From the NCBI GenBank assembly GCA_051047955.1, contig JBPGPT010000001.1, positions 372,001 through 436,000 on the forward strand: 64,000 nt of DNA. The letters are read 5' to 3'. The notes beneath the pieces are model-generated. The model searched no databases and was not told where the DNA came from. It saw nothing but the letters and a program-made list of their open reading frames with translations. This document shows positions 1 through 64,000 of this stretch, piece after piece; the first letter of the stretch is position 1, and each line of letters starts with the position of its first letter. Made by a program: the position numbers and the translations under genes. This DNA comes from Cystobasidiomycetes sp. EMM_F5 (Eukaryota).

Positions 1-1217
1 GGTGAAGACGCCGAGACTGTAATCGTCCGCGCGGCCAGCTCAATAGCCGATAAAATAAAGAAGGAGCTGGAGAAGATCGTTGCTGAGCACCGCGACCGTG
101 TTGTCATTGGACTGGTGTCGCCCGCTAACAGTGAGTGACGATGCTTATTGGAAGCGAAGACGCTTCTGCTGACGTCAACAACCTTCAACAGCGCATGCCC
201 GTATAATCGGGCGTGGTGGAAGCGGAATCAATGAACTGCAGAGCAAACATAACATAAAAGTCATAATGCCGGGCAGAAACGAGTATAACCAGGTCGGCCC
301 CGTCAGTAATGCCCATGAGGTAGGCGACGCGTCCGAGTCAGACATAATTAAGCTGGTCGGATCCAGTTCCGCTTGCGAGGCAGCTGCTAGCGAGATCAAG
401 GTGCGTATGGCGGCGGACGACGAGATGATTCAAGCTGATGTATCGGGCTACATGACCAACAGGAGAGGGTAGCAACAGCACCAGCAGCTATTCGTGCGCC
501 CAGAGAACAGCGGCAAGTAGCCTCCTCAGACGCCATTACCGCTACCGTGAATGTTCCCGCTCGGTACCACGCTCGGGTGACGCAAGGCGGCAAATTCTTC
601 CGGACTCTGCCAGGCGGCGTCAAGGTGGACCATGGCGATGTCAAACCGCAACCTGCACGCGCGGCGATCAACGGAGCCGGCAAAGCTGCTAGGATAGATG
701 AGGACGAATCCGATCAGTCTGGCGAATTCTCCTGGGAAATCACGGAATTGTCACAAGGCGGTGATGACGATATTGTGCAATGGAGTATTCGCGGCAATGA
801 TCAGGAGAAAGTTGACAGGGTCGAAAAGATGATTCAAACGGCGCTGGAACGGTGCAAGCAAGAAACGCATCAAGGTGTCCTGACAGTGCCTCAAGGCCTG
901 ATTCCGAGAAGTGAGCTTAATCGCACTGTTCGTGACCCACAGGAGTTGGGATGCTAATATACAATCCGACTGTGACAGTTGTTGGGCGGCAAGGGTCAGG
1001 TCTCGACAAACTGCGGGCGCTTGGCGTTTCGGTCGAAGTCGAAGGCCGTTCAGGAGCCAATACGGGTGAGCCGCTCGTGACAAATGTAGATGCAATGTAC
1101 TGACGTAGAGCATTGCGGACAGTCATATTCCAAGGCAATCCAAACGATCTTGAGAAGGCCCGGGAAGCCGTAGTCGAATTGCGCGAACAGCAGCGAAACG
1201 GTAATGACCGGCGGTAA
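1..1217 (+). CDS. Vigilin/Scp160-like multi-KH-domain RNA-binding protein, 3' part (truncated at window start, spliced)
   Basis: KH GxxG loops across exons (ARIIGRGGSGINELQ; HARVTQGG; IPR|IVGRQGSGLDKLR); several GT-AG introns; stop TAA at 1215-1217. Confidence 0.85.
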
Positions 1218-1762
1218 GGCAGTGTCACGCACAGCAGAGTAGCGCAGGAATGCTCGTCAGTGTGTCCAATCAAGCAGGGTAATGAAAATGTTATATTGAT
1301 CGCTTCAGGCCATCGAGCACCACCACCTAAGCATATGGCTGGCTAATCGGATGGCTCAACCTGCTAACGCAAACTTGAGGGGCATGCACGATCAACTTCC
1401 ATGGATCATGAAACTCGCTTGTTCGAAGATTCAAGTCAATCACGAGAGCAGCCATCTTAGAAAAGCAAAGTTTTCGAATGTGCTAAACGTCTATGGCTAA
1501 TATGTCACGGTCTATGTATCTAGGTTAAGTATTGCATCCGGCGTTTAAATCCATCCGGAATGGCTGCCACAGCTTGAGGTGGTTGTCCTGCAAGGTTGTG
1601 CCAGCGAGCGCGAAGCTCGCCAACGAAGCCTTTCTAAGGCAACACAGAAAAACAATTGGATGATGTACAATTTAGTTGATTTGGAAAAGAATGCCGCCAA
1701 TTGCAAAGTACGTGGTTAAGTAGTGTCCCATTGACTTGGCGTGGCGACGAGTTTTGATGACC

Positions 1763-4007
1763 TCAGAGGTAGGCCATATCCGACATTGCTCCAGCGGGAT
1801 TTGTCGTTCGGCGTTTCTTCGTAGGTCCAATTGGGAAGAGAGGAGAGGGATACCTTTGAGGGCTGGTCAGCGGCATGGAGAAGTCATCCGCGTCTGAACT
1901 GGAAAGGCAAGGAGGCTTGGCGATGTTCCAGGTCGATAAAGATGGCAAACGAGTATGCTGAGTGCCGAAATCATCGTCCATATCGTCGAGTACGGGTCCA
2001 GGCGAGTAATGTCTGTATGACATGTTGGTCGTTGAGGATCTCCTGCCAAGTCTCGGTGACGAGCGGAGATAGTTTGTGGAGGAGTTCGAGAGAGCCGATG
2101 AAGGTCGCGTAGAGCCTACCGGCGGTAGTGTGCTGGAGAATTGTGAAAACGGCTCCAGGAGGGAAGGTCCGCCCATGAAGCCAGTGCTGGAGCCAAGCGA
2201 TGAGCGAGAGGAGTGTAATGATCCACTGGGCGACATCAGGCTCGACATTTCACGTGAGTGAGAACCGCTTCCTCCGGTATTGAAAAGGGACGATGACGAC
2301 AGAGGTGCCAGAGATGGCAGTGTACTAAAACCACTGCGCGATGTTCCCAAGTCGTCTCCGAGCCCAGACATGGAAGGCCTCCTGACTTTTCTCGCCGTAC
2401 GGCCGGCGGTGCCAAGTGAAGTGACTGATGAAGTACTTGAAGCAGCAGGAGAGTTCCTTGTTGTAAGCTTGGCGATGACCAAGCACCGCGAGAATGAAGC
2501 CGGATCATCGACGCGAACTCCGAAATATGATCCGAGATAGATCTTTACATCGAACATTGTGTATTGACCCGAATGTTTGCGAATCTCAAAGGTAGAGCCT
2601 GCAATGACAGCTCTTCATCAGAACATCATCACTCTTGCGTAGATTGACGACTTACAGAACGACCCCATTCCAGTCACAGTCTTTGTCAGCTCCGACAAGC
2701 GGATTCCTTGCATATCTGCCGGTGCTGCCGGTGCAGGCTGACCAGGCCTAACGGGGTATTGCATCAAGCGCTGGAAAAAGGTGCTCCATTTGTAGCGATC
2801 TTGAGCCAAATGATGCGAGCTTCAGTCGAATTCTGATAGACCCGGCTCAGTCATTTACATACCTTGCGAGTGCAGATAATGCGGCATTGTCTGCGACACC
2901 ATCTCATGAGGATGGTACCCGAGAACCCCAAGTGCGTCTTGCTGGAAACATCCGCAGCCTACTCAGTGGACAAGTCTAGATTGTACTGCTCTAAAAACCC
3001 ACCGAGGCTCGTGCGATGCGCATATCCGTTCCCATGACGAGCGTGACTGACCCACCAGATCTTGCATTGATACTACCCGAACTACTGCGCGTCGATGGCA
3101 CATCCAATTCGCTATGGGAACTAAGGTTCATGCTCGACAATGAAGGAAGAGGTTTCGTGCGGGCAAATGATGATTGAAAAGACGGCGAGCTCGCAAAAGG
3201 AGGGAGCGGAGGTAGGAGAGATGGGAGACCGCTGCTGAACGTGTTTGAAGACCCGCCAGCAGGTCTGTCTCGGAGGGACAAAGCTGGAGTATCATACAAT
3301 GAAGAACTGGAAGATGATGCCGAGAGATTGGATGTGTTGCGAGAGTGGCTACGAGACGAGATGGAGGACGATGATGAATATGAAGAAGGTAAGTTGAGCG
3401 GTCTCAATGGAGGGAGAAGCGAGTTATCCCAGGTGGTATGATTCATGTCCAAGCCGGAGCCGAAGGACGAGGTGCGATTATGCGTATTATAGGATGTAGG
3501 CATAAAGGTAGTCATGCTTGAGTGATTGGAAGTCGTACTTGGCGATAGTAGATCTGGAAAGACCGTTAAAGGCTCGAGAGGAGCTAAGTTGTGTGCTGTA
3601 CTTTTGCTATTTTTACGCTGTTGCTGCGCTTTTCGATGTCTAGTTTGGTATGGAGTAGGTCCGTCTAAACAGAGTTCTGGTCTTCCACAAGCTCTGCACT
3701 TGAGACAAGGTCTTGAATGGTCGCACCCTTGGTGCTTTTTTCGACAGGGTTGACAGGCACCCCTGATTTTGATGGGAGAGGGAGGGTCTGAAAGTAGGTT
3801 GGATGTTGGTATAGACGACGATAGTGTCGGGAATGGATTGCTGATTTGGTGGTAGCTGTGAGCAAAGTCGAATCGGTTGATGGACGGGAGTGATGAACTG
3901 AGAGGAAAAGAGTACGAGGACGAAGACTGAATTGGCTGCCCATTTTGACTGAACGATTGACCGTAGAGGGAAGGCTGACCATAGCTCGACGAGTACTGCG
4001 ACGCCAT
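1763..4007 (-). CDS. Zn(II)2Cys6 transcription factor with a PAS-like domain (4 exons)
   Basis: CQPCRKKHQGCDHSRPCLKCRACGRPELC fits CX2CX6CX5CX2CX8C; spliced exons give LVMGTDMRIARASQDALGVLGYHPHEMVSQTMPHYLHSQD, a PAS-like N-terminal pattern; Ser-rich linkers. Confidence 0.8.
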
Positions 4008-4547
4008 GGCGCCGTCTTACACGAGCTTGACGCCGCCCTTCGGAGAAATCTCAAAGTCGGAGATGGGGCGTCGTTTTCGACCCGGAGTCCGTGCGAAGTT
4101 TCGCAATTCGGGAACCGGTGTCAGTCGGACACGGAGTCGCAAACGAGGCGTCCGTAGTCAGCAGTCAGTGAGGCAGCACTAGCATCAGCGAGGCGTCAGC
4201 TCCATGGCCAGTTCCTTGCGCCTTGAGGCACTAGACTCCTGGCGCAGTCCTGGCGAAGAGGAAAACATTTTCGCGAAGTTTCCACAAGTCAGCGCAAAGT
4301 CGCTGCATTAGTAATTAGAACAGTCGTGACTGCCCCGGTCGTCAAGGCGTTCGGAAATTATGTGGAGAGTCAGAGTCCTTTGCAGCCAGTTGGGCGGAGA
4401 CCGAAAAGCGCGGACCGGGGAGTGTGGAGAGACGCAAGAAAATGCAAACATGCGAGATTGTACAATGGACGTATACTGCAGACTTGGACTATACTGCGGC
4501 TACAATGTCAGATAGGTCAAGCACATCTACAATGTCCGTGAGTCACG

Positions 4548-7500
4548 TCACATTCTTCGCCTGGGCACCTCCCGCTGCGAGCTGCTCGTCCCGCTGTCTC
4601 CACTCACGCTCCTTCCGCTATCCAGCGAGCTCAGACTGTCGCTACTCTCCCTCGCCCTCGTGCTGAGATCGCCAGTCGCAGAAAATGTACCACCAACTCC
4701 CGCCTCGACAAGTCTCTCGTGCTCTTCTTCGCTTTCATCGCCATGATGGCCGTCGCTATGATGGCCATGCCCGGATAGATGATCTGTTATGCTGTTGAAC
4801 AACTGTCGCATCGTCTGACCATTCGGCGACCGCGGTGTGCTATTCGTTCGAGACCGCTCGTCCGCCCGATTATTGCGATGAGGCGATGAGCCGACAGCCC
4901 CTAGCCCGAGTCCGTCTGCCGCAGTATCACTCGCACCTAATCTAAGATCAGGATTCCGAGCAGTCCCAAATCGATCATTCAAGATTTGACTGTACGATCT
5001 CTGCTTCATGCCCGATGGCGTATTTTGCAAAGTAGGTCGTGTACTTGAAGATGGCATGCCATGCTCATCGTCTACGTCACTTGATTGCCCGTTCTCAACG
5101 ACATCATCTAGTTGACTCGGACTCGGTAGCGGCGCTTGCTGTTGATGACTATTGTATCTTCGGCTACTGTCCCGCTCGGGCCTGGCCACTCTGTCTGGAC
5201 GGGGCGTTGTATTATTGTCGCCGTGCTGCAGGTCCGATATGCGTGGAGTAGCTGCATTCAAATTGTGATATGCATCAATGATGCTAGATCCAGTTGGACT
5301 GGTCGGGCTTGGATGCTCGTTGTAAGAAGAAGGATGTACTGCACTAAGGTATTGTGGCCCGGCTTGAAGATCGGCATTCGGTGCGTTTCGAGGGCTCTTC
5401 GGAAGAGGGAGAGGCGGTACATCTGTAGCTTCGCTGGTAGCACTATCGGTTCGACGGTTGTATATAGGTGGATAATGTGATTGATGAAGAGCTTGACCTT
5501 CTTGTCCCACTCTCGGATATCGATGCTCGATGACTTCCTCCTGGAATCCAATATGACTAGCCCCGCGGGCTGATGTTGCAGCCGCGCTATCGTGGCTGTT
5601 TTGTCGCGCAGCTGGGTATGGGATTGACTGCTGGTGGTTCGGTACTAACGTATGGCTGCTTGCGGTCACGGGGCTCTCGTTAGACGGCGACAATATTCTG
5701 TCACGACCCTGGACGGATTTACTTCGATGATCGCCATTCACGCTGCCAGAATATTGTGAGATACGCTCCATAGCATCCGAAGGCATGGGAGCAGATAACG
5801 CCATAGGAGCGTCATACAGCTGATGCCTGACTATACCATCGTGTTCTCGATGTAGGCCGGCCAACTGATACCGCTGCTGGTCTGTAGCGTTCCAATGAGC
5901 CGGATCAGAAACGCTCTCGCCTTGTTCATTGATACCAGCAAGAATACGTGATCCATGAGGATGACCATAAGGGGAATATGCCGTACTCCTCGCTGACATT
6001 TGCGATTTCCTGCGTTGTATAATGCTCCTCCTTGCGGAAACTGCACGATGGACTGATCCTACGACACCAAGAATGCCTCTCACTGAATCAACGCCGGGAT
6101 CCTCCAGATCCAAATTGCTCTTCTCGCCCATTCCATCGTGATCGTATTCATCGTTCGCGCCACCACCTCGACGCGATGTCGTAGCCGCTTTATGAGCGGT
6201 GGTGAGAAGCATTGTTGACCGTCTATCGAGTTTAACTTTTTGCGCCAGATCGTGCGGATCAATCTTGCTCATCTGCAAAAGCGTAATACCGCAGCAGATG
6301 GTGAAGAAACCAAATACAACAGTAGTGATCTGCACTGCTGATGCGTGGAACCCTTGATTGAGGATGACGTCTGTGACCAGGGTCGCAAATGTGAAAATGA
6401 CATAGTACGTCGGCGTGACCATGGCTGTATTAAAGAGTTCAAGCGCCTTGTTGAGGTAGTTGATCTCTGTAAGGAGGGTACATATGACTATGAAAGCAAG
6501 GATGTCGTCAGTCAACGTAGTTCTTCAAGATTTCACAAGCAAGCGCACCGAAACCAAGCAAGAAATAGATGAACCAATTCTTAAACTGATTATTTCCGTT
6601 GATGGAAGTGAGGATGGACGCGCCAAGTCCAGATGTGCAGACGACGGACAATCCACCGATGAGGGAGCAGACCAGGATCTGGCAACAGAAGCAACAAATT
6701 ACGAAGCGAACTTATTGTCAGCTTGATGCACATTCAGACACGACAGACAAATTTACATAGACCAGCATGTTCTTCTTGCCGTACCTCGGTCCTACCCAAA
6801 AGATGAGGCCGAGTGACACGACAATAACAACGCTTCCGTAAGCCAAAAAGCCAGGTGCCAGAAACAGCTTTTGAAACTCTGGAATGGTGGTTGCCGTTTG
6901 CGCTTGCGGGCCATTCAGAGCGATAATGACCGCTCCGAGAATACACAGCAGACACCCAATCTTGCCAAAGAACGTCAGCTTTTCCTTGAGGAATATCGAA
7001 GATAGGATTGCGCTACAGGATGTTTCCGAGCAATCAGCTGGAGTGACGAAATGTCTATACGATGTTTGTCACCATATGACGACGCTCAGCGCGCCCAGTG
7101 GAGTGACCAAGATGGCTTCCGTGAAAGCGTATGCTACGAAATTGCAGACTTCGCCGACAATCATGACTGCATTCGTATTTCGTCGAGAAAAAAAAGTGTC
7201 CAGACGTCAGTAGTGTGGACAATATTGGACGTCAAACACTCACGGATCATTCCGGACCACCACATGGGCGACTTGAGGTATGCATGACCTTCGCCTGCGA
7301 CAAAGCCTGGCTTGTTTTGCATAGACAAAAGGCCCTTTTTCTTGAAGACGAAAGAAGAACCTATGAAGAGGCCGGATACGACTGCCAGAATGATTCCGAC
7401 AATCTAAATGGCAAAGGGTTTTCAGCCGGAACGGCACAGATCCAGCATGTTCATTCGGCAGGAGTGGCGAGAACGGTATTGATACACATATTAATTACCA

Positions 7501-7735
7501 GTGTTTATTGCATCAATGTATGACAATTCACCTTGTAGCTTGCAGGATGATTGCTCGCCGCTGCTGCTGTTCCTCCTGTCGCAACTGCCAATGCGCTTGA
7601 TGCCTCTGCACTTGCACTACTGGCTGCAGCAAGGGCAGACGAAGCCGAGGCGATGACACTGGCTACGGAAGCGGAGGAGACTGCTGCAACGTTGATGGTC
7701 GTCGTCATCATATCGTTGGTGGTCGAAGATGCCAT
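4548..7735 (-). CDS. NIPA-family (DUF803) magnesium transporter with long disordered C-terminal tail
   Basis: Spliced motifs IVGIILAVVSGLFIGSSFVFKKKGL, GEVCNFVAYAFTEAILVTPLGALSV, EINYLNKALELFNTAMVTPTYYVIFT. Confidence 0.9.
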
Positions 7736-8323
7736 GATGAGTACCCGTCGTTGTTATGGAGTGGATGGGATGATTTCCAGCGGATGCCAAAAGAACGTGG
7801 GAAGCGGAGAATGATTGTGGTCTGTCGTCGAATTGCGCCGGGCTACTTGCTACAGGCCATGCGCGTTGTGTGACCAATATCTGCACTTTGTTTGCTACGG
7901 TTGAGCACTGTTGTCCATAATTCGGATGCTTATTGAATGGCCAGTATCCAATGTAATGATAGTGCAGCTATGATCCAGCGCAGCGTGTGTTGGCGTACTG
8001 CTGACGACTCTGCGGTTGAATATCGTCCGCAGTCCTCTCTTTTGACGGCGTTTGACTGCGTGTCCTGCACCGCTTGATAGCGACGAGACTGTCAATGAAT
8101 GCAGACTCGCAGCTGGCAGCACTCGCAGGTGTGTAGCAACCCAATCAGATAATCAGATCTAAGCATTCCATCATGTCTGCGCGGACAAGCTGTGCAAGCC
8201 GGCCGCTTTTCAAGTGACCACGAAAGCCACGATCAAGGGGCACTCGAATTTGTGACACTTTATGACAGATGCGACACATCTTTTGACGATTGTTTTGAGG
8301 ATTGGGATGGCTGAGCTGCTCGA

Positions 8324-10082
8324 ATGACCAGCAATACGATGGCCAAACGGCCTGGCCAGCCCAAGAACGGCAATGCGCAGCCCAAGTCAGCTGGCGGTAA
8401 TGCTGGCGTCGCCAACAAAGAACTACTCCAACGAATAAACTATCTTCACCAAGCTGCTGTTCTCGTAGCTAATGCTGTGCAGAAACCCCTGCCGCCGCGG
8501 AATGAGAGGAGGCCCAAGCCAAAGGCGACAAAGAACAAGCGCAAGTCCAGTGTCATTGACGAGTCGAGACCATCTACAAGGTCTCAGCAAGCTCAAGGGA
8601 AAGCAGCTGCTGAACTCATATCGACGCAGCCCGATGTGCGTTCTGGTAGCAACTTGCCGCAGGATACCAACTATGATTCCGGTGAACATGGTCAGCAAGG
8701 ACACCAGCCATATCATACCCACACCCAACCTCAGTTACAGACACCTTTTATCCAGCCCATCGTAGAGTATGACCCTACGTCGCCCGACATGCACACTTAT
8801 GCCACTCAGAACACTCACCTCGGCTCTGCGTCGCCCAACTTTGTCGATATAGGTCAGACAACACAGTACGGAGCGACTTCACCTGGCTACTTTGATATCG
8901 CACCAACAGCACCAACAGCCCCGTCACTAAACCACTCCCCAAATTACTCGCCGGCCCATGCCGTCTTCACCGTGCAATACCCTCCAATGACAAACCCTCA
9001 TCACGTAGAGCCTCTCGCTCTTCCTCCGTCAATATCCATACCAACTGGAACCTTCATCGAAGTCCATACGGTTCCGAAACCTAACAATGAGATCTCAGCA
9101 AATGCTGAAGACTCGGACTCGGACGATTCATATGTGGAATCATGCTGGACGCATCCAGAAGATCGTTGGCCAGAGCACTTTGAAGAGCTTAGACGAAGGC
9201 AATCTAATAAACTGCGAAAGACTCGTCATCAGGTCCCTGTCGGGGTCGTTCTATCAAACACGACATGGACGCGTCCAGACAGGGCAGAAAAACCTCCTCA
9301 ACACCTCAAGAAACGTCAACTCGCTCCAAAATCTCGTAAAGGGAGAAGAAAAGCAAGATTGGCGAAAATCGCAGCAAAGAAGCATTCAATGATTGCTACG
9401 GAGGGACGAGAGAGGATGCGAGCTAGGCATAGTCTGGCAGCGACATATGCTGCGGATATTCACGCTATTGCTAGTAAAGCAGTATTAAGGCTGTATGTGT
9501 TTACCTCCATACAAGGCTTTCGAGATTTCTCTAGACGTGCTGATGATCTGGTGATTGCACGCAGAGACCCCATTGTGAAGCGGAAACTATGCAGAAATTG
9601 CCATACAGTCCTCATTCCGGGCGTGACGAGCAGCGTTAAAATAAAGCGTGAGTCCAATGCGAGATGGCTATCGACTATACAATTGCTAAGTTGCATTTGG
9701 ACTTCCAGCTTCTGGGCCGCACGTACACGTTTTACGGACGCGGTGCTTGGCGTGTGGACAGACTAGAGAATGGCCAGCTCCGCCTACTCTCGTATCTCAA
9801 GAGCCCGACTGCGTAGAACAAGCAGATGATACCGCGACTGCAAGTACATCGACACTCACATCGGGAACCAGTACTTCGGACGCATCAGCCACAGTCTCTC
9901 CACAAGCAATGGAGATCGATATACCAACGACTTGTGCAAACGGCAAATCTTTCGCGAAGAAGAAAAGTAGACACGCAGACCCGATTGTGCCTGGGACAGC
10001 AAAGCAGTACATGCATCCGCGGTTCCACGAGCGGAAAGAGCACATTATCTATAAAGGAAGTGATAGAATGGATGTTCGGTAG
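8324..10082 (+). CDS. RPR2: RNase P subunit Rpr2/Rpp21-family protein with large low-complexity insertion
   Basis: ELLQRINYLHQAA near the N-terminus; KAVLRL|DPIVKRKLCRNCHTVLIPG and CLACG zinc-ribbon cysteines in later exons. Confidence 0.75.
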
Positions 10083-10351
10083 TACGGAGGAATCCTGGCA
10101 GAAGTGAAATGAGTAGAAGTTGAGCATGAAGTGGATACAGTGAAGACAGCGGTAAGCGGTAATAGCGGTACTGTTGTTGCAATAGCATTAAATGTACTCT
10201 GCAACGACTCGATCGCATGACAGCAGACTTTCCATTGAAACAACAGCGTAAACTTCCGACTACCCGGCGAAAATTGCGAAACGTGCTACATATGATACTA
10301 CGAGACGACTGATTGCCGTTTCATCGGTGCTCATTTCCCGATATCACAGAT

Positions 10352-11535
10352 CTAATTGCTCTCATTCCTGAAAATCGTGATTTCTTGCTGCTTGAAGTAT
10401 CTCCGGTTCTCTTCGTCGATGAGGACGAGGTTCAGGTAGTATCGTGCCGAAAACTTCTTGTTGACGTCGCGGAAAGTAGGCGTCAGCTCGAAGCCGCCGA
10501 GGAACAGTCTTATTGGTATCGTTTCCCCTCTGACAGGCGCGCCGTCCATAATTTCGAATTTGGTAATGGTCTCGGATTCATTGTATTGGTGAGGAGCTAG
10601 ACGCAAGTGCATATGTTATATGCTGGATCAGTGTACACTCAATGTTACTCGTGAAGGACTTTGTAAACTCACGAGCCCCAGTCGTTTCTCGCCTAATAAT
10701 GGACAGCTCCATGTGCTTGATCTTTATCCGCACTAGCAAAAAGTAGATTTTGCCGACGATTACGTCCTTCAGATGATACCTGCCACGTACTATCTCAGCG
10801 TCATTGTCAAACCCTGACGTAGCCGTCACCCACTTTGATTTGTTGTACTCAAATTCAATATGCAGGCAATCTTCAATGCCAACTTCCATCTTTATGCTGT
10901 TATTGCTGTCGGGCGGCATGCGGTACGAGTGCACCCATATATCGCGTTCGCGGATCACTTCACCTATCCGACGGGCGATAGTGACGCGAACAAAGTAGCG
11001 GAGCTTGACGTTGATGCCATTATAGGATTCGTACTGCTTTTCGACATTCTTGAATTCAAAGTCGAATGTCTGTGCGCCTCGTAGCTCGCCAGCTGCACTG
11101 AGTTCTTGTGACATGGACAGGAACTCGTAGTGATTGCCTCGGTCGTAGAAGAGGTCTGCATAGAACGCATGATGGTGTGTACATCAGAACGATATCCAGA
11201 ATTGTATCATTGGCACGCGGAACAAACCTATACTTCCAACAAACTCGACCTTTATCCCATCGTGCTTGACCGCCTTGCCGTCCTTTGCCCGCACGATAAT
11301 CTGTATTGCCCATTCAGCATGCGCCACGTTCTCTGTTCAGTCAGAGCACAATGCGCAATTCTGCAATGTAAAAGCGCCTCACCTGGCCTCTTACGCTCTC
11401 GCCGTCATAGTAGACGGGACACGTCTCTTTGCGCTCTGGCTTGTCCCCTTTGACTTCGACGACCTTGCGCTCATCCTCGCCAGACAAGACGACATCAGCC
11501 TCTACGCCAGGCTGAAATCCGGGCAGCCAGGACAT
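10352..11535 (-). CDS. VPS26: Retromer subunit Vps26
   Basis: [77 protein letters not shown]; multi-exon. Confidence 0.97.
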
Positions 11536-11888
11536 GCTGACTCCTCAAGCCGCAGAGGGTAGGACAGAATTAAAACGACGACAGAACTGCAGAATACGTT
11601 GCGAGCCAAGCTTAACGAGCCGTGTAGTTGGGATAGCCTCATTCTGATCGGTGTTCCTTCAGACCAGTCTCATGAGAGCACTACAAAGGTGCAATATAGT
11701 ATGCTCGCATCATACATCAGTGGAGAGACTTAGCGAAAAAGCAATAAGAAGCGCGTCGCTCGTCTCCACTGATGCACCGGTACTTATACAACGACACTTA
11801 ATGAATAAATAAGCATATGCTGGTTACTGACCTCATGGAATGCTAATATCCGGCCGATGTGCCCCTGATAGATGTGTAGAGTTCCTTC

Positions 11889-13277
11889 TCAATCCGCAAT
11901 AGCCTGTTGTACGATTTTCAGGAAATCAGACTGTACAGCGTCAGCGTGCCGCCCGCCTTGGCTGCGGGATTGGGCGTATAGCGTGTACATTCCCTTGATG
12001 GCCATTCTGAGCGCCTCCTCAGATGAGGCTACTGGATGCGAGATTTGATGCGTGCGGAGAAGAGGGGAGGACGGTGTGAATGTATCTGTATCGAATGTTT
12101 CGTTAGGTGCGCCGTCGTGGTTTTCGCGAGGTATACGGCTGGATGGTGGATCCATACCATACGCCATAGCAGTCTGGTCGGCTTCGTGGTCGTCGCACAT
12201 GTCGATAGATTCGTCAAGTTGGCTTTGAGTCGTTCCAATCTCACTAAACGAGTCTGGCCCAAACATCTCGTCTTGCCGACTGTCAATGTCTGTGGTGTCT
12301 GCTTCGCTGAGACCAGCCTGTGCACCCGTCACATCTAACGAGGCTTGATGATCATGAGAGTCTGGAATATTCGGTTCTTCCCGTCCATATCCAGCCCAAT
12401 AGTCGTCTTCGACTTGCTCGTTGAATCTCTCCAGCCTTGCCCTGCGTGAGGGATCGTCATACGAGTCACTCTCCTCGTCATCATCGCTATCGCAGCCGGC
12501 CCAGTAGTCATTCGCATTGGGTTCTGGCCCTTCTTCACCCTGCAGACCCGTTTCGGGCTCATGATGCATCGGTCGAGCGACACTGACACTCCTCTCGCGA
12601 TACGACTTTAGCAGCTCTGTTCGGCTCGACGTCGCATCCTGACTGAACGATACTCTTTTGCTGTGATTGCCCGTCATTGTGCGGGCGGCTTCCAGACATT
12701 GTTGTGCGCGCAATGCATCTGCGGCGTCTGGATACCACCCTTTTGTGCTGCTTTGTGGTAATTGTAGGTCATAATAGCGCCAGGCTGACTCGTCGTCTGC
12801 ATCGTCTGAGTGATGTGTATCATATCCTTCGTCCGCTGATTTGGATTGTCGAGAGCGTCTGTCTTCGTGCATGCCGTTGGACGTGTTCTCGACGTCTTGA
12901 CTGCTCGATGGAGTCGCTTCTTCCCATACGACGAGCAGATCTAGTGACGTATCTTCGTCATCTTGACAGAGCGTCACTCTTGCGACGAGTCTACCCTCTT
13001 CGTCCATCTGCCCACTGTATCCAACATCCGACACTCGTATATCCTCTATGTACCTTGTCGAAAGCTCCTCTCGCCGTCTCTCGACGTCTTCAGCCGTCAC
13101 GAGACTTGTTGTGGCCTGGAGATAGTTTGGAGTCCCTGGTACGGGAGCGAGGTACTTGTGACGTAGTAAGACGGCAGCAGACATGACTGATTGTGGGAGT
13201 TCGGGGGCTACAGGTGACAGAAGCAGCGGAAGCAGCGAAACGACCGCGCCTAGCGGTGACGGGGGGTCCGTAGTCAT
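11889..13277 (-). CDS. Hypothetical protein (acidic, DYWAG motifs), single exon
   Basis: ~460-codon uninterrupted ORF with protein-like composition; family not recognised. Confidence 0.7.
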   Translation of the reverse strand: MTTDPPSPLGAVVSLLPLLLSPVAPELPQSVMSAAVLLRHKYLAPVPGTPNYLQATTSLVTAEDVERRREELSTRYIEDIRVSDVGYSGQMDEEGRLVARVTLCQDDEDTSLDLLVVWEEATPSSSQDVENTSNGMHEDRRSRQSKSADEGYDTHHSDDADDESAWRYYDLQLPQSSTKGWYPDAADALRAQQCLEAARTMTGNHSKRVSFSQDATSSRTELLKSYRERSVSVARPMHHEPETGLQGEEGPEPNANDYWAGCDSDDDEESDSYDDPSRRARLERFNEQVEDDYWAGYGREEPNIPDSHDHQASLDVTGAQAGLSEADTTDIDSRQDEMFGPDSFSEIGTTQSQLDESIDMCDDHEADQTAMAYGMDPPSSRIPRENHDGAPNETFDTDTFTPSSPLLRTHQISHPVASSEEALRMAIKGMYTLYAQSRSQGGRHADAVQSDFLKIVQQAIAD

Positions 13278-13822
13278 GGTCGATAGGGAAACTTGTGGTA
13301 GAGTCACAGTGTGTAGTGGAGCGACTCGCTTGTCGTTTGCCTATGTGCAGAGTTGTCATGAAGCCACGTAGGGAGCTGACTGCTCTTACGCTCCAAAGCA
13401 TCAGGCTTTCACGCACAACGGATTGTCCGTCCGCGGGTTCCACATCAAAAATAGGGGTTTCATGTAACCGCGTTGACTGTTCAGAACGTTTCTTCACCTC
13501 GAGAAGCAAGTAAAGGAGCTTAGTCTGCGGTACCGCACGCACAAGGCATGGCGTACTGGGACGAAACTTCAACGGTGTCCAGCTAGGCTCGAAGTCGATA
13601 AATGCCATGTACTATAATGACCGTTCTCCTCAATGTCAAACAAGAAAGACGACTACTTTACAGACAGATAAAAAGCAATAATTCCAGAGTAGAATATGAC
13701 CTTCAAGCTCGCGTCTGCATGGCGAATGGGTGATGTACGTTTGGCTGGCTGATCATAATCGACAGCAAGCTTGCAACCTTGTCCGATCTCTACAACCGCT
13801 CGATTGACACTATAGTGCCGCC

Positions 13823-15058
13823 ATGATTCTGCGGCGCACTCCCTCGCTGGCAGTCTCGACGACATCGCTGGCGCCTGTCCGTCGTATCGCCCCGCTCGCT
13901 GCACCGATACTCCAGCACCGTGATAGCGGTCGAGCAGCGAAAGCCACAACGCCCTTACCGCGACAAGCCCACGTACTTTCGACGCCCCTTGTACACCAAT
14001 CAGCTTGGATATCGTCGACACCGCGTTACACCAGTCAAGCGCTTGCTGCTGCCAAAGAGCGGTACGAGCAAAAGTATGCGGATCGTTTGAACGCCAAAGT
14101 GAAGGAAGCTGGGCTCGAGGATCTCGAACAACTCAGGGCAAAGAGCAGGCTGGAGTACAGAGTGAGGCAGAGGTTAGGAGATAGATTGCCCAGCGAAGTA
14201 CGGGAGCAAGATCGTCAAGCTCGTTTGGACAGCAAGAGAGCAGCTTCGTCTGGTCTACCGCCGCAGTCTACGAGCGAACCTGCCAGTACAGCGAAGGCAG
14301 ACAAGTCTCCGATCAAGGTATGTATATTCAGGTACATTGCTCCTGCCGTGTCCACTCCCTGATACAATATATGCCTTACATTAAAACAGCCCTTGGGCGA
14401 CATTGTCGATCTCGACAAGCTGCGACAGCTGCCTTCATCAGGCATAAGTCAAGTATGGAATGGCTACCATCAGATGAGCGAAAGCTCCCTGTCTGCAGTC
14501 ATCCCGTACGACTTGTACAAGACGATGGAAGGTGTGGCGAAAGCCTACTCCCAATTTGTGGTTCCGCTACCCCGGGAAGTCGTGGGTGAAGGCGTTGAGA
14601 AAGGACAGGGCGCAGAGCTGTACTATCTGGTGCGCAATAATCTCAAACTAAGCGTACGTGAGCACCATCTGACGCACATCTCGTTTCAGCAATGGTCTTT
14701 TCTGCCGTCCGGCGCGACAAATACAGGACGGGCAACTGCCAATGGTGCAGCTCTCCAACCATCAACGGTCCTCTACACGCCATTAGCGCAATATAAAGCG
14801 CACCAGACTTTTGCGCAGCCTCATCTAATACTGACGCATTACATGGACCTGGTCGATTCGCACGAGGTCGTACTCATGCGAGGCGATGTGACGGAAGGTG
14901 TCAGTACTAAACTTGGAGACGCACAATTACTCGTGCTACGGCTGCAGCAATTCTACCAAAATAAGCATGACGGTCGCGCTCAAATGCTCCGCGACTTTCA
15001 CGAGCAGCCTGAAAAATTTGACGTCAATAAATTGGTAGAAATCGTCGGTGAGGTGTAA
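13823..15058 (+). CDS. ATP11: Mitochondrial F1-ATPase assembly factor Atp11
   Basis: Arg-rich presequence; LGDIVDLDKL, FVVPLPR, VLYTPLAQYK, VVLMRGDV, LQQFY motifs; 2 introns. Confidence 0.9.
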
Positions 15059-15498
15059 ACCCGAATCTACGGCGCGTTAGTACACCACTTGTAGCATAGA
15101 TTCGATCATTACTCATTTAGCACGTTTGTTTGGCCCTCTTTCTCGGTGAACAGACTAAGATGTTGTGCGGAGCGGATGACTTGGATTGTGGAAACAAAAT
15201 ATGGACAACGAGAGCGTGAAGATGCATGTCTCTATGCAGAGTATGCGTCGTTGAGACAGCGCAGTTCCATCGAGATACTGATACTTGCAAAAGGGCCAGC
15301 TGGATGTCGATGTCAGAATCCGGTACATCTCTGCCCTGCTGCTGACTGACGAGCTTACATCTCAGGCACGTCGATGTTGCTGTATCGACCTCTCACTCTC
15401 CAAACACCTCTACTCCTGCATTGTCGTTTTCGATGTCGGTACTACAAGACGAAACAGCAGACGACCAGATGCCGAGCCAGACGAAGAGACAGGGTTGC

Positions 15499-16037
15499 TT
15501 AGATGTTCATCTTTGTTCGGCGCCAGTGTCTCCTCTTAAAGTTGCTGTAGAAAGAAAAACAGTGGGTGTTATGCTCAGCACGAGGCTCTGCCGGATGTCC
15601 AAGGTCAAGTGAAGCGCACTATCCCATTTTGCACTCAGGCTTTAATCGGAACCATTGAGGAATTGGTCTGTGAACAAGCGAAAGCATATGCATGTCAGTC
15701 ATCCTGCTGCCTATTCCATAGCCTGTAGAGTCGTCCTTCCTCCGGGCCCTTGCTTGCTGGCATATATGCGGCCCAGCTCGAATGATCGGTCTCTGGGAAC
15801 GCATCTCGCACAGCAGCCAGCAGCAAGCGCCAGGCGGAGAAGTGCCGACTGCATCCATGTCGACTAACCGGTTCTGCTTTTGCGCTTTCGCGAGCTTGAC
15901 TTTCGTCCGGAAGGTCTTTTGGGCAGGCTGTAATTGCCGTACAGTTTCGAATGTCGAAAATTCGATGGAAAATGGACGGAAGAAGACGCAGTCAGCGGAC
16001 TGCTCTTGCATACGTCGGCATGATGTAGTCTCACCAT
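15499..16037 (-). CDS. RPL39: 60S ribosomal protein L39 (eL39), 4 exons, 51 aa
   Basis: ATG-only exon 16037-16035, then 15927-15869, ~15667-15620 and ~15544-15499, giving [51 protein letters not shown]. Confidence 0.95.
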
Positions 16038-16328
16038 CGTGCAGTATATCCACGGATGTCGTCAGGATTGCGAGCTCTCGAGACGGGCTCCCTCCCTCTC
16101 TTTCGCCTGGAAGGAAAAAAACTCGATCACGCAATTTCGGGCCTAAACCAAGGCAATCTCCAACCCGGGCAAGGTGATTACTGCTTGCATAATGTACAGC
16201 TCATTCGTCAAAGGAGCACCGGTGTGCCCTGTCAATCGCTGATAAAGGCCTGATTCTGAACTCAATTTGTCCTGATGCCACTGAAGACTCACCACCCTGT
16301 TTGGGACATTCGTAATCTCCACTCATGC

Positions 16329-18387
16329 TTACTCTATTGCCGGCAGCTTCAGATCCTTTCTCAACTGAAGCCTCGCGATAGGGTGATAAAACGATTCGTG
16401 CTTGATATACGTCTTTTGAGCCAGATCCGGATCACACCTGTAGAGTGCTTTGGTGATGGGTCTGCACATCTTCATACGCCCAACGGTGACGACCCATTTG
16501 GCTGCGTCCTGCTTGAAATCTTGTCCGTTGCCCTTGAGTGCTACGTTATACCAACGCAGCCTGATCTCCGCATTGCCGGTAGTGTTAAACTCGTACAGCT
16601 TGTTCATCTCGCAAAGGAAGTCTGTAGGTAGTGCCGCATACGCCTCGAGCGTCTCCAGGAAGACGACCGTCTGGCTGGAACTAAAACTGTCCAGATCCGC
16701 CTTGGAGAATTTGCCACTTTCTACACTTCCTTGCTCTCGAGCAGAGTTCCACCTCTTGGCCAATGTATATGCAGCGTCAGCAAGGGTCGTGTCGTACTTT
16801 TCCTCTTCCGGTAGAGATAGACCGCCAGCGTGCAGCCAAGCTTGCCAATCCACCTTGTCCAATTTGTCGATAATCTCAGATCCGTTTGACAAGTTGCCGA
16901 AATAGTCGTACAAGTGCGCTCTCCAGTCATCCGTTCCAATACTCTTGCCACGGAAAGTGCTGACATAATCCTTCATGTAGGGCAGGAAGAGATCGAGACC
17001 GCCAACCGTTCTCTCGAGGTGTAGGAGTAGATTCGAGCCTGTATACAATATCAGCTTATGCGTAGCTGCTATTATTGACGTATGAATCACCTTTATCATA
17101 CGGCACGGTGGAAAAGCCATCGTCCGGATCTTCGCCAAAGTCGTACGGGATAACGAGGCGTTGATAGCGTTGCTGATTGGCCTTCTCGTACCCTTCCAGC
17201 GAGTCCTGCAATGACTTGCGTCCAATGATATAGCTGAACCCTCGACCTGGTTCACCTTGCGTTTCCCGAATTAGCAGACGCTCGCAATAAGTCGTCCACC
17301 CTTCGTTGAGCCAGAAATTCGTCCAGTCTTTACAGCCGACGTTGTTTCCAAACCAACTGTGACTCATTTCGTGTGCAATCACATCCACAAGCGATCTATC
17401 GCCAGCCAGAAGTGTTGGCGTTAGGAAAGTAAGGCTACCATAGCGTCTTGGATCAGCGGGCAGTCTTAAGTTAGCTGGGTATGGTATACTCACTTGCTGT
17501 TCTCCATGCTATCGGTGGAAGGTCAAGTCTATGTCAGTATCCTTGCTGTGCGAAAAGGTCTGTGTAACATACCCTCCGAAAGGAAAACTGGGCGGCAAAA
17601 CGAGAACATCGTAATCGCCAAATTCGTAAGGCGGAAGTAGTTTGTCTGCGATATCCATAAACTTTTCCATATCTTCCTCAAACTCCCATACTGCTTTCTC
17701 CAGAGTTTTAGGGTCAGCCCAAACGCCAGTGCGGGGTCCAACTCGCTTGTAAGCAACCTCGCCGGCAGCTATGGCGATAAGATAGGATGGGATAGGTACT
17801 GGCTGACGATATGTGAATTCGTGAAGCTTGCCGGCTTGAATTTCGATGGCTTGATCTGATGGCGGGGTTTGCCGTAGAGCAGACATGAGTACAGGCAGGT
17901 ACGATCGTACTCTTGAGCTGTACGTCGCCTTCACTGATGGCGTATCCATGCACGGCGCAAGCGAACGCATGTGTATCGCCTGGCACTGCGAGTATAGAAA
18001 TGGATAGTTGCCTGACGCCGTTTGATCCGCCTCGAGCCAGCCGATAGCGGTACATTCGGCAGTTGTCGCATATTCAATCTTGATTACAGCTTGACCGTCT
18101 CTCTTAAGAGCAGTGGGGAGAGAGACGTGTAGAGCCTGTCCCAGTACCGGATGACGTTTGTCTAGTACGTGTCTCAAGGTCTTGCCTTCTCCGTCCTTGC
18201 AGGCGCCAATGCGCAAGTAGGATGTGTCAAAGATGACTTCATCTACACCATCGTGTGACGCAACCACGGTATGCGTAACGCTTCCGCTGATAATCCGCTT
18301 GTCCCAATCAATATCCCAATCCAGGTGGATGTCAAGGGTCTTCACAGAGCGGTAGTTTGACTGCGACGCTGGATCAGCTCGGGCCAT
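16329..18387 (-). CDS. LAP2: Leukotriene A4 hydrolase / M1 aminopeptidase
   Basis: YSQCQAIH, PIPSYLIA, FPFGG(MEN), zinc motif HEMSHSW...WLNEGWT, C-terminal NAEIRLRW. Confidence 0.95.
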
Positions 18388-18700
18388 GTTAGCTGGTCTT
18401 TCAGGTATTGGAAGCCAGACAAGTGTGGATAAAATGTCAGATTTGCTGTAACATCAAGGTCAAGAAGGCCATTATCGACAATTGCGTTCAAGTCAGTCGA
18501 TCATGAAAGCGGCCCACGCCTCGGACGGCTTCCTGGCTTTGACGCCAGACCACCAAATACTGCCAGGTTTTAATAGGCTGAATCATTCTGTGCACTTGAA
18601 GACCGTATCCCATGCCACGCTGCCCTGCGACCCAGAGCGCCAGCATACTCTCCAGGTCAAACGGATAGAGACCGCCCTTTCAGTCCGGTGAGATGGCTCG

Positions 18701-21700
18701 ATGTCGGATACGCAATACAAGTCTTCAGCGGGACCCGGAACGGTAGTCCAGTCTGTTCAATCACAGACCGATGAGTACCGCCGTGGTCCTCAGGCGACCG
18801 GCATAGGTGACAATGCCCCAATGTATCAAAGGCAAGTTTGGCATCCCTACCAACGACCACAACAACAGAGATACCCTCAGCAGACTCAAAATCAAAGCAG
18901 ATTGCATCCCGAGTAATCCTCCCTGTGTACTTGACTTTTGAGACGATACTGAGTGATCTCTTTACAGGCAAATGCCAAGAGAGCTTGTCCGGCCAGCAGT
19001 ACTACCTGCAGCTGATGAGGCTGGACATGAAAGATCGTCTTTGCGACCACACGAAGTCAACAAAGCGAATATTCCAAATCCACCCGTGCGGGGAAACGGG
19101 ATGACAAGAGGGTTTCGAGGAAACCGATTCCAGCGAGGTTCGCATCCCGGCACACAAGCAGGCAGAGGCGGTAACGTCATGCAGGCTGCAAGGAACGAAG
19201 AAAAGGCCGGTGATCAAGGTTCGACTGTAACGCAATCGCCCGCGACATCGAACAACCCACGGGGTGGCTTTACGTCAAACAGCGGCAGAGGTCGCGGAGG
19301 CAATTTGAGATATAGTGATAGGGGAAAGGACTCCATTTCATCAAATCCCAACGGACGAGGGCGCGGAACACCCTTGCAATTGCGTGGCAGAGGCGGGGCA
19401 AGAGAGTCGAACAATCGCCTGGATGACCGCGATTATCAGCGAAGTGCACGCATCGATCCAGAATTCAGCCGTGACAATCTATCAGAGCGCGGCGATAACG
19501 ACGGCCCAAGGCGCGGTGTGTCTGGACCGCCTAAGCAGCTCTACAACGCGGATATCGGTTATCGCTCGTCACGTCCGAATTCCGGACAAACTGCGGTATC
19601 CGTGAAGACGCCAGCAGTACAGGCGGCCTCGGAGCCGGCTGTCGCCCCTCGAGAACCGGCGCAAGCGCTGACCGTCATCTCAGTCGACGCCGTCACGAGT
19701 CACCATAGTAGCGAGCTCGAAAGCCCAGTTCCCGCCAACAGGCCTCTACCGGGGATTATCAATACGGGAGTCGATCTTCGAACGGTACGGGGCAAACGAG
19801 CCGATCTTTCGCGCCAATCTAAACGTCGCGATGACTTTTCAAGAGGGAATGCAGTACGTCAGGTCACTGCGGGTGCGAGCGGATCTTTCGCAAATGCTGA
19901 AGCGGAGGAAGGTGACCCTACCGAGCCGGTACTTTCGCAACGTCCGGAGCATGTAGACAGGGATCGACCGGACATCCGCAATATAGCTCGCACCGATTCC
20001 GCTCGCGACCACAGGCCGATGCATAGTCAAAACCTGACTGCATTACCTACCCTGGTATACCGACCTGGTAAGCATGCCGAAGCATCTGCTTATGGCAAGC
20101 CGCACCATGGCTTCTCTCACCTACATTTGCTTGTGGATGATGCGAAAGACGAGGCCGGTTCGACAACTGCATCGCCAGTTTCTCCCGATGCGCGCTACGG
20201 CTCCGCTGGAGCCAGCTTACGCAATTTGGAGCCCTTATATGGCAATGCTAGCACGATTGATCTTCTTTCAGCCTTATCTCCTGGACTCGAACCCAAACGT
20301 GGAACCTACCGGGCGTCGGAGAATGCCAGTATTGCCTCAAGCACTATCGGTGATACGGAAAGTGTAAACAGCGGGACAGCTCGTCGATACAAGCTTGATG
20401 ATTCGAATCTCGGCGAAAGCGAGAGGGCCTTTGGAGGCGACGTTATACGCGATCTAAAGACAGCCTATCGACAAATAAATGACGCGGAAGAAAGGATCAA
20501 GGACGAGGATTCGGTACGTCAAGCTGACCTTCAGTCCTTGTCACCGGATAATTGCGCCGCTATCAGCTGCGAGCATACGAAGTAAGCAGCTTTTGTCGAT
20601 ATTGTGAAGTCGCCGTCTGACACAAAGCTAGGCTTGCGGATATGTACTATGATTTCATGTTACGAGCATTAGACAGCCATGTCCCACCTTCTATAAATGC
20701 ACTGCCGCAGAAATACGACATCCCGTTAAGACTATGGGAGAACGCCTTCAAGATACCGTTGGAAGCAATGATTCGGCGTGCTGCAATGACCGCAGTTGAA
20801 CCGGACTCCGTATCGACCCCTTATTGGGATCAAGCAGCAGATTTCATGTATTCTTCCTATATTTTTTACGCCAATTGTCTGCAAGAGGAGTATTTCAGGG
20901 GATTACGCTACATCTGGCTCGAGCGACTTGGAGATGTTGCGAATTATCGCATGCAGCTATCTCAAATTCGGCTGTTGGATAAGCCTGGACCGGCACAACT
21001 TCGATCACTGGATTCAATGCCTGCACAATCGGGCAAGAAGTTGTTTGCCGAGGACAAGAAGCAAGCGCCGATCTATAAGCGGAAGATCAAGACCAAGCCG
21101 AAGTTAGCCAGCACCAGGCCCTCCAATGATGATGACCTGGAAGAAGCGGAATCGCTGGGCAACAGTATTGGTACAGCCGCACTCACGAGTTGGGAGCTGC
21201 ACGAGGAGAAGACGTGGTGTATAGTAGCAACAGATTGGTACTATCAGGCTCTGATCGAGCTGCCTGGAAGCGGACAGTTGCACCTGAAACTGGCTGATTT
21301 GCAAGGCGAGCATCACCTCAGGCGCTTGTACCATCTAGTTAAAGCGTAAGCCTGGAACAAATGTGCGCTTCTGTGTCGTACTCACCAACTCCGCAGATCT
21401 GTATCGTCACATCCCGATAGTCAGGCGGTATTTGCCCTACAGAGGTGGCTCGAGCGGGAAAGACAGCGCTACAATGCTGAGACTGGACCGCTTACTGATC
21501 TGTTTATACACGCGTACGGCTTATTAAGCGGTCCGGCATCGGTATTCAAAAAGCTCGAGGCTGAAATGTATGCCAAATTCGAAGAGAACTTCTGCAAAGT
21601 CAAGGCTTCACAGTCGTCTATACATGCTGGAACAACGACGATACCATCGGTAGTGACTGTGCAGCATAAACTAGAATATGATGCGACTTGGACGATGTTT

Positions 21701-23391
21701 GCTATTCTGAACATAGCCTCGCTATTGCAATTCAGTGACGAGCAGAACATTCTTCGCAACGCAATCACTACGGGCAGGAGCAAGCAAAGTCACACTTTGG
21801 CCTTCAAGGACACCTATAATGCATGGCCAAATCTTACTTCAAGTGGTTTCGAGGCCCTCAACATGGACGAAATGTCGCTACAAGACGAAGGCAGAAGTGA
21901 CAATGCCAGCCTGACCAACGCTCTGGATTTTGCCTTCAGCATGCTTACCCATTGTTGCAAATTCACTTTCAAGCCGTGTGGCACTGAGCAGGTCATTAAC
22001 CCCTACGTCACTATCTTCCTTACGTTTCTGGGTAGCGTCTGCCAGATACCCGCCGTCAAAGCTATTCTGGCGCCACACATCCCCTGGCCTGCCATTTTGG
22101 GAGTTGTCAGACTAGTTCCAGACTCGAGTATGGGGGTATTCGATGACGCCTCCGTTAAACTATTTGGGACGCCATTACCTGAGGACTGGTGCATCCGCGG
22201 AATGGAATGGACCGGTCGGCAGCTATTTGGTCGGGGCTACTGGAGGTCAAAATTCAGTACAGGAGCTGTCTTCCAGAATGATGATGGGATCAATGCCTCT
22301 CTCATGCCATCAAATGAGGCTGAGGCATTGAGTGAAACCTTCGAAGGCTCATCAATGCCACCACACGAAGGAGGACCCATCGAAGCCAATCTTAATCCAT
22401 CAGGTGACGGCCGCGCATCGCATGAGAGGGAGACTGTCGCCAAACTCCGATGGAAGCGAGTTGCTTTGATGACTGTCTGGCTTTCACGGATTTTCCCAGA
22501 AGTGAAGATCGACAAGCTCTCCGAGGCTCGCTCGCAAGCCGCTACACCAGATTATTTGACAAGAATCAGACGGAGGGACGCGGATTTCCCAATCTTAAAT
22601 GACACAGTCGCGTCTGAAGAACCCACTGAAAGCGCACAGTCCGCGGGAGCCGGCACTACTGATTGCGACAAGGAGGAGACTGAAATCTCCGACTTGCTGA
22701 AGCAAGCACGAGCTGATGCGTTGCGTTCGGCATATAGCAGCACCAATGGGACACATCACGCCAAAGGAGCGGGCTACTCAGTCAATCTGCGCGCTATGCC
22801 AGGCTGGACCACTCTAGTCTTCGACACTAATGTCCTCTTGACTGCTCTGAGCTTGTTCGAAAAAGTCATGTTGAGCAAGCAATGGATTAGCGTAGTTCCG
22901 CTTTCAGGTGCGCGAATCATTTTTCGGGTCCGCGAGTATCGATGCTGAACATCCACGCTCCGTCAGTCGTAACGGAGATCAATGGCTTACAACAACGCCA
23001 GAATGCTCTGGGTCTAGCTGCAAAGAATGCAATGTTGGCGTTGACGTCATTGATGAGCGACGCGGGCGCTACACTCAAGATTGTGACATCCCGAGGAAAC
23101 TATCTTCGCGATTTGACGCAACGCTCCGAGGATATCGACTTTGGTCCTGGCGTCTCTCGTACTATCGACGATGTTATCGTCAGAGCAGGTATATGGGAGA
23201 AAGAGCACTGGATGGACCGCAGAGGGCTGCTGCACCCATCCGCTGGGGTCGACCGAAGCCAACCGATAAAGAGCAATGTGGTTAAAGTCTTACTCGTCTC
23301 AAACGATCGCAATCTTCGTCTCAAGGGTCGAGCAAAAGGATTAGATGTCGCAGCACCGGCCGAGCTCGAGATCCTCGTCAATCCAGGATGA
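18701..23391 (+). CDS. Est1/SMG5-6-like protein: RGG-rich N-terminus, Est1-like helical region, C-terminal PIN domain
   Basis: KYDIPLRLWENAF, WLERLGDVANYRM, LPEDWCIRGMEW; PIN motifs LVFDTNVLL, TIDDVI, VSNDRNLRLK; multi-exon. Confidence 0.85.
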
Positions 23392-23712
23392 CCGGGCTAT
23401 GCGCCCGCGGCATTAACTCATCATCATCAATTCAGCTCATAGTGGAAGCCTGAAACAGTCTTTAGTCCAAAGGCATTGAAGCTGAATGCCAGTAATGTCG
23501 CAACCAGAGCAACATTCGCACGGCGAATGACGCATGAATACGGTATGCCATGCTCAGCCTTCGCAGTACTAGCACGCCAGACAGGGCGACCCGGCGCCCT
23601 TCGCTTCGGCTTGCGTTCTTTCACAAGAATGCTGCTGGTCAAAGTCATCACGATCAATTGCTGTGTTTACTCGTGGCTCGTCATACACGGTCGTCTGAAG
23701 ACTAGCATGCGA

Positions 23713-24111
23713 CTACTTCGATGTGGCTATGATATAATAATATGCATATATTTGTCAGCGTCCAGGAAGCGAAGGTAATACGTCATAGCAGGAACTCACC
23801 ATCCGATTCTGCGGTCTTGATTGTGCTGCCGCCTTGAGGCTTGTACTCCTGGTCATGTTCAGAGGGCTACGGAAATGCACCAGATTTAGCGGGGAAGAGC
23901 TTCGCGATGACCGCGAAGGGCATACATGAGAGTCCTTGTCCTGGTCGGGATGGTCTGCTGCCGTGGGCGGCTTTGGCATTGGCTGTTATCCGAAGTACCG
24001 ACCATACGACGTCAGGCGTTGGGCTCTCACTTTGACATCAGACAAATAAACCCTTACTGCGCTGCCGCCAGACTCGAGCGTCTTCGACGTTTCCTTGTCG
24101 TTGGATGACAT
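23713..24111 (-). CDS. Small hydrophilic protein, 63 aa, 4 exons (not in ORF track as such)
   Basis: Exons 24111-24058, 23982-23926, 23866-23800 and 23726-23713 joined by introns with GTAAGG, GTATGC and GTGAGT donors and YAG acceptors; frame stays open from ATG to TAG. Confidence 0.75.
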
Positions 24112-24480
24112 GATGTTGGTTGCAAAGTACGTGGTCCTTTGGCTGTCCGGTGGGTAAGAGCCAGAGCTGTTGAGGCTGAAGTATGACGTGAACACCAAGC
24201 GAAAACTGACAACGCTGAGATGGCGACTCTGACCAAACATATACTGACTACACTGATGATAGTGCACTCTGTTCAATGCTGCGCCAAACTTCCTGCTGCA
24301 TTCACTTGAGCATCGGTGGAGACGCGATGGCTGTGGCTTCCGTCAAAGGGAAAAGGCTTGGCCTGCAGTGATCCCCCTGCGGCAGTACACCTAGACCTGG
24401 ATGCATATTTAGATCGTACGCTCACCTGGCGTACGCCTCATCTCGTTACCTTATTCTTGCTCAAACATACCGACTTTAAT

Positions 24481-26066
24481 ATGCCTAATTCATCGTCCAC
24501 ACTGTCCTTACTGTATCACACGGCAGCGCTGATAGCTGTGTATTCCATGTACTCCATCTTACAGGAGAAGATCATGCGAACATCATACGGTAAGATCTGA
24601 ATCCTGGCGCGATCAGCATTTATAACACATTGATGTTCGCAACAGGTCCTGCTGGATCCCGCTTTACCTCCGCACCTATTTTGGTTTTCGCCAATCGCTT
24701 GACAAGTCTCACGGTGGGATTGTGCCTATCTATAGTCGTTCCCGCTTTTCGATCCCACGCGTTGCTTGAACATACTTCAAAGCCAAAACTGCCGGTACAC
24801 AGCTTTACTGCTGCTACCGAGTGATGAAACAGCTAATAGCCGAATTGCCAGCTCCACTTTTATGCAGCGGTTGCTGCGGCTAATTTCGCCAGCACATACT
24901 GCCAGTACGATGCTCTGCGATATGTCGGGTTCACAACTCAAGCCCTTGCCAAGTGTGCCAAAATGGTACTTCAGTACAGATCGACGATATCATGAATTAC
25001 AGCTAAGGATGAGAACAGGTTCCAGTCCTGATCCTCGGTCGTTTCCTCTACAGGAAAGGCTACAAACCCAAGGATTATGTAAGTTCCACTCGCGCGGACT
25101 ACAGCCTTCACGAGTATTAATCGGCATACTAGATTGCGGCGAGCGTTGTACTGACAGGGTGCGCTTTCTACCTCACAAGTCATGGTGCAAGAAGCGCGAC
25201 GACTTCTCGGCACATTACAAATCCTCAAACACATGATTGGAGTACAAGTCTTACCGGCTTCGCACTTCTATCGGGTTACCTGCTATTCGATGGTTTGACG
25301 AGCACATCGCAAGAGCATTTCTTTGGCAAAAGCAAGCGGTCCGAGTCCCCGCTATCGCCTGGGAGCGCCGTACTAGACCAAATGATATATGTCAACCTGT
25401 GCGCAGCCATCATTTCCGCTACCACATGTATGCTGGATCTGCCCGGATCAATACTCAATATACGCTTGATACAAGCGAATCCCGATCTACTAATGGATAG
25501 TAAGTCCAAAAACACAGTATTCTGATCACGAAGTCTGATGCAATGGCATGGCAGTCATGTTACTGTCAGCTACGGCATCCCTCGGTGTGATCATCCTATA
25601 CAATACGATCTTCTCACACGGAGCTCTGACGGTCGCAACAACAATGAGTGAGTCCGATGACACGACGAAATGCCAAGTTTATTCACAAGCGCGGATAGCC
25701 CTTCGTCAGTTCTTCAGTATCCTGCTCAACGCCGGGATATTTGGCAATCTTGGAAACTTCAGTCTAGGCGCCTGGACTGGCAGTGAGTTATCGTCGGCTT
25801 ATTAGCTTTCGTTGCCTGCCTGGCTGAGCAGGTAACACAACACGACAGTCGGTCTTGTCGCAGCTGGCGTGTTCATCAAGATGGACCGAAGGTTCGATGA
25901 GGACCCGCAAGCCATTGCGCTGCCTGTGGCAACTTCAACCGAAAAACACGAGTCAAATTCGCAACAGAGCGAGCCCGTATGGGCTGCTCAGTATGGCGTA
26001 CCTATAGCAGCAGGAGCCTTGTCTGCGATATTTGTCGATGCGATAGTATGCTATTTTGTACCGTAA
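24481..26066 (+). CDS. UAA-family nucleotide-sugar/PAPS transporter (SLC35B-like)
   Basis: YSILQEKIM, ILVFANR, CQYDALRYVGFTTQALAKCAKM, YLLFDGLTSTSQE, RQFFSILL; many short introns. Confidence 0.85.
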
Positions 26067-26123
26067 ATACAGATTGAGTACTTGATATTTACAGTATAAT
26101 GCCCTGTGCGTTAAGATGTATCA

Positions 26124-27772
26124 TCATTGCGGATTGACGACATGCTCCTCTTCCGCCTCGCCGCTCGGTGAAATGCTTTGTCCCTTCTGCAGATCGTCTC
26201 GCACTGGCTCTAGTATACCAGAATGAAGAAGCCGGTTCAATTCGGAATCTCTCTGTTCTTTGCCGTCGCTGAGCATTAGCGCCACTCTCGTGAGTACGTC
26301 GGATGAGCCAAGACTGAAGCGTAGATTGTCGGGTACTTCAGAACATTACAATGATTAGACAGCATACGCGCCTTGCGAGTGGGACGGGACTGACTCAGGT
26401 CATCTCCTCTCGATGTACCGACATTGAGCATGGCAACGGGCTTGCCAGCATCAGTAGCTTGCTTCAGCAGCCGATAAGCCGAGTACGTAGCCAATGACGT
26501 CCCAACTAGCGGATATATCAGGTTATGGACTGCTTAGAGTACTGAACAATAGACGCACCCAGCAAAACCTGCGACGCGCTTTCAACCATCTTTTGTGCCC
26601 TTGTCTTGTCAGGCTGTGGTATGTTTTCTCCGACTTGCACATGATTATGTCAGACTCTTTGACATCAAGATGATAAGGGAGGGAGGGTACCAACAGAATA
26701 TAACGGAGGGTTTTATGATGCCTTGATCGCATTTTGGACACGGCAACAATTTGAAGGTGTCGTATGAGCGGCCTTGGAGGTCGACATCGCCTGTCAATGA
26801 CAACATCTTAGCCATAGCACCAAGAGGAGTAAATTCAGTAACTGATATACCATCTGGGTTTGTCCTCGGCTCCGTCTGTATCGTAAGTCAGATTATATGC
26901 CATGAATGCACGCAGTCAAGAGTATTACCCCGTTCCGAATATTCTCATGCAGGTAGTCCCACCACATCGGATTGAGCTCGCTCAGCTGGACTTGGACCAT
27001 GTCTCTATCGAGTACGGTGTGACATTCTGCCACCTAAAAGTTAGATTTCATTATTGTGGCTAATCAAAAAATCACGCATACTCAGACAGTGTGCGTGTTT
27101 AAGCGAGCCGTGTAACTCCAATATCGTCGATAACGCCTTCTCTTGCGTGGGTATAGCCTTATGTTGTAAGCTGGAGAACACGTTAGTGGCGCGGAGGGAG
27201 CAAAGTCGGTGTATTCTGTTCACCGGTCTACATTTTGAGTGATTATGCCAGGTTTCAAATAGCCAAGGTGTTGGAGAGCAGCCATGGCGAAATGAGTCCG
27301 GTTGGCTTTTGCTTTTTGAACTGGAGGATAGCCTGTGAACAAGGTTTGAGCGTCGCTCGTCGAAAATAATGTCTTTTGATATCGCACCCAGATACGAACG
27401 TGCCCAGTATCTCTGCCTGTAGGATTCGTGTGCTACGAATTCGTGAAAGAAGATGGGTCTGTATGTTCGGTTGACATTGTACGAGCCGCCTTTGCCACGA
27501 TATGCGCGTATTCCGCTGTTTAGCGTCGCCAGCAGGCCAAACAACACAAGTCTGTCAGAATAGCCTCCTCCATGTGTTCTATACGCGCACCTGTCGACGC
27601 TGACACCAGCCCCGCAGAGAATCAGAGTCCCGTTTCCAGAATCCGGTCGATGTGATCTGGACTGGCCATCTTCAAGGAATCTCGCCAGTCGGACTGCCGC
27701 TTCATCGACCGACACCTGCAGCGCTGGCGGCAGTGACGGTACAAAGTCAATCTTGGGTATCGATATCCGCAT
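26124..27772 (-). CDS. SIRT4-like (class II) sirtuin, highly fragmented into short exons
   Basis: GAGVSVD|SGIRAYRG, RQRYWARSYLG, ITQNVD, LELHGSL, NPD|GDVDL, VGTSLATYSAYRL, LNVGTSRGD. Confidence 0.88.
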
Positions 27773-27894
27773 CTTTGGGGCGATGGGCAGAATGTCAGTC
27801 GCGTAAAGGCAGCGTTGGTGACGTCTGATCAGCAAAACGCAAACAACTTTGAGCATTCAACAAATACTGCTGCCGCTCAAGCTACGTATCCGTC

Positions 27895-29303
27895 ATGGAA
27901 TCCGAGGAGCTGTACCATGTAGTCAGCGTCGACAGCAATGGCGCCCGCATACCGCCGATTCTGATCAAGGGTGCTCTGGCGAGAGACGCCAACGAGGCTT
28001 CGGATCCTGTACTGCTGTTTTCCGGAACAAGGCTGTTCCAGGGACAACAGCAGGCGACGGTGGATATCAGAATCACGTCGGAACACGTCCAGAACACACG
28101 GCAAAGAGGCACAGAAAGCCAGCGGACGAGCAATACCGATGCGTTTGACCGTGCATGGGGATACTTTCGAGACCAGGCGTACAAAGTCGACACGAGACAG
28201 AAAGGTGTCGTCAAGGTGTGTGTTAAATAATTAACTCTCGCAGCGTTCGGCATCTGAATACGGCAGTCAGGTCCGATTTGACAGTCTCCCCCGCCTTACT
28301 TTCGAACTCGATTTCAACCACGAGAGGCATCCGCATGCGACTCCGGCTTTCGATCTTGCACTGGAAGGAGCGCGCCATGTGCGTCCATCACTAAGCAAGC
28401 CAAGCATGTCTCTGAACAATCATTATATTCAGCTCTCTAATGCATTAGAATCCGTCAAGACAGAACTCGCAACCGCACAAACTCAACTGCATGACAAGGA
28501 GAAAGAGTTGCGGGCACTGGATCGCAAATTACAGAATACCGAAGCGGAGCTACGTGAGACATCTACAAAATTGCAAAGGCTTTTGTCGACCGGCGGGAAT
28601 GCGTTGAATGACCTGGCATCCGCTGCGAGGCCTGGTCTCGGTAAGAAGCGCACACGAAGTGCAGTCATGGAAGATGCTACTCAGGGAACGGGTGAGCAGA
28701 CTACCAACCATTGCGAGAACGTATGCGTTTACTCCAAAATTGCCCCGCAAGCTCGCAAACGGAAAGTTGCGGATCCAAATATCGCAAGGACAGGCAGGAC
28801 TGCTCAAAAGTAAACTTCACCGATTGCCTACATAGCACTGTGGTGTACATGCTTGCTGAAGAGTTACACACAGGCATGCGACCACTGGCTTCGTTGATGA
28901 TGACGAGGAAGTATCAGACGGAACAGAGGAAGATGAGCTACCATTAGCTGCCACTAAGTCCCCTAAACGTGCGAGTCGCGCCACTCGCGCGGCTGAGACT
29001 GGTAGACATGCTGCTTCGAGCGAGCTGTCTGATCGAGCGAATGAGATGCAATCGCGCGCGAGTGAGTACCTATAGTCTACAATCGGGGATGAGCTACTGA
29101 TGGATGACTGTGACCTGAATCCACTCAGCAACAACAAGACTGGCGACCGCAGAGGATAGCCGTCCTGGCAGGACCGTCCAAAAGTTAGTTCATGCAAAGG
29201 TGTTGCATGCGCATTGTTCTAAACCGCTTCTTCCGTGCTTGACAGGAAAGTCGATACGGGCTTTGTGGATGATGACGACGACGAGAAGACAGCCAGCGAC
29301 TGA
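27895..29303 (+). CDS. Hypothetical protein: globular N-terminal head, coiled coil, charged tail (XRCC4/XLF/PAXX-like architecture, tentative)
   Basis: Seven-exon model with canonical introns; heptad region LSNALESVKTELATAQTQLHDKEKELRALDRKLQ; stop TGA at 29301-29303. The CDS is well supported, the family is inference. Confidence 0.65.
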
Positions 29304-29542
29304 ACTTGACTGCCGCAGGCGAGTCGGTAGATATACTCCAGTTCGAGTAAGGTCAGCGGGACGATACTTTCGACAATATGCGAGAAAGGAATAGGGATTA
29401 GCGATCTCCAGTAGCGTCTGTCGATCTGTTGTTGCGGTGCTCTCGCACATTGCTGCTCAGATCGCCTATCTAATATACTATTAGGCTCGGGTCGCGCGTC
29501 GAGTATTGTTTTTGCTGCCCGCCCACTCCAGCCTCATAAATC

Positions 29543-31248
<1,706 letters not shown>

Positions 31249-31703
31249 GTGCCGTGCTGTGGGCGAAAATCTGGGCAGATATCAGGCGTGGAAGGAGGAT
31301 TTTAGGATCACCCAAAGACAGTGTTGTAGCAAGATCGCGTCGGTAGGCCAGAATGAGTCGCAAATATTCTGCAGTGCAAACCTAACTTGATACAAGCAAT
31401 TCATTCTAACAAATACAATGCATGATTTTCGTACGTTTCTGCTGTTCACTGTACTTCGATGTTTGACTTTGGAAGGAGACGAGCCGTCCGTGTAAGTGGC
31501 TCCTCCACAGACAGGAAGCAATGCGAAGAAAACTTGGACTTGAAGTCATGGACGGGCGTAACATAATTTCACTTCGATGAAAAGACTCTCGATAATGTAA
31601 CGAAGTGGAAAGTCCGAAATACGTTGGTCGTGTCTTGCGTCGTTCGTTGAATGCCCTCTAGTGGCATGCCAGGACGGGCCTTGCTGGAAATGGGCTGATA
31701 GAA

Positions 31704-34700
31704 TTACTGCATTTGCTGATCCTGTTGACGCTCGCTAATCGTCACAGCAGTACCGGCCTGCGCGACGGCCTCGGCTTGCGCAGAGGGTGCAGAGGGGAAA
31801 GCTTGTTCGTGTCGAGGTGACATGGGAAAGCGGGGTGTTCCAGAATTAGCGAAAGCCATTATATCTTCCGGGCTAAGATTCGGGCCAAAGCTTGGTGAGT
31901 TGAAGCCGTCAAAAGCAGGAGAGGAGATGCCTTGCTGTCCATCGTGACGACCGCCAGGTCCTCGTCGGAGCATGGGTCCCCGCGCGACGTTGCCAACTCG
32001 ATCTTTGCCATACGCACTGATCAACGAGGTTCGTCAACTTCGCTTCTGTGAACACCGCAAGCGATACTTACATCTTGAATTTGCTGTACTCTTCATGCTG
32101 TTTCAACGCTTCGATGGCCTTGACAGCCGTCGAGATCTTGGTGAAATTGACAAAAGCGCAACTCTTGTCTTCCAACGCGTTGACTTGCTCAATGTCGCCA
32201 TACTGGCCGAGGTCTTCCTTGATCTTTTCCAGAGTGAAGACTTCAAAGTCGTCGATCTAGTCGAGTGGTCCGGAGTCGCTCGTCAGTCTCACAAAAGTAT
32301 AATATGATGCTGCAACATACGTTTCCGATGTACACATTCCGCGATCCACCAGCCGCAACAATGGCAGAAATGCCAGGTGGACACGGGCCAGAATTCTTGC
32401 CCCATCCAATCTTGAGTCTGCGATTCTTGACAGTGATGCCTTGCGAGATAGCATATTGATATAGCGCAAGAGCAGACTCTGGTAGAACAAAAGAAACAAA
32501 GCAAATGTGCTTCTCCGGGAGCAGCCGAACTTCTTGCAGAATGCCACCTCTGGGTAAAGGTGGAGATCAGCTTTGCGTAAGGGGAGAAAGGCGATTACGA
32601 AAGACACTTACCGAATAGTGTTGCACACATCTTCACAAGTCGTGTCAGGGTGCAAATTGCCCACTAAATATAAAGGTCCAATTAGTAGCTGGTAGTACAT
32701 GGCACGCGGCAAACTCACGATATATCGTCCGATTACCAATCTGAATACTCGGATCGACAAATCCCCCTTGGAATGCCATTGGCGACATGAGCGGAGACAT
32801 GGGCATGGCGGGAGACATGGGGTTGAAAGGAGACATGACCTGACTTGCAGCTTGCGCAGCCATAGCGGCGGCCATCTGGTTATGTTGTTGCTGTTGATGC
32901 TGATTGCGCGGGACATATGCGCATCGATCCTTGCCGTAATTGACTCTTCTTCCAGCCCATTCGGGCTCCTTCGGTAATTCCGTCACGACCTTGATGGCAG
33001 TCGCAATCGAGAGGAAGTGCACAAATCCAATGTTCTTATCGCGCACAATCTTGACCTGATCGATGTGACCATAGCGCGACAAATCGTCTCTCAAGCTCTG
33101 TTCAGTGAAGTTCTCATCTAGGTTACCAAGGTAGACATTTCGGGTTGCCCCGTGCTGTTGAACAGCTTGCACGACTGGTGCAGGTATAGTGGTCGGTTTG
33201 CCCCAACCAATCTTGAGCTCCTGGCCATGTAGTCGAATTTTGCGCAACGTGGCATCTGACTGGAACGCTGATGCAACACTCGGATCTAAGAAGGAGATGA
33301 AGGCACAAGATTTGTCCGGCAAGATCTTGACGTTTTCAATAGGTCCGTACCGAACCAGAGAGAGAAGTTCGTCGACTGATGCGTCCCCTGGTAGATTCCC
33401 GACGTATACTGTGCGGATGACGGGATTGTTCTGGGCAGCATGCGCTGCCATTTCGTTAAATTGTGCTTGTAGATTAGGACTGTCCATTCCGCTCGGCAAG
33501 CCCATGTTACCTAGACCTTGGTTGGGCATACCAGCTGCCGCTGCGGCCGCTGCCATTGCGGCGGGGTTGACGCCCAATCCAAGTCCCGTCATGTTGAGGT
33601 TGTATAAGCCACCTGGTCCACCTAGCCCAAGACCTGCTGCTGCAGCAGCGGCTTGGAAGGCGGCGTTCTGAGCCAACGATGGACTGGCGAAATTTGGGGT
33701 GAAACCCGTCGCCGGGCTCAGGGGTGAGATGGTCGCAGATCCTGGTGCAACACTAGTATTGGAGGAAGGGATGCCGCTACCGGCGCCTGAAAAGGAAGAC
33801 ATAGCAGACATGGCTTGCGCGGCGGGAGAGGTGGAAATACTGCCTGGGTTAGGCGGACCAGCACCCATCGCACCGGCAAAGGGGAACGGAGAGTTTTGTG
33901 CAGAATTCGGAGTGGAAGTACTTTGCTGCTGCTGTTGCTGCTGTTGCTGTTGGGCAGCCAGCATTGCAGCCGCAGCATACGAAGCAGGCCCAACAAGCCC
34001 AAACTGCTGCATGTTTTGCCCGAAATTCGGGGAATTGGGGTATCCCTGACTGTCATTTGCCATTGACGATTGACCGGGCAGCATGCTAGAGGCGCCACGT
34101 TGATGTTGTCCGCTCATCTGCGCAAGTCCAAGCAAGTCGCGTTTCAATCGATGAGAGCAGACCGGAGGCATGACGCGTGGGCAGAAGGGCGAATACAAAC
34201 GCCGAAGACATTTAGCACAGTCTTTTGAAACAATATGAGCAGCCATTTAGAAATCACCCACAGCATTGGCACCATTCATCTGACCGAACGGGTTTCCCGA
34301 CAGGAGGGGGGACGTCATTCCGGCCTGTTGCGATGCCGCAGCCAACTGAGCGACATACATGCCATAGTCCTGAGGGTTCATCCCCATCAGACCTTGCATC
34401 TGCTGCTGTTGCTGAAGAGCGCCAGACGATTGGCTTGCACGGTCTCCGTTCGAAGGTAGTAGTGACCCTGTACATCACAATGGTCGCATCACAACGTCAG
34501 TCCCGACGATAAGAGACAATTAAACATCAGACGCACCTGGGTATGCCATACCACCAGGTAAAGTAATAGGCTGAATGCTTTGTCCTCCTTGGTGACTGAT
34601 TTTCCGATTCTGGTCTATCGATGGTGACGTTGAATGGCCAGCTAAACTTCCTGAAGGAGCCTGCTGCTGTCCTGAACTGATGTTGATATCTCCAAATCCG

Positions 34701-34927
34701 TTCTTCATATAATCATAATCGCTGCCCACGCCAGACTGTTGTTGCGAAGGATTGGAGAAATTCGAAGATGGAAAATGCGGTTGCTGGCCGAAGTGCATCT
34801 GCTGTTGATAGGTCTCGGCGGCCGAAAGGTGCGATCCGCCGATGTTGCGGCTGTTTGATAGGTCGCGCGAGTCCTGATTGTATCGCGACTGTCCTGCTTG
34901 TCCGTATGTATGGGCAGATCCGTCCAT
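31704..34927 (-). CDS. Multi-RRM RNA-binding protein (S. pombe Nrd1 / S. cerevisiae Mrn1-like)
   Basis: RTVYVGNLP...KSCAFISF; ATRNVYLGNL...KNIGFVHF...YGKDRC; third and fourth RRMs in later exons; poly-Q/poly-A N-terminal region. Confidence 0.88.
33925..33954. repeat. CAG/CAA trinucleotide tract encoding poly-Q (10 Q) in the RRM gene
   Basis: (tgc/tgt)n run on the plus strand; QQQQQQQQQQ in the translation. Confidence 0.9.
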
Positions 34928-36758
34928 GCCGCGGCTCTAGCTGATCAGAACCCCTGCAAATTGAGCCGACCGCTGAACGATGCGAGAAGACGAGGCGATA
35001 GGGCCAGACTTGCTATGCAAAGAAATTGAACTACTGGACACAATCGCGATTTGACGGAGGTGCAATTAGGACCGCGGCGGCGAATATCACACGCGTGTGC
35101 GGTCACAGCGAAATGAACAAAAGCCGGCAGGGACAATCGATCCGTAAAGTTGCGTTGAACGGGTTCGGACACATTCGACGCGATCCGAAAGAAAGGCCAA
35201 ACAGACGGGACAGGTGTGATTGAAAGAGTAGGCGAAAAAAATAAAAAATGCAGGTAGTTGGCGTATAGAAGATAGCATAATGGTCAGCTTGTTGTGTTGA
35301 TGCAGTGAGCAGGAGCAGGAGCAGCTCACGCTACGGACTCGTCAATCGGTGGCAATTGATCCAAAGATGACAATCAGACTCGGAGGGCGCGAAGAGTACA
35401 GACAGCGTCTGCGCTCGAATCTTTTGATTGCGAAACTCCTTGAATTCCGTACGTTTGGAAGATTCTTGATTTTCAAAATCTCCTGAAATATGGCTTCGCA
35501 GTGGCGACTGCTAGCCTAGGCTTGCGAATTCGAGTAGCGTATGCGTAGTCCGTCACGCTCTTTACCTGCAGATATTGAGCAAAGAGTAATGCGATGACTA
35601 CGACGGAATGCAGAGGAAAGAAGCTGATGGATGCTGTCGATGAGCCTATTCTCGCCCAGGTACGGTTCTCTCGGCGAAAGCGCACCAGCAAAGGATTCGC
35701 TGATCCGAATGGGCTGATGCGTCTACTGCAAGAAGCTGATTGTTGTAAAGGTGGAGTAGACCTCTTGTCAATATAAACGTTGCGTTGGGGACTGGCGGTG
35801 TGAGGCACGCGCAACCAGGCCAAAAACAGCGGAATCTGAATTGCGATACGTCGCGGTCAGTACTAGTCGCCCCCGATTAGACGTACCGTAGACTGACCAA
35901 GATACCAACTGTCTGCTGAGTTGTGTAGCCAGATTACTGGACTGCGACCCAAGGCGACTTGATCTGATCACCGCCCGAGGAGAATGACCTTGACGCGCAG
36001 CTAGCCAGAAGCCAGAAATGGTCCAATGCAACTGAATCGTGGCAGCAATCTGTTCTGCTCAGATCGCGTCTACTGTCGTTGCTGTATGCCACGTCCAGCT
36101 GGCCGATTGTCGAGAAATGAAGCCTGGATCCACGAGCCAAGCAACAAGAGCAAATAATCCAGGTACAGTGCAAAAGACAGTAACTCAGTGCCGGGCATCT
36201 GACCATCTGGCGGCACAGCTACAACATCTATTATATATTTAATGTAAGTGCTGCGGTGCTTACGCCTTGGCTTTGCACCCTGCGGTTGCTTGCACGGAAT
36301 TTAGATTGGGCGCGTTAATTGGTTGGCTGGAATCGATTCTACTCGCATCGAGAGGCGTGCGCCGTAATCTAGCCCGCTGAATGGTGACTTGTCTTTCATT
36401 CTGTACTGCTGCAGTAAGTGACAAGTGACAAGCCGTCAGTCGCAAAAGAAGACTGTTGTATCTGCGCAGGCGTCACGTGCTGTGAATTTACAGTACAGTA
36501 AATGCACCTGAATCCACATTCGATAGCGACAGACCATTCCAGCAGGTTCCTCTCAGCCTGCTGTCGTGCATCCTGAGTGACATGCATGGATGGTATAAGT
36601 CATCGAAGGAAATCATACATCCGACACGCGATTCGCTGTTGCCGGCTACTCAATTTCGCTTGCCGAAGACCGCCCCAGCTACGCCGACAAATGATCCGAA
36701 AGCCTGTCTCTTTTCAAGTCTGTTCTTGCACCTCCTGCTACTCGTCACTGTCACAAGC

Positions 36759-39333
36759 ATGTCCTGCTCTCCAGCTAAATGCGGGAGCTGTTCCAAACCA
36801 TGCAATGGAAACGATATTGGACAGGGGGGTGACGCTCTGCGAACGACATCAGCTGATCCGGAAGATGTGAAAGCTCAACTGGAAGCCGCTTTATTGCGTG
36901 CACAAGCTGCAGAACAGGCATACGAGAACCTCAAAGCCGAACAGAAGGTGGAGCGTGCCGTAAAGCATGGAAACGGCATGCTCGGTGAACTGAAACCATT
37001 GCGAAGTCAAGCTTGGTTTAACAATCGCAAGTCATGGCTCTAGAGGCTTTCTGAAAAGAGGCTTACACTATCTCTATGGTGCAGCCCATAATCCTAGCAT
37101 GACTGCATTGTGTGAGCTCTTGTCAGAGCGACATGGAGAAGCACAATGACCGCTGACTAATGGAACATCAGACTTGGAGAGATATCTCAACTACGGCCTA
37201 ACGATGCCTGAGATTAATGATCCTCGCAAGCCAATCATTGGTCGGTCCTTTCCTGTTTCTGTCGAAGCAGCATACACAGCTAATTGCACCACTGAGTGTA
37301 GGGATAGCGCAGACAGGGTCAGGTATGTGCTGTTTACCATAAAAATCTTCGTGGAAGTTCCTAACGACTTTCTGCATCAGATCTCTCGCCATGTAACCGC
37401 CACCATCTTATTCTCGCCAAGCGGGTTCGCGCAGGTATCATTGCAGCGGGCGGCACGCCTCTTGAATTTCCATGCCATCCGATTCAGGAGACTGGAAAGC
37501 GTCCGACTGCCTCCTTGGACCGCAATCTTGCGTACCTCTCTCTCGTAGAAGTGCTGTTTGGGTACCCGCTCGATGGAGTCGTTCTCTTGTCCGGTTGCGA
37601 CAAGACGACGCCTGCGCTACTCATGGCGGCTTCGACAGTCAACATTCCCGCCATCGTCATGAATGTCGGACCAATGCTGAATGGGTACAGTAGAAGGGCG
37701 CTGGCTGGATCGTAAGCAAGCAGCCATCAAACCAGGACTCTGATTGAGCCTAACTTTGCATGCTGCCTATTCAAACAGGGGAACTATCGTTTGGCAGCAA
37801 CGGAAGCTGCTTGCGACTGGAGAGATTGATTACAGTCAGTTCCTGGACGTGACGACCGCGTCTGCCCCGTCTGTCGGCCACTGCAATACGATGGGTACCG
37901 CCTCAACGATGAACGCTATGGCAGAAGCTTTAGGTATGGCTTTACCTGGCAGTAGCAATATACCTGCTCCGTACCGTGAAAGAGGGCAGTGTGCATATGT
38001 GAGCAACAGAATGGGCAGTCATTGGCAGCTACTCAACCTAACTACTACATCGGTCGCAGCATACTGGACTTCGGATAGTCGACCTAGTCAGAGAGGACAT
38101 CAAGCCAGCCGATATTATGACGAAGGAAGCATTTGAAAATGCTATTGCTGTCAACACCGCTATAGGCGGATCAACCAATGCAGTCATTCACCTCATAGCC
38201 ATCGCCAAGCATGTTGGAGTTTCTCTGGACTGCGATGACTGGGAACGAGTAGGCTACAGTCTGCCCTTGCTCGTCAATGTTCAGCCTGCGGGAGAGTGGT
38301 GTGTGGCCCCCATTTCCGTTTGATAAATCAGCGACGTTCTAATGATATATTTTCGTGTGCGGACTGGAAACTCAAGGCTGTGCGAGGAGTATCACCGTGC
38401 AGGCGGTCTTCCCGCAGTGATAGCCGAGCTTGTCAAATCGGAAGCGCTACCACATCCAGACGCAAAGACAGTCAACGGCAAATCGCTAGGCGATAACTGC
38501 AGAGGCAAATTTACCTGGGACGACCGCGTCATTTTTCCCTTTGACAAGCCGCTGATGAAAGAAGCTGGGTTCTTGCACTTGAAAGGGACGTTGTTTGATA
38601 GCGCAATCATGAAGAGTGGGCTAAGCAGGTCTGGCAGTACCAAGAGCGACTGAGCTAACAATTGAACTCGTTGATTACAGCCTCCGTTATCTCACCACAA
38701 TTCCGGGATTACTTCTTGTCCAACCCGGATGACCCTATGGCTTTTGAGGGCCCCGCAATGTGCTACGACGGGCCTGAAGATTATCATCATCGTATCGAAG
38801 AGTCACCAACCAAGGTCACCAAGGATACTATTCTGATTATGCGTGGTGCTGGCGTTGTCGGATATCCTGGCGCAGCCGTGAGTCTTCCGCAAGCAGTGCA
38901 CGTTTCAGATGCTGATTCGTTGCGCCCAATGCAGGAGGTTGTCAATATGCAACCCCCCGGCGAGCTCATAAAGGCTGGGATCGCTGAGCTGCCATGCATC
39001 GGTGACGGAAGACAGTCTGGCACTTCTGCCTCTCCATCTATCCTCCATGCCTCGCCGGAGGCTGCGCTGAACAGTAACCTTGCATACGTAGAAGACGGCG
39101 ATATTATTCGCGTTGATCTCAAGAAGCGTCGTGTTGACCTAAAAGTCAGCGAAGAAGAGCTTGAACGAAGAAGAAAGGCCAAAGGAGCGTATCCGTACCC
39201 TCCAAGTCAGACGCCCTGGCAGGATATCTATCGCCGGGAAACTTCGCAGCTCAGCGACGGAATGGTTATCAAGTCAGCCCTTCAGTTCCAAAAAGTCGCA
39301 CAGGAGTTCGTTGTGCCCCGAGACAACCATTGA
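36759..39333 (+). CDS. IlvD/Edd-family [2Fe-2S] dehydratase of the sugar-acid (XylD, D-xylonate dehydratase-like) type
   Basis: Spliced [81 protein letters not shown]-terminal PRDNH. Confidence 0.9.
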
Positions 39334-39508
39334 TCAGTGCTTTACCAATCTATGTATAAAATATGAGCATGCTCCTTGTAGTTTGGCGCAAGACGTCCAC
39401 AGCTATGTATGACCCTGTGCCGTCATTGACACATCCACAAATCTCGATTGCCCAAGTTCGACCATCCTAACAACGATGTAGACCTGAACAGCTCGCTAGC
39501 AGAACGAC

Positions 39509-41365
39509 ATGCTACGATTATGTGTAGCTGCATGTACGGCGCTGCATGTGCTGGGCGCTGTCAGTGCCAGGCCTGCCACGCAGGTTCCCTTTCAGCAAAC
39601 GCCTTCCCCTACTGAAGGCGAGGGCGGCGACAACCCGCATGATTTCAATGTTCTCCATCACTTATCCGGCATTTCTCCATTCTTCGATTCCCATGGTCCT
39701 ACTCCAGAAGCTCCAGAGGGATGTCTCGTCATATCTTCAGCTATTCTCGCAAGGTTCGTTGTGACATCGTTTCTGCCAAGCGTATGCTGAATATGCGTTT
39801 ACATGACGTAGACATTCGTCAATTACAATGAACGACGACGAATGGCCAGAGACGATGGCACCGTTTGTCGAAAAGCTCGAAGAGTACGACACTGCGCGAA
39901 TCCCAGACGATTCGGTCTTGCGGTTCCTCAAAGACTGGAAGTCTCCGATCAACGAAGAGAACCAGGAAGAATTGACAAAACCAGGAGCTAGAGATGCGGA
40001 AGCTTACGGCAAGCGGATACGGGAGTTGTATCCTGACCTCATTCCGAAAAAGAACGATCCTCCTTTCAAGTACGTTCTACCAGCGTCGGCCGCTATTCTA
40101 CCAAGTGCTGACAATTACACTCAGAATCTTCACCGCGAGTTCACCTCGTGATATAGACTCTGCTACTGCCTTCATCAAAGGTCTATACCCGCATCGCACG
40201 CTTGGCACAAAGCCTGGTGTAAGCGGGCCACTTTTCATGCCAAATGCAAATACTAAATTTTGGGCAATGCGAACAGCAAGTGGACTTGGTCAAGGTGCCA
40301 AACAAGGATGTCAATTGGAAGCTATCTTTGACACCGCACAAGGCATGCGATCGTTTCGACAAAGGAACCGGGAAAGCAGAACGGGATGCGTTTGCCGAGA
40401 TGTACACTGAGGGTATCATTGCCCGGATGCGAGACAACCTTCCCGGTTGGAATTGGAACTGGACAGATATCGTAGCAATGCAACAACTCTGCGGTAAGTT
40501 TTGCAACGCCTCTGATGCACGGCGGACGTGCCTGAAAGTTTCGGATCATAGGCTACGAAACAGTCATTCAGGATTCATCAGAGTTTTGTACGCTCTTCGA
40601 TCAGAACGAATGGGAACATTGGGAGTACATGGAAGACCTCTACTACTATTACATGCTCGGCAGACACAACAAGTGGACTGCAACTCTGGTAAGTCACTCC
40701 TGCGAAATCTAGTGTGCGAGAAAGTACCTAATCTGCGCCAACTTCAGGGCATACCTTGGATTCAGAATGCACTCCATCATCTCAACAATACTGCAACGGC
40801 ACCGATTTCCCAGGAAATATCAGAAATGGATTTGACGTCCAACATGGCTGATCTCCGAACAAGCCCACTTCCAAAGCCTACCAAAGGCCCAAATGCTACG
40901 CTAGCGCAAGCTCTACAGATCTGGTTCACTCATCGCGAAGAAGTGCCCATCGTCACACATGCTCTTGATCTCTTCCACGGACATACAGACGAAGAAGCCG
41001 AGATGCCACTTGACAGGATCAACTACAACCGTGCGTGGAGGACGAGCGAGATTATTCCTTTCCTAGGCCATGTTGCCCTCGAACGACTGCAGTGCGACGT
41101 GGAAGTCGTCTCGCAGACTAGCCACAAGAAGAAGAAGGGCAAAAAGGGAAAGAAAGGCCGTAAAGGCAGAAAGCCAGAGCCACCAACGTTCCCACCCAAT
41201 ACGAAAGCCTTCGTGAGGATTGTCGTCAACGGCAGTCCCCAACAACAGCCAGATTGTCATGACGGGCCTGGCGGAAGTTGCTCGCTGGACGACTTCATCC
41301 GCCTGGTGGAGGAATTGCCCGCCAAGTATGGAGATTTGGAAAAGGTGTGCGACAAGCAGGATTAG
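39509..41365 (+). CDS. Secreted histidine acid phosphatase/phytase-superfamily protein with divergent motifs
   Basis: Signal peptide; HHLSGISPF; AR|HSSITM in place of RHGXRXP; ELTKPG; MQQLCGYETV; FTHRE; IIPFLGHVALERLQC; CHDGPGGSC. Confidence 0.85.
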
Positions 41366-41453
41366 GCAGTGCAGTGCGATTTCTATAGCTCGAGGACTCG
41401 CAGAACCAACACAATACATGGTGTTGATTGCAAAATGTAGTTGTATGGATTGA

Positions 41454-42284
41454 TCATGCAGTATCTTGCATATCTAGGCCGCTCGGTAGAGGCTCCTCCT
41501 TGATCCATGCAGACACGGCGTCCGTAAATAGCTTGGGAAATTGAGCAGACCACCAGTGCTGTCCATTGACAACGACTGCCCATTGACTCGCTGAATTACC
41601 TTTACGTAATTCGTTGGCAAGCATTCTAGTAGCATCGAGAGGGTCCTGTTTTGCTCCGGCGACAACCAGACTACGTATGGAGAGTTGCCATTCGCCCGGC
41701 TTTGCACGAGGTGGTAACGCTAGATCATAAAGATCATTGTTGCCTCTGCAGGCGTCAGCATTCCTTTTGCCTTCTACGCGTTGCTTTTCGCTTATACGCA
41801 AGCCCATTTTGCGCATGACATGAGCTTCCAGCGCGTCCGGAACTAGGTAACGCTGGATTGACGATACGAACGGCGCTAAACGGAGTTTCCACCCCCACCC
41901 CGTCTGCATATCGTAGGCCCCAGTCACGAAGAGAGACTGCAGCAGATGAGGGTACTTTTGAGCAAGCACGAGAGCTGTGAAACCACCCATGCTGAAGCCA
42001 ACTACGTGCGCCCGGCCGCCATTAGCTTGATGCTGGATCAGAGCTGCATGGCGATTCACAGCAGCAGCTAGAGACCATGTGCCCATACTACGAGACCCAG
42101 AATGACCTGGAGCATCGGGAACGAGAACGTGGTAAGTCTTAGCAAGCTCATCAGAGATTCCCTCCCAGCCGACATGGGAGCCAGTCGCGCCGTGAAGAAG
42201 TATTATGCTCTCGGGATGTTCAGGCGATAGAGACTGATGGAATAATTCTGGCTCGCGGCCAAGGTCGTGGTTCGTTTCATGCAT
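41454..42284 (-). CDS. Alpha/beta hydrolase fold protein (intronless)
   Basis: IILLHG oxyanion motif, VPDAPGHSGS, nucleophile elbow GFSMG, candidate Asp (GAKQD) and His (GQHWW). Confidence 0.9.
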   Translation of the reverse strand: MHETNHDLGREPELFHQSLSPEHPESIILLHGATGSHVGWEGISDELAKTYHVLVPDAPGHSGSRSMGTWSLAAAVNRHAALIQHQANGGRAHVVGFSMGGFTALVLAQKYPHLLQSLFVTGAYDMQTGWGWKLRLAPFVSSIQRYLVPDALEAHVMRKMGLRISEKQRVEGKRNADACRGNNDLYDLALPPRAKPGEWQLSIRSLVVAGAKQDPLDATRMLANELRKGNSASQWAVVVNGQHWWSAQFPKLFTDAVSAWIKEEPLPSGLDMQDTA

Positions 42285-42557
42285 GCGTAGACTGGCTTGC
42301 GGTCGGTTGAAGCGGAGACTGGTGATAATTGCAGATCCGGGCAACAACGTATCGGAGCACGGCAGTACCCGCGCATACGCACATCCAAACAACTACGAGC
42401 TTTGTACTGAGCTGAATTGCCAGCAGGCAGACATTACCGTTTCCGACTGTATGCATCTAAATTGGCTTGCTCGCCATTACCAGCCGACTAATGCGAAGCC
42501 CAGAGAATCACAGCTGTATCTATTACAGTCATAACAGCCGACGAGGTCATCAAGAGT

Positions 42558-44635
42558 CTATGGCGTGCACCTGCCCATGTATCGCGGGTATAGCGATACC
42601 TCTCGAACGGTATGGCGTTTAAGGAGATAGGCGAGCAAGCGCTCGACACCGAGACCATAACCACCGCAATTGCCAGCACCATACTTTCTCTGGTCGGTGT
42701 ACCAGATGTATGGGCCTGGGTCAATGCCTTCGTGCGCATACGCTTCCAGCAGCTCCTTGTGGTCAGAAATACGCATAGATCCACCAACAATCTCTCCCAC
42801 ACCGGGCATGAGGAGATCTACTGATTCGGTGTACGCTTCGTCGCCAGGTACTTTCTTCATATAAAAGCTGGTGAGTATGCATAATTGTCAGCAATGTCGA
42901 GGAGATGCCAAGACTGTATCTCACGCTTTGATCTCCCTTGGGAACTTGGTCAAGAAGATTGGCTTGCCAATCTGATCGTTCATCTTTCGCTCTGCAGCTT
43001 CCGCAATGTCGTCTCCAATTTTGTGAGGTTTTGGTTCCTCGCCCTCCTCTACATCTCCGTTGAGAATATTATGGTCCTGCAGGTATTTGATGGCTTCACG
43101 GTAGTCCAGTCGCATGAAAGGACGTTCGGGAGTCTTGAAGCCTGGGTTGAGCTTCTCAATCAGAGCGGCGATATCCGGCATAGCTAGGAGAATTTCGAAT
43201 GTGCCGCAGATCATTTCCTCGAGATGTTCGAGCAGATCCTCAAAAGTAATGAAACCAAGTTCGGCTTCGAGATGCGTATATTCTGATAGATGACGGCGAG
43301 TCTTGCTCTTTTCCGCTCTGAAAGACTCTTGAACGCAGAACACATCGCCAAGAGCTGGAACACACGTTTCCAAGTAGAGTTGGGATGATTGAGTGAGGTA
43401 GGCCTTCTCGCCGTAGTAGTTGAACTCGAAAAGAGTAGCACCTCCTTCGACTTGAGTCTGTACCATGCACGGCGGAGTCACCTCAAGCAAACCCATTTCT
43501 TCATACTTTTGGCGGAAAGCTCGCAGCAAGGCCGCCCGAACTTTGAGACAGGCTGATGCAATTTCTCCTCTGATAACGAGGTGGCGCAAGTCGGCAAGAA
43601 TGTCCGGTGCAGTATCGGCTGCGATTCTAGTGGAAATAGCATCGTCTCCTCCAGGGGCGCGTCCGATACACCTCCACCAGTCGGCTATCATCTCATGTCC
43701 GTCAGGTGCAGTTTGACCTTCTTTGACGATATTGATGACACCGGTGATTTCGATGGATGCTTCCAAGTTGAGAACTTTGGCATCGTACGTTTCGATCTGA
43801 GACGGTGTGGCAGAGACTCCATGGTCACAAGGTAGTCCCTACTACACAAGGTGTATGCACTCACCAACTTGCCGGAGAGGACTATCTGAAGATAGCCAGT
43901 TCCGTCGCGCAACGTGATGAAGGTCAATGCAGACTGTTGACGCAAGCGATGGACCCAGCCAAAGATGCGGACTCTTCGCCCTCTGTTGGCAGTCGCCTGA
44001 CGGATCTTTATCCGCTTGGCTTGTTCACCAGTTGGCTCAACCAGCACAACCTTTTTGGCTTCATCGAGCTTCCTAGCCTCGAGCTGCTCCTTTTCCTTTT
44101 CCTTGTCGGCCAGTTCTGCTTGACGAGCATTCTTCTTTTGCTGCTGCTCAAACAGCTTCTTGCCCTTCTTTTGCGCAGAGGTTGTGATGGGATGCCAGTC
44201 GGCTTGACTCGTTGGCGCTACCGTTCCAGCGGGCGTGTGCGTTGACGGCTCAAGTTTGGTATCCTCCGCTTTGCGCATCAACAGAGCGATGGAAGAGGTT
44301 CCGCGTGCTAGGTATGCGCCAACAACGCTCTTGTAGGGTAACTCAACAGACCCGTCGCCGTTCTCGTCGGACCCTAGTGCCTCGTCGATGTAGTATTTTG
44401 GCAAGTCTGGTCATTGACGCATCAGTGGGACGTGTGACACAAGTTTCCAGCTGGTCAGCGGGTTAAATGTCGATAGATGCTATTGCAGCGCACCTTCCGT
44501 CTTTGTCTCCTCAGACTGCTCGGACTTTGCAATGCTGCTGGTTGCCTGACTACCACCAATGTGAACAGCCTCGGTGGCTTTGCTCAGCGCGTCCACCACG
44601 GCTTCCTTGCCCTTACTCAGCAGGTCGCTGCTCAT
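42558..44635 (-). CDS. DED81: Cytoplasmic asparaginyl-tRNA synthetase
   Basis: First exon MSSDLLSKGKE... from 44635; RIFGWVHRLRQQ, AYLTQSSQLYLE, FRAEKSKTRRHLSEY, GEIVGGSMR, GYGLGVER, LYPRYMGRCTP. Confidence 0.96.
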
Positions 44636-44809
44636 ACTTCAGGATGTTTTCGAGTCCGCCGTGAGAAAACGGAGGGGGACCCAAATTTGTAACTCAAACA
44701 ATGACTCAATCGCGACAAAGGTTGGGCGACTAAGCTCATACAATGCCGTAGCGGGGTGAGTGACGACAACACCAGCCTGCAAGTGACCACAACCCATCTA
44801 GCACCCCGA

Positions 44810-47486
44810 CTAGGCTGCGACAACATGGCTAACTTCAATGGGGCCAGACCTAACATACGGCATCCTGTCGGCCATCTTGCTTTCCTGCGCAATACGCTTG
44901 TTACGCGTCTTGACGTGCTTGTATAACGATAAGAGACCGCCAGGAGTGGTGCCATCAATCCGCTGCGCTGCGCCCTGCGTTGTCCCAACAATCCCCGCAA
45001 TCAGGTCACGAGTATCACGACTTCAAGTAAATGTAACATCTGCTCACAAAAGTCGTTGGTCGAATCTTGCTGAGTCGTTCTTTCATCTCCGTTGACATCC
45101 CACCTATGCTTGCATAATCGAGATCATCCTCGAGGACGAGAGCTTCATCACGCAGAAAACTAGCAATTGTCTGCGACTGTCTTTGGATGTGATGTGCGTA
45201 TTGGCTTTCGATGACTAGGCGCTCGATAATACTAGGATCCGCGTGACCAAGTCCAGGCAATGCTGGCATCATCATCGTTTGGGTGACGCCCGGTAGCGTG
45301 AGCATTTCGAATGCACTGCAGGAAGCGAAGCCATCAGCTGTCAGTTCCACTGTCTGCGCCTTCGACCTTGCCTACTTTCGATATATGCCGTCCTCTTTGA
45401 CTTCCCGTCCCAATAGCTTCGACCAAGTCTGCGGCGTGTTTGAACATTCTTGCAGTGTCTGCCTTGCATTGTCCAGATCGGCTCGCATACTTGAAAAGAT
45501 GTTCCACCTTGTATCTCCAACAGCTCCGACGTCCCGCCCCTTCTCCGTCAATCGCAAATCCGCATTCTCCGCCCGCAGACTGATGCGATACTCTGATCGA
45601 CTGGTAAACATGCGGTAGGGCTCATCGGCACCCCGAGTAGTCAGGTCGTCAATCATGACGCCGATAAAGCTATCTGCGCGGCTAAGAACGAGAGGAGGTC
45701 GCCCGAGACAGGCTGCTCCTGCGTTGATGCCTGCAACAACGCCCTGGGCAGCTGCCTCTTCGTAACCAGTCGTGCCATTGATTTGTCCAGCTAGGAAGAG
45801 GCCACCTATCCGCTTTGTCTCCAGCGTAGCTGCCATTAACAAGTCAGTATGCGGTGACATTTGCTGTGACTGATCATCATATCGTGACCTACGCTTTAGT
45901 TCGCGAGCATCGATATGATCATATTCTACACCGTAGCCCGGCCGGACCATTTCGACATTTTCAAGTCCCTCGATGGTACGTAGCACTTTCAGCTGTACGT
46001 CTTCCGGCAGTGTCATGGAGAGTCCATTGGGATATATGAGATCTAGTGCAGTCGTTCAGTCAGGCATTGGACACGGTGGACAGTCGTCGATTCCTACCTG
46101 TATCATCCGGGTAACCTTCCGGCTCCAGCCAGACTGTATGTTTTTCCTTCTGATGAAATTTGATAATCTTGCTTTCAATGCTTGGACAGTATCTGGGTCC
46201 TTTGACTTCCTCTTTCAAATGAACAGTTTGATCAAGGCTTGCCCGTACTAGATCATGGCTCGCTGAATTTGTTGCAGTCATCCATGTCGTGATCTGGTTG
46301 TGCTCGTTCCTGCAGCCGCCTACAGGTGTCATGAAAGAGAAGCGCGAAGCTGGAATATCACCTGCTTGTATTGCTAGTCCCTCTTTACGGATAGACGACC
46401 CGCGTAAACGTGGCGGCGTGCCAGTTCGCAATCGTCCGAGTTTGAAGCCCGCTTGTCGCAGGCTCTTGCTAAGTCCGTACGAAGCTGGTTCGCTTTGGCA
46501 TTCGAGGAGCTTCGTCAATACAAATCAAGACAGTAGCAAACGCTGACTACTGCAAGCTCACTTGATTCGACCAAACGGAGTAGATTTCAGGCCAATATTG
46601 ATCTGCCCGCCAAGAAAAGTACCCGTGGCGATTACAACTCTCTGACAGGTAATGTATTCGCCAGCCTCTACTTGCGTCGCGTCAGAGGTGCGGTAATGAA
46701 GTTTGTTGATTGTACGGACCTGTTCGAATACCCATAATTTTTCCCCGCATGTCATTTGGCTGGCTTGTTGAAGGGACGTCACTTAGATGACTGTCCAGGA
46801 CTAGGTCAGAGACGCTAGCGGCTTTCAAAGTGAGGTTTGGATAATTATGCAACGTCTCATGCATGGCTTTCTTGTAGAGAGTACGGGATACTTGTGCCCG
46901 AGGACCCTGTTGATGACAATGACGGGTCGCAGTCAGCAGAAAGAGCAGCTGCGCGATGATGAAAGCGGACACACGTGCACAGCTGCACCCTTAGATCTGT
47001 TCAGTACGTGAAATTGGATGCCAGCTTCGTCTGAATTCCGCCACCGTTTCAGCATGCAAGGCCGACAGTTATTGCGTACACGAGTGCATACCTACGAGCC
47101 GGCCAACGAGACCATCGAGAGCGTCCACTTCGCGGACTAGGGTTCCCTTGCCAATACCGCCAAAAGATGGGTTGCACGACATTTCGCCAATGGTACTCAG
47201 ATTCTGTGACAAGAGCAATGTCTTTGCTCCCATCCGAGCAGAGGCAGCTGCAGCTTCGCAGCCGGCATGTCCACCGCCGATGACCTGACAATACTGCAGT
47301 TCAGTCTGGAAATGCTGTCGTGCGCTACCCTACACTGACAACTACAGCGAAATCTTGTCCAGCAGCGCTATCCGCATTCGGTATGGCAGTATGCGTAGCG
47401 AAGCAGCATCGACCGCTGGCATGGCGGAGGTGCCTGGGCAGGCCAGCTGGCAGCCTAACAGTTTTCTGCATCAACGTGATGGTCAT
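44810..47486 (-). CDS. MTO1: Mitochondrial tRNA modification protein Mto1 (GidA/MnmG)
   Basis: [69 protein letters not shown]; start and last exon approximate. Confidence 0.93.
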
Positions 47487-48553
47487 GGTGTAGTCTATAA
47501 ACATCAGGATTTCGTCTTCAAACTCCTCAGCTTGGACTTGGACTTCGGTGGTCAAGTCATTCTCGCTGACGCTGACGCCCTGATCCAGATACACCTAGTG
47601 AGTATACGCAGTAAACCTGGATCGAATGTGCTCTGAGAGCCGCGGTCTCTTGACCACCGATGGACATTGAGACTGATTGTCCGATAAGCGTAACTACCTC
47701 TAACTCCAGTTCCACGTGCAACCCTAGACTTCGTGGTGTACGCTTGCGGACAGACGACCTGCAACGCTGTTGTCTAAAGATCCCTGACGAGTAAAGCTCA
47801 TCACCGCTGTCAAGCGGTTACTGGTTAGTGCCTGGCACCTGTCATTCTTGGTCAACGACGACCGAATCGAAGCGTTAATTCATTTCTATCCAACGACTTC
47901 CACTGCTCATTCATCCTATCTGTCTTCCATTCCTGTTCGGATGTCCGCGTTCTCGGCGTTCCTCCGACAGATGTCTCGTAAGCTCTGCGTATTTCCCAGA
48001 AGCCACGACAGCACAAGCTGCTGCGATAGCGCGATGTGTCTGCATGATCTAATGCCCGTTGCTTATGCGAAGAAGGCAGCCTCGCTGAAGGCTCTATGGG
48101 GCTCGACGGCACGAATTTGCGAAAGCGAGAACGTAGATACCCAGAGGTACTGCAACGTTTTCCATCCACCAAGCTTGTGCCTAAGAGGTTGCCAGACGCG
48201 CGACGACGTATGCACACGCGTCGCCTATCGATGTCGCCGAACTCGATTGCCGAAACTTGCCGCTTGGCAGGCGGCTTCTGTCGGATTCGAAAACCGCTCG
48301 AGCGGTATCTGTAGACAACTCTGAGCGTTAGAGATAAAAGGGCTGCCCATGCTGTGCTTCTTTCCTTTCTCTCTCTTCCCTTCCCACGCAAACAATTCTC
48401 GCGATATCCAGTCTTGTCACTCGCTCGACAGCCTGACTTACACACTACCGTACCCAAATACTGCCGGCGATCTCCCGTAACTCTTTCGCTCAAGCGCCAT
48501 CATCGCCTATCTCGCAGCAAATGTACATCTCTGAGAACAACACTCTTGCTACA

Positions 48554-50985
48554 ATGCCTTCTGCCATTCATAACCACACAAACGGTCAGGTCCACATGAA
48601 CGGCAAGGCACCCACTATGTCAGTGCCGCCACTGTCACTCGGCTAATTTCAGGGCTGATACTGGACTGTCAATACCTGCGCAGGGAACCATTCAAGACGC
48701 ACAAGAAGATCAGCGACCTGAAATCTAAGGTCGCGACCAAGTCTGGCGCTATCACCATCGATGGCCAGACACTGACGATTGGCGACGTCGTTGCAGTCGC
48801 TCGCCATGGCGCTCGTGCGAGCATCAGCCCTTCGGTACATGCACTCATCGACGAAAGCGTTGCATTCAAGGAGAGCAAGAAGCACACGTCCATCTATGGC
48901 GTCACAACCGGATTCGGTGGCTCCGCAAATACGCGAACAGCAGATACCGTCGCTTTGCAGCAGTCACTTCTTGAGCATCAACTATGCGGCTTTTTGCCCA
49001 CTGATGCTTCGTACGAGAATATGTAAGTCTCTTCAAGTCTCTTCGAAATTTCTGCGTAATCGTGCCCTAATATATAATCATTCGCAGGCTGCAACACGCC
49101 ATGCCAATCCCGATTGTTCGCGGAGCTATGGCCGTCCGCGTCAACTCCTGCGTTCGCGGGCATTCTGGTGTCCGTCTACACGTCCTCCAAGCTATCATTG
49201 ATTTCTTGAATCTCGGTCTCGTGCCCTGCGTCCCTCTCCGTGGCACTATCAGCGCTAGCGGCGATCTTTCACCAGTGAGTACCATTTGAATAACGCTGGT
49301 TGCACATATTGAGTCCGGATTTCCAGCTCTCTTACATTGCAAGCTCAGTCTGCGGTCACCCTGACGTAAAAGTCTTTGACACCCTCGCCAGCCCACCCAC
49401 CGTCCTCTCTGCACCGGAAGTCATTGCAAAATATGGTCTTCCTACTATTGCGCTGACTGCCAAGGAAGGTCTCGGTCTCATCAACGGTACTGCCGTATCT
49501 TGCGCAGCCGGTACCTTGGCTTTGTATGATGCCGAATGTCTGGCTGTCATGTCTCAAACGGCCACCGCTATGACTGTCGAAGCTTGTAAGTACGAAAGAT
49601 TGACCAGGGCATACCCGTCTGACATAATCTTACGCAGTGACTGGACAATCTGGCGCTTTCGATACCTTCATTCACGACGAGGCCCGCCCTCACCCTGGGT
49701 CCATCGAATGCGCTCAGCACATGCGAAGTCTAGTAAGCATGTGCACACAGTTGCTGGTGATGAGTTTGCTGACGCGGGTGTACAGCTCGAAGGCTCGCAA
49801 CTTGCAATCCACGAGGAGGAAGAGCTAGAATTGCACGAAGACGTCGGCATCCTCCGCCAGGATCGCTACGCATTGCGAACTTCCCCTCAGTGGATCGGAC
49901 CTCAACTAGAGCAACTCGCTTTGGCCCGCCAGCAAATTTCCATTGAGCTCAACTCCACCACTGATAATCCCTTGTTCGACATTAAGCGGAATAAGACCCA
50001 TCACACAGGTGCCTTTCAAGCGATGGCTGTCACTTCTGCTATGGATTCCACGCGCATCGCTTTGCAGAACCTCGGCAAACTCGCTTTTGCCCAAGTCACA
50101 GAGCTAGTCAAGTGAGTCATCGTTGATGCAAAGCATTAGTAGGAGCTAACCCTGGGTCGCAGCTGCCAACTCAACCGTGGCCTTCCCTCCAATCTTGCTG
50201 GTAGCGAACCGTCTACAAACTATCATTGCAAGGGTCTCGACATTCACTGCGCAGCTTACTGCTCGGAGCTTGGATTCCTTGCCAACCCAGTCTCTTCCCA
50301 TGTTCAGTCTGCCGAGATGCACAACCAGAGTGTCAACTCTCTCGCCTTCATCTCAGCCCGCAAAACAATCGACGCCAACGAGACCCTCAGCCTTCTTCTA
50401 TCGAGTCAGCTCTACTGCATAATGCAGGCAATTGACTTGCGCATCATGTACAACGACTTCCTCTCGGAAGTACGAAGCTTGCTGGAAGCAACACTTGCCA
50501 AGCACTTTGGTGATTCATTGTCGAAAAGCGCTCTGGTCAATCTGACAAAGGCATGCTATATCACTCTCATCAAGCGGTTGGAGGAGACGTCATCGTCGGA
50601 ATCGTCTGCTCGCTTCGTAGATGCAGCTTCAATGCTCGTTGGCGTAATTGTCGAAGTCCTTTCCACTTCTGATAATCCTTCCGCACTGAAGGCCGTCACC
50701 TCGTGGAGGACGTCGTTTGCAAGTTCAGCGTCTCAACTGTACGTGTCGATGCTGGACGACTGCAACAACGCCGAAAAGCAGGTCACAGCCGCAAAGTCAA
50801 AACTTGGACGCACCTCCTCAGTCTATGAGCTCATCCGAGGAAGTGATGTCAACGTCGCATTCCGCCGTGGCGATGTCGCCCAAGGCAAGTCTGGAAAGAG
50901 TATCGGAAGCTCTGTGAGCTCTATCGTCGAAGCTATGCGGGATGGAAGGTTGGTCGCGGCCGCCGGCAAGGCTTTCATGGCGTGA
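48554..50985 (+). CDS. PAL: Phenylalanine/tyrosine ammonia-lyase (MIO enzyme)
   Basis: SIYGVTTGFGGSA, LLEHQLCG, MIO motif GTISASGDLSP, AKEGLGLINGT, RQDRYALRTSPQW, STTDNP, AEMHNQSVNSLA; several introns. Confidence 0.95.
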
Positions 50986-51107
50986 ATCGGGAATGGATTT
51001 TTCTGAGTTTCTAATAGTATCTGTCACTATTGTAGCGTTCAGCAGTGTTGTGTCTTGCAATCAAGTCTCAAATTCGCTGTCCGACTTTTTGAAAAGCATT
51101 TAATTAT

Positions 51108-51206
51108 TGACTCGGCCAGAGAGCGGGTCGCTTTGTCGCATACCAGCTTAAAATTACCACTCTCGCGGCAGCAGGCTCTGAGATTCTCAGTAACTTCACA
51201 GAGTCA
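51108..51206. promoter_or_regulatory. Two TGACTC (Gcn4/CPC-1-type) elements upstream of CPA2
   Basis: TGACTC at 51108-51113 and its reverse complement GAGTCA at 51201-51206; short motif, but in the expected place for an arginine biosynthesis gene. Confidence 0.4.
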
Positions 51207-51229
51207 CCTTACGCAGGCGTACTCATCGG

Positions 51230-51380
51230 ATGTGAGTGTCAATCCGCTCGCTTGGTCGTCCAATTAAACTCGAAGTCTGACCTGGTCTTAATGTCCCAAC
51301 AATGCAGGCTATATCAGCACGTCCAATTCACCCGGGAAGACTACTTATCTGACCATCACTTCAAGAGTCGTGCTGCGTGA
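51230..51380 (+). promoter_or_regulatory. Arginine attenuator peptide (AAP)-like uORF, 24 aa, start codon split by an intron (51232-51307)
   Basis: AT|G join gives MLYQHVQFTREDYLSDHHFKSRAA*; F8, T9 and D12-YLSDH17 match N. crassa AAP MNGRPSVFTSQDYLSDHLWRALNA; ends 85 nt before the CPA2 ATG. Confidence 0.88.
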
Positions 51381-51465
51381 TACGTGCTCGCTTGGTAGCC
51401 CTGTTTATCTAAAATTCGCATAAAAACCTCGAAAAGACCAGCGCAAACGACTGACACGCGCAAAC

Positions 51466-54400
51466 ATGGCGACTCTCGCAGGCAAAGCTCTGCCATGGTC
51501 ATCTAAGGCATACTTGGGACGCTCGTCGCTGACAGCGCGACCCCTCTCGACCTTGCGACAGTCTGGCCGAGTCGCTGAAGCAAAATTTATTGCGGTCAAC
51601 AAGACTGCAAGTTGCCTACATTCGCAGAGCCGTCGAACTCTGTCATACACCTCACACAGGTACGAGGCCCGAGTGGAGTCTGGTACGCTCACCTCACCCT
51701 CCGACCTGGCCCGAAAATTGTCGGAGCAGGTCCTTCCTCGCATACCCCGACCAGACGTCAAGAAGGTCCTGGTAGTTGGATCAGGCGGTCTTTCTATTGG
51801 ACAGGCAGGGGAATTTGATTATTCTGGTACGTCGTTGTGTGATCTCTCCCATAAACATCACACCTCGTCACGCTATGCGACTATCCTTATCGACTCGATC
51901 AATGTCCGATCGCTCGTCGGACGTCTCTTTGCGCTTGATTGCAGAAGATGAATAAAAATATGGAACACATCGCTGCGTTCTTTCTGAGAGCACTTACGCT
52001 CCTGATGGTCTAAAGTGCCGAAAGGTACAAGGATAATTTGCGCCTGAAAATACAATCAATCACCAGCTCGATTATTTACCCCTAGCATCAGCCCTCGAAT
52101 AAGACAACTGACACGCTCATGCTGTTGTAGGTTCCCAAGCTATCAAAGCGTTGCGAGAGTCCAATGTAGAGACTATTCTCATCAATCCGAATGTGAGTGT
52201 TTGCCCGTTCCGCTTTCAGAGACAGATGTCTGAATGTACACTTCCTTACAGATTGCAACGATTCAAACGTCCCATCACCTTGCCTCTGAGGTATACTTCC
52301 TGCCAATCACTGCCGACTATGTGGCATATGTCATTGAACGCGAGCGCCCCGATGGCATTCTCCTAACTTTCGGCGGCCAGTCGGCGCTGAATGTGGGTGT
52401 CCAGCTCGACAAGATGGGTATTCTGGACCGTCTTGGCGTCCAAGTGCTCGGTACACCCATCCGTACTCTCGAGGTGTCCGAAGATCGAGATCTTTTCGTC
52501 AAAGCTTTGAATGAGATCGAAATCCCGGCGGCTCAGTCAACAGCCGTCTCATCCGTCAACGACGCTCTCTCTGCCGCCGAGACTATCGGATACCCAGTCA
52601 TTCTTCGGTCTGCCTATTCTCTCGGTGGACTTGGATCAGGTTTTGCAAACAATCCAGACGAGATGCGCGATCTGGCTGCAAAGTCGCTCTCGCTTTCCCC
52701 GCAGGTCCTTATCGAGAAGTCCATGAAGGGCTGGAAGGAGCTTGAATACGAAGTTGTTCGAGATGCAGCCGACAGTAGGTACAGCAATTGGCAGTGTTGA
52801 GGACAAAAGCTCACATCTGAATGTACAGACGTAATCATTTGTTGCAACATGGAGAACTTTGATCCACTTGGTACACATACAGGCGACTCGATCGTCGTAG
52901 CTCCTTCGCAGACACTTACAGACGATGAATATCACATGCTCCGATCGGCAGCTATCAAAATTGTGCGACATGTCGGTGTAGTTGGCGAATGCAACGTCCA
53001 ATACGCATTGAATCCACACAATCGCGAATACATGGTCATCGAGATGAATGCACGCCTGTCCCGTTCGTCTGCGCTGGCATCCAAGGCGACAGGTTACCCA
53101 CTGGCGTATACCGCCGCCAAGATTGCTCTAGGCTATACTCTACCCGAATTGCCAAACGCCGTCACCAAGACGACGACCGCTTGCTTCGAACCATCGCTAG
53201 ACTACATCGTCACCAAGATTCCGAAATGGGATCTGGCCAAATTCCAGTATGTCAACCGAGAAGTCGGGTCTTCGATGAAGTCTGTCGGAGAAGTCATGGC
53301 TATCGGCCGCAACTTTGAAGAGTCACTGCAGAAGGCTGTTCGACAGGTGGACCCCAAGTTTGCTGGATTCGACGCGTACGTTCAGCCCGAAGACTTGGAT
53401 CACGCACTGTCCGTGCCTACCGATACCCGTCTGTTCGCTGTTGCGTATGCTATGCTCGTCAAGGACTATGATGTTGAAAGGATTTATGAACTGACAAAGA
53501 TTGACCGCTGGTTCCTGTACAAGCTCGACAACATTGTCGTTGCGAACCGCGCATTGAAAGCTGCTGGATCTCTAGCCAACGTCGATGAGCACATGATGCG
53601 CAAAAGCAAGCGATTGGGTTTCTCCGATAAACAAATAGCAGTCTTGGTCAACTCGACGGAGGTCGAAGTCCGAGCGGCACGAAAAGCGATGGGCATTACC
53701 CCCTTTGTCAAGCGTATCGACACGCTTGCTGCGGAGTATCCTGCCGATACAAACTACCTCTTCACGACTTACAACGCTTCAGAGCACGATGTCGCCTTCA
53801 ACGAGCACGGTACGATGGTACTTGGCAGCGGTGTATACCGTATTGGATCGTCGGTCGAATTTGATTGGTGCGCTGTGACATGCGCCCGCAAGATTCGTGC
53901 AGCCGGAAGGAAAGCCATCATGATCAACTACAATCCTGAAACCGTTTCTACCGATTTTGACGAGGCGGACAGGCTGTATTTCGAGGAGCTGGGCTGGGAG
54001 CGTGTCATGGATATCTATGAGCTGGAAGGTTCCGAAGGAGTAGTAGTAAGCGTCGGTGGTCAATTACCGCAAAACATTGCACTTCGTCTGCAAGATAGCG
54101 GTGTCAATGTCCTTGGTACAGATCCCAAGATGATTGACTCTGCCGAAGACCGCCATAAATTCTCGTCTATTCTCGACAAGCACCAGATTGATCAGCCTGA
54201 ATGGGTCGAAGCGACGACGCTGGAGGCAGCTACAGAGTTTGCTGAACGTGTTGGCTACCCTGTTCTCATTCGACCGTCATACGTTCTCTCTGGAGCGGCC
54301 ATGAACGTTGTATGGGACGAGTCAACCCTCACTCACTCGCTCAGTGCTGCTGCCGAAGTGTCGTCAGAATACCCTGCAGTCATCACCAAGTTTATCGATA

Positions 54401-55499
54401 ATGCAGAGGAGATTGACGTTGATGCTGTAGCGCACAAGGGTAAATTACTCATTCATGCCGTTTCTGAACACGTGGAAAACGCTGGTGTACACTCTGGCGA
54501 TGCGACATTGGTCCTTCCTCCATTCTCGCTCCAGTCGGACGACATGGCACGGCTCAAGGAGATTGCTGAAAAGGTCGCTGCTGCGTTCAACATTTCCGGT
54601 CCGTTCAACATGCAAATTATCCGTAAAGCGTCCAGTACACCAGGCGAGCCTACCGTACTCAAGGTTATCGAATGCAATCTCCGGGCATCCCGTTCCTTCC
54701 CCTTTGTCTCCAAGATTCTTGGCACCAATTTCATCGATGTAGCTACTGCTGCCATTCTCGACAAGGATGTCCCTGAACCTGTTGATCTGATGAAGGAGGA
54801 ACGCGACTATGTAGCCATCAAAGTGCCACAATTTAGTTGGACGCGTCTTGCGGGTGCTGACCCGTTCCTCGGCGTCGAGATGGCATCGACCGGCGAGGTT
54901 GCTGCGTTCGGTTCAGACATCTACGAAGCGTACTGGGCATCCCTCCTCTCTACGACTGGTTTCAAGATTCCTAAAGCGGGTTCAGGCATGCTCATTGGCG
55001 GCGACGTTACGAAACCTGAATTTGCCAAAGTCGTCAAGACGCTCTCCAATCTCGGGTTTAAGCTGTTCTGCTCCAATTCGCAGGTGGAAGCGTACATTGC
55101 AGACATGGGCCCGTATGTTCGAAAAGCCAAAAAGATCTTCTTCCCTGCAAAGGACAAGCGAAAGCTGCGCAAAGTGTTTGAGGAGAATGACATACAGTGC
55201 GTTATCAATCTCGCAAAGTTGCGTGGACGGGATGTCTTGGACGAAGACTATGTCGCTCGTCGAAACGCAGTAGACTTTGTGAGTGGTTTGCCGAAGCACA
55301 GGCATAAAGACGGGATGACTGACGTACAAGTTGGCGCTCGTAGGGCCTTCCACTCATCAACAATGCTCGATGCGCTGCGCTGTTTGTCGAAGCGCTCTCT
55401 CGCAAGATGCCTCTTGGCGCGCTTGAAGGGTACAAGCAGGGCAAAGCTGTCCCGTCTGAAGTCAAGGCGTGGTCGACCTGGGTCCATGGACATCCGTGA
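51466..55499 (+). CDS. CPA2: Arginine-specific carbamoyl-phosphate synthetase large subunit (with mitochondrial presequence)
   Basis: [87 protein letters not shown]; no GATase, DHOase or ATCase domains. Confidence 0.96.
51941..52050 (+). ncRNA. Intronic box C/D snoRNA with two rRNA guides (18S Am436 snR87/U16-type; 5.8S Am43)
   Basis: Box C-like AAGATGA 51945-51951, D' CTGA 51984-51987, C' TGATGG 52003-52008, D CTGA 52044-52047; flanking stem TTGATTG/CAATCAA; guides TCGCTGCGTTCTT and TAATTTGCGC. Confidence 0.88.
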
Positions 55500-56042
55500 A
55501 TACACGAGGAGGCTGTCTATCTAATTCAATCAGTCTAGCAATTTCGTTATTGCCAATTTAAGGCGTTGTAGACTACAGGGCTAGCACAAGCCTTGATTGC
55601 GTGAAAGGAGTATTTTCGCAACTCGCTCCTGATCGTCTCCGCCTCTCGTTATGCGTGTAGCGTAATATGCACCCCCCACAATCTTTTTGCCAGGTGCATA
55701 AACCTATCAACCGGTCGCGCCGGGGGTCTGCAGGCCGAACTTGCAAATTGACCAACAAATTTGCGGAAACTTGCAATTGAACGCAGCGTAGCGGTGGTTG
55801 AGTGAGCGAGTCCATCCACAGCTGTGCAGCACCTCTCCCACTCCATCGAGCAGCTGGTCGCCCAACATCAGTCCCAGTCTATCCGCCACGCGACTCCCCC
55901 CGGTCACCCCGACCGAGCTGCACCTCTGCCCTTCCTCATCGTCTGCCAACTCTTACATCGGAGCATCCACACGCAGCGCACAGCTTAGTCACACTCCTCC
56001 TGGCAGCCGAGCTCGCAGCCCCCGTCTCTGCCATCAGCCACG

Positions 56043-58721
56043 ATGCTCAGCTTTTCCACGTCCGACATGGTCATCCTCGCCCTCGTCGGGTTTGGGGCAT
56101 TCTACTTTATATTCAAGGACTCGCTATTCGCAGGCAGCTCAGCCGGACCAGCAAAGCTCGGAAATGGTACAGCAAACGGCAAGATTGGACCCGCTGGACC
56201 GCTCGGCGCTGGAGCTGGCCAGGGATCCGGTGTGCCGTCGGGTGGGAGGGATCTAGCCAAGAGCATGAAGCTGGCGGTGAGTGGTCGGTGTGGGCAAGGC
56301 AAGACGATGCGGACATGTTTCTGACGAGCAGTTGTGGCCACTGCGCTTTTTCGATTCTGTGCCTCGATTCAGAATAAACGCATCTGCTGCATCTATGGAA
56401 GTCAGACTGGTACGGCAGAAGACTATGCACTCCGCATCGCCAAAGAGTGCAAGTCTCGCTTCGGATTGAGCAGTCTGGTCGTTGATCCTGAAGAGTGGGT
56501 GTCAACACCAGCACCATCTCGCAAATCGTTCTGATACTATTTCTGCCTCAGTTACGACTTTGATACTCTGGACGAAATACCAGAAGACAACGTGGTCGTA
56601 TTCGTGGTAGGTACAGCGCGTTGTAGAGTCGAGGTGAGTTAATTCGGCTGACACTTCTCCGACGACTAGGTCGCAACGTATGGCGAAGGTCAGTCTGCTC
56701 ATTTTTGTATTGTATTCTTCTCATTCAACACATCGTTAACCTGCTGGTGCGATCTGCAGGGGAGCCGACAGACAATGCCGTCGAATTGATCAACTTTCTA
56801 AAAGAACCAAACTTTGCTTCTGGCGCAGACAGACTTGACAATTTGCACTATGTCATCTTTTCGCTCGGCAACAGGACGTATGAGCATTTCTGCGCTGTAG
56901 GCCGACAGATTGACGAACGTCTGGCTGCGTTGGGTGCAAAGCGGATCGGAACGCGCGGAGAGGGTGACGACGACAAGAGCATGGAGGAAGACTATCTCGA
57001 GTGGAAGGATCCCATGTTTGAAGCTCTCCAGCGAGACATGAACTTTGAGGAAGGTGGTACGGGCGACGTTTCCGATTTCCAGATTACGGAAATGGAAAAG
57101 GAGTCTCAAGATATGAGCAAAGTCTTTTTGGGAGAGTTGTCGCAACGTGCACTCACAAATTCGCGTGGCGTCTTTGATGCAAAGAATCCATACCCTGCTC
57201 CTCTCATCTCGGCCAAAGAGCTCTTTTTGGCTGGCGACCGAAACTGCGTCTTTGCGGAATTTGGAATAAAGGACTCGGGTATACGCTATCAGACGGGCGA
57301 CCATGTTGGTGTATGGCCGATGAACCCAGATGCAGAAGTAGAACGACTATTAAAGGTCCTCGGCATGCAAGCCAAGCATGATACCGTTATCGATGTCACT
57401 TCTCTCGATCCCGCACTCGCCAAAGTCCCTTTTCCTACGCCTACGACTATCGATGCTATCTTCCGCCACTACCTCGACATTAACGCTGTTGCATCACGTC
57501 AAGCATGCGGTGCACTCGCTCGATGGGCGCCAGAAGGCTCCCCTGCGCGTGCACAATTGGAAAAGTGGGGATCCGATAAGCAAATCTATCACGCCGAAGT
57601 TGCAGAGAGGTGTCTCAAACTGAGCGAAGTCCTCATGGCTGCTAATGGCGAAGATTACAAGGCCGATCCATTCACATCACAAGCTCAAGTCAAGCCATGG
57701 TCTATTCCACTTGACCGCATCATCTCACTCGTCCCGCGCCTTCAACCTCGATACTACTCCATTTCTTCCTCGCCCAAGTTGTACCCTGACTCTATTCACG
57801 TCACGGCGGTTGTGTTGAAGTACCAGCCCGGTGAAGATGGAAATAAGCACGTCGCCGAAACAGCCAAATACGTCTATGGTACAGCAACAAACTACCTATT
57901 GAACCTCAAGATGGTCCAGTTCAACGAAAAGGCACGCTTGGAAGCGCAAGGGCAGACGACGCACAATGACGATAAGCGAGATCATGGTGCGCCTGGCTAC
58001 AGGCTTGAAGGACCGCGTGGCAAGTTCAAGAAGGATGCAGGATACTGTATTCCCGTTCATGTTCGTCGCTCCACTTTCCGCCTGCCAACGAGTCCAAAGA
58101 TTCCGGTAGTCATGATTGGTCCGGGTACAGGAGTCGCACCTTTCCGCGGTTTCGTACAAGAACGCGTAGCGTTGGCGCGTAAAGCAAAGGAGAAGGATGG
58201 ACCTGACGCACTAAAGGACTGGGGCGACATTATACTCTTTTACGGCTGCAGATCACCAGAGACAGACTACCTGTATGAGCAGGAATGGCAGGATTACGCA
58301 AAAGAGCTGGACGGAAAGTTCAAGATCTTTGTTGCGTTTAGTCGTGTCAAGGGACAGCCGAAAGTTTACGTTCAGCAACTCATCTCAAAGGAACGGGAAC
58401 TCGTCAAGGATGCTATTGTTGGCAAGAAGGGTTACGCTTATATCTGTGGAGATGCAAAACATATGGCAAAGGACGTCGAGGAACTTCTCAAAGAGCTGCT
58501 CGCTGAAGCCAAAGGCGGCACAAAGAAAAAGGAGGGCGAGGCAGAGTATTCTTTGCTCAAGTCGCGCAACCGAGTGAGTGTGATGTGCGAGGCTCACTTG
58601 GCATATCGACTGATGTGTCAATGATCCGTTTTCTCCCCTAGCTTCTCTTGGATGTTTGGAGGTATGGCGTTTTGCTTGTGTTCCCATGTAAAGATACTGA
58701 CTGTCTGCTGTTTCCAGTTAG
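56043..58721 (+). CDS. NCP1: NADPH-cytochrome P450 reductase
   Basis: N-terminal anchor; YGSQTGTAE, ATYGEGEPTDNA, PRYYSISSS, MIGPGTGVAPFRGF, YICGDAKHMA, C-terminal DVWS*. Confidence 0.96.
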
Positions 58722-58922
58722 TCTATTCGTTGGCTGTCACGAGCTTGGTTCATCGTCAGGACGAGAAAAGGGGCGCTTACGACTTACGCAGCTAGAGGGC
58801 GTTGTTATGCACGTATATCGCAAGTTCCGTTGTGTTGCTGTCAGTATGCAAACTGCGTGAAACCATTAAGTTCCGTTGGTCGCTGTCAGGGTATGCCCCA
58901 CACCAAGTCTTAGAATCGACGA

Positions 58923-60409
58923 ATGCACACATGCGGGCGTTGCCGGCTCCCACTGACTTTACGGACGACTGCTGCATCCGAGAGTCTTCTCAGTGTGCGG
59001 GAGTCCACTTATGACTTGCTGGCAAGCCATATTGCGACCGCTGCTGCTGCTGGAGACGTCAAGGGCCTGCGAACTGCCGAAGACCGGGCATTCTACGAGC
59101 TCGCATCTGGCAGTTCTGCTGCTGCGACCCCATTGCTGCCTGGCAGAACAGTCCCTCCACTCCCAAAGCCTCATGCCGCCAATAACTCTGCAGCTGCTCA
59201 GCAAGCCTTGTTTGATGCGTTAAGCGCACAGTCGGAAATCGATTTCCCACTATGCACAGACTGCGCTGATGGTGAAGAAGCGTCTAAAAGGCTACCCTTT
59301 GTCATCGCTGACATTCCCCTGCCGCAGCCTGGTTTGCGCAATTAACCAAGGCGAATGACGCGCGTAAAGAGGAGCGCAGGGTACTACAGCAATACGAAAA
59401 GGACGTCAAGGAGAAGCAGAAGGAATATGCAAATTCCGGTAATGACTTGGAGAAAGAGACGCAGCGACTAAAGGAAGAAGAAGAAGCTTTGATTCGAGAG
59501 CTCCTGGAGGCTGAGCAAGAGAAGGATGCTCTTGATGAAGAAATGAGACAGCTCGACGCTGACGAGAAGCAACTTGAGGAGGAAGAGTCGCAGTAAGATC
59601 TCTAGGCTTGCAGTCTAATCGATAGTTCTTGACACTGTTATTCAGGTTCTGGCTTCAGCATTCTCGCTATCTAATTGGGTACAATGCGCAAGTGCAAAAG
59701 TCAAGATCCTTATTGCATTCCTACAACAGCACGCTTAGTACTTTGGAGAAGCTCCAGCGCACAAACGTGTATGCCGATGCTTTTAACATTGGTCACGACG
59801 GCGGTCTAGCCACAATCAATGGCTTACGACTCGGCCGGTTACCCTCTGTGCCTGTCGATTGGACAGAGATCAATGCGGCGTGGGGATGTACGCTCCTGTT
59901 GCTCAAGACAATCGCTCGCAAGATTGGCTGTGAAATTGTTGGGTACCGTCTAGTACCGATGGGTAGCTTCTCCCGTATCGAAAGATTGTCTCAGCAGGGT
60001 GAGAAGAGCACGGCTTTAGAACTGTAGGTCTACTGTCATCAAGAACAACTTGCAAAGTTCTCACCCCACTGCATAGCTACGGCTCTGGAGACTGGGCCCT
60101 CGGAAGATATCTCCTCAACAGACGCTTCGATGCGGCGCTCGTGGCTTTCCTCGAATGTCTTCGCCAGGTCATCGATTTTGCTGAGGAGCGAGCCATGGAA
60201 CAGAATGTAGACTTTCGTATACCGCACCAGTAAGTCTTGCAATGCGGAATAAGCATTTCAGGGTGGACTGATGGACTCTGTGTAGTGTGGTGAAGGACAA
60301 GATTGGCGATGTGAGCATTAAGCTAGGCAATAGCGACGAAGTCTGGACACGCGCATTACGGCACGTCCTGCTAGACTTGAAAATTCTTCTGGCGGATGCA
60401 GTGCGGTGA
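58923..60409 (+). CDS. ATG6: Autophagy protein Atg6/Vps30 (beclin)
   Basis: N-terminal CGRC, IDFPLCTDC, coiled coil, RTNVYADAFNIGHDG, INGLRLGRL, WTEINAAWG, WTRALRHVLLDLK. Confidence 0.95.
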
Positions 60410-60585
60410 CATGCGCGCCTCTTGGAATGCATGCTATGAGCCCTACGCTATGAGCGGGGACGAACATCTAAGTAGATGTTACTGCTGTCGTTGTATCGTC
60501 GATTTCTTACGCATCACTCGTTGGGTCACTACTAATCGCATGTAACAACACAGCGGGAAACGTCTGCAGAGACCGCTGACACTGA

Positions 60586-63500
60586 TTACAGGGAGCCTAA
60601 AGCCTGCTTATAAGCATCCTGCGCTGCCTGAATAGCTTCTCCAACTTTGCTTGTTTCTGTACCGATGCCTTGTGCACCATCGTCCCGTCCACCCCCTCTT
60701 CCGCCAATCACCTTGCTCACTGTATTGATCCATTCCTTCGCATTGAAAGCTTTGCTCACATCCGATTTTGGCAGCAAATTGCAATGAATTACCTTGCCTT
60801 CATCTTCGTCCACTGAGAATAGGTATGCTGCGCGCTGATACTGCTTGGTAACGTGCGACAGCGCAGTTTGTAACGCTTTTGTATTGCTACCGACATCGAG
60901 CTGTTTGACGCAGACCCGGGCGTTTGGATTCGATTCAAAGAAGGAGGTAACAGCGTCGACAGCTTCCTTGCCGGCAGCCTTCTCGGCAGTACGGCCTTCT
61001 TCGATAATGTCCTTCATGAGCTTTGTATGAGCGTCTCGCAATCTATTTTTGCGGATAAAGGAAATATCTTTCGAGTCGATGCTCTGAAATGAGGTATCTT
61101 GCGTCAGCTAACAAATGCCTGCTTCGCAAGGCTACCAACCCACTAATAAGTATCCCTTGGCGGCTTTCTCGCGCTCTTTGCCCTTCAGCTGCGTTATCCG
61201 TTCCAGCTCATCTTCACAATCTCGGGCAAGATGCGAGGCTTCTCGCGCATCAGAGCCGGTGAAAGCAATGACACGCCGGACGCCCTTGGCGATGCCGCTC
61301 TCCTCAACCACTACGAAATCTTTAATGTCGCCCGTAGTATTTACGTGGCTGATCGAGTATTCAACCTCCAATCAGCCTAAGGTTCAAGGTATGTACATCA
61401 AGGCGATAACTCACGTGCCACCACAGAACTCAACGGAGGTTTGCCTCCACTTCGGATTGGAGATGTCTCGGGCAATCTCGTCGATATCGTATTCCAGCAC
61501 AACCACCCTTACCGGATCAGGATATGCTTCACCGAAAACTGCGCGCAAGCCTGGAATATCACGGGCAGTCTTCAAAGGCAGATTCTTGCTGTGTACTTTG
61601 ACATTCTTCTTGATCCATTGGTTGCATATCGCTTCAATCTTCTCCATTTCTGTCACCGTTATTGGACCCTTGTGTGAAAAGTCAAACCGCAGCTTGCTTG
61701 GGGCTACTAGAGACCCTCGCTGATCAATGTGGTCTCCCAAGATCTCGCGAAGAGCGAAGTTCAAGATATGTGTTCCAGTGTGGTTGTTGCGTATAGGCCA
61801 TCTTCGAAGCTGTGAGAGTTCGTCAGCAATGGGTGGTCCGCATGACTTTGCTGTCCTTACCTCGTCGTACGTGCATGTCACCTCATCTTCCAAACTGATC
61901 TGTCCTTCCTTCAATGTACCAACATGCAATACGTAGCCGTTGAAGACCTGTACGTCCTCCACCTCAAATTCCATCTTACCGTCGATGGATATGACACCCG
62001 TGTCGTATTCTTGGCCGCCTGACTCGGCATAGAAGCAAGTCTTGTCGAGAATGACACCGAACGGCTTGCCTGAAGTGATGCCCTCTGTCGACTTGTGGAA
62101 AGCTCGGCCTTCAAAAATGGCCTTTACCTTCGCAGAGATGTTATCCTTGCCGTACTTGGCGCCATCATCTGTTCTCGGTACATCGGGGTTCTTCTCCAGA
62201 GCAGCAATGTCGTGCACGTCCAAACGAACAAGCTCTCCATCGGCCTTCTTTGCAATACCTTTGCTAGCCTCCTTACTAGCAGCCTGAGCAGCTTCAAACT
62301 CCTTCTGATTGATCTTAAGCCCTTGCTCTTCTGCCATGATTTCGGTAAGATCAATGGGGAAGCCGAAAGTATCATATAATCGCCAGACATCTTTACCGCT
62401 CAGCACCGACTCGCCTGCTGCTTTGGCTTTGCTGGCATATACATCGAAGAGTTTCTCGCCGCGATCCAAAGTCTTTGCGAACGCCTCCTCTTCTTCGTCA
62501 AGCAGAGTCTTTACAACGTCCATATTCTTGCGCAACTCCGGGAAGAAATCGCCCTGGGAAAATCGTTAGGGTGCAATTTACTCCCAGTGGTCGTAATCAC
62601 GTACAATCTGCTCAACGAGGGTGGGTAGGAGGGTTGAAAAGAAAGTACCAATGGGTACGCCAAACTTCTTGCGAACATATCGAGCACCTCTCCGCAGTAC
62701 TCGCCGGAGCACGTACCCCTGTCCGATATTGCTCGGCACTCCCCCATCAGCAATAGCGAATGCAAGCGTGCGGACGTGGTCCGCTACCACTCTATAGGCT
62801 GTATCTATCTCTCCAGCATCTTCTGCTCCAAATTTGCCGCCGTATGGACGCGCACCCGTCAACTCCTGGATCCGTCGCAACAAGGGTTCGAAAACGTCCG
62901 TGTCATAATTGGACGGCTTGTCTTGCAGAACGGATACTAGACGCTCGAAACCCATGCCGGTATCGACGTGCTTGGCTGGCAGTTCCTTCAAGGCACCGTT
63001 GATTTCGCGATTGTATTGCATAAAGACAAGATTCCACACTTCGAGCACATTTGGGTCGTCTTGATTGACCAAGTGCGCAGCGTGTCGACCTCCAATACGG
63101 TCGTAGTGGATTTCTGAGCATGGTCCGCAAGGTCCGGACGCTCCCATTTCCCAGAAATTGTCTTTGGCGTTGCCTGGCAGAATGCGATCTTCTGGTAGAC
63201 CTAGGTCCAGCCATAATTGCTTACACTCCGAGTCGGGAGCTAGATTCTGCTTGGGGTCGCCTTCGAAGTACGTCACATATAGACGTTCTGGATCGATGCC
63301 GTACACCTTAGTGAGCAGGTCCCAGCCCATTTGCATAGCCTCTTTCTGTCAAAAAAGAAAGGTGATTCTGAGTAAGTCACTAGTTTGATGCTCATGAAAA
63401 AGAATGCCCGCCTTAAAATAGTCGCCGAAAGACCAGTTACCAAGCATTTCGAAGCTGCCGTATAAAGTCAAAGCGTGAGTAAGCCATGAACGGCATTTCG

Positions 63501-63948
63501 TTCGATGGGCGTACGAGGTGTGATGATAACTGTCCTTCCCGACGTCGTCCAAATCTATGGAATGCACTTGATCATCAGCATTCATTATGATATCGCGACA
63601 ATATTCCTACAGACCGTTATGCTTTCCGCCTGCTCGGATACATTTTTGACTGTTTGCTGCTCGTTTCAGCTTGCCAAACTCCGAGTTTGGGTCAGCGATG
63701 CCCAGAAAGATAGGTTTATACTGTCATTTGCGAGTGGATTAGCCGGTTCCAGACGAGTCTAGGTGTATGCTTGCTTATCGTACTTGGCACATCCCACTGT
63801 TCACAAACAGCAAGGTAGGGTCGGCCAGCGGGATGACGCTTGACGACGGAACGAACGTGTGTCCATTTTCCTTGACGAAAAAGTCGATGAAGGTGTTGCG
63901 AACGCGCGTAGCGGTCCAGTCTATCGGGGCGGACGAAGTTGATGCCAT
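60586..63948 (-). CDS. ALA1: Alanyl-tRNA synthetase (may extend upstream beyond the window)
   Basis: [71 protein letters not shown]. Confidence 0.96.
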
Positions 63949-64000
63949 CCTAGCGACAGATTTATGCGCGAAGCGTCTGATAAGCGCTGGTTGTAGCGAC

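What the first reader, a model, noticed from the sequence alone, without database searches (positions are those of the whole stretch)
51230..51468. Arginine attenuator peptide uORF on the CPS-A LARGE subunit gene (CPA2)
Seen: a 24-codon uORF, MLYQHVQFTREDYLSDHHFKSRAA, ends 85 nt upstream of the CPA2 ATG. Its start is in a weaker context (tcggATGc) than the main start (aacATGg). Established: the fungal AAP (N. crassa arg-2 MNGRPSVFTSQDYLSDHLWRALNA; S. cerevisiae CPA1) stalls ribosomes at high arginine and is described on the SMALL subunit mRNA. Length, F8-T9 and D12-H17 here are in exact register with the N. crassa peptide. Inference: arginine-sensing translational attenuation has been moved or copied to the partner subunit gene in this lineage. 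I cannot exclude an earlier report.
Basis: partly seen in the sequence, partly recalled or inferred. Interest (0 to 1): 0.92.

Follow-up and report, generated by a model that had tools for sequence, protein, structure and literature searches.

The report
Arginine attenuator uORF before CPS large-subunit gene
A short upstream reading frame of the well-known fungal arginine-sensing "attenuator peptide" family sits in front of the large-subunit gene of arginine-specific carbamoyl-phosphate synthetase, whereas every other example I could retrieve precedes the small-subunit gene.

Summary
ATG 51230-32 is split by a consensus 76-nt intron (AT|GTGAGT...CTGAC...CAG, 51232-51307). After splicing it opens a 24-codon uORF ending at TGA 51378-80, 85 nt before the main ATG at 51466. 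Unspliced, the same core lies in a 29-codon ORF (51291-51380).

The peptide passes Pfam Leader_CPA1 (19.1 bits, cut-off 18.5). It is the only such segment among 2665 six-frame segments of the window. A back-translated AAP pattern hits the window once, 596 Gb of prokaryotic DNA never, and metagenome contigs 20 times.

All 20 metagenome hits precede a small-subunit gene (CPSase_sm_chain + GATase). Here the downstream gene is a five-exon large subunit.

Length, F8/T9/D12-H17 register, weak uORF AUG context and spacing match the canonical design. Q11E, L/I18H and W19F depart from it.

No RNA data, own genome or related basidiomycete leaders were available. Expression, arginine response and the state of this genome's CPA1 are therefore untested. 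Seven literature searches linked no AAP to CPA2/arg-3, but the key 2007 survey was not readable.

Verdict: a real AAP-family uORF in a new gene context. Function is inferred.

The parts
51108..51113 (+). TGACTC core, a candidate general-amino-acid-control (Gcn4/CPC1-type) site upstream of the uORF
   Evidence: 27 TGACTC/GAGTCA cores in 64 kb, two of them in the 480-nt intergenic region. That this is a Gcn4-type core is recalled, not tested.
51201..51206 (-). Second TGACTC core (GAGTCA on the + strand), 24 nt before the uORF ATG
   Evidence: Function inferred only.
51230..51231 (+). uORF exon 1: the first two bases (AT) of the uORF start codon, with weak context (C at -3)
   Evidence: All 20 canonical AAP uORFs also have a pyrimidine at -3.
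51232..51307 (+). Predicted 76-nt intron in the 5' leader: GTGAGT donor, CTGAC branch motif at 51277-81 (27 nt before the acceptor), CAG acceptor
   Evidence: This strict signal occurs at 6 donor positions on both strands of the window against 1.46 in shuffles. On the + strand it occurs at 131, 49275, 51232 and 55279; 55279 is CPA2 intron 4. GTGAGT and CTGAC are each used by 2 of the 4 CPA2 introns. Splicing is not shown by RNA.
51308..51380 (+). uORF exon 2: the G that completes the ATG, 23 codons (LYQHVQFTREDYLSDHHFKSRAA) and the TGA stop
51291..51380 (+). Alternative unspliced 29-codon ORF (P0001) holding the same AAP core. It would be used if the intron is retained or transcription starts inside it.
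   Evidence: PF08252 19.1 bits.
51381..51465 (+). 85-nt spacer between the uORF stop and the main AUG, with no further ATG
   Evidence: Canonical spacers are 33-106 nt.
51466..55499 (+). Arginine-specific carbamoyl-phosphate synthetase large subunit gene (CPA2/arg-3 type). Exons: 51466-51826, 52131-52192, 52252-52774, 52829-55278, 55344-55499. The roughly 100-residue basic N-terminal leader looks like a mitochondrial presequence.
   Evidence: CPSase_L_D1/D2/D3, MGS; named hits 'arginine-specific large chain', 'CPA2'; 86.6% identity to P0002 over exon 4.

Best explanation
This is a genuine member of the fungal arginine attenuator peptide (AAP) family, encoded by a uORF in the 5' leader of the large-subunit gene (CPA2/arg-3 type) of arginine-specific carbamoyl-phosphate synthetase in a basidiomycete-like fungus.

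Proposed mechanism, inferred by homology:
1. Transcription starts upstream of 51230.
2. A 76-nt leader intron is removed, which completes the uORF start codon and yields a 24-codon AAP.
3. The uORF AUG is in weak context, so at low arginine many scanning ribosomes bypass it and start at the strong main AUG 85 nt downstream.
4. At high arginine, ribosomes that did translate the uORF stall at its stop codon with the nascent peptide in the exit tunnel. D12 is the key contact.
5. The stalled ribosomes block scanning ribosomes, lower synthesis of the large subunit, and possibly trigger nonsense-mediated decay.

Shown here: the sequence, the family match, the gene context and the consensus splice signals.

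Inferred only: the transcript structure, the splicing, and the arginine-dependent stalling.
For: Family match:
- Pfam Leader_CPA1 is above its gathering score.
- The match is unique in the window and absent from shuffles and from 596 Gb of prokaryotic DNA.
- T9, D12, Y13, S15, D16 and H17 are invariant across the window and 16 distinct CPA1 AAPs, and F8 and K20 are shared.

Leader architecture:
- The spliced uORF has 24 codons, as do 16 of 20 canonical uORFs.
- F is at position 8, as in 17 of 20 canonical uORFs.
- The uORF AUG has a pyrimidine at -3, as in 20 of 20. The main AUG has a purine at -3, as in 17 of 20.
- The 85-nt spacer lies within the canonical 33-106 nt.
- The spliced leader has no other ATG.

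Intron:
- The signal GTGAGT...CTGAC...CAG has a per-position chance of about 1e-5 in shuffles. It begins exactly where it is needed to put the ATG in frame.
- It matches the signals of the CPA2 introns.
- A real intron here would require a transcription start upstream of the uORF.

Downstream gene:
- It is a complete large subunit. The N-terminal length before the GSGG motif (about 103 residues) lies within the 74-121 seen in 32 full-length relatives.

Mechanism in the known family:
- The AAP stalls the ribosome at the uORF stop in response to arginine (PMC7969011, passages).
- D12N abolishes stalling, and D12 contacts uL4 (PMC7038982, passages).
Against: - No RNA evidence that the uORF is in the mRNA or that the intron is spliced.
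- No orthologous CPA2 leader could be examined, so conservation is unknown.
- Three positions depart from what I saw elsewhere. Q11 is E, although Q occurs in 20 of 20 metagenome AAPs. L/I18 is H. W19 is F, although W occurs in 20 of 20 metagenome AAPs and in the AAP-like rows among the 25 database hits. All those comparators look ascomycete, so this may be lineage divergence or may be loss of arginine response.
- The Pfam score is only 0.6 bits above the cut-off, and its local alignment stops at H17.
- The gap between the upstream gene's stop (50985) and the uORF ATG is only 244 nt. It has to hold that gene's 3' end and this gene's promoter.
- The pattern scan of metagenome contigs found no second AAP before a large subunit (0 of 20). 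That scan could only see AAPs of near-canonical, uninterrupted form.
Confidence: 0.65

Rival explanations
1. The uORF is translated and represses CPA2, but constitutively or weakly. It has lost the arginine response because of the substitutions at positions 11, 18 and 19.
For: E11, H18 and F19 differ from residues that are invariant or conservative in the 20 metagenome AAPs; the same residues hold in the AAP-like rows. My ascomycete-based HMM gives only 15.1 bits.
Against: The residues known to me from papers as decisive (D12; PMC7038982, passages) and the whole T9/D12-H17 core are kept. W to F and Q to E are conservative changes. The comparators are all ascomycete-like, so they do not define what basidiomycete AAPs tolerate.
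Confidence: 0.15
2. It is a non-functional relic: a copied or rearranged fragment of a CPA1 leader that landed in front of CPA2 and is not under selection.
For: Only one genome was seen and no conservation data exist. The peptide is divergent.
Against: Everything needed for function is intact. That includes the start codon (created only by a consensus intron), the stop, the 24-codon length, the weak AUG context, the canonical spacer and the absence of extra uATGs. A neutral 75-nt frame with a 76-nt intron would be expected to decay.
Confidence: 0.1
3. The uORF is not part of the CPA2 mRNA. Transcription starts downstream of it, or it lies in the 3' region of the upstream aromatic-amino-acid-lyase gene.
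For: The upstream gene ends at 50985 on the same strand, only 244 nt before the uORF ATG. No RNA data.
Against: Consensus intron signals sit exactly at the uORF start codon. An AAP match directly before a CPS-A gene is too specific to be unrelated to it. Even a start inside the intron, upstream of 51291, would still include the 29-codon AAP ORF.
Confidence: 0.08
4. It is a chance resemblance of a random short ORF to the AAP motif.
For: The Pfam score is only just above the cut-off.
Against: The pattern gives 0 of 100 shuffles, 0 matches in 596 Gb of prokaryotic DNA and 20 of 20 true AAPs among metagenome matches. The segment is the top of 2665 in the window. It lies directly upstream of a subunit of the very enzyme that AAPs regulate.
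Confidence: 0.01

Closest known systems
Neurospora crassa arg-2 uORF and Saccharomyces cerevisiae CPA1 uORF (arginine attenuator peptide; Pfam PF08252 Leader_CPA1)
   Same: - A 24-codon uORF when spliced.
- Weak uORF AUG, strong main AUG, and a short spacer.
- The target is a subunit of arginine-specific CPS.
   Different: - The downstream gene is the large (synthetase) subunit, not the glutamine-amidotransferase small subunit. All 20 retrieved examples and the papers I read (PMC7969011, PMC7049704, PMC12230235; passages) concern the small subunit.
- Q11E, L18H and W19F.
- The start codon is split by an intron.
Basidiomycete AAP uORFs on CPA1/arg-2 orthologues (Cryptococcus CND01050; Coprinopsis CopciAB_446268)
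   Same: Same phylum-level background and same peptide family. The Cryptococcus uORF shows strong ribosome occupancy and NMD sensitivity (PMC7049704, passage).
   Different: Both are reported on the small-subunit orthologue. Their peptide sequences sit in figures and supplements that I could not read, so I could not compare residues 11, 18 and 19.
Ascomycete AAP uORFs interrupted by an intron between Q11 and D12
   Same: The AAP uORF is completed only by splicing. 7 of 25 database ORF calls read through such an intron (P0137, P0139, P0142-P0146).
   Different: Here the intron sits after the second base of the start codon, not inside the conserved core.
Other eukaryotic uORF arrest peptides (hCMV gp48 uORF2, AMD1 MAGDIS and S-uORF)
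   Same: Works alike in principle: a nascent peptide stalls its own ribosome and blocks scanning to the main ORF (PMC7038982, passages).
   Different: No sequence relationship, and different effectors.

Membership tests
Arginine attenuator peptide (Pfam PF08252 Leader_CPA1) | Profile match at or above the curated gathering score | tested here: met
   19.1 bits against 18.5 for the 29-aa ORF, and 18.9 bits for the 23 residues of exon 2. The margin is small.
Arginine attenuator peptide (Pfam PF08252 Leader_CPA1) | Conserved core T9-x-x-D12-Y13-[LI]14-S15-D16-H17, including the D12 that is essential for stalling | tested here: met
   T, D, Y, S, D and H are invariant in all 17 rows including the window. 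The role of D12 comes from PMC7038982 (passages).
Arginine attenuator peptide (Pfam PF08252 Leader_CPA1) | Q11, [LI]18 and W19 as in all the other AAPs retrieved | tested here: not met
   the window has E, H and F. The comparators all look ascomycete. Whether these residues are required is not known to me from any paper I could read (Spevak 2010 is not held).
Arginine attenuator peptide (Pfam PF08252 Leader_CPA1) | A short uORF of about 24-25 codons with a weak-context AUG, a few tens of nucleotides before the main AUG | tested here: met
   24 codons if spliced, C at -3, 85-nt spacer. Canonical values: 16 of 20 have 24 codons, 20 of 20 have a pyrimidine at -3, and spacers are 33-106 nt.
Arginine attenuator peptide (Pfam PF08252 Leader_CPA1) | Located in the 5' leader of the small-subunit (CPA1/arg-2) mRNA | tested here: not met
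   the downstream gene is the large subunit. 20 of 20 other AAPs precede CPSase_sm_chain + GATase.
Arginine attenuator peptide (Pfam PF08252 Leader_CPA1) | Present in the mature mRNA | not testable with these tools
   No RNA holder was listed and no genome is held.
Arginine attenuator peptide (Pfam PF08252 Leader_CPA1) | Arginine-dependent ribosome stalling at the uORF stop codon | not testable with these tools
   Needs toeprinting, a reporter assay or ribosome profiling.
Arginine-specific CPS large subunit (CPA2/arg-3) | CPSase L-chain domain set without fused GATase or ATCase, and closest to proteins named arginine-specific | tested here: met
   CPSase_L_D1/D2/D3 and MGS domains. Exon 4 is 80.9% identical to the Mixia osmundae protein and 86.6% to P0002. 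Named hits include 'arginine-specific large chain' and 'CPA2'.

The most novel reading that the evidence does not exclude
In this basidiomycete lineage the arginine sensor has been transplanted from the small-subunit mRNA to the large-subunit mRNA, with CPA1 having lost it. Arginine feedback on CPS-A would then act through the synthetase subunit. That would show that a nascent-peptide ribosome-arrest sensor is a portable cis module that can hop between genes of one enzyme. It would also supply a natural Q11E/L18H/W19F variant whose start codon exists only after splicing.
Probability: 0.3. Interest if true: 0.75.

Novelty: new variant of a known kind. Interest (0 to 1): 0.6.

Why it matters
The AAP is the textbook eukaryotic case of a nascent peptide that senses a small molecule inside the ribosome. 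In every source I could read or retrieve it is tied to the small-subunit gene (CPA1/arg-2).

An intact AAP in front of the partner large-subunit gene would matter in three ways:
- It would show that this sensor can be re-used on another mRNA. That bears on how uORF regulators spread and on which subunit limits CPS-A in different fungi.
- It offers a natural sequence variant (E11, H18, F19) for structure-function work.
- The AUG is created by splicing, so uORF use is linked to leader processing.

The mechanism itself would be the known one, so this is a variant and not a new principle.

Tried and rejected
**Own genome and this genome's CPA1**
- No genome is held for the window, so its CPA1 could not be checked.
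- No CPSase small chain lies among the 51 window ORFs of at least 120 aa that I scanned, out of 94 listed.

**RNA**
- No RNA holder was listed, so read laying was not usable.

**Earlier scan notes**
- Nothing exists for this genome, its relatives or this sequence.
- Only yeast CPA1 AAP notes turned up.

**Protein word search**
- I searched with the AAP region (window 51111-51377, residues 50-89).
- Longer proteins: 2 candidates, none scored. Shorter proteins: none. No fused or annotated relative of this variant was found.

**Profile search of 1.84 billion representatives with alignment A1**
- 25 hits came back, of 24-166 aa.
- None is fused to a large subunit. One (P0130) runs on into a small subunit. 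None has E11/H18/F19.
- The profile is dominated by ascomycete AAPs, so relatives of this variant would score too low to appear.

**Other scans**
- 0 of 120 CPA2-type protein models contain an AAP motif.
- The prokaryote genome scan gave 0 matches and serves as a negative control.
The contigs behind the close CPA2 relatives P0002-P0005 therefore could not be fetched.

**Ideas considered and rejected**
- The uORF as a coding first exon of CPA2. It ends in TGA, I saw no GTRAGT-like donor between the core and the stop, and the N-terminal length from ATG 51466 is normal.
- A second intron in the 85-nt spacer. No donor/acceptor pair is seen there.
- Chance resemblance (see rival explanations).

**Papers not held**
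- Hood 2007 (pmid 16979358), Dever 2020 (PMC7686025), Spevak 2010 (PMC3003393), Wei 2012 (PMC3434499), Wang 1997 (PMC232343) and Zhang 2015 (PMC4574236).
- Supplements of PMC7049704 and PMC12230235, which show basidiomycete AAP sequences, were not opened.
- One search for W19/Trp-19 data returned nothing relevant.
Full report
**What is in the sequence**

ATG 51230-32 sits in the context TCGG-ATG. Read straight on, it is followed at once by TGA. The G of that ATG is also the first base of a perfect donor, GTGAGT (51232-37). A CTGAC branch motif lies at 51277-81, and a CAG acceptor ends at 51307.

Removing these 76 nt joins AT to G-CTA-TAT... Exactly 85 nt follow before the main ATG at 51466 (AAAC-ATG-G), and they hold no other ATG.

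If the intron is not removed, a 29-codon ORF (51291-51380, P0001) still encodes the same core. The one qualification is that the 24-codon form depends on a predicted splice.

**Is it more than chance?**

- Pfam Leader_CPA1 (PF08252) scores 19.1 bits against a gathering score of 18.5 for the 29-aa ORF. It scores 18.9 bits for the 23 residues of exon 2.
- I wrote a degenerate DNA pattern for [FY]-T-x-[QE]-D-Y-[LIMF]-S-D-H-x-[WFCL]. It matches the window once and none of 100 shuffles.
- The same pattern matches none of 596 Gb of prokaryotic genomes.
- It matches 20 metagenome or metatranscriptome contigs, and all 20 are true AAP uORFs.
- An HMM built from the 16 distinct peptides among those 20 ranks the window's segment first of 2665 six-frame segments. 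It scores 15.1 bits, E 0.0014, against 8.1 bits for the next.

**The downstream gene**

Exon 1 (51466-51826) carries about 100 basic, acid-poor residues and then the start of the CPSase pre-ATP-grasp domain. Later exons carry CPSase_L_D2, D3, a second D1/D2 and MGS.

I aligned the closest full-length relative, P0002, an unnamed JGI protein. This gives five exons: 51466-51826, 52131-52192, 52252-52774, 52829-55278 and 55344-55499. The four introns are:

| Intron | Length | Donor | Acceptor |
|---|---|---|---|
| 1 | 304 nt | GTACGT | TAG |
| 2 | 59 nt | GTGAGT | CAG |
| 3 | 54 nt | GTAGGT | CAG |
| 4 | 65 nt | GTGAGT | TAG |

Exon 4 is 86.6% identical to P0002, 84.1% to P0003 and 80.9% to the Mixia osmundae protein. 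Other hits are named 'arginine-specific large chain' or 'CPA2' in Basidiomycota.

There is no GATase or small-chain domain in the gene, nor in any of the 51 window ORFs scanned. The upstream neighbour on the same strand is an aromatic amino-acid lyase ending at 50985.

The N-terminal length before the GSGG motif lies within the 74-121 seen in 32 full-length relatives. None of the 120 CPA2-type protein models contains an AAP motif. ATG 51466 is therefore the likely start, and the uORF is not a coding exon.

**How it compares with canonical AAP leaders**

In the 20 retrieved loci the ORF after the uORF has CPSase_sm_chain plus GATase in 20 of 20. None is a large subunit. One search gives the canonical design:

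- 16 of 20 uORFs have 24 codons, 3 have 25, and 1 has 20.
- The aromatic residue is at position 8 in 17 of 20.
- The uORF AUG has a pyrimidine at -3 in 20 of 20.
- The main AUG has a purine at -3 in 17 of 20.
- The spacer is 33-106 nt.

The window's spliced uORF fits every one of these: 24 codons, F8, C at -3, A at -3 with G at +4 for the main AUG, and an 85-nt spacer.

In the alignment T9, D12, Y13, S15, D16 and H17 are invariant across all 17 rows including the window. F8 and K20 are shared. The window departs at Q11 (E), L/I18 (H) and W19 (F).

It aligns with the window peptide without gaps.

**The intron**

The strict signal is GTGAGT, then CTGAC, then YAG within intron-like distances. It occurs at 6 donor positions on both strands of the window, against 1.46 per shuffled window.

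On the + strand the positions are 131, 49275 (inside the lyase gene), 51232 and 55279 (CPA2 intron 4). Such a signal starts exactly at the third base of an ATG and restores the canonical 24-codon register. That is hard to explain unless the intron is real.

A real intron here would in turn require transcription to start upstream of the uORF. Introns in AAP uORFs are not new in themselves. 7 of the 25 database ORF calls read through an intron between Q11 and D12. The position here is different.

**Mechanism**

By homology, the nascent AAP stalls the ribosome at the uORF stop codon when arginine is high. That lowers translation of the main ORF (PMC7969011, passages). D12N abolishes stalling, and D12 contacts uL4 at the tunnel constriction (PMC7038982, passages). 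In Cryptococcus the CPA1 uORF is heavily occupied and the mRNA is NMD-sensitive (PMC7049704, passage).

I infer the same scheme here, but with the large subunit as the regulated product. The shown steps are the sequence, the family match, the context and the splice signals. The inferred steps are transcript structure, splicing, stalling and arginine dependence.

**What I could not do**

- No genome is held, so the state of this organism's CPA1 is unknown.
- No RNA run was listed.
- My single metagenome scan went to the AAP pattern. It can only see near-canonical, uninterrupted AAPs, and it returned ascomycete-looking sequences only. '0 of 20 before a large subunit' therefore says nothing about basidiomycetes.
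- The contigs behind the closest CPA2 relatives (P0002-P0005) could not be fetched.
- Protein-database searches for relatives or fused forms of this variant found none. Their sensitivity for a 24-residue divergent peptide is low.

**Literature**

I ran ten full-text searches. Seven bore on the gene link, and none linked an AAP to CPA2, arg-3 or a large subunit. One search was badly framed and returned only taxonomy papers.

The papers I read in passages place the AAP on the small-subunit gene: PMC7969011, PMC7049704 for Cryptococcus and PMC12230235 for Coprinopsis.

The comparative survey by Hood, Spevak and Sachs (2007) and the Sachs-lab reviews are not held. A prior mention cannot be excluded.

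**Verdict**

This is a real AAP-family uORF with canonical leader architecture in a non-canonical gene context. I put the proposed function at about 0.65. I rate it a new variant of a known kind, of moderate to good interest. Transcript evidence, the state of CPA1 and conservation in relatives would decide how far it goes.

Noticed in passing
window 51230-51235: If the leader intron is retained, the first ATG is followed directly by TGA, a minimal AUG-stop uORF. The AAP core is then read from ATG 51291 as a 29-codon ORF. Splicing would thus switch between two uORF configurations.
   Followed up: partly
window 51108-51113 and 51201-51206: Two TGACTC cores lie in the 480-nt intergenic region, against 27 in the whole 64-kb window. 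They are possible general-amino-acid-control sites. That motif identity is recalled, not tested.
   Followed up: partly
window 48574-50985 (+): An aromatic amino-acid lyase (PAL/HAL-type, PF00221) gene in several exons lies directly upstream of CPA2 on the same strand. It leaves only 244 nt before the uORF ATG.
   Followed up: no
proteins P0137, P0139, P0142-P0146: Seven database ORF calls show ascomycete-type AAP uORFs with an in-frame read-through of an intron between Q11 and D12. Splicing-dependent AAPs therefore seem common.
   Followed up: no
protein P0130: A 149-aa ORF call runs from an AAP straight into a small-subunit N-terminus with no stop between them. It is either a read-through artefact or a natural fusion.
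   Followed up: no
protein P0140: A 166-aa protein with repeated PTCQDYVSDL-like units matched the AAP profile in three stretches. It looks like an unrelated repeat protein, that is, a false positive.
   Followed up: no
window 51827-52130: The first CPA2 intron is 304 nt, far longer than the other three (54-65 nt).
   Followed up: no
window 56627-58621 (+): An ORF with Flavodoxin_1, FAD_binding_1 and NAD_binding_1 domains (cytochrome P450 reductase or sulfite reductase flavoprotein type) lies downstream of CPA2.
   Followed up: no

Follow-up and report, generated by a model that had tools for sequence, protein, structure and literature searches.

The first intron of a CPA2-type gene of the arginine pathway raises the question of whether its unusual length is accounted for by a functional box C/D snoRNA and, if so, which ribosomal nucleotides this RNA would modify. 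We explored this question within the 64-kb window, by which we mean the whole stretch of DNA that was analysed (64,000 nt), taking gene structure, box architecture, guide pairing and known guides of the same sites into account. The candidate sits in intron 1, which had been described as a long intron of 304 nt at 51827–52130. These borders could be confirmed, since the exon joins agree with two comparisons: in the CPA2 homologue of Mixia osmundae (P0006) the translations of exon 1 and exon 2 meet at residues 103/105, and a contig of a relative from run X5 joins exon 1 directly to the exon 2 sequence. In the window, the exon 1 translation ends in ..GEFDYS with a split G codon and exon 2 begins with SQAIKALRE, and closely related CPA2 sequences of JGI and Logan origin (P0002–P0005) display 84–89% identity. 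The neighbouring intron 2 (52193–52251) measures 59 nt, and the roughly fivefold greater length of intron 1 fits an intron that hosts a snoRNA. All features are collected in Table 1.

Table 1. Features of the CPA2-type gene and of the candidate snoRNA in its first intron (window coordinates).
Feature	Position	Strand	Remarks
Exon 1, CPA2-type gene	51466..51826	+	probable start codon to 5' splice site
Intron 1, CPA2-type gene	51827..52130	+	GT..AG, 304 nt
Flanking stem, 5' arm TTGATTG	51935..51941	+	7 nt, 100% complementary to 52053–52059 (inverted-repeat search, pair I3)
Box C, AAGAUGA	51945..51951	+	off RUGAUGA at position 2; aligns with the Afu_294 C box
Putative D' guide, against 5.8S motif GAAGAACGCAGCGA	51970..51983	+	13 Watson–Crick pairs and 1 G–U; T51979 opposite A43
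Box D', CUGA	51984..51987	+	
D'–C' hairpin	51988..52001	+	GAGC 51988–91, 6-nt loop, GCUC 51998–52001; in the centroid fold
Box C', CUGAUGG	52002..52008	+	last base off consensus
Hairpin with GAAA loop	52015..52028	+	5 bp; spacer that separates box C' from the D guide; in MFE and centroid folds
Putative D guide, against 18S motif GCGCAAAUUA(C)CC	52031..52043	+	10 bp, a mismatch and 2 further bp; T52039 opposite A436
Box D, CUGA	52044..52047	+	
Flanking stem, 3' arm CAATCAA	52053..52059	+	pair I3, 7 bp perfect
Probable branch site of intron 1, CTGAC	52108–52112	+	
Exon 2, CPA2-type gene	52131..52192	+	

The intron displays the arrangement of a box C/D RNA. All four boxes proposed earlier are present in the order C/D'/C'/D, with one correction: position 2 of box C is an A in place of the near-invariant U. 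Despite this substitution, boxes C and D lie near the 5' and 3' ends with their GA dinucleotides intact, the internal boxes D' and C' frame a 4-bp hairpin, and a perfect 7-bp stem provides the flanking helix of the class. This stem had been claimed as well and stands, albeit offset from the boxes by 3 nt at the 5' side and 5 nt at the 3' side. As intron 1 holds three perfect 7-nt inverted repeats, it is the placement of the flanking stem, not its mere existence, that carries weight. The GAGC/GCTC stem between D' and C' and the GAAA-capped hairpin, both part of the original prediction, were likewise recovered in the predicted folds, but an alternative 6-bp pairing of 51990–95 with 52013–18 (pair I8) competes with both. 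The fold of the whole RNA showed no gain in stability over shuffled sequences (z = −0.03), which is normal for C/D snoRNAs and weighs neither way. In a scan of both strands of the window for boxes plus stem, with criteria chosen post hoc when the candidate had already been seen, this site was the single match, and shuffled sequences yielded a hit with a stem of at least 5 bp in 2 of 200 cases and of at least 7 bp in none of 200. A minus-strand snoRNA in intron 1 was also considered, and this architecture scan revealed none.

In each of the two putative guides, an antisense stretch of at least 10 nt directly adjoins D' or D and puts the target nucleotide opposite the fifth base upstream of the box. 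For the D' guide, 51970–51982 is exactly complementary to AAGAACGCAGCGA of 5.8S rRNA, T51983 may add a G–U pair, and T51979, the fifth base upstream of D', pairs with the A named A43. For the D guide, exact complementarity extends over 52034–52043 against GCGCAAAUUA of 18S rRNA, T52039 being the fifth base upstream of D and lying opposite A436. Both registers, including the identification of the latter as the snR87/U16 site, thus correspond to what had been predicted, as judged against short conserved rRNA motifs rather than the rRNA of the source organism; Rfam detected no rRNA gene in the 64-kb window. A 20-nt fungal ITS primer, which we take to be ITS3, covers 12 of the 14 bases of the 5.8S target. 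The primer or the 18S motif is present in 885 papers, with the primer in all ten among the matches listed, and its broad use argues for conservation of the 5.8S target across fungi.

The 5.8S guide followed by D' matched once in the window with up to two mismatches allowed (expected 0.04; 4 of 100 shuffles matched), and the 18S guide followed by D also matched once (expected 0.30), both matches being exact. We calculated −22.9 kcal/mol for the duplex of the D' guide with 5.8S rRNA, a value that 0 of 5000 shuffled guides attained, and −14.8 kcal/mol for the duplex of the D guide with 18S rRNA, attained by 1 of 5000. Both energies fall inside the range of mean values accepted for fungal targets, about −13 to −23 kcal/mol according to a fungal survey (PMC5824354).

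The A at position 5 of either guide is documented as methylated in other organisms, which supports the reading as guides. The 18S site is listed as Am436, Am484, Am438 and Am432 for yeast, human, Arabidopsis and Dictyostelium, respectively (PMC8817022). The 5.8S site is numbered A43 in yeast and Aspergillus, A42 in Neurospora and A47 in Arabidopsis. Methylation of Arabidopsis A47 was confirmed by RiboMeth-seq, with SnoR9 as guide (PMC8053127), so the equivalent plant mark of the original prediction is real. It is, however, not confined to plants: in Neurospora crassa, primer extension located Am42, for which CD29 is the guide (PMC2780460), and Afu-294 was predicted to guide Am43 in Aspergillus fumigatus (PMC2377427). 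A survey of Trichophyton lists other 5.8S targets, A43 being absent from it. Our literature search on basidiomycete snoRNAs or 5.8S methylation returned nothing specific; a match in a Drosophila preprint concerned Am433 of mt-rRNA and is irrelevant.

The candidate had been called unusual, and this judgement holds for the combination of both guides in one RNA but not for the rarity of the site, for double guides or for intronic hosting. Double guides are frequent among the C/D snoRNAs tabulated in the Neurospora study (PMC2780460), and 45 of 55 Neurospora C/D snoRNAs are intronic in host genes.

Infernal/Rfam searches had been suggested as a check. At gathering thresholds no family was found in the whole 64-kb window. 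With E values up to 10, the region 51780–52180 gave only weak matches to Afu_294 and U83B, and no snR87/U16-type family was among them. The Afu_294 match (RF01506) reached 13.5 bits against a gathering score of 43 (E = 3.9, 40 model positions skipped), while two metagenome loci serving as positive controls for this model scored 79 bits (L014) and 75.4 bits (L036). The alignment covers no more than the C box and the guide to 5.8S rRNA, where it shows the same guide register relative to D' and therefore agrees with the pairing described above.

In line with this alignment, Afu-294 resembles the window RNA in an alignable C box and in its D' guide, which addresses 5.8S Am43 in the same register (PMC2377427). 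The two RNAs differ in most other respects. Afu-294 is about 83 nt long and lies in an intergenic cluster, whereas the window RNA is intronic, and the 5.8S guide of Afu-294 carries a U in place of the C in the window guide, resulting in a G–U pair in Afu-294. The D guide of Afu-294 is predicted to target 26S Cm1851 instead of 18S rRNA (PMC2377427). Accordingly, the D guide ..CACCUUGGAGAA-CUGA of the Afu-294 family is absent here, where the D guide reads GGAUAAUUUGCGC, and CACCTTGGAGAACTGA, common to family members in the metagenome, does not constitute the window D guide either. A likeness in architecture, by description and not by sequence, is found in Neurospora CD29, likewise an intronic double-guide C/D RNA (101 nt), in which the D' guide (14/0) directs 5.8S Am42 but the D guide is directed at Am31 of U2 snRNA and not at 18S rRNA (PMC2780460), which is the predicted partner that explains the D guide of the window RNA. 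In the fungal survey, the CD29 family is reported only from Glomerellales and Neurospora (PMC5824354). For the role of the CD29 D' guide, the Neurospora study gives SnoR9 as the equivalent in plants (PMC2780460); it forms a plant gene family, and no Rfam similarity of the window RNA to it was detected.

A loose metagenome scan for the 5.8S guide followed by a D box returned at least 120 loci, mostly chance matches in unrelated DNA. Among the matches listed, seven resemble Afu-294 (L014, L032, L035, L036, L052, L092 and L120) and two carry the 5.8S guide at box D (L038 and L075). The latter are canonical C/D RNAs of 73–75 nt with 5-bp terminal stems, belong to no Rfam family and share the 5.8S guide TCGCTGCGTTCTT adjoining a CUGA box, but they bear this guide at D rather than D' and their D' guides are unrelated to those of the window RNA. 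Their surroundings also differ, L038 residing in a snoRNA cluster and L075 beside a NAT10/Kre33-type gene, in contrast to CPA2 here. Among these listed matches of the at least 120 loci, none contained the guide to 18S rRNA or a motif of the CPA2 exons, none resembled the intron outside the searched pattern, and none was an orthologue of the CPA2-intron snoRNA. The dual-guide pattern gave 0 matches in contigs of prokaryote genomes, as did the guide plus hairpin pattern in viral contigs.

Among the sequencing runs listed for the locus, all with shares of at most 0.12, there was no RNA run, and X1, X2, X3 and X5 were compared as contigs. In the phyllosphere metagenome X2, one contig matches 51919–52051 with 5 differences and is unlike the window further upstream, and in another the last part of exon 1 is followed directly by 51960–51991, the guide region; both may be taken as weak hints in favour of the snoRNA. 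Contigs of X1, X3 and X5 did not cover it.

We consider it likely that intron 1 encodes a dual-guide box C/D snoRNA of about 105–115 nt, spanning roughly 51941–52052, for 5.8S A43 and 18S A436. The core of this reading is supported by the intron borders, the box layout, the register and strength of the guides and the register of the Afu_294 alignment, and the CPA2-intron RNA as such is a probable genuine snoRNA.

Of the alternatives, the best surviving one retains the snoRNA but restricts function to the D' guide, the 18S match being fortuitous, or redundant with an snR87-family RNA encoded elsewhere that serves A436. In the fungal survey, Microsporidia are the only analysed fungal lineage from which this family (CD_10) is missing, and its A436 guide is placed upstream of D' (PMC5824354); given this near-universal occurrence, a canonical copy may exist in this genome, too. 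The D guide is also the shorter and weaker of the two, with 10 contiguous pairs, and chance produces its pattern more readily than that of the 5.8S guide, with a match at up to two mismatches in 27 of 100 shuffles. Yet a short guide is not disqualifying, as the guide of snR87 itself is among the shortest in yeast (PMC3116282), and the window match, exact and directly adjacent to box D, brings an A that is universally methylated to position 5 and, as described, is nearly unequalled in strength by shuffled guides. Furthermore, Pucciniomycota lack on average 26% of the C/D families detectable by homology, according to the same survey (PMC5824354), which renders a replacement guide for A436 plausible. 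We regard a restriction of function to the D' guide as unlikely.

Still less likely is a non-functional origin, in which a decaying snoRNA relic or a chance assembly of motifs is degraded along with the intron. The missing Rfam family, the C box off consensus, the offset of the flanking stem and the presence of three perfect 7-nt inverted repeats in this intron would all fit such a scenario. The combination of four ordered boxes, a D'–C' hairpin and a flanking stem with two guides that match known methylated sites exactly is, however, far beyond chance, and neither the GA dinucleotides of the C/D boxes nor either guide shows a disabling change. A structured intron element that regulates splicing or expression of CPA2 instead of guiding rRNA modification is hardly credible, its sole point being the location in a regulated metabolic gene, while shuffled sequences reach the same predicted stability and all conserved-looking features are the defining ones of C/D snoRNAs.

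We propose a model in which the dual-guide snoRNA would be synthesised within the CPA2 pre-mRNA and processed along the established route of intronic C/D snoRNAs. The 7-bp stem would juxtapose boxes C and D, allowing Snu13, Nop56, Nop58 and fibrillarin/Nop1 to assemble on the C/D and C'/D' motifs; splicing and debranching, followed by exonuclease trimming, would then leave the protein-protected RNA. Judging from complementarity, the D' guide would pair with 14 nt of 5.8S rRNA and direct fibrillarin to the ribose of A43, and the D guide would engage 10+2 nt of 18S rRNA for methylation at A436.

Methylation of both target sites in other organisms, dual guides and intronic hosting are all known already, and the find is in this respect sound but fairly ordinary; even if it is confirmed, the general understanding of box C/D snoRNAs would be unchanged. 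What is new is the predicted pairing of 5.8S A43 and 18S A436 guides in one RNA and the position of the A436 guide at D. In snR87, U16, AtU16 and CD_10 the guide for this 18S position lies upstream of D', and in CD_10 of Pezizomycotina the D guide is directed at 25S-1042, whereas the D' guide of the window RNA faces 5.8S rRNA (PMC5824354). The lineage is new as well, apparently a Pucciniomycotina-like basidiomycete by CPA2 similarity. According to the fungal survey, which was seeded from ascomycetes, C/D families have apparently been lost in Pucciniomycota (PMC5824354), and the RNA, if confirmed, would represent a snoRNA gene missed by homology-based annotation.

The 5.8S guide is found on different carriers: CD29 combines it with a U2 guide and the Afu-294 family with a 26S guide, L038/L075 bear it at the D box, and in the CPA2 intron it occurs together with the putative 18S A436 guide. 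Tentatively, the 5.8S A43 mark could be ancient, shared by plants, ascomycete moulds and a basidiomycete, with its guide acting as a movable module that repeatedly changed carrier, and the window RNA might even be the sole A436 guide here; we put this forward as a possibility rather than as the expected outcome. If a separate snR87 is absent in the lineage, a single lineage-specific, CPA2-hosted RNA would have become responsible for an 18S methylation that is universally conserved, and the guide supply would be tied to an amino-acid biosynthesis gene for which co-regulation with ribosome synthesis is not known. Confirmation would also provide a clear case of a modification that is kept while its guide shifts between unrelated snoRNA backbones. 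Finally, it would add a basidiomycete to the plants and Pezizomycotina in which 5.8S Am43 is known, which would support the view that the mark arose early and was lost in budding yeast.

In this study, we characterized a candidate snoRNA in the first intron of a CPA2-type gene on the + strand of the Cystobasidiomycetes contig. It displays every defining sequence feature of a box C/D methylation-guide RNA and is, on these features, very likely a genuine snoRNA; its original identification as a dual-guide box C/D snoRNA in a CPA2 intron is thus judged sound. All predicted boxes, the flanking stem, the D'-C' stem and the GAAA-capped hairpin could be located, the stems being checked by a separate inverted-repeat analysis. 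Two boxes deviate from the textbook form: the second base of box C is A where U is expected, and the last base of box C' is G. Because spacers of 3 nt and 5 nt set the flanking stem apart from the boxes, it resembles an external stem of the precursor and not part of the mature RNA. An alternative 6-bp pairing of 51990-51995 with 52013-52018 could compete with both small hairpins, and the fold of the whole RNA is no better than that of shuffled sequence (z = -0.03), which is usual for the box C/D class and counts neither for nor against the snoRNA reading.

Features of the candidate snoRNA, its host intron, the next CPA2 intron and two metagenomic carriers of the same 5.8S guide
Feature	Position	Strand	Details
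Flanking stem, 5' arm	51935-51941	+	TTGATTG
Box C	51945-51951	+	AAGAUGA
D' guide	51970-51983	+	complementary to 5.8S
Box D'	51984-51987	+	CUGA
D'-C' hairpin	51988-51991 / 51998-52001	+	GAGC / GCUC, 4 bp
Box C'	52002-52008	+	CUGAUGG
Spacer hairpin	52015-52028	+	5 bp, GAAA loop
D guide	52031-52043	+	complementary to 18S
Box D	52044-52047	+	CUGA
Flanking stem, 3' arm	52053-52059	+	CAATCAA
Intron 1	51827-52130	+	GT at 51827 to AG at 52130, 304 nt
Next CPA2 intron	52193-52251	+	59 nt
L038 snoRNA	~700-780 of locus	-	canonical 75-nt box C/D, stem GAGGG/CCCTC, C box GUGAUGA
L075 snoRNA	~655-730 of locus	+	73-nt box C/D, stem TCGGC/GCCGA, A43 guide at box D

Both predicted guides proved exact in complementarity and in register. 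Positions 51970-51982 are the exact complement of the 5.8S motif AAGAACGCAGCGA, with T51983 able to add one G-U pair, and T51979, the fifth base upstream of D', lies opposite the fourth base of the motif, the putative target A43. Likewise, the 10 nt at 52034-52043 are the exact complement of the 18S motif GCGCAAAUUA, two further pairs being possible beyond one mismatch, and T52039, the fifth base upstream of D, lies opposite the putative target A436. The predicted duplex energies of -22.9 kcal/mol (5.8S) and -14.8 kcal/mol (18S) were equalled by 0 and 1 of 5000 shuffled guides, respectively. A widely used fungal primer contains 12 of the 14 bases of the 5.8S target, and this wide use suggests that the target is kept across fungi. 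By the standard mechanism, the snoRNP would assemble on the nascent intron, aided by the flanking stem, the RNA would be freed through splicing, debranching and exonucleolytic trimming, and fibrillarin would then methylate the rRNA nucleotide paired with the fifth guide position.

Chance assembly of these elements is dismissed by all controls together. Allowing up to two mismatches, the 5.8S guide with D' occurs once in the window versus 0.04 expected (4 of 100 shuffles), and the 18S guide pattern with D once versus 0.30 (27 of 100); both real matches are exact. A guide-independent scan for the box order GATGA..CTGA..TGATG..CTGA, flanked by a stem of at least 5 bp and covering both strands, returned the candidate as sole site, while block shuffles gave any match in 2 of 200 cases and a match with a 7-bp stem in 0 of 200, a scan that is somewhat generous since its criteria were chosen after the candidate was known.

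The long downstream exon of the host gene is recognised by the model of the carbamoyl-phosphate synthase large subunit (TIGR01369, 1079.5 bits, cut-off 1027), and the closest named relatives of the protein carry the annotation CPA2 (arginine-specific large chain). The translations of exons 1 and 2 align to residues 27-103 and 105-124 of the Mixia osmundae homologue, with a split glycine codon at the junction corresponding to residue 104, and in a relative's contig (run X5) exon 1 continues straight into DNA coding SQAIKALKEE. The contrast in length noted earlier between intron 1 and its neighbour was confirmed. In exon 1, at 51466-51750 (+), about 90 residues precede the conserved enzyme start VLVVGSGG, the first 47 having no counterpart in the Mixia alignment. 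Mitochondrial arginine-specific CPSases of filamentous fungi have an organelle-targeting extension, and the N-terminal extension seen here may be a candidate for such a function. At 52775-52828 relatives' contigs skip 54-91 nt, one skip having GT..AG ends (52774 to 52829); this is a further short CPA2 intron, either missing from several relatives or spliced out in them. Directly upstream of CPA2, positions 50143-50982 (+) encode the C-terminal portion of an aromatic amino acid lyase (PF00221, 85.2 bits). Red yeasts have phenylalanine ammonia-lyase genes of this type, and its presence would fit a Pucciniomycotina origin.

The closest named CPA2 relatives are Pucciniomycotina (Mixia 81%; Rhodosporidiobolus, Sporobolomyces, Rhodotorula and rusts 78-81%), and environmental proteins reach 84-89%. 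By this similarity, the organism is probably a Pucciniomycotina basidiomycete without a close named genome. Two contigs of the phyllosphere metagenome X2 give weak hints of conservation of the candidate: one of 151 nt matches 51919-52051 with five differences and no gaps, sequence upstream of the match being unlike the window, and a second runs from where exon 1 ends into 51960-51991, an extent estimated from depth bins. A 151-nt X2 contig is identical to 52067-52217 (intron and exon), so that the same or a near-identical organism occurs on leaf surfaces. No orthologue of the RNA was found in the prokaryote genome contigs and viral contigs searched.

Both guide specificities are already known. 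In Neurospora crassa, primer extension placed a methylation at the equivalent 5.8S site (Am42), whose guide has plant snoR9 listed as counterpart (PMC2780460), and Arabidopsis A47, guided by SnoR9, is reported as confirmed by RiboMeth-seq (PMC8053127). Am43 is also a predicted target, besides 26S Cm1851, of Aspergillus fumigatus Afu-294, an 85-nt RNA encoded in an intergenic cluster (PMC2377427). The original view of a 5.8S guide in a fungus as remarkable did not survive this Neurospora and Aspergillus literature. The 18S site is conserved as Am436 (yeast snR87), Am484 (human U16), Am438 (AtU16) and Am432 (Dictyostelium) (PMC8817022).

The proposed Rfam check yielded no family at gathering thresholds; in a permissive search Afu_294 came best at 13.5 bits (cut-off 43), skipping 40 model positions and aligning only box C and the 5.8S guide. 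We therefore rejected membership in Afu_294 or in CD_10, the snR87 family, given the failed score test and the differing partner guides and guide positions. The D guide of Afu-294 is predicted to target 26S Cm1851, whereas that of the candidate would target 18S A436, and CD_10 is described with its A436 guide upstream of D', with a 25S target at D in Pezizomycotina (PMC5824354), while the candidate carries it upstream of D. Intronic N. crassa CD29 shares the 5.8S site at D' but directs its D element to U2 Am31 (PMC2780460); with these differing partner guides, no link to the candidate was seen. Double guides are frequent in the Neurospora snoRNA table (PMC2780460). The candidate is a new gene, pairing two known guide specificities in a previously undescribed way in a poorly surveyed lineage, and does not represent a new type of system. 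The fungal survey describes tracing basidiomycete snoRNAs solely via homology to ascomycete seeds, with several Pucciniomycota apparently missing, on average, 26% of C/D families (PMC5824354); a lineage-specific RNA such as the candidate would consequently go undetected.

A loose metagenome scan for the 5.8S guide beside a D-type box matched at least 120 loci. Among the matches listed, at least seven on fungal-looking contigs carry Afu-294-type RNAs, L014 and L036 confirmed at 79 and 75.4 bits and L032, L035, L052, L092 and L120 assigned by eye; all have the U variant of the 5.8S guide as well as a D guide that ends in CACCTTGGAGAA-CTGA. Two further listed loci, L038 and L075, encode compact C/D RNAs (73-75 nt) that carry the candidate's 5.8S guide at box D and reach the threshold of no Rfam family. 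The L038 RNA has CUGA at both D' and D, and its locus looks like a snoRNA cluster, since a second C/D-like unit follows ~40 nt downstream. Directly upstream of the L075 RNA lies an ORF with a PF13725 tRNA-binding domain, a domain of NAT10/Kre33-type ribosome-biogenesis proteins. The remaining listed matches look like chance, and the 18S guide, the CPA2 exon motif and intron similarity beyond the pattern were absent among the 120 listed. Including the published cases, one 5.8S guide thus has at least four different carriers, which suggests that the modification persisted as its guide moved from one backbone to another.
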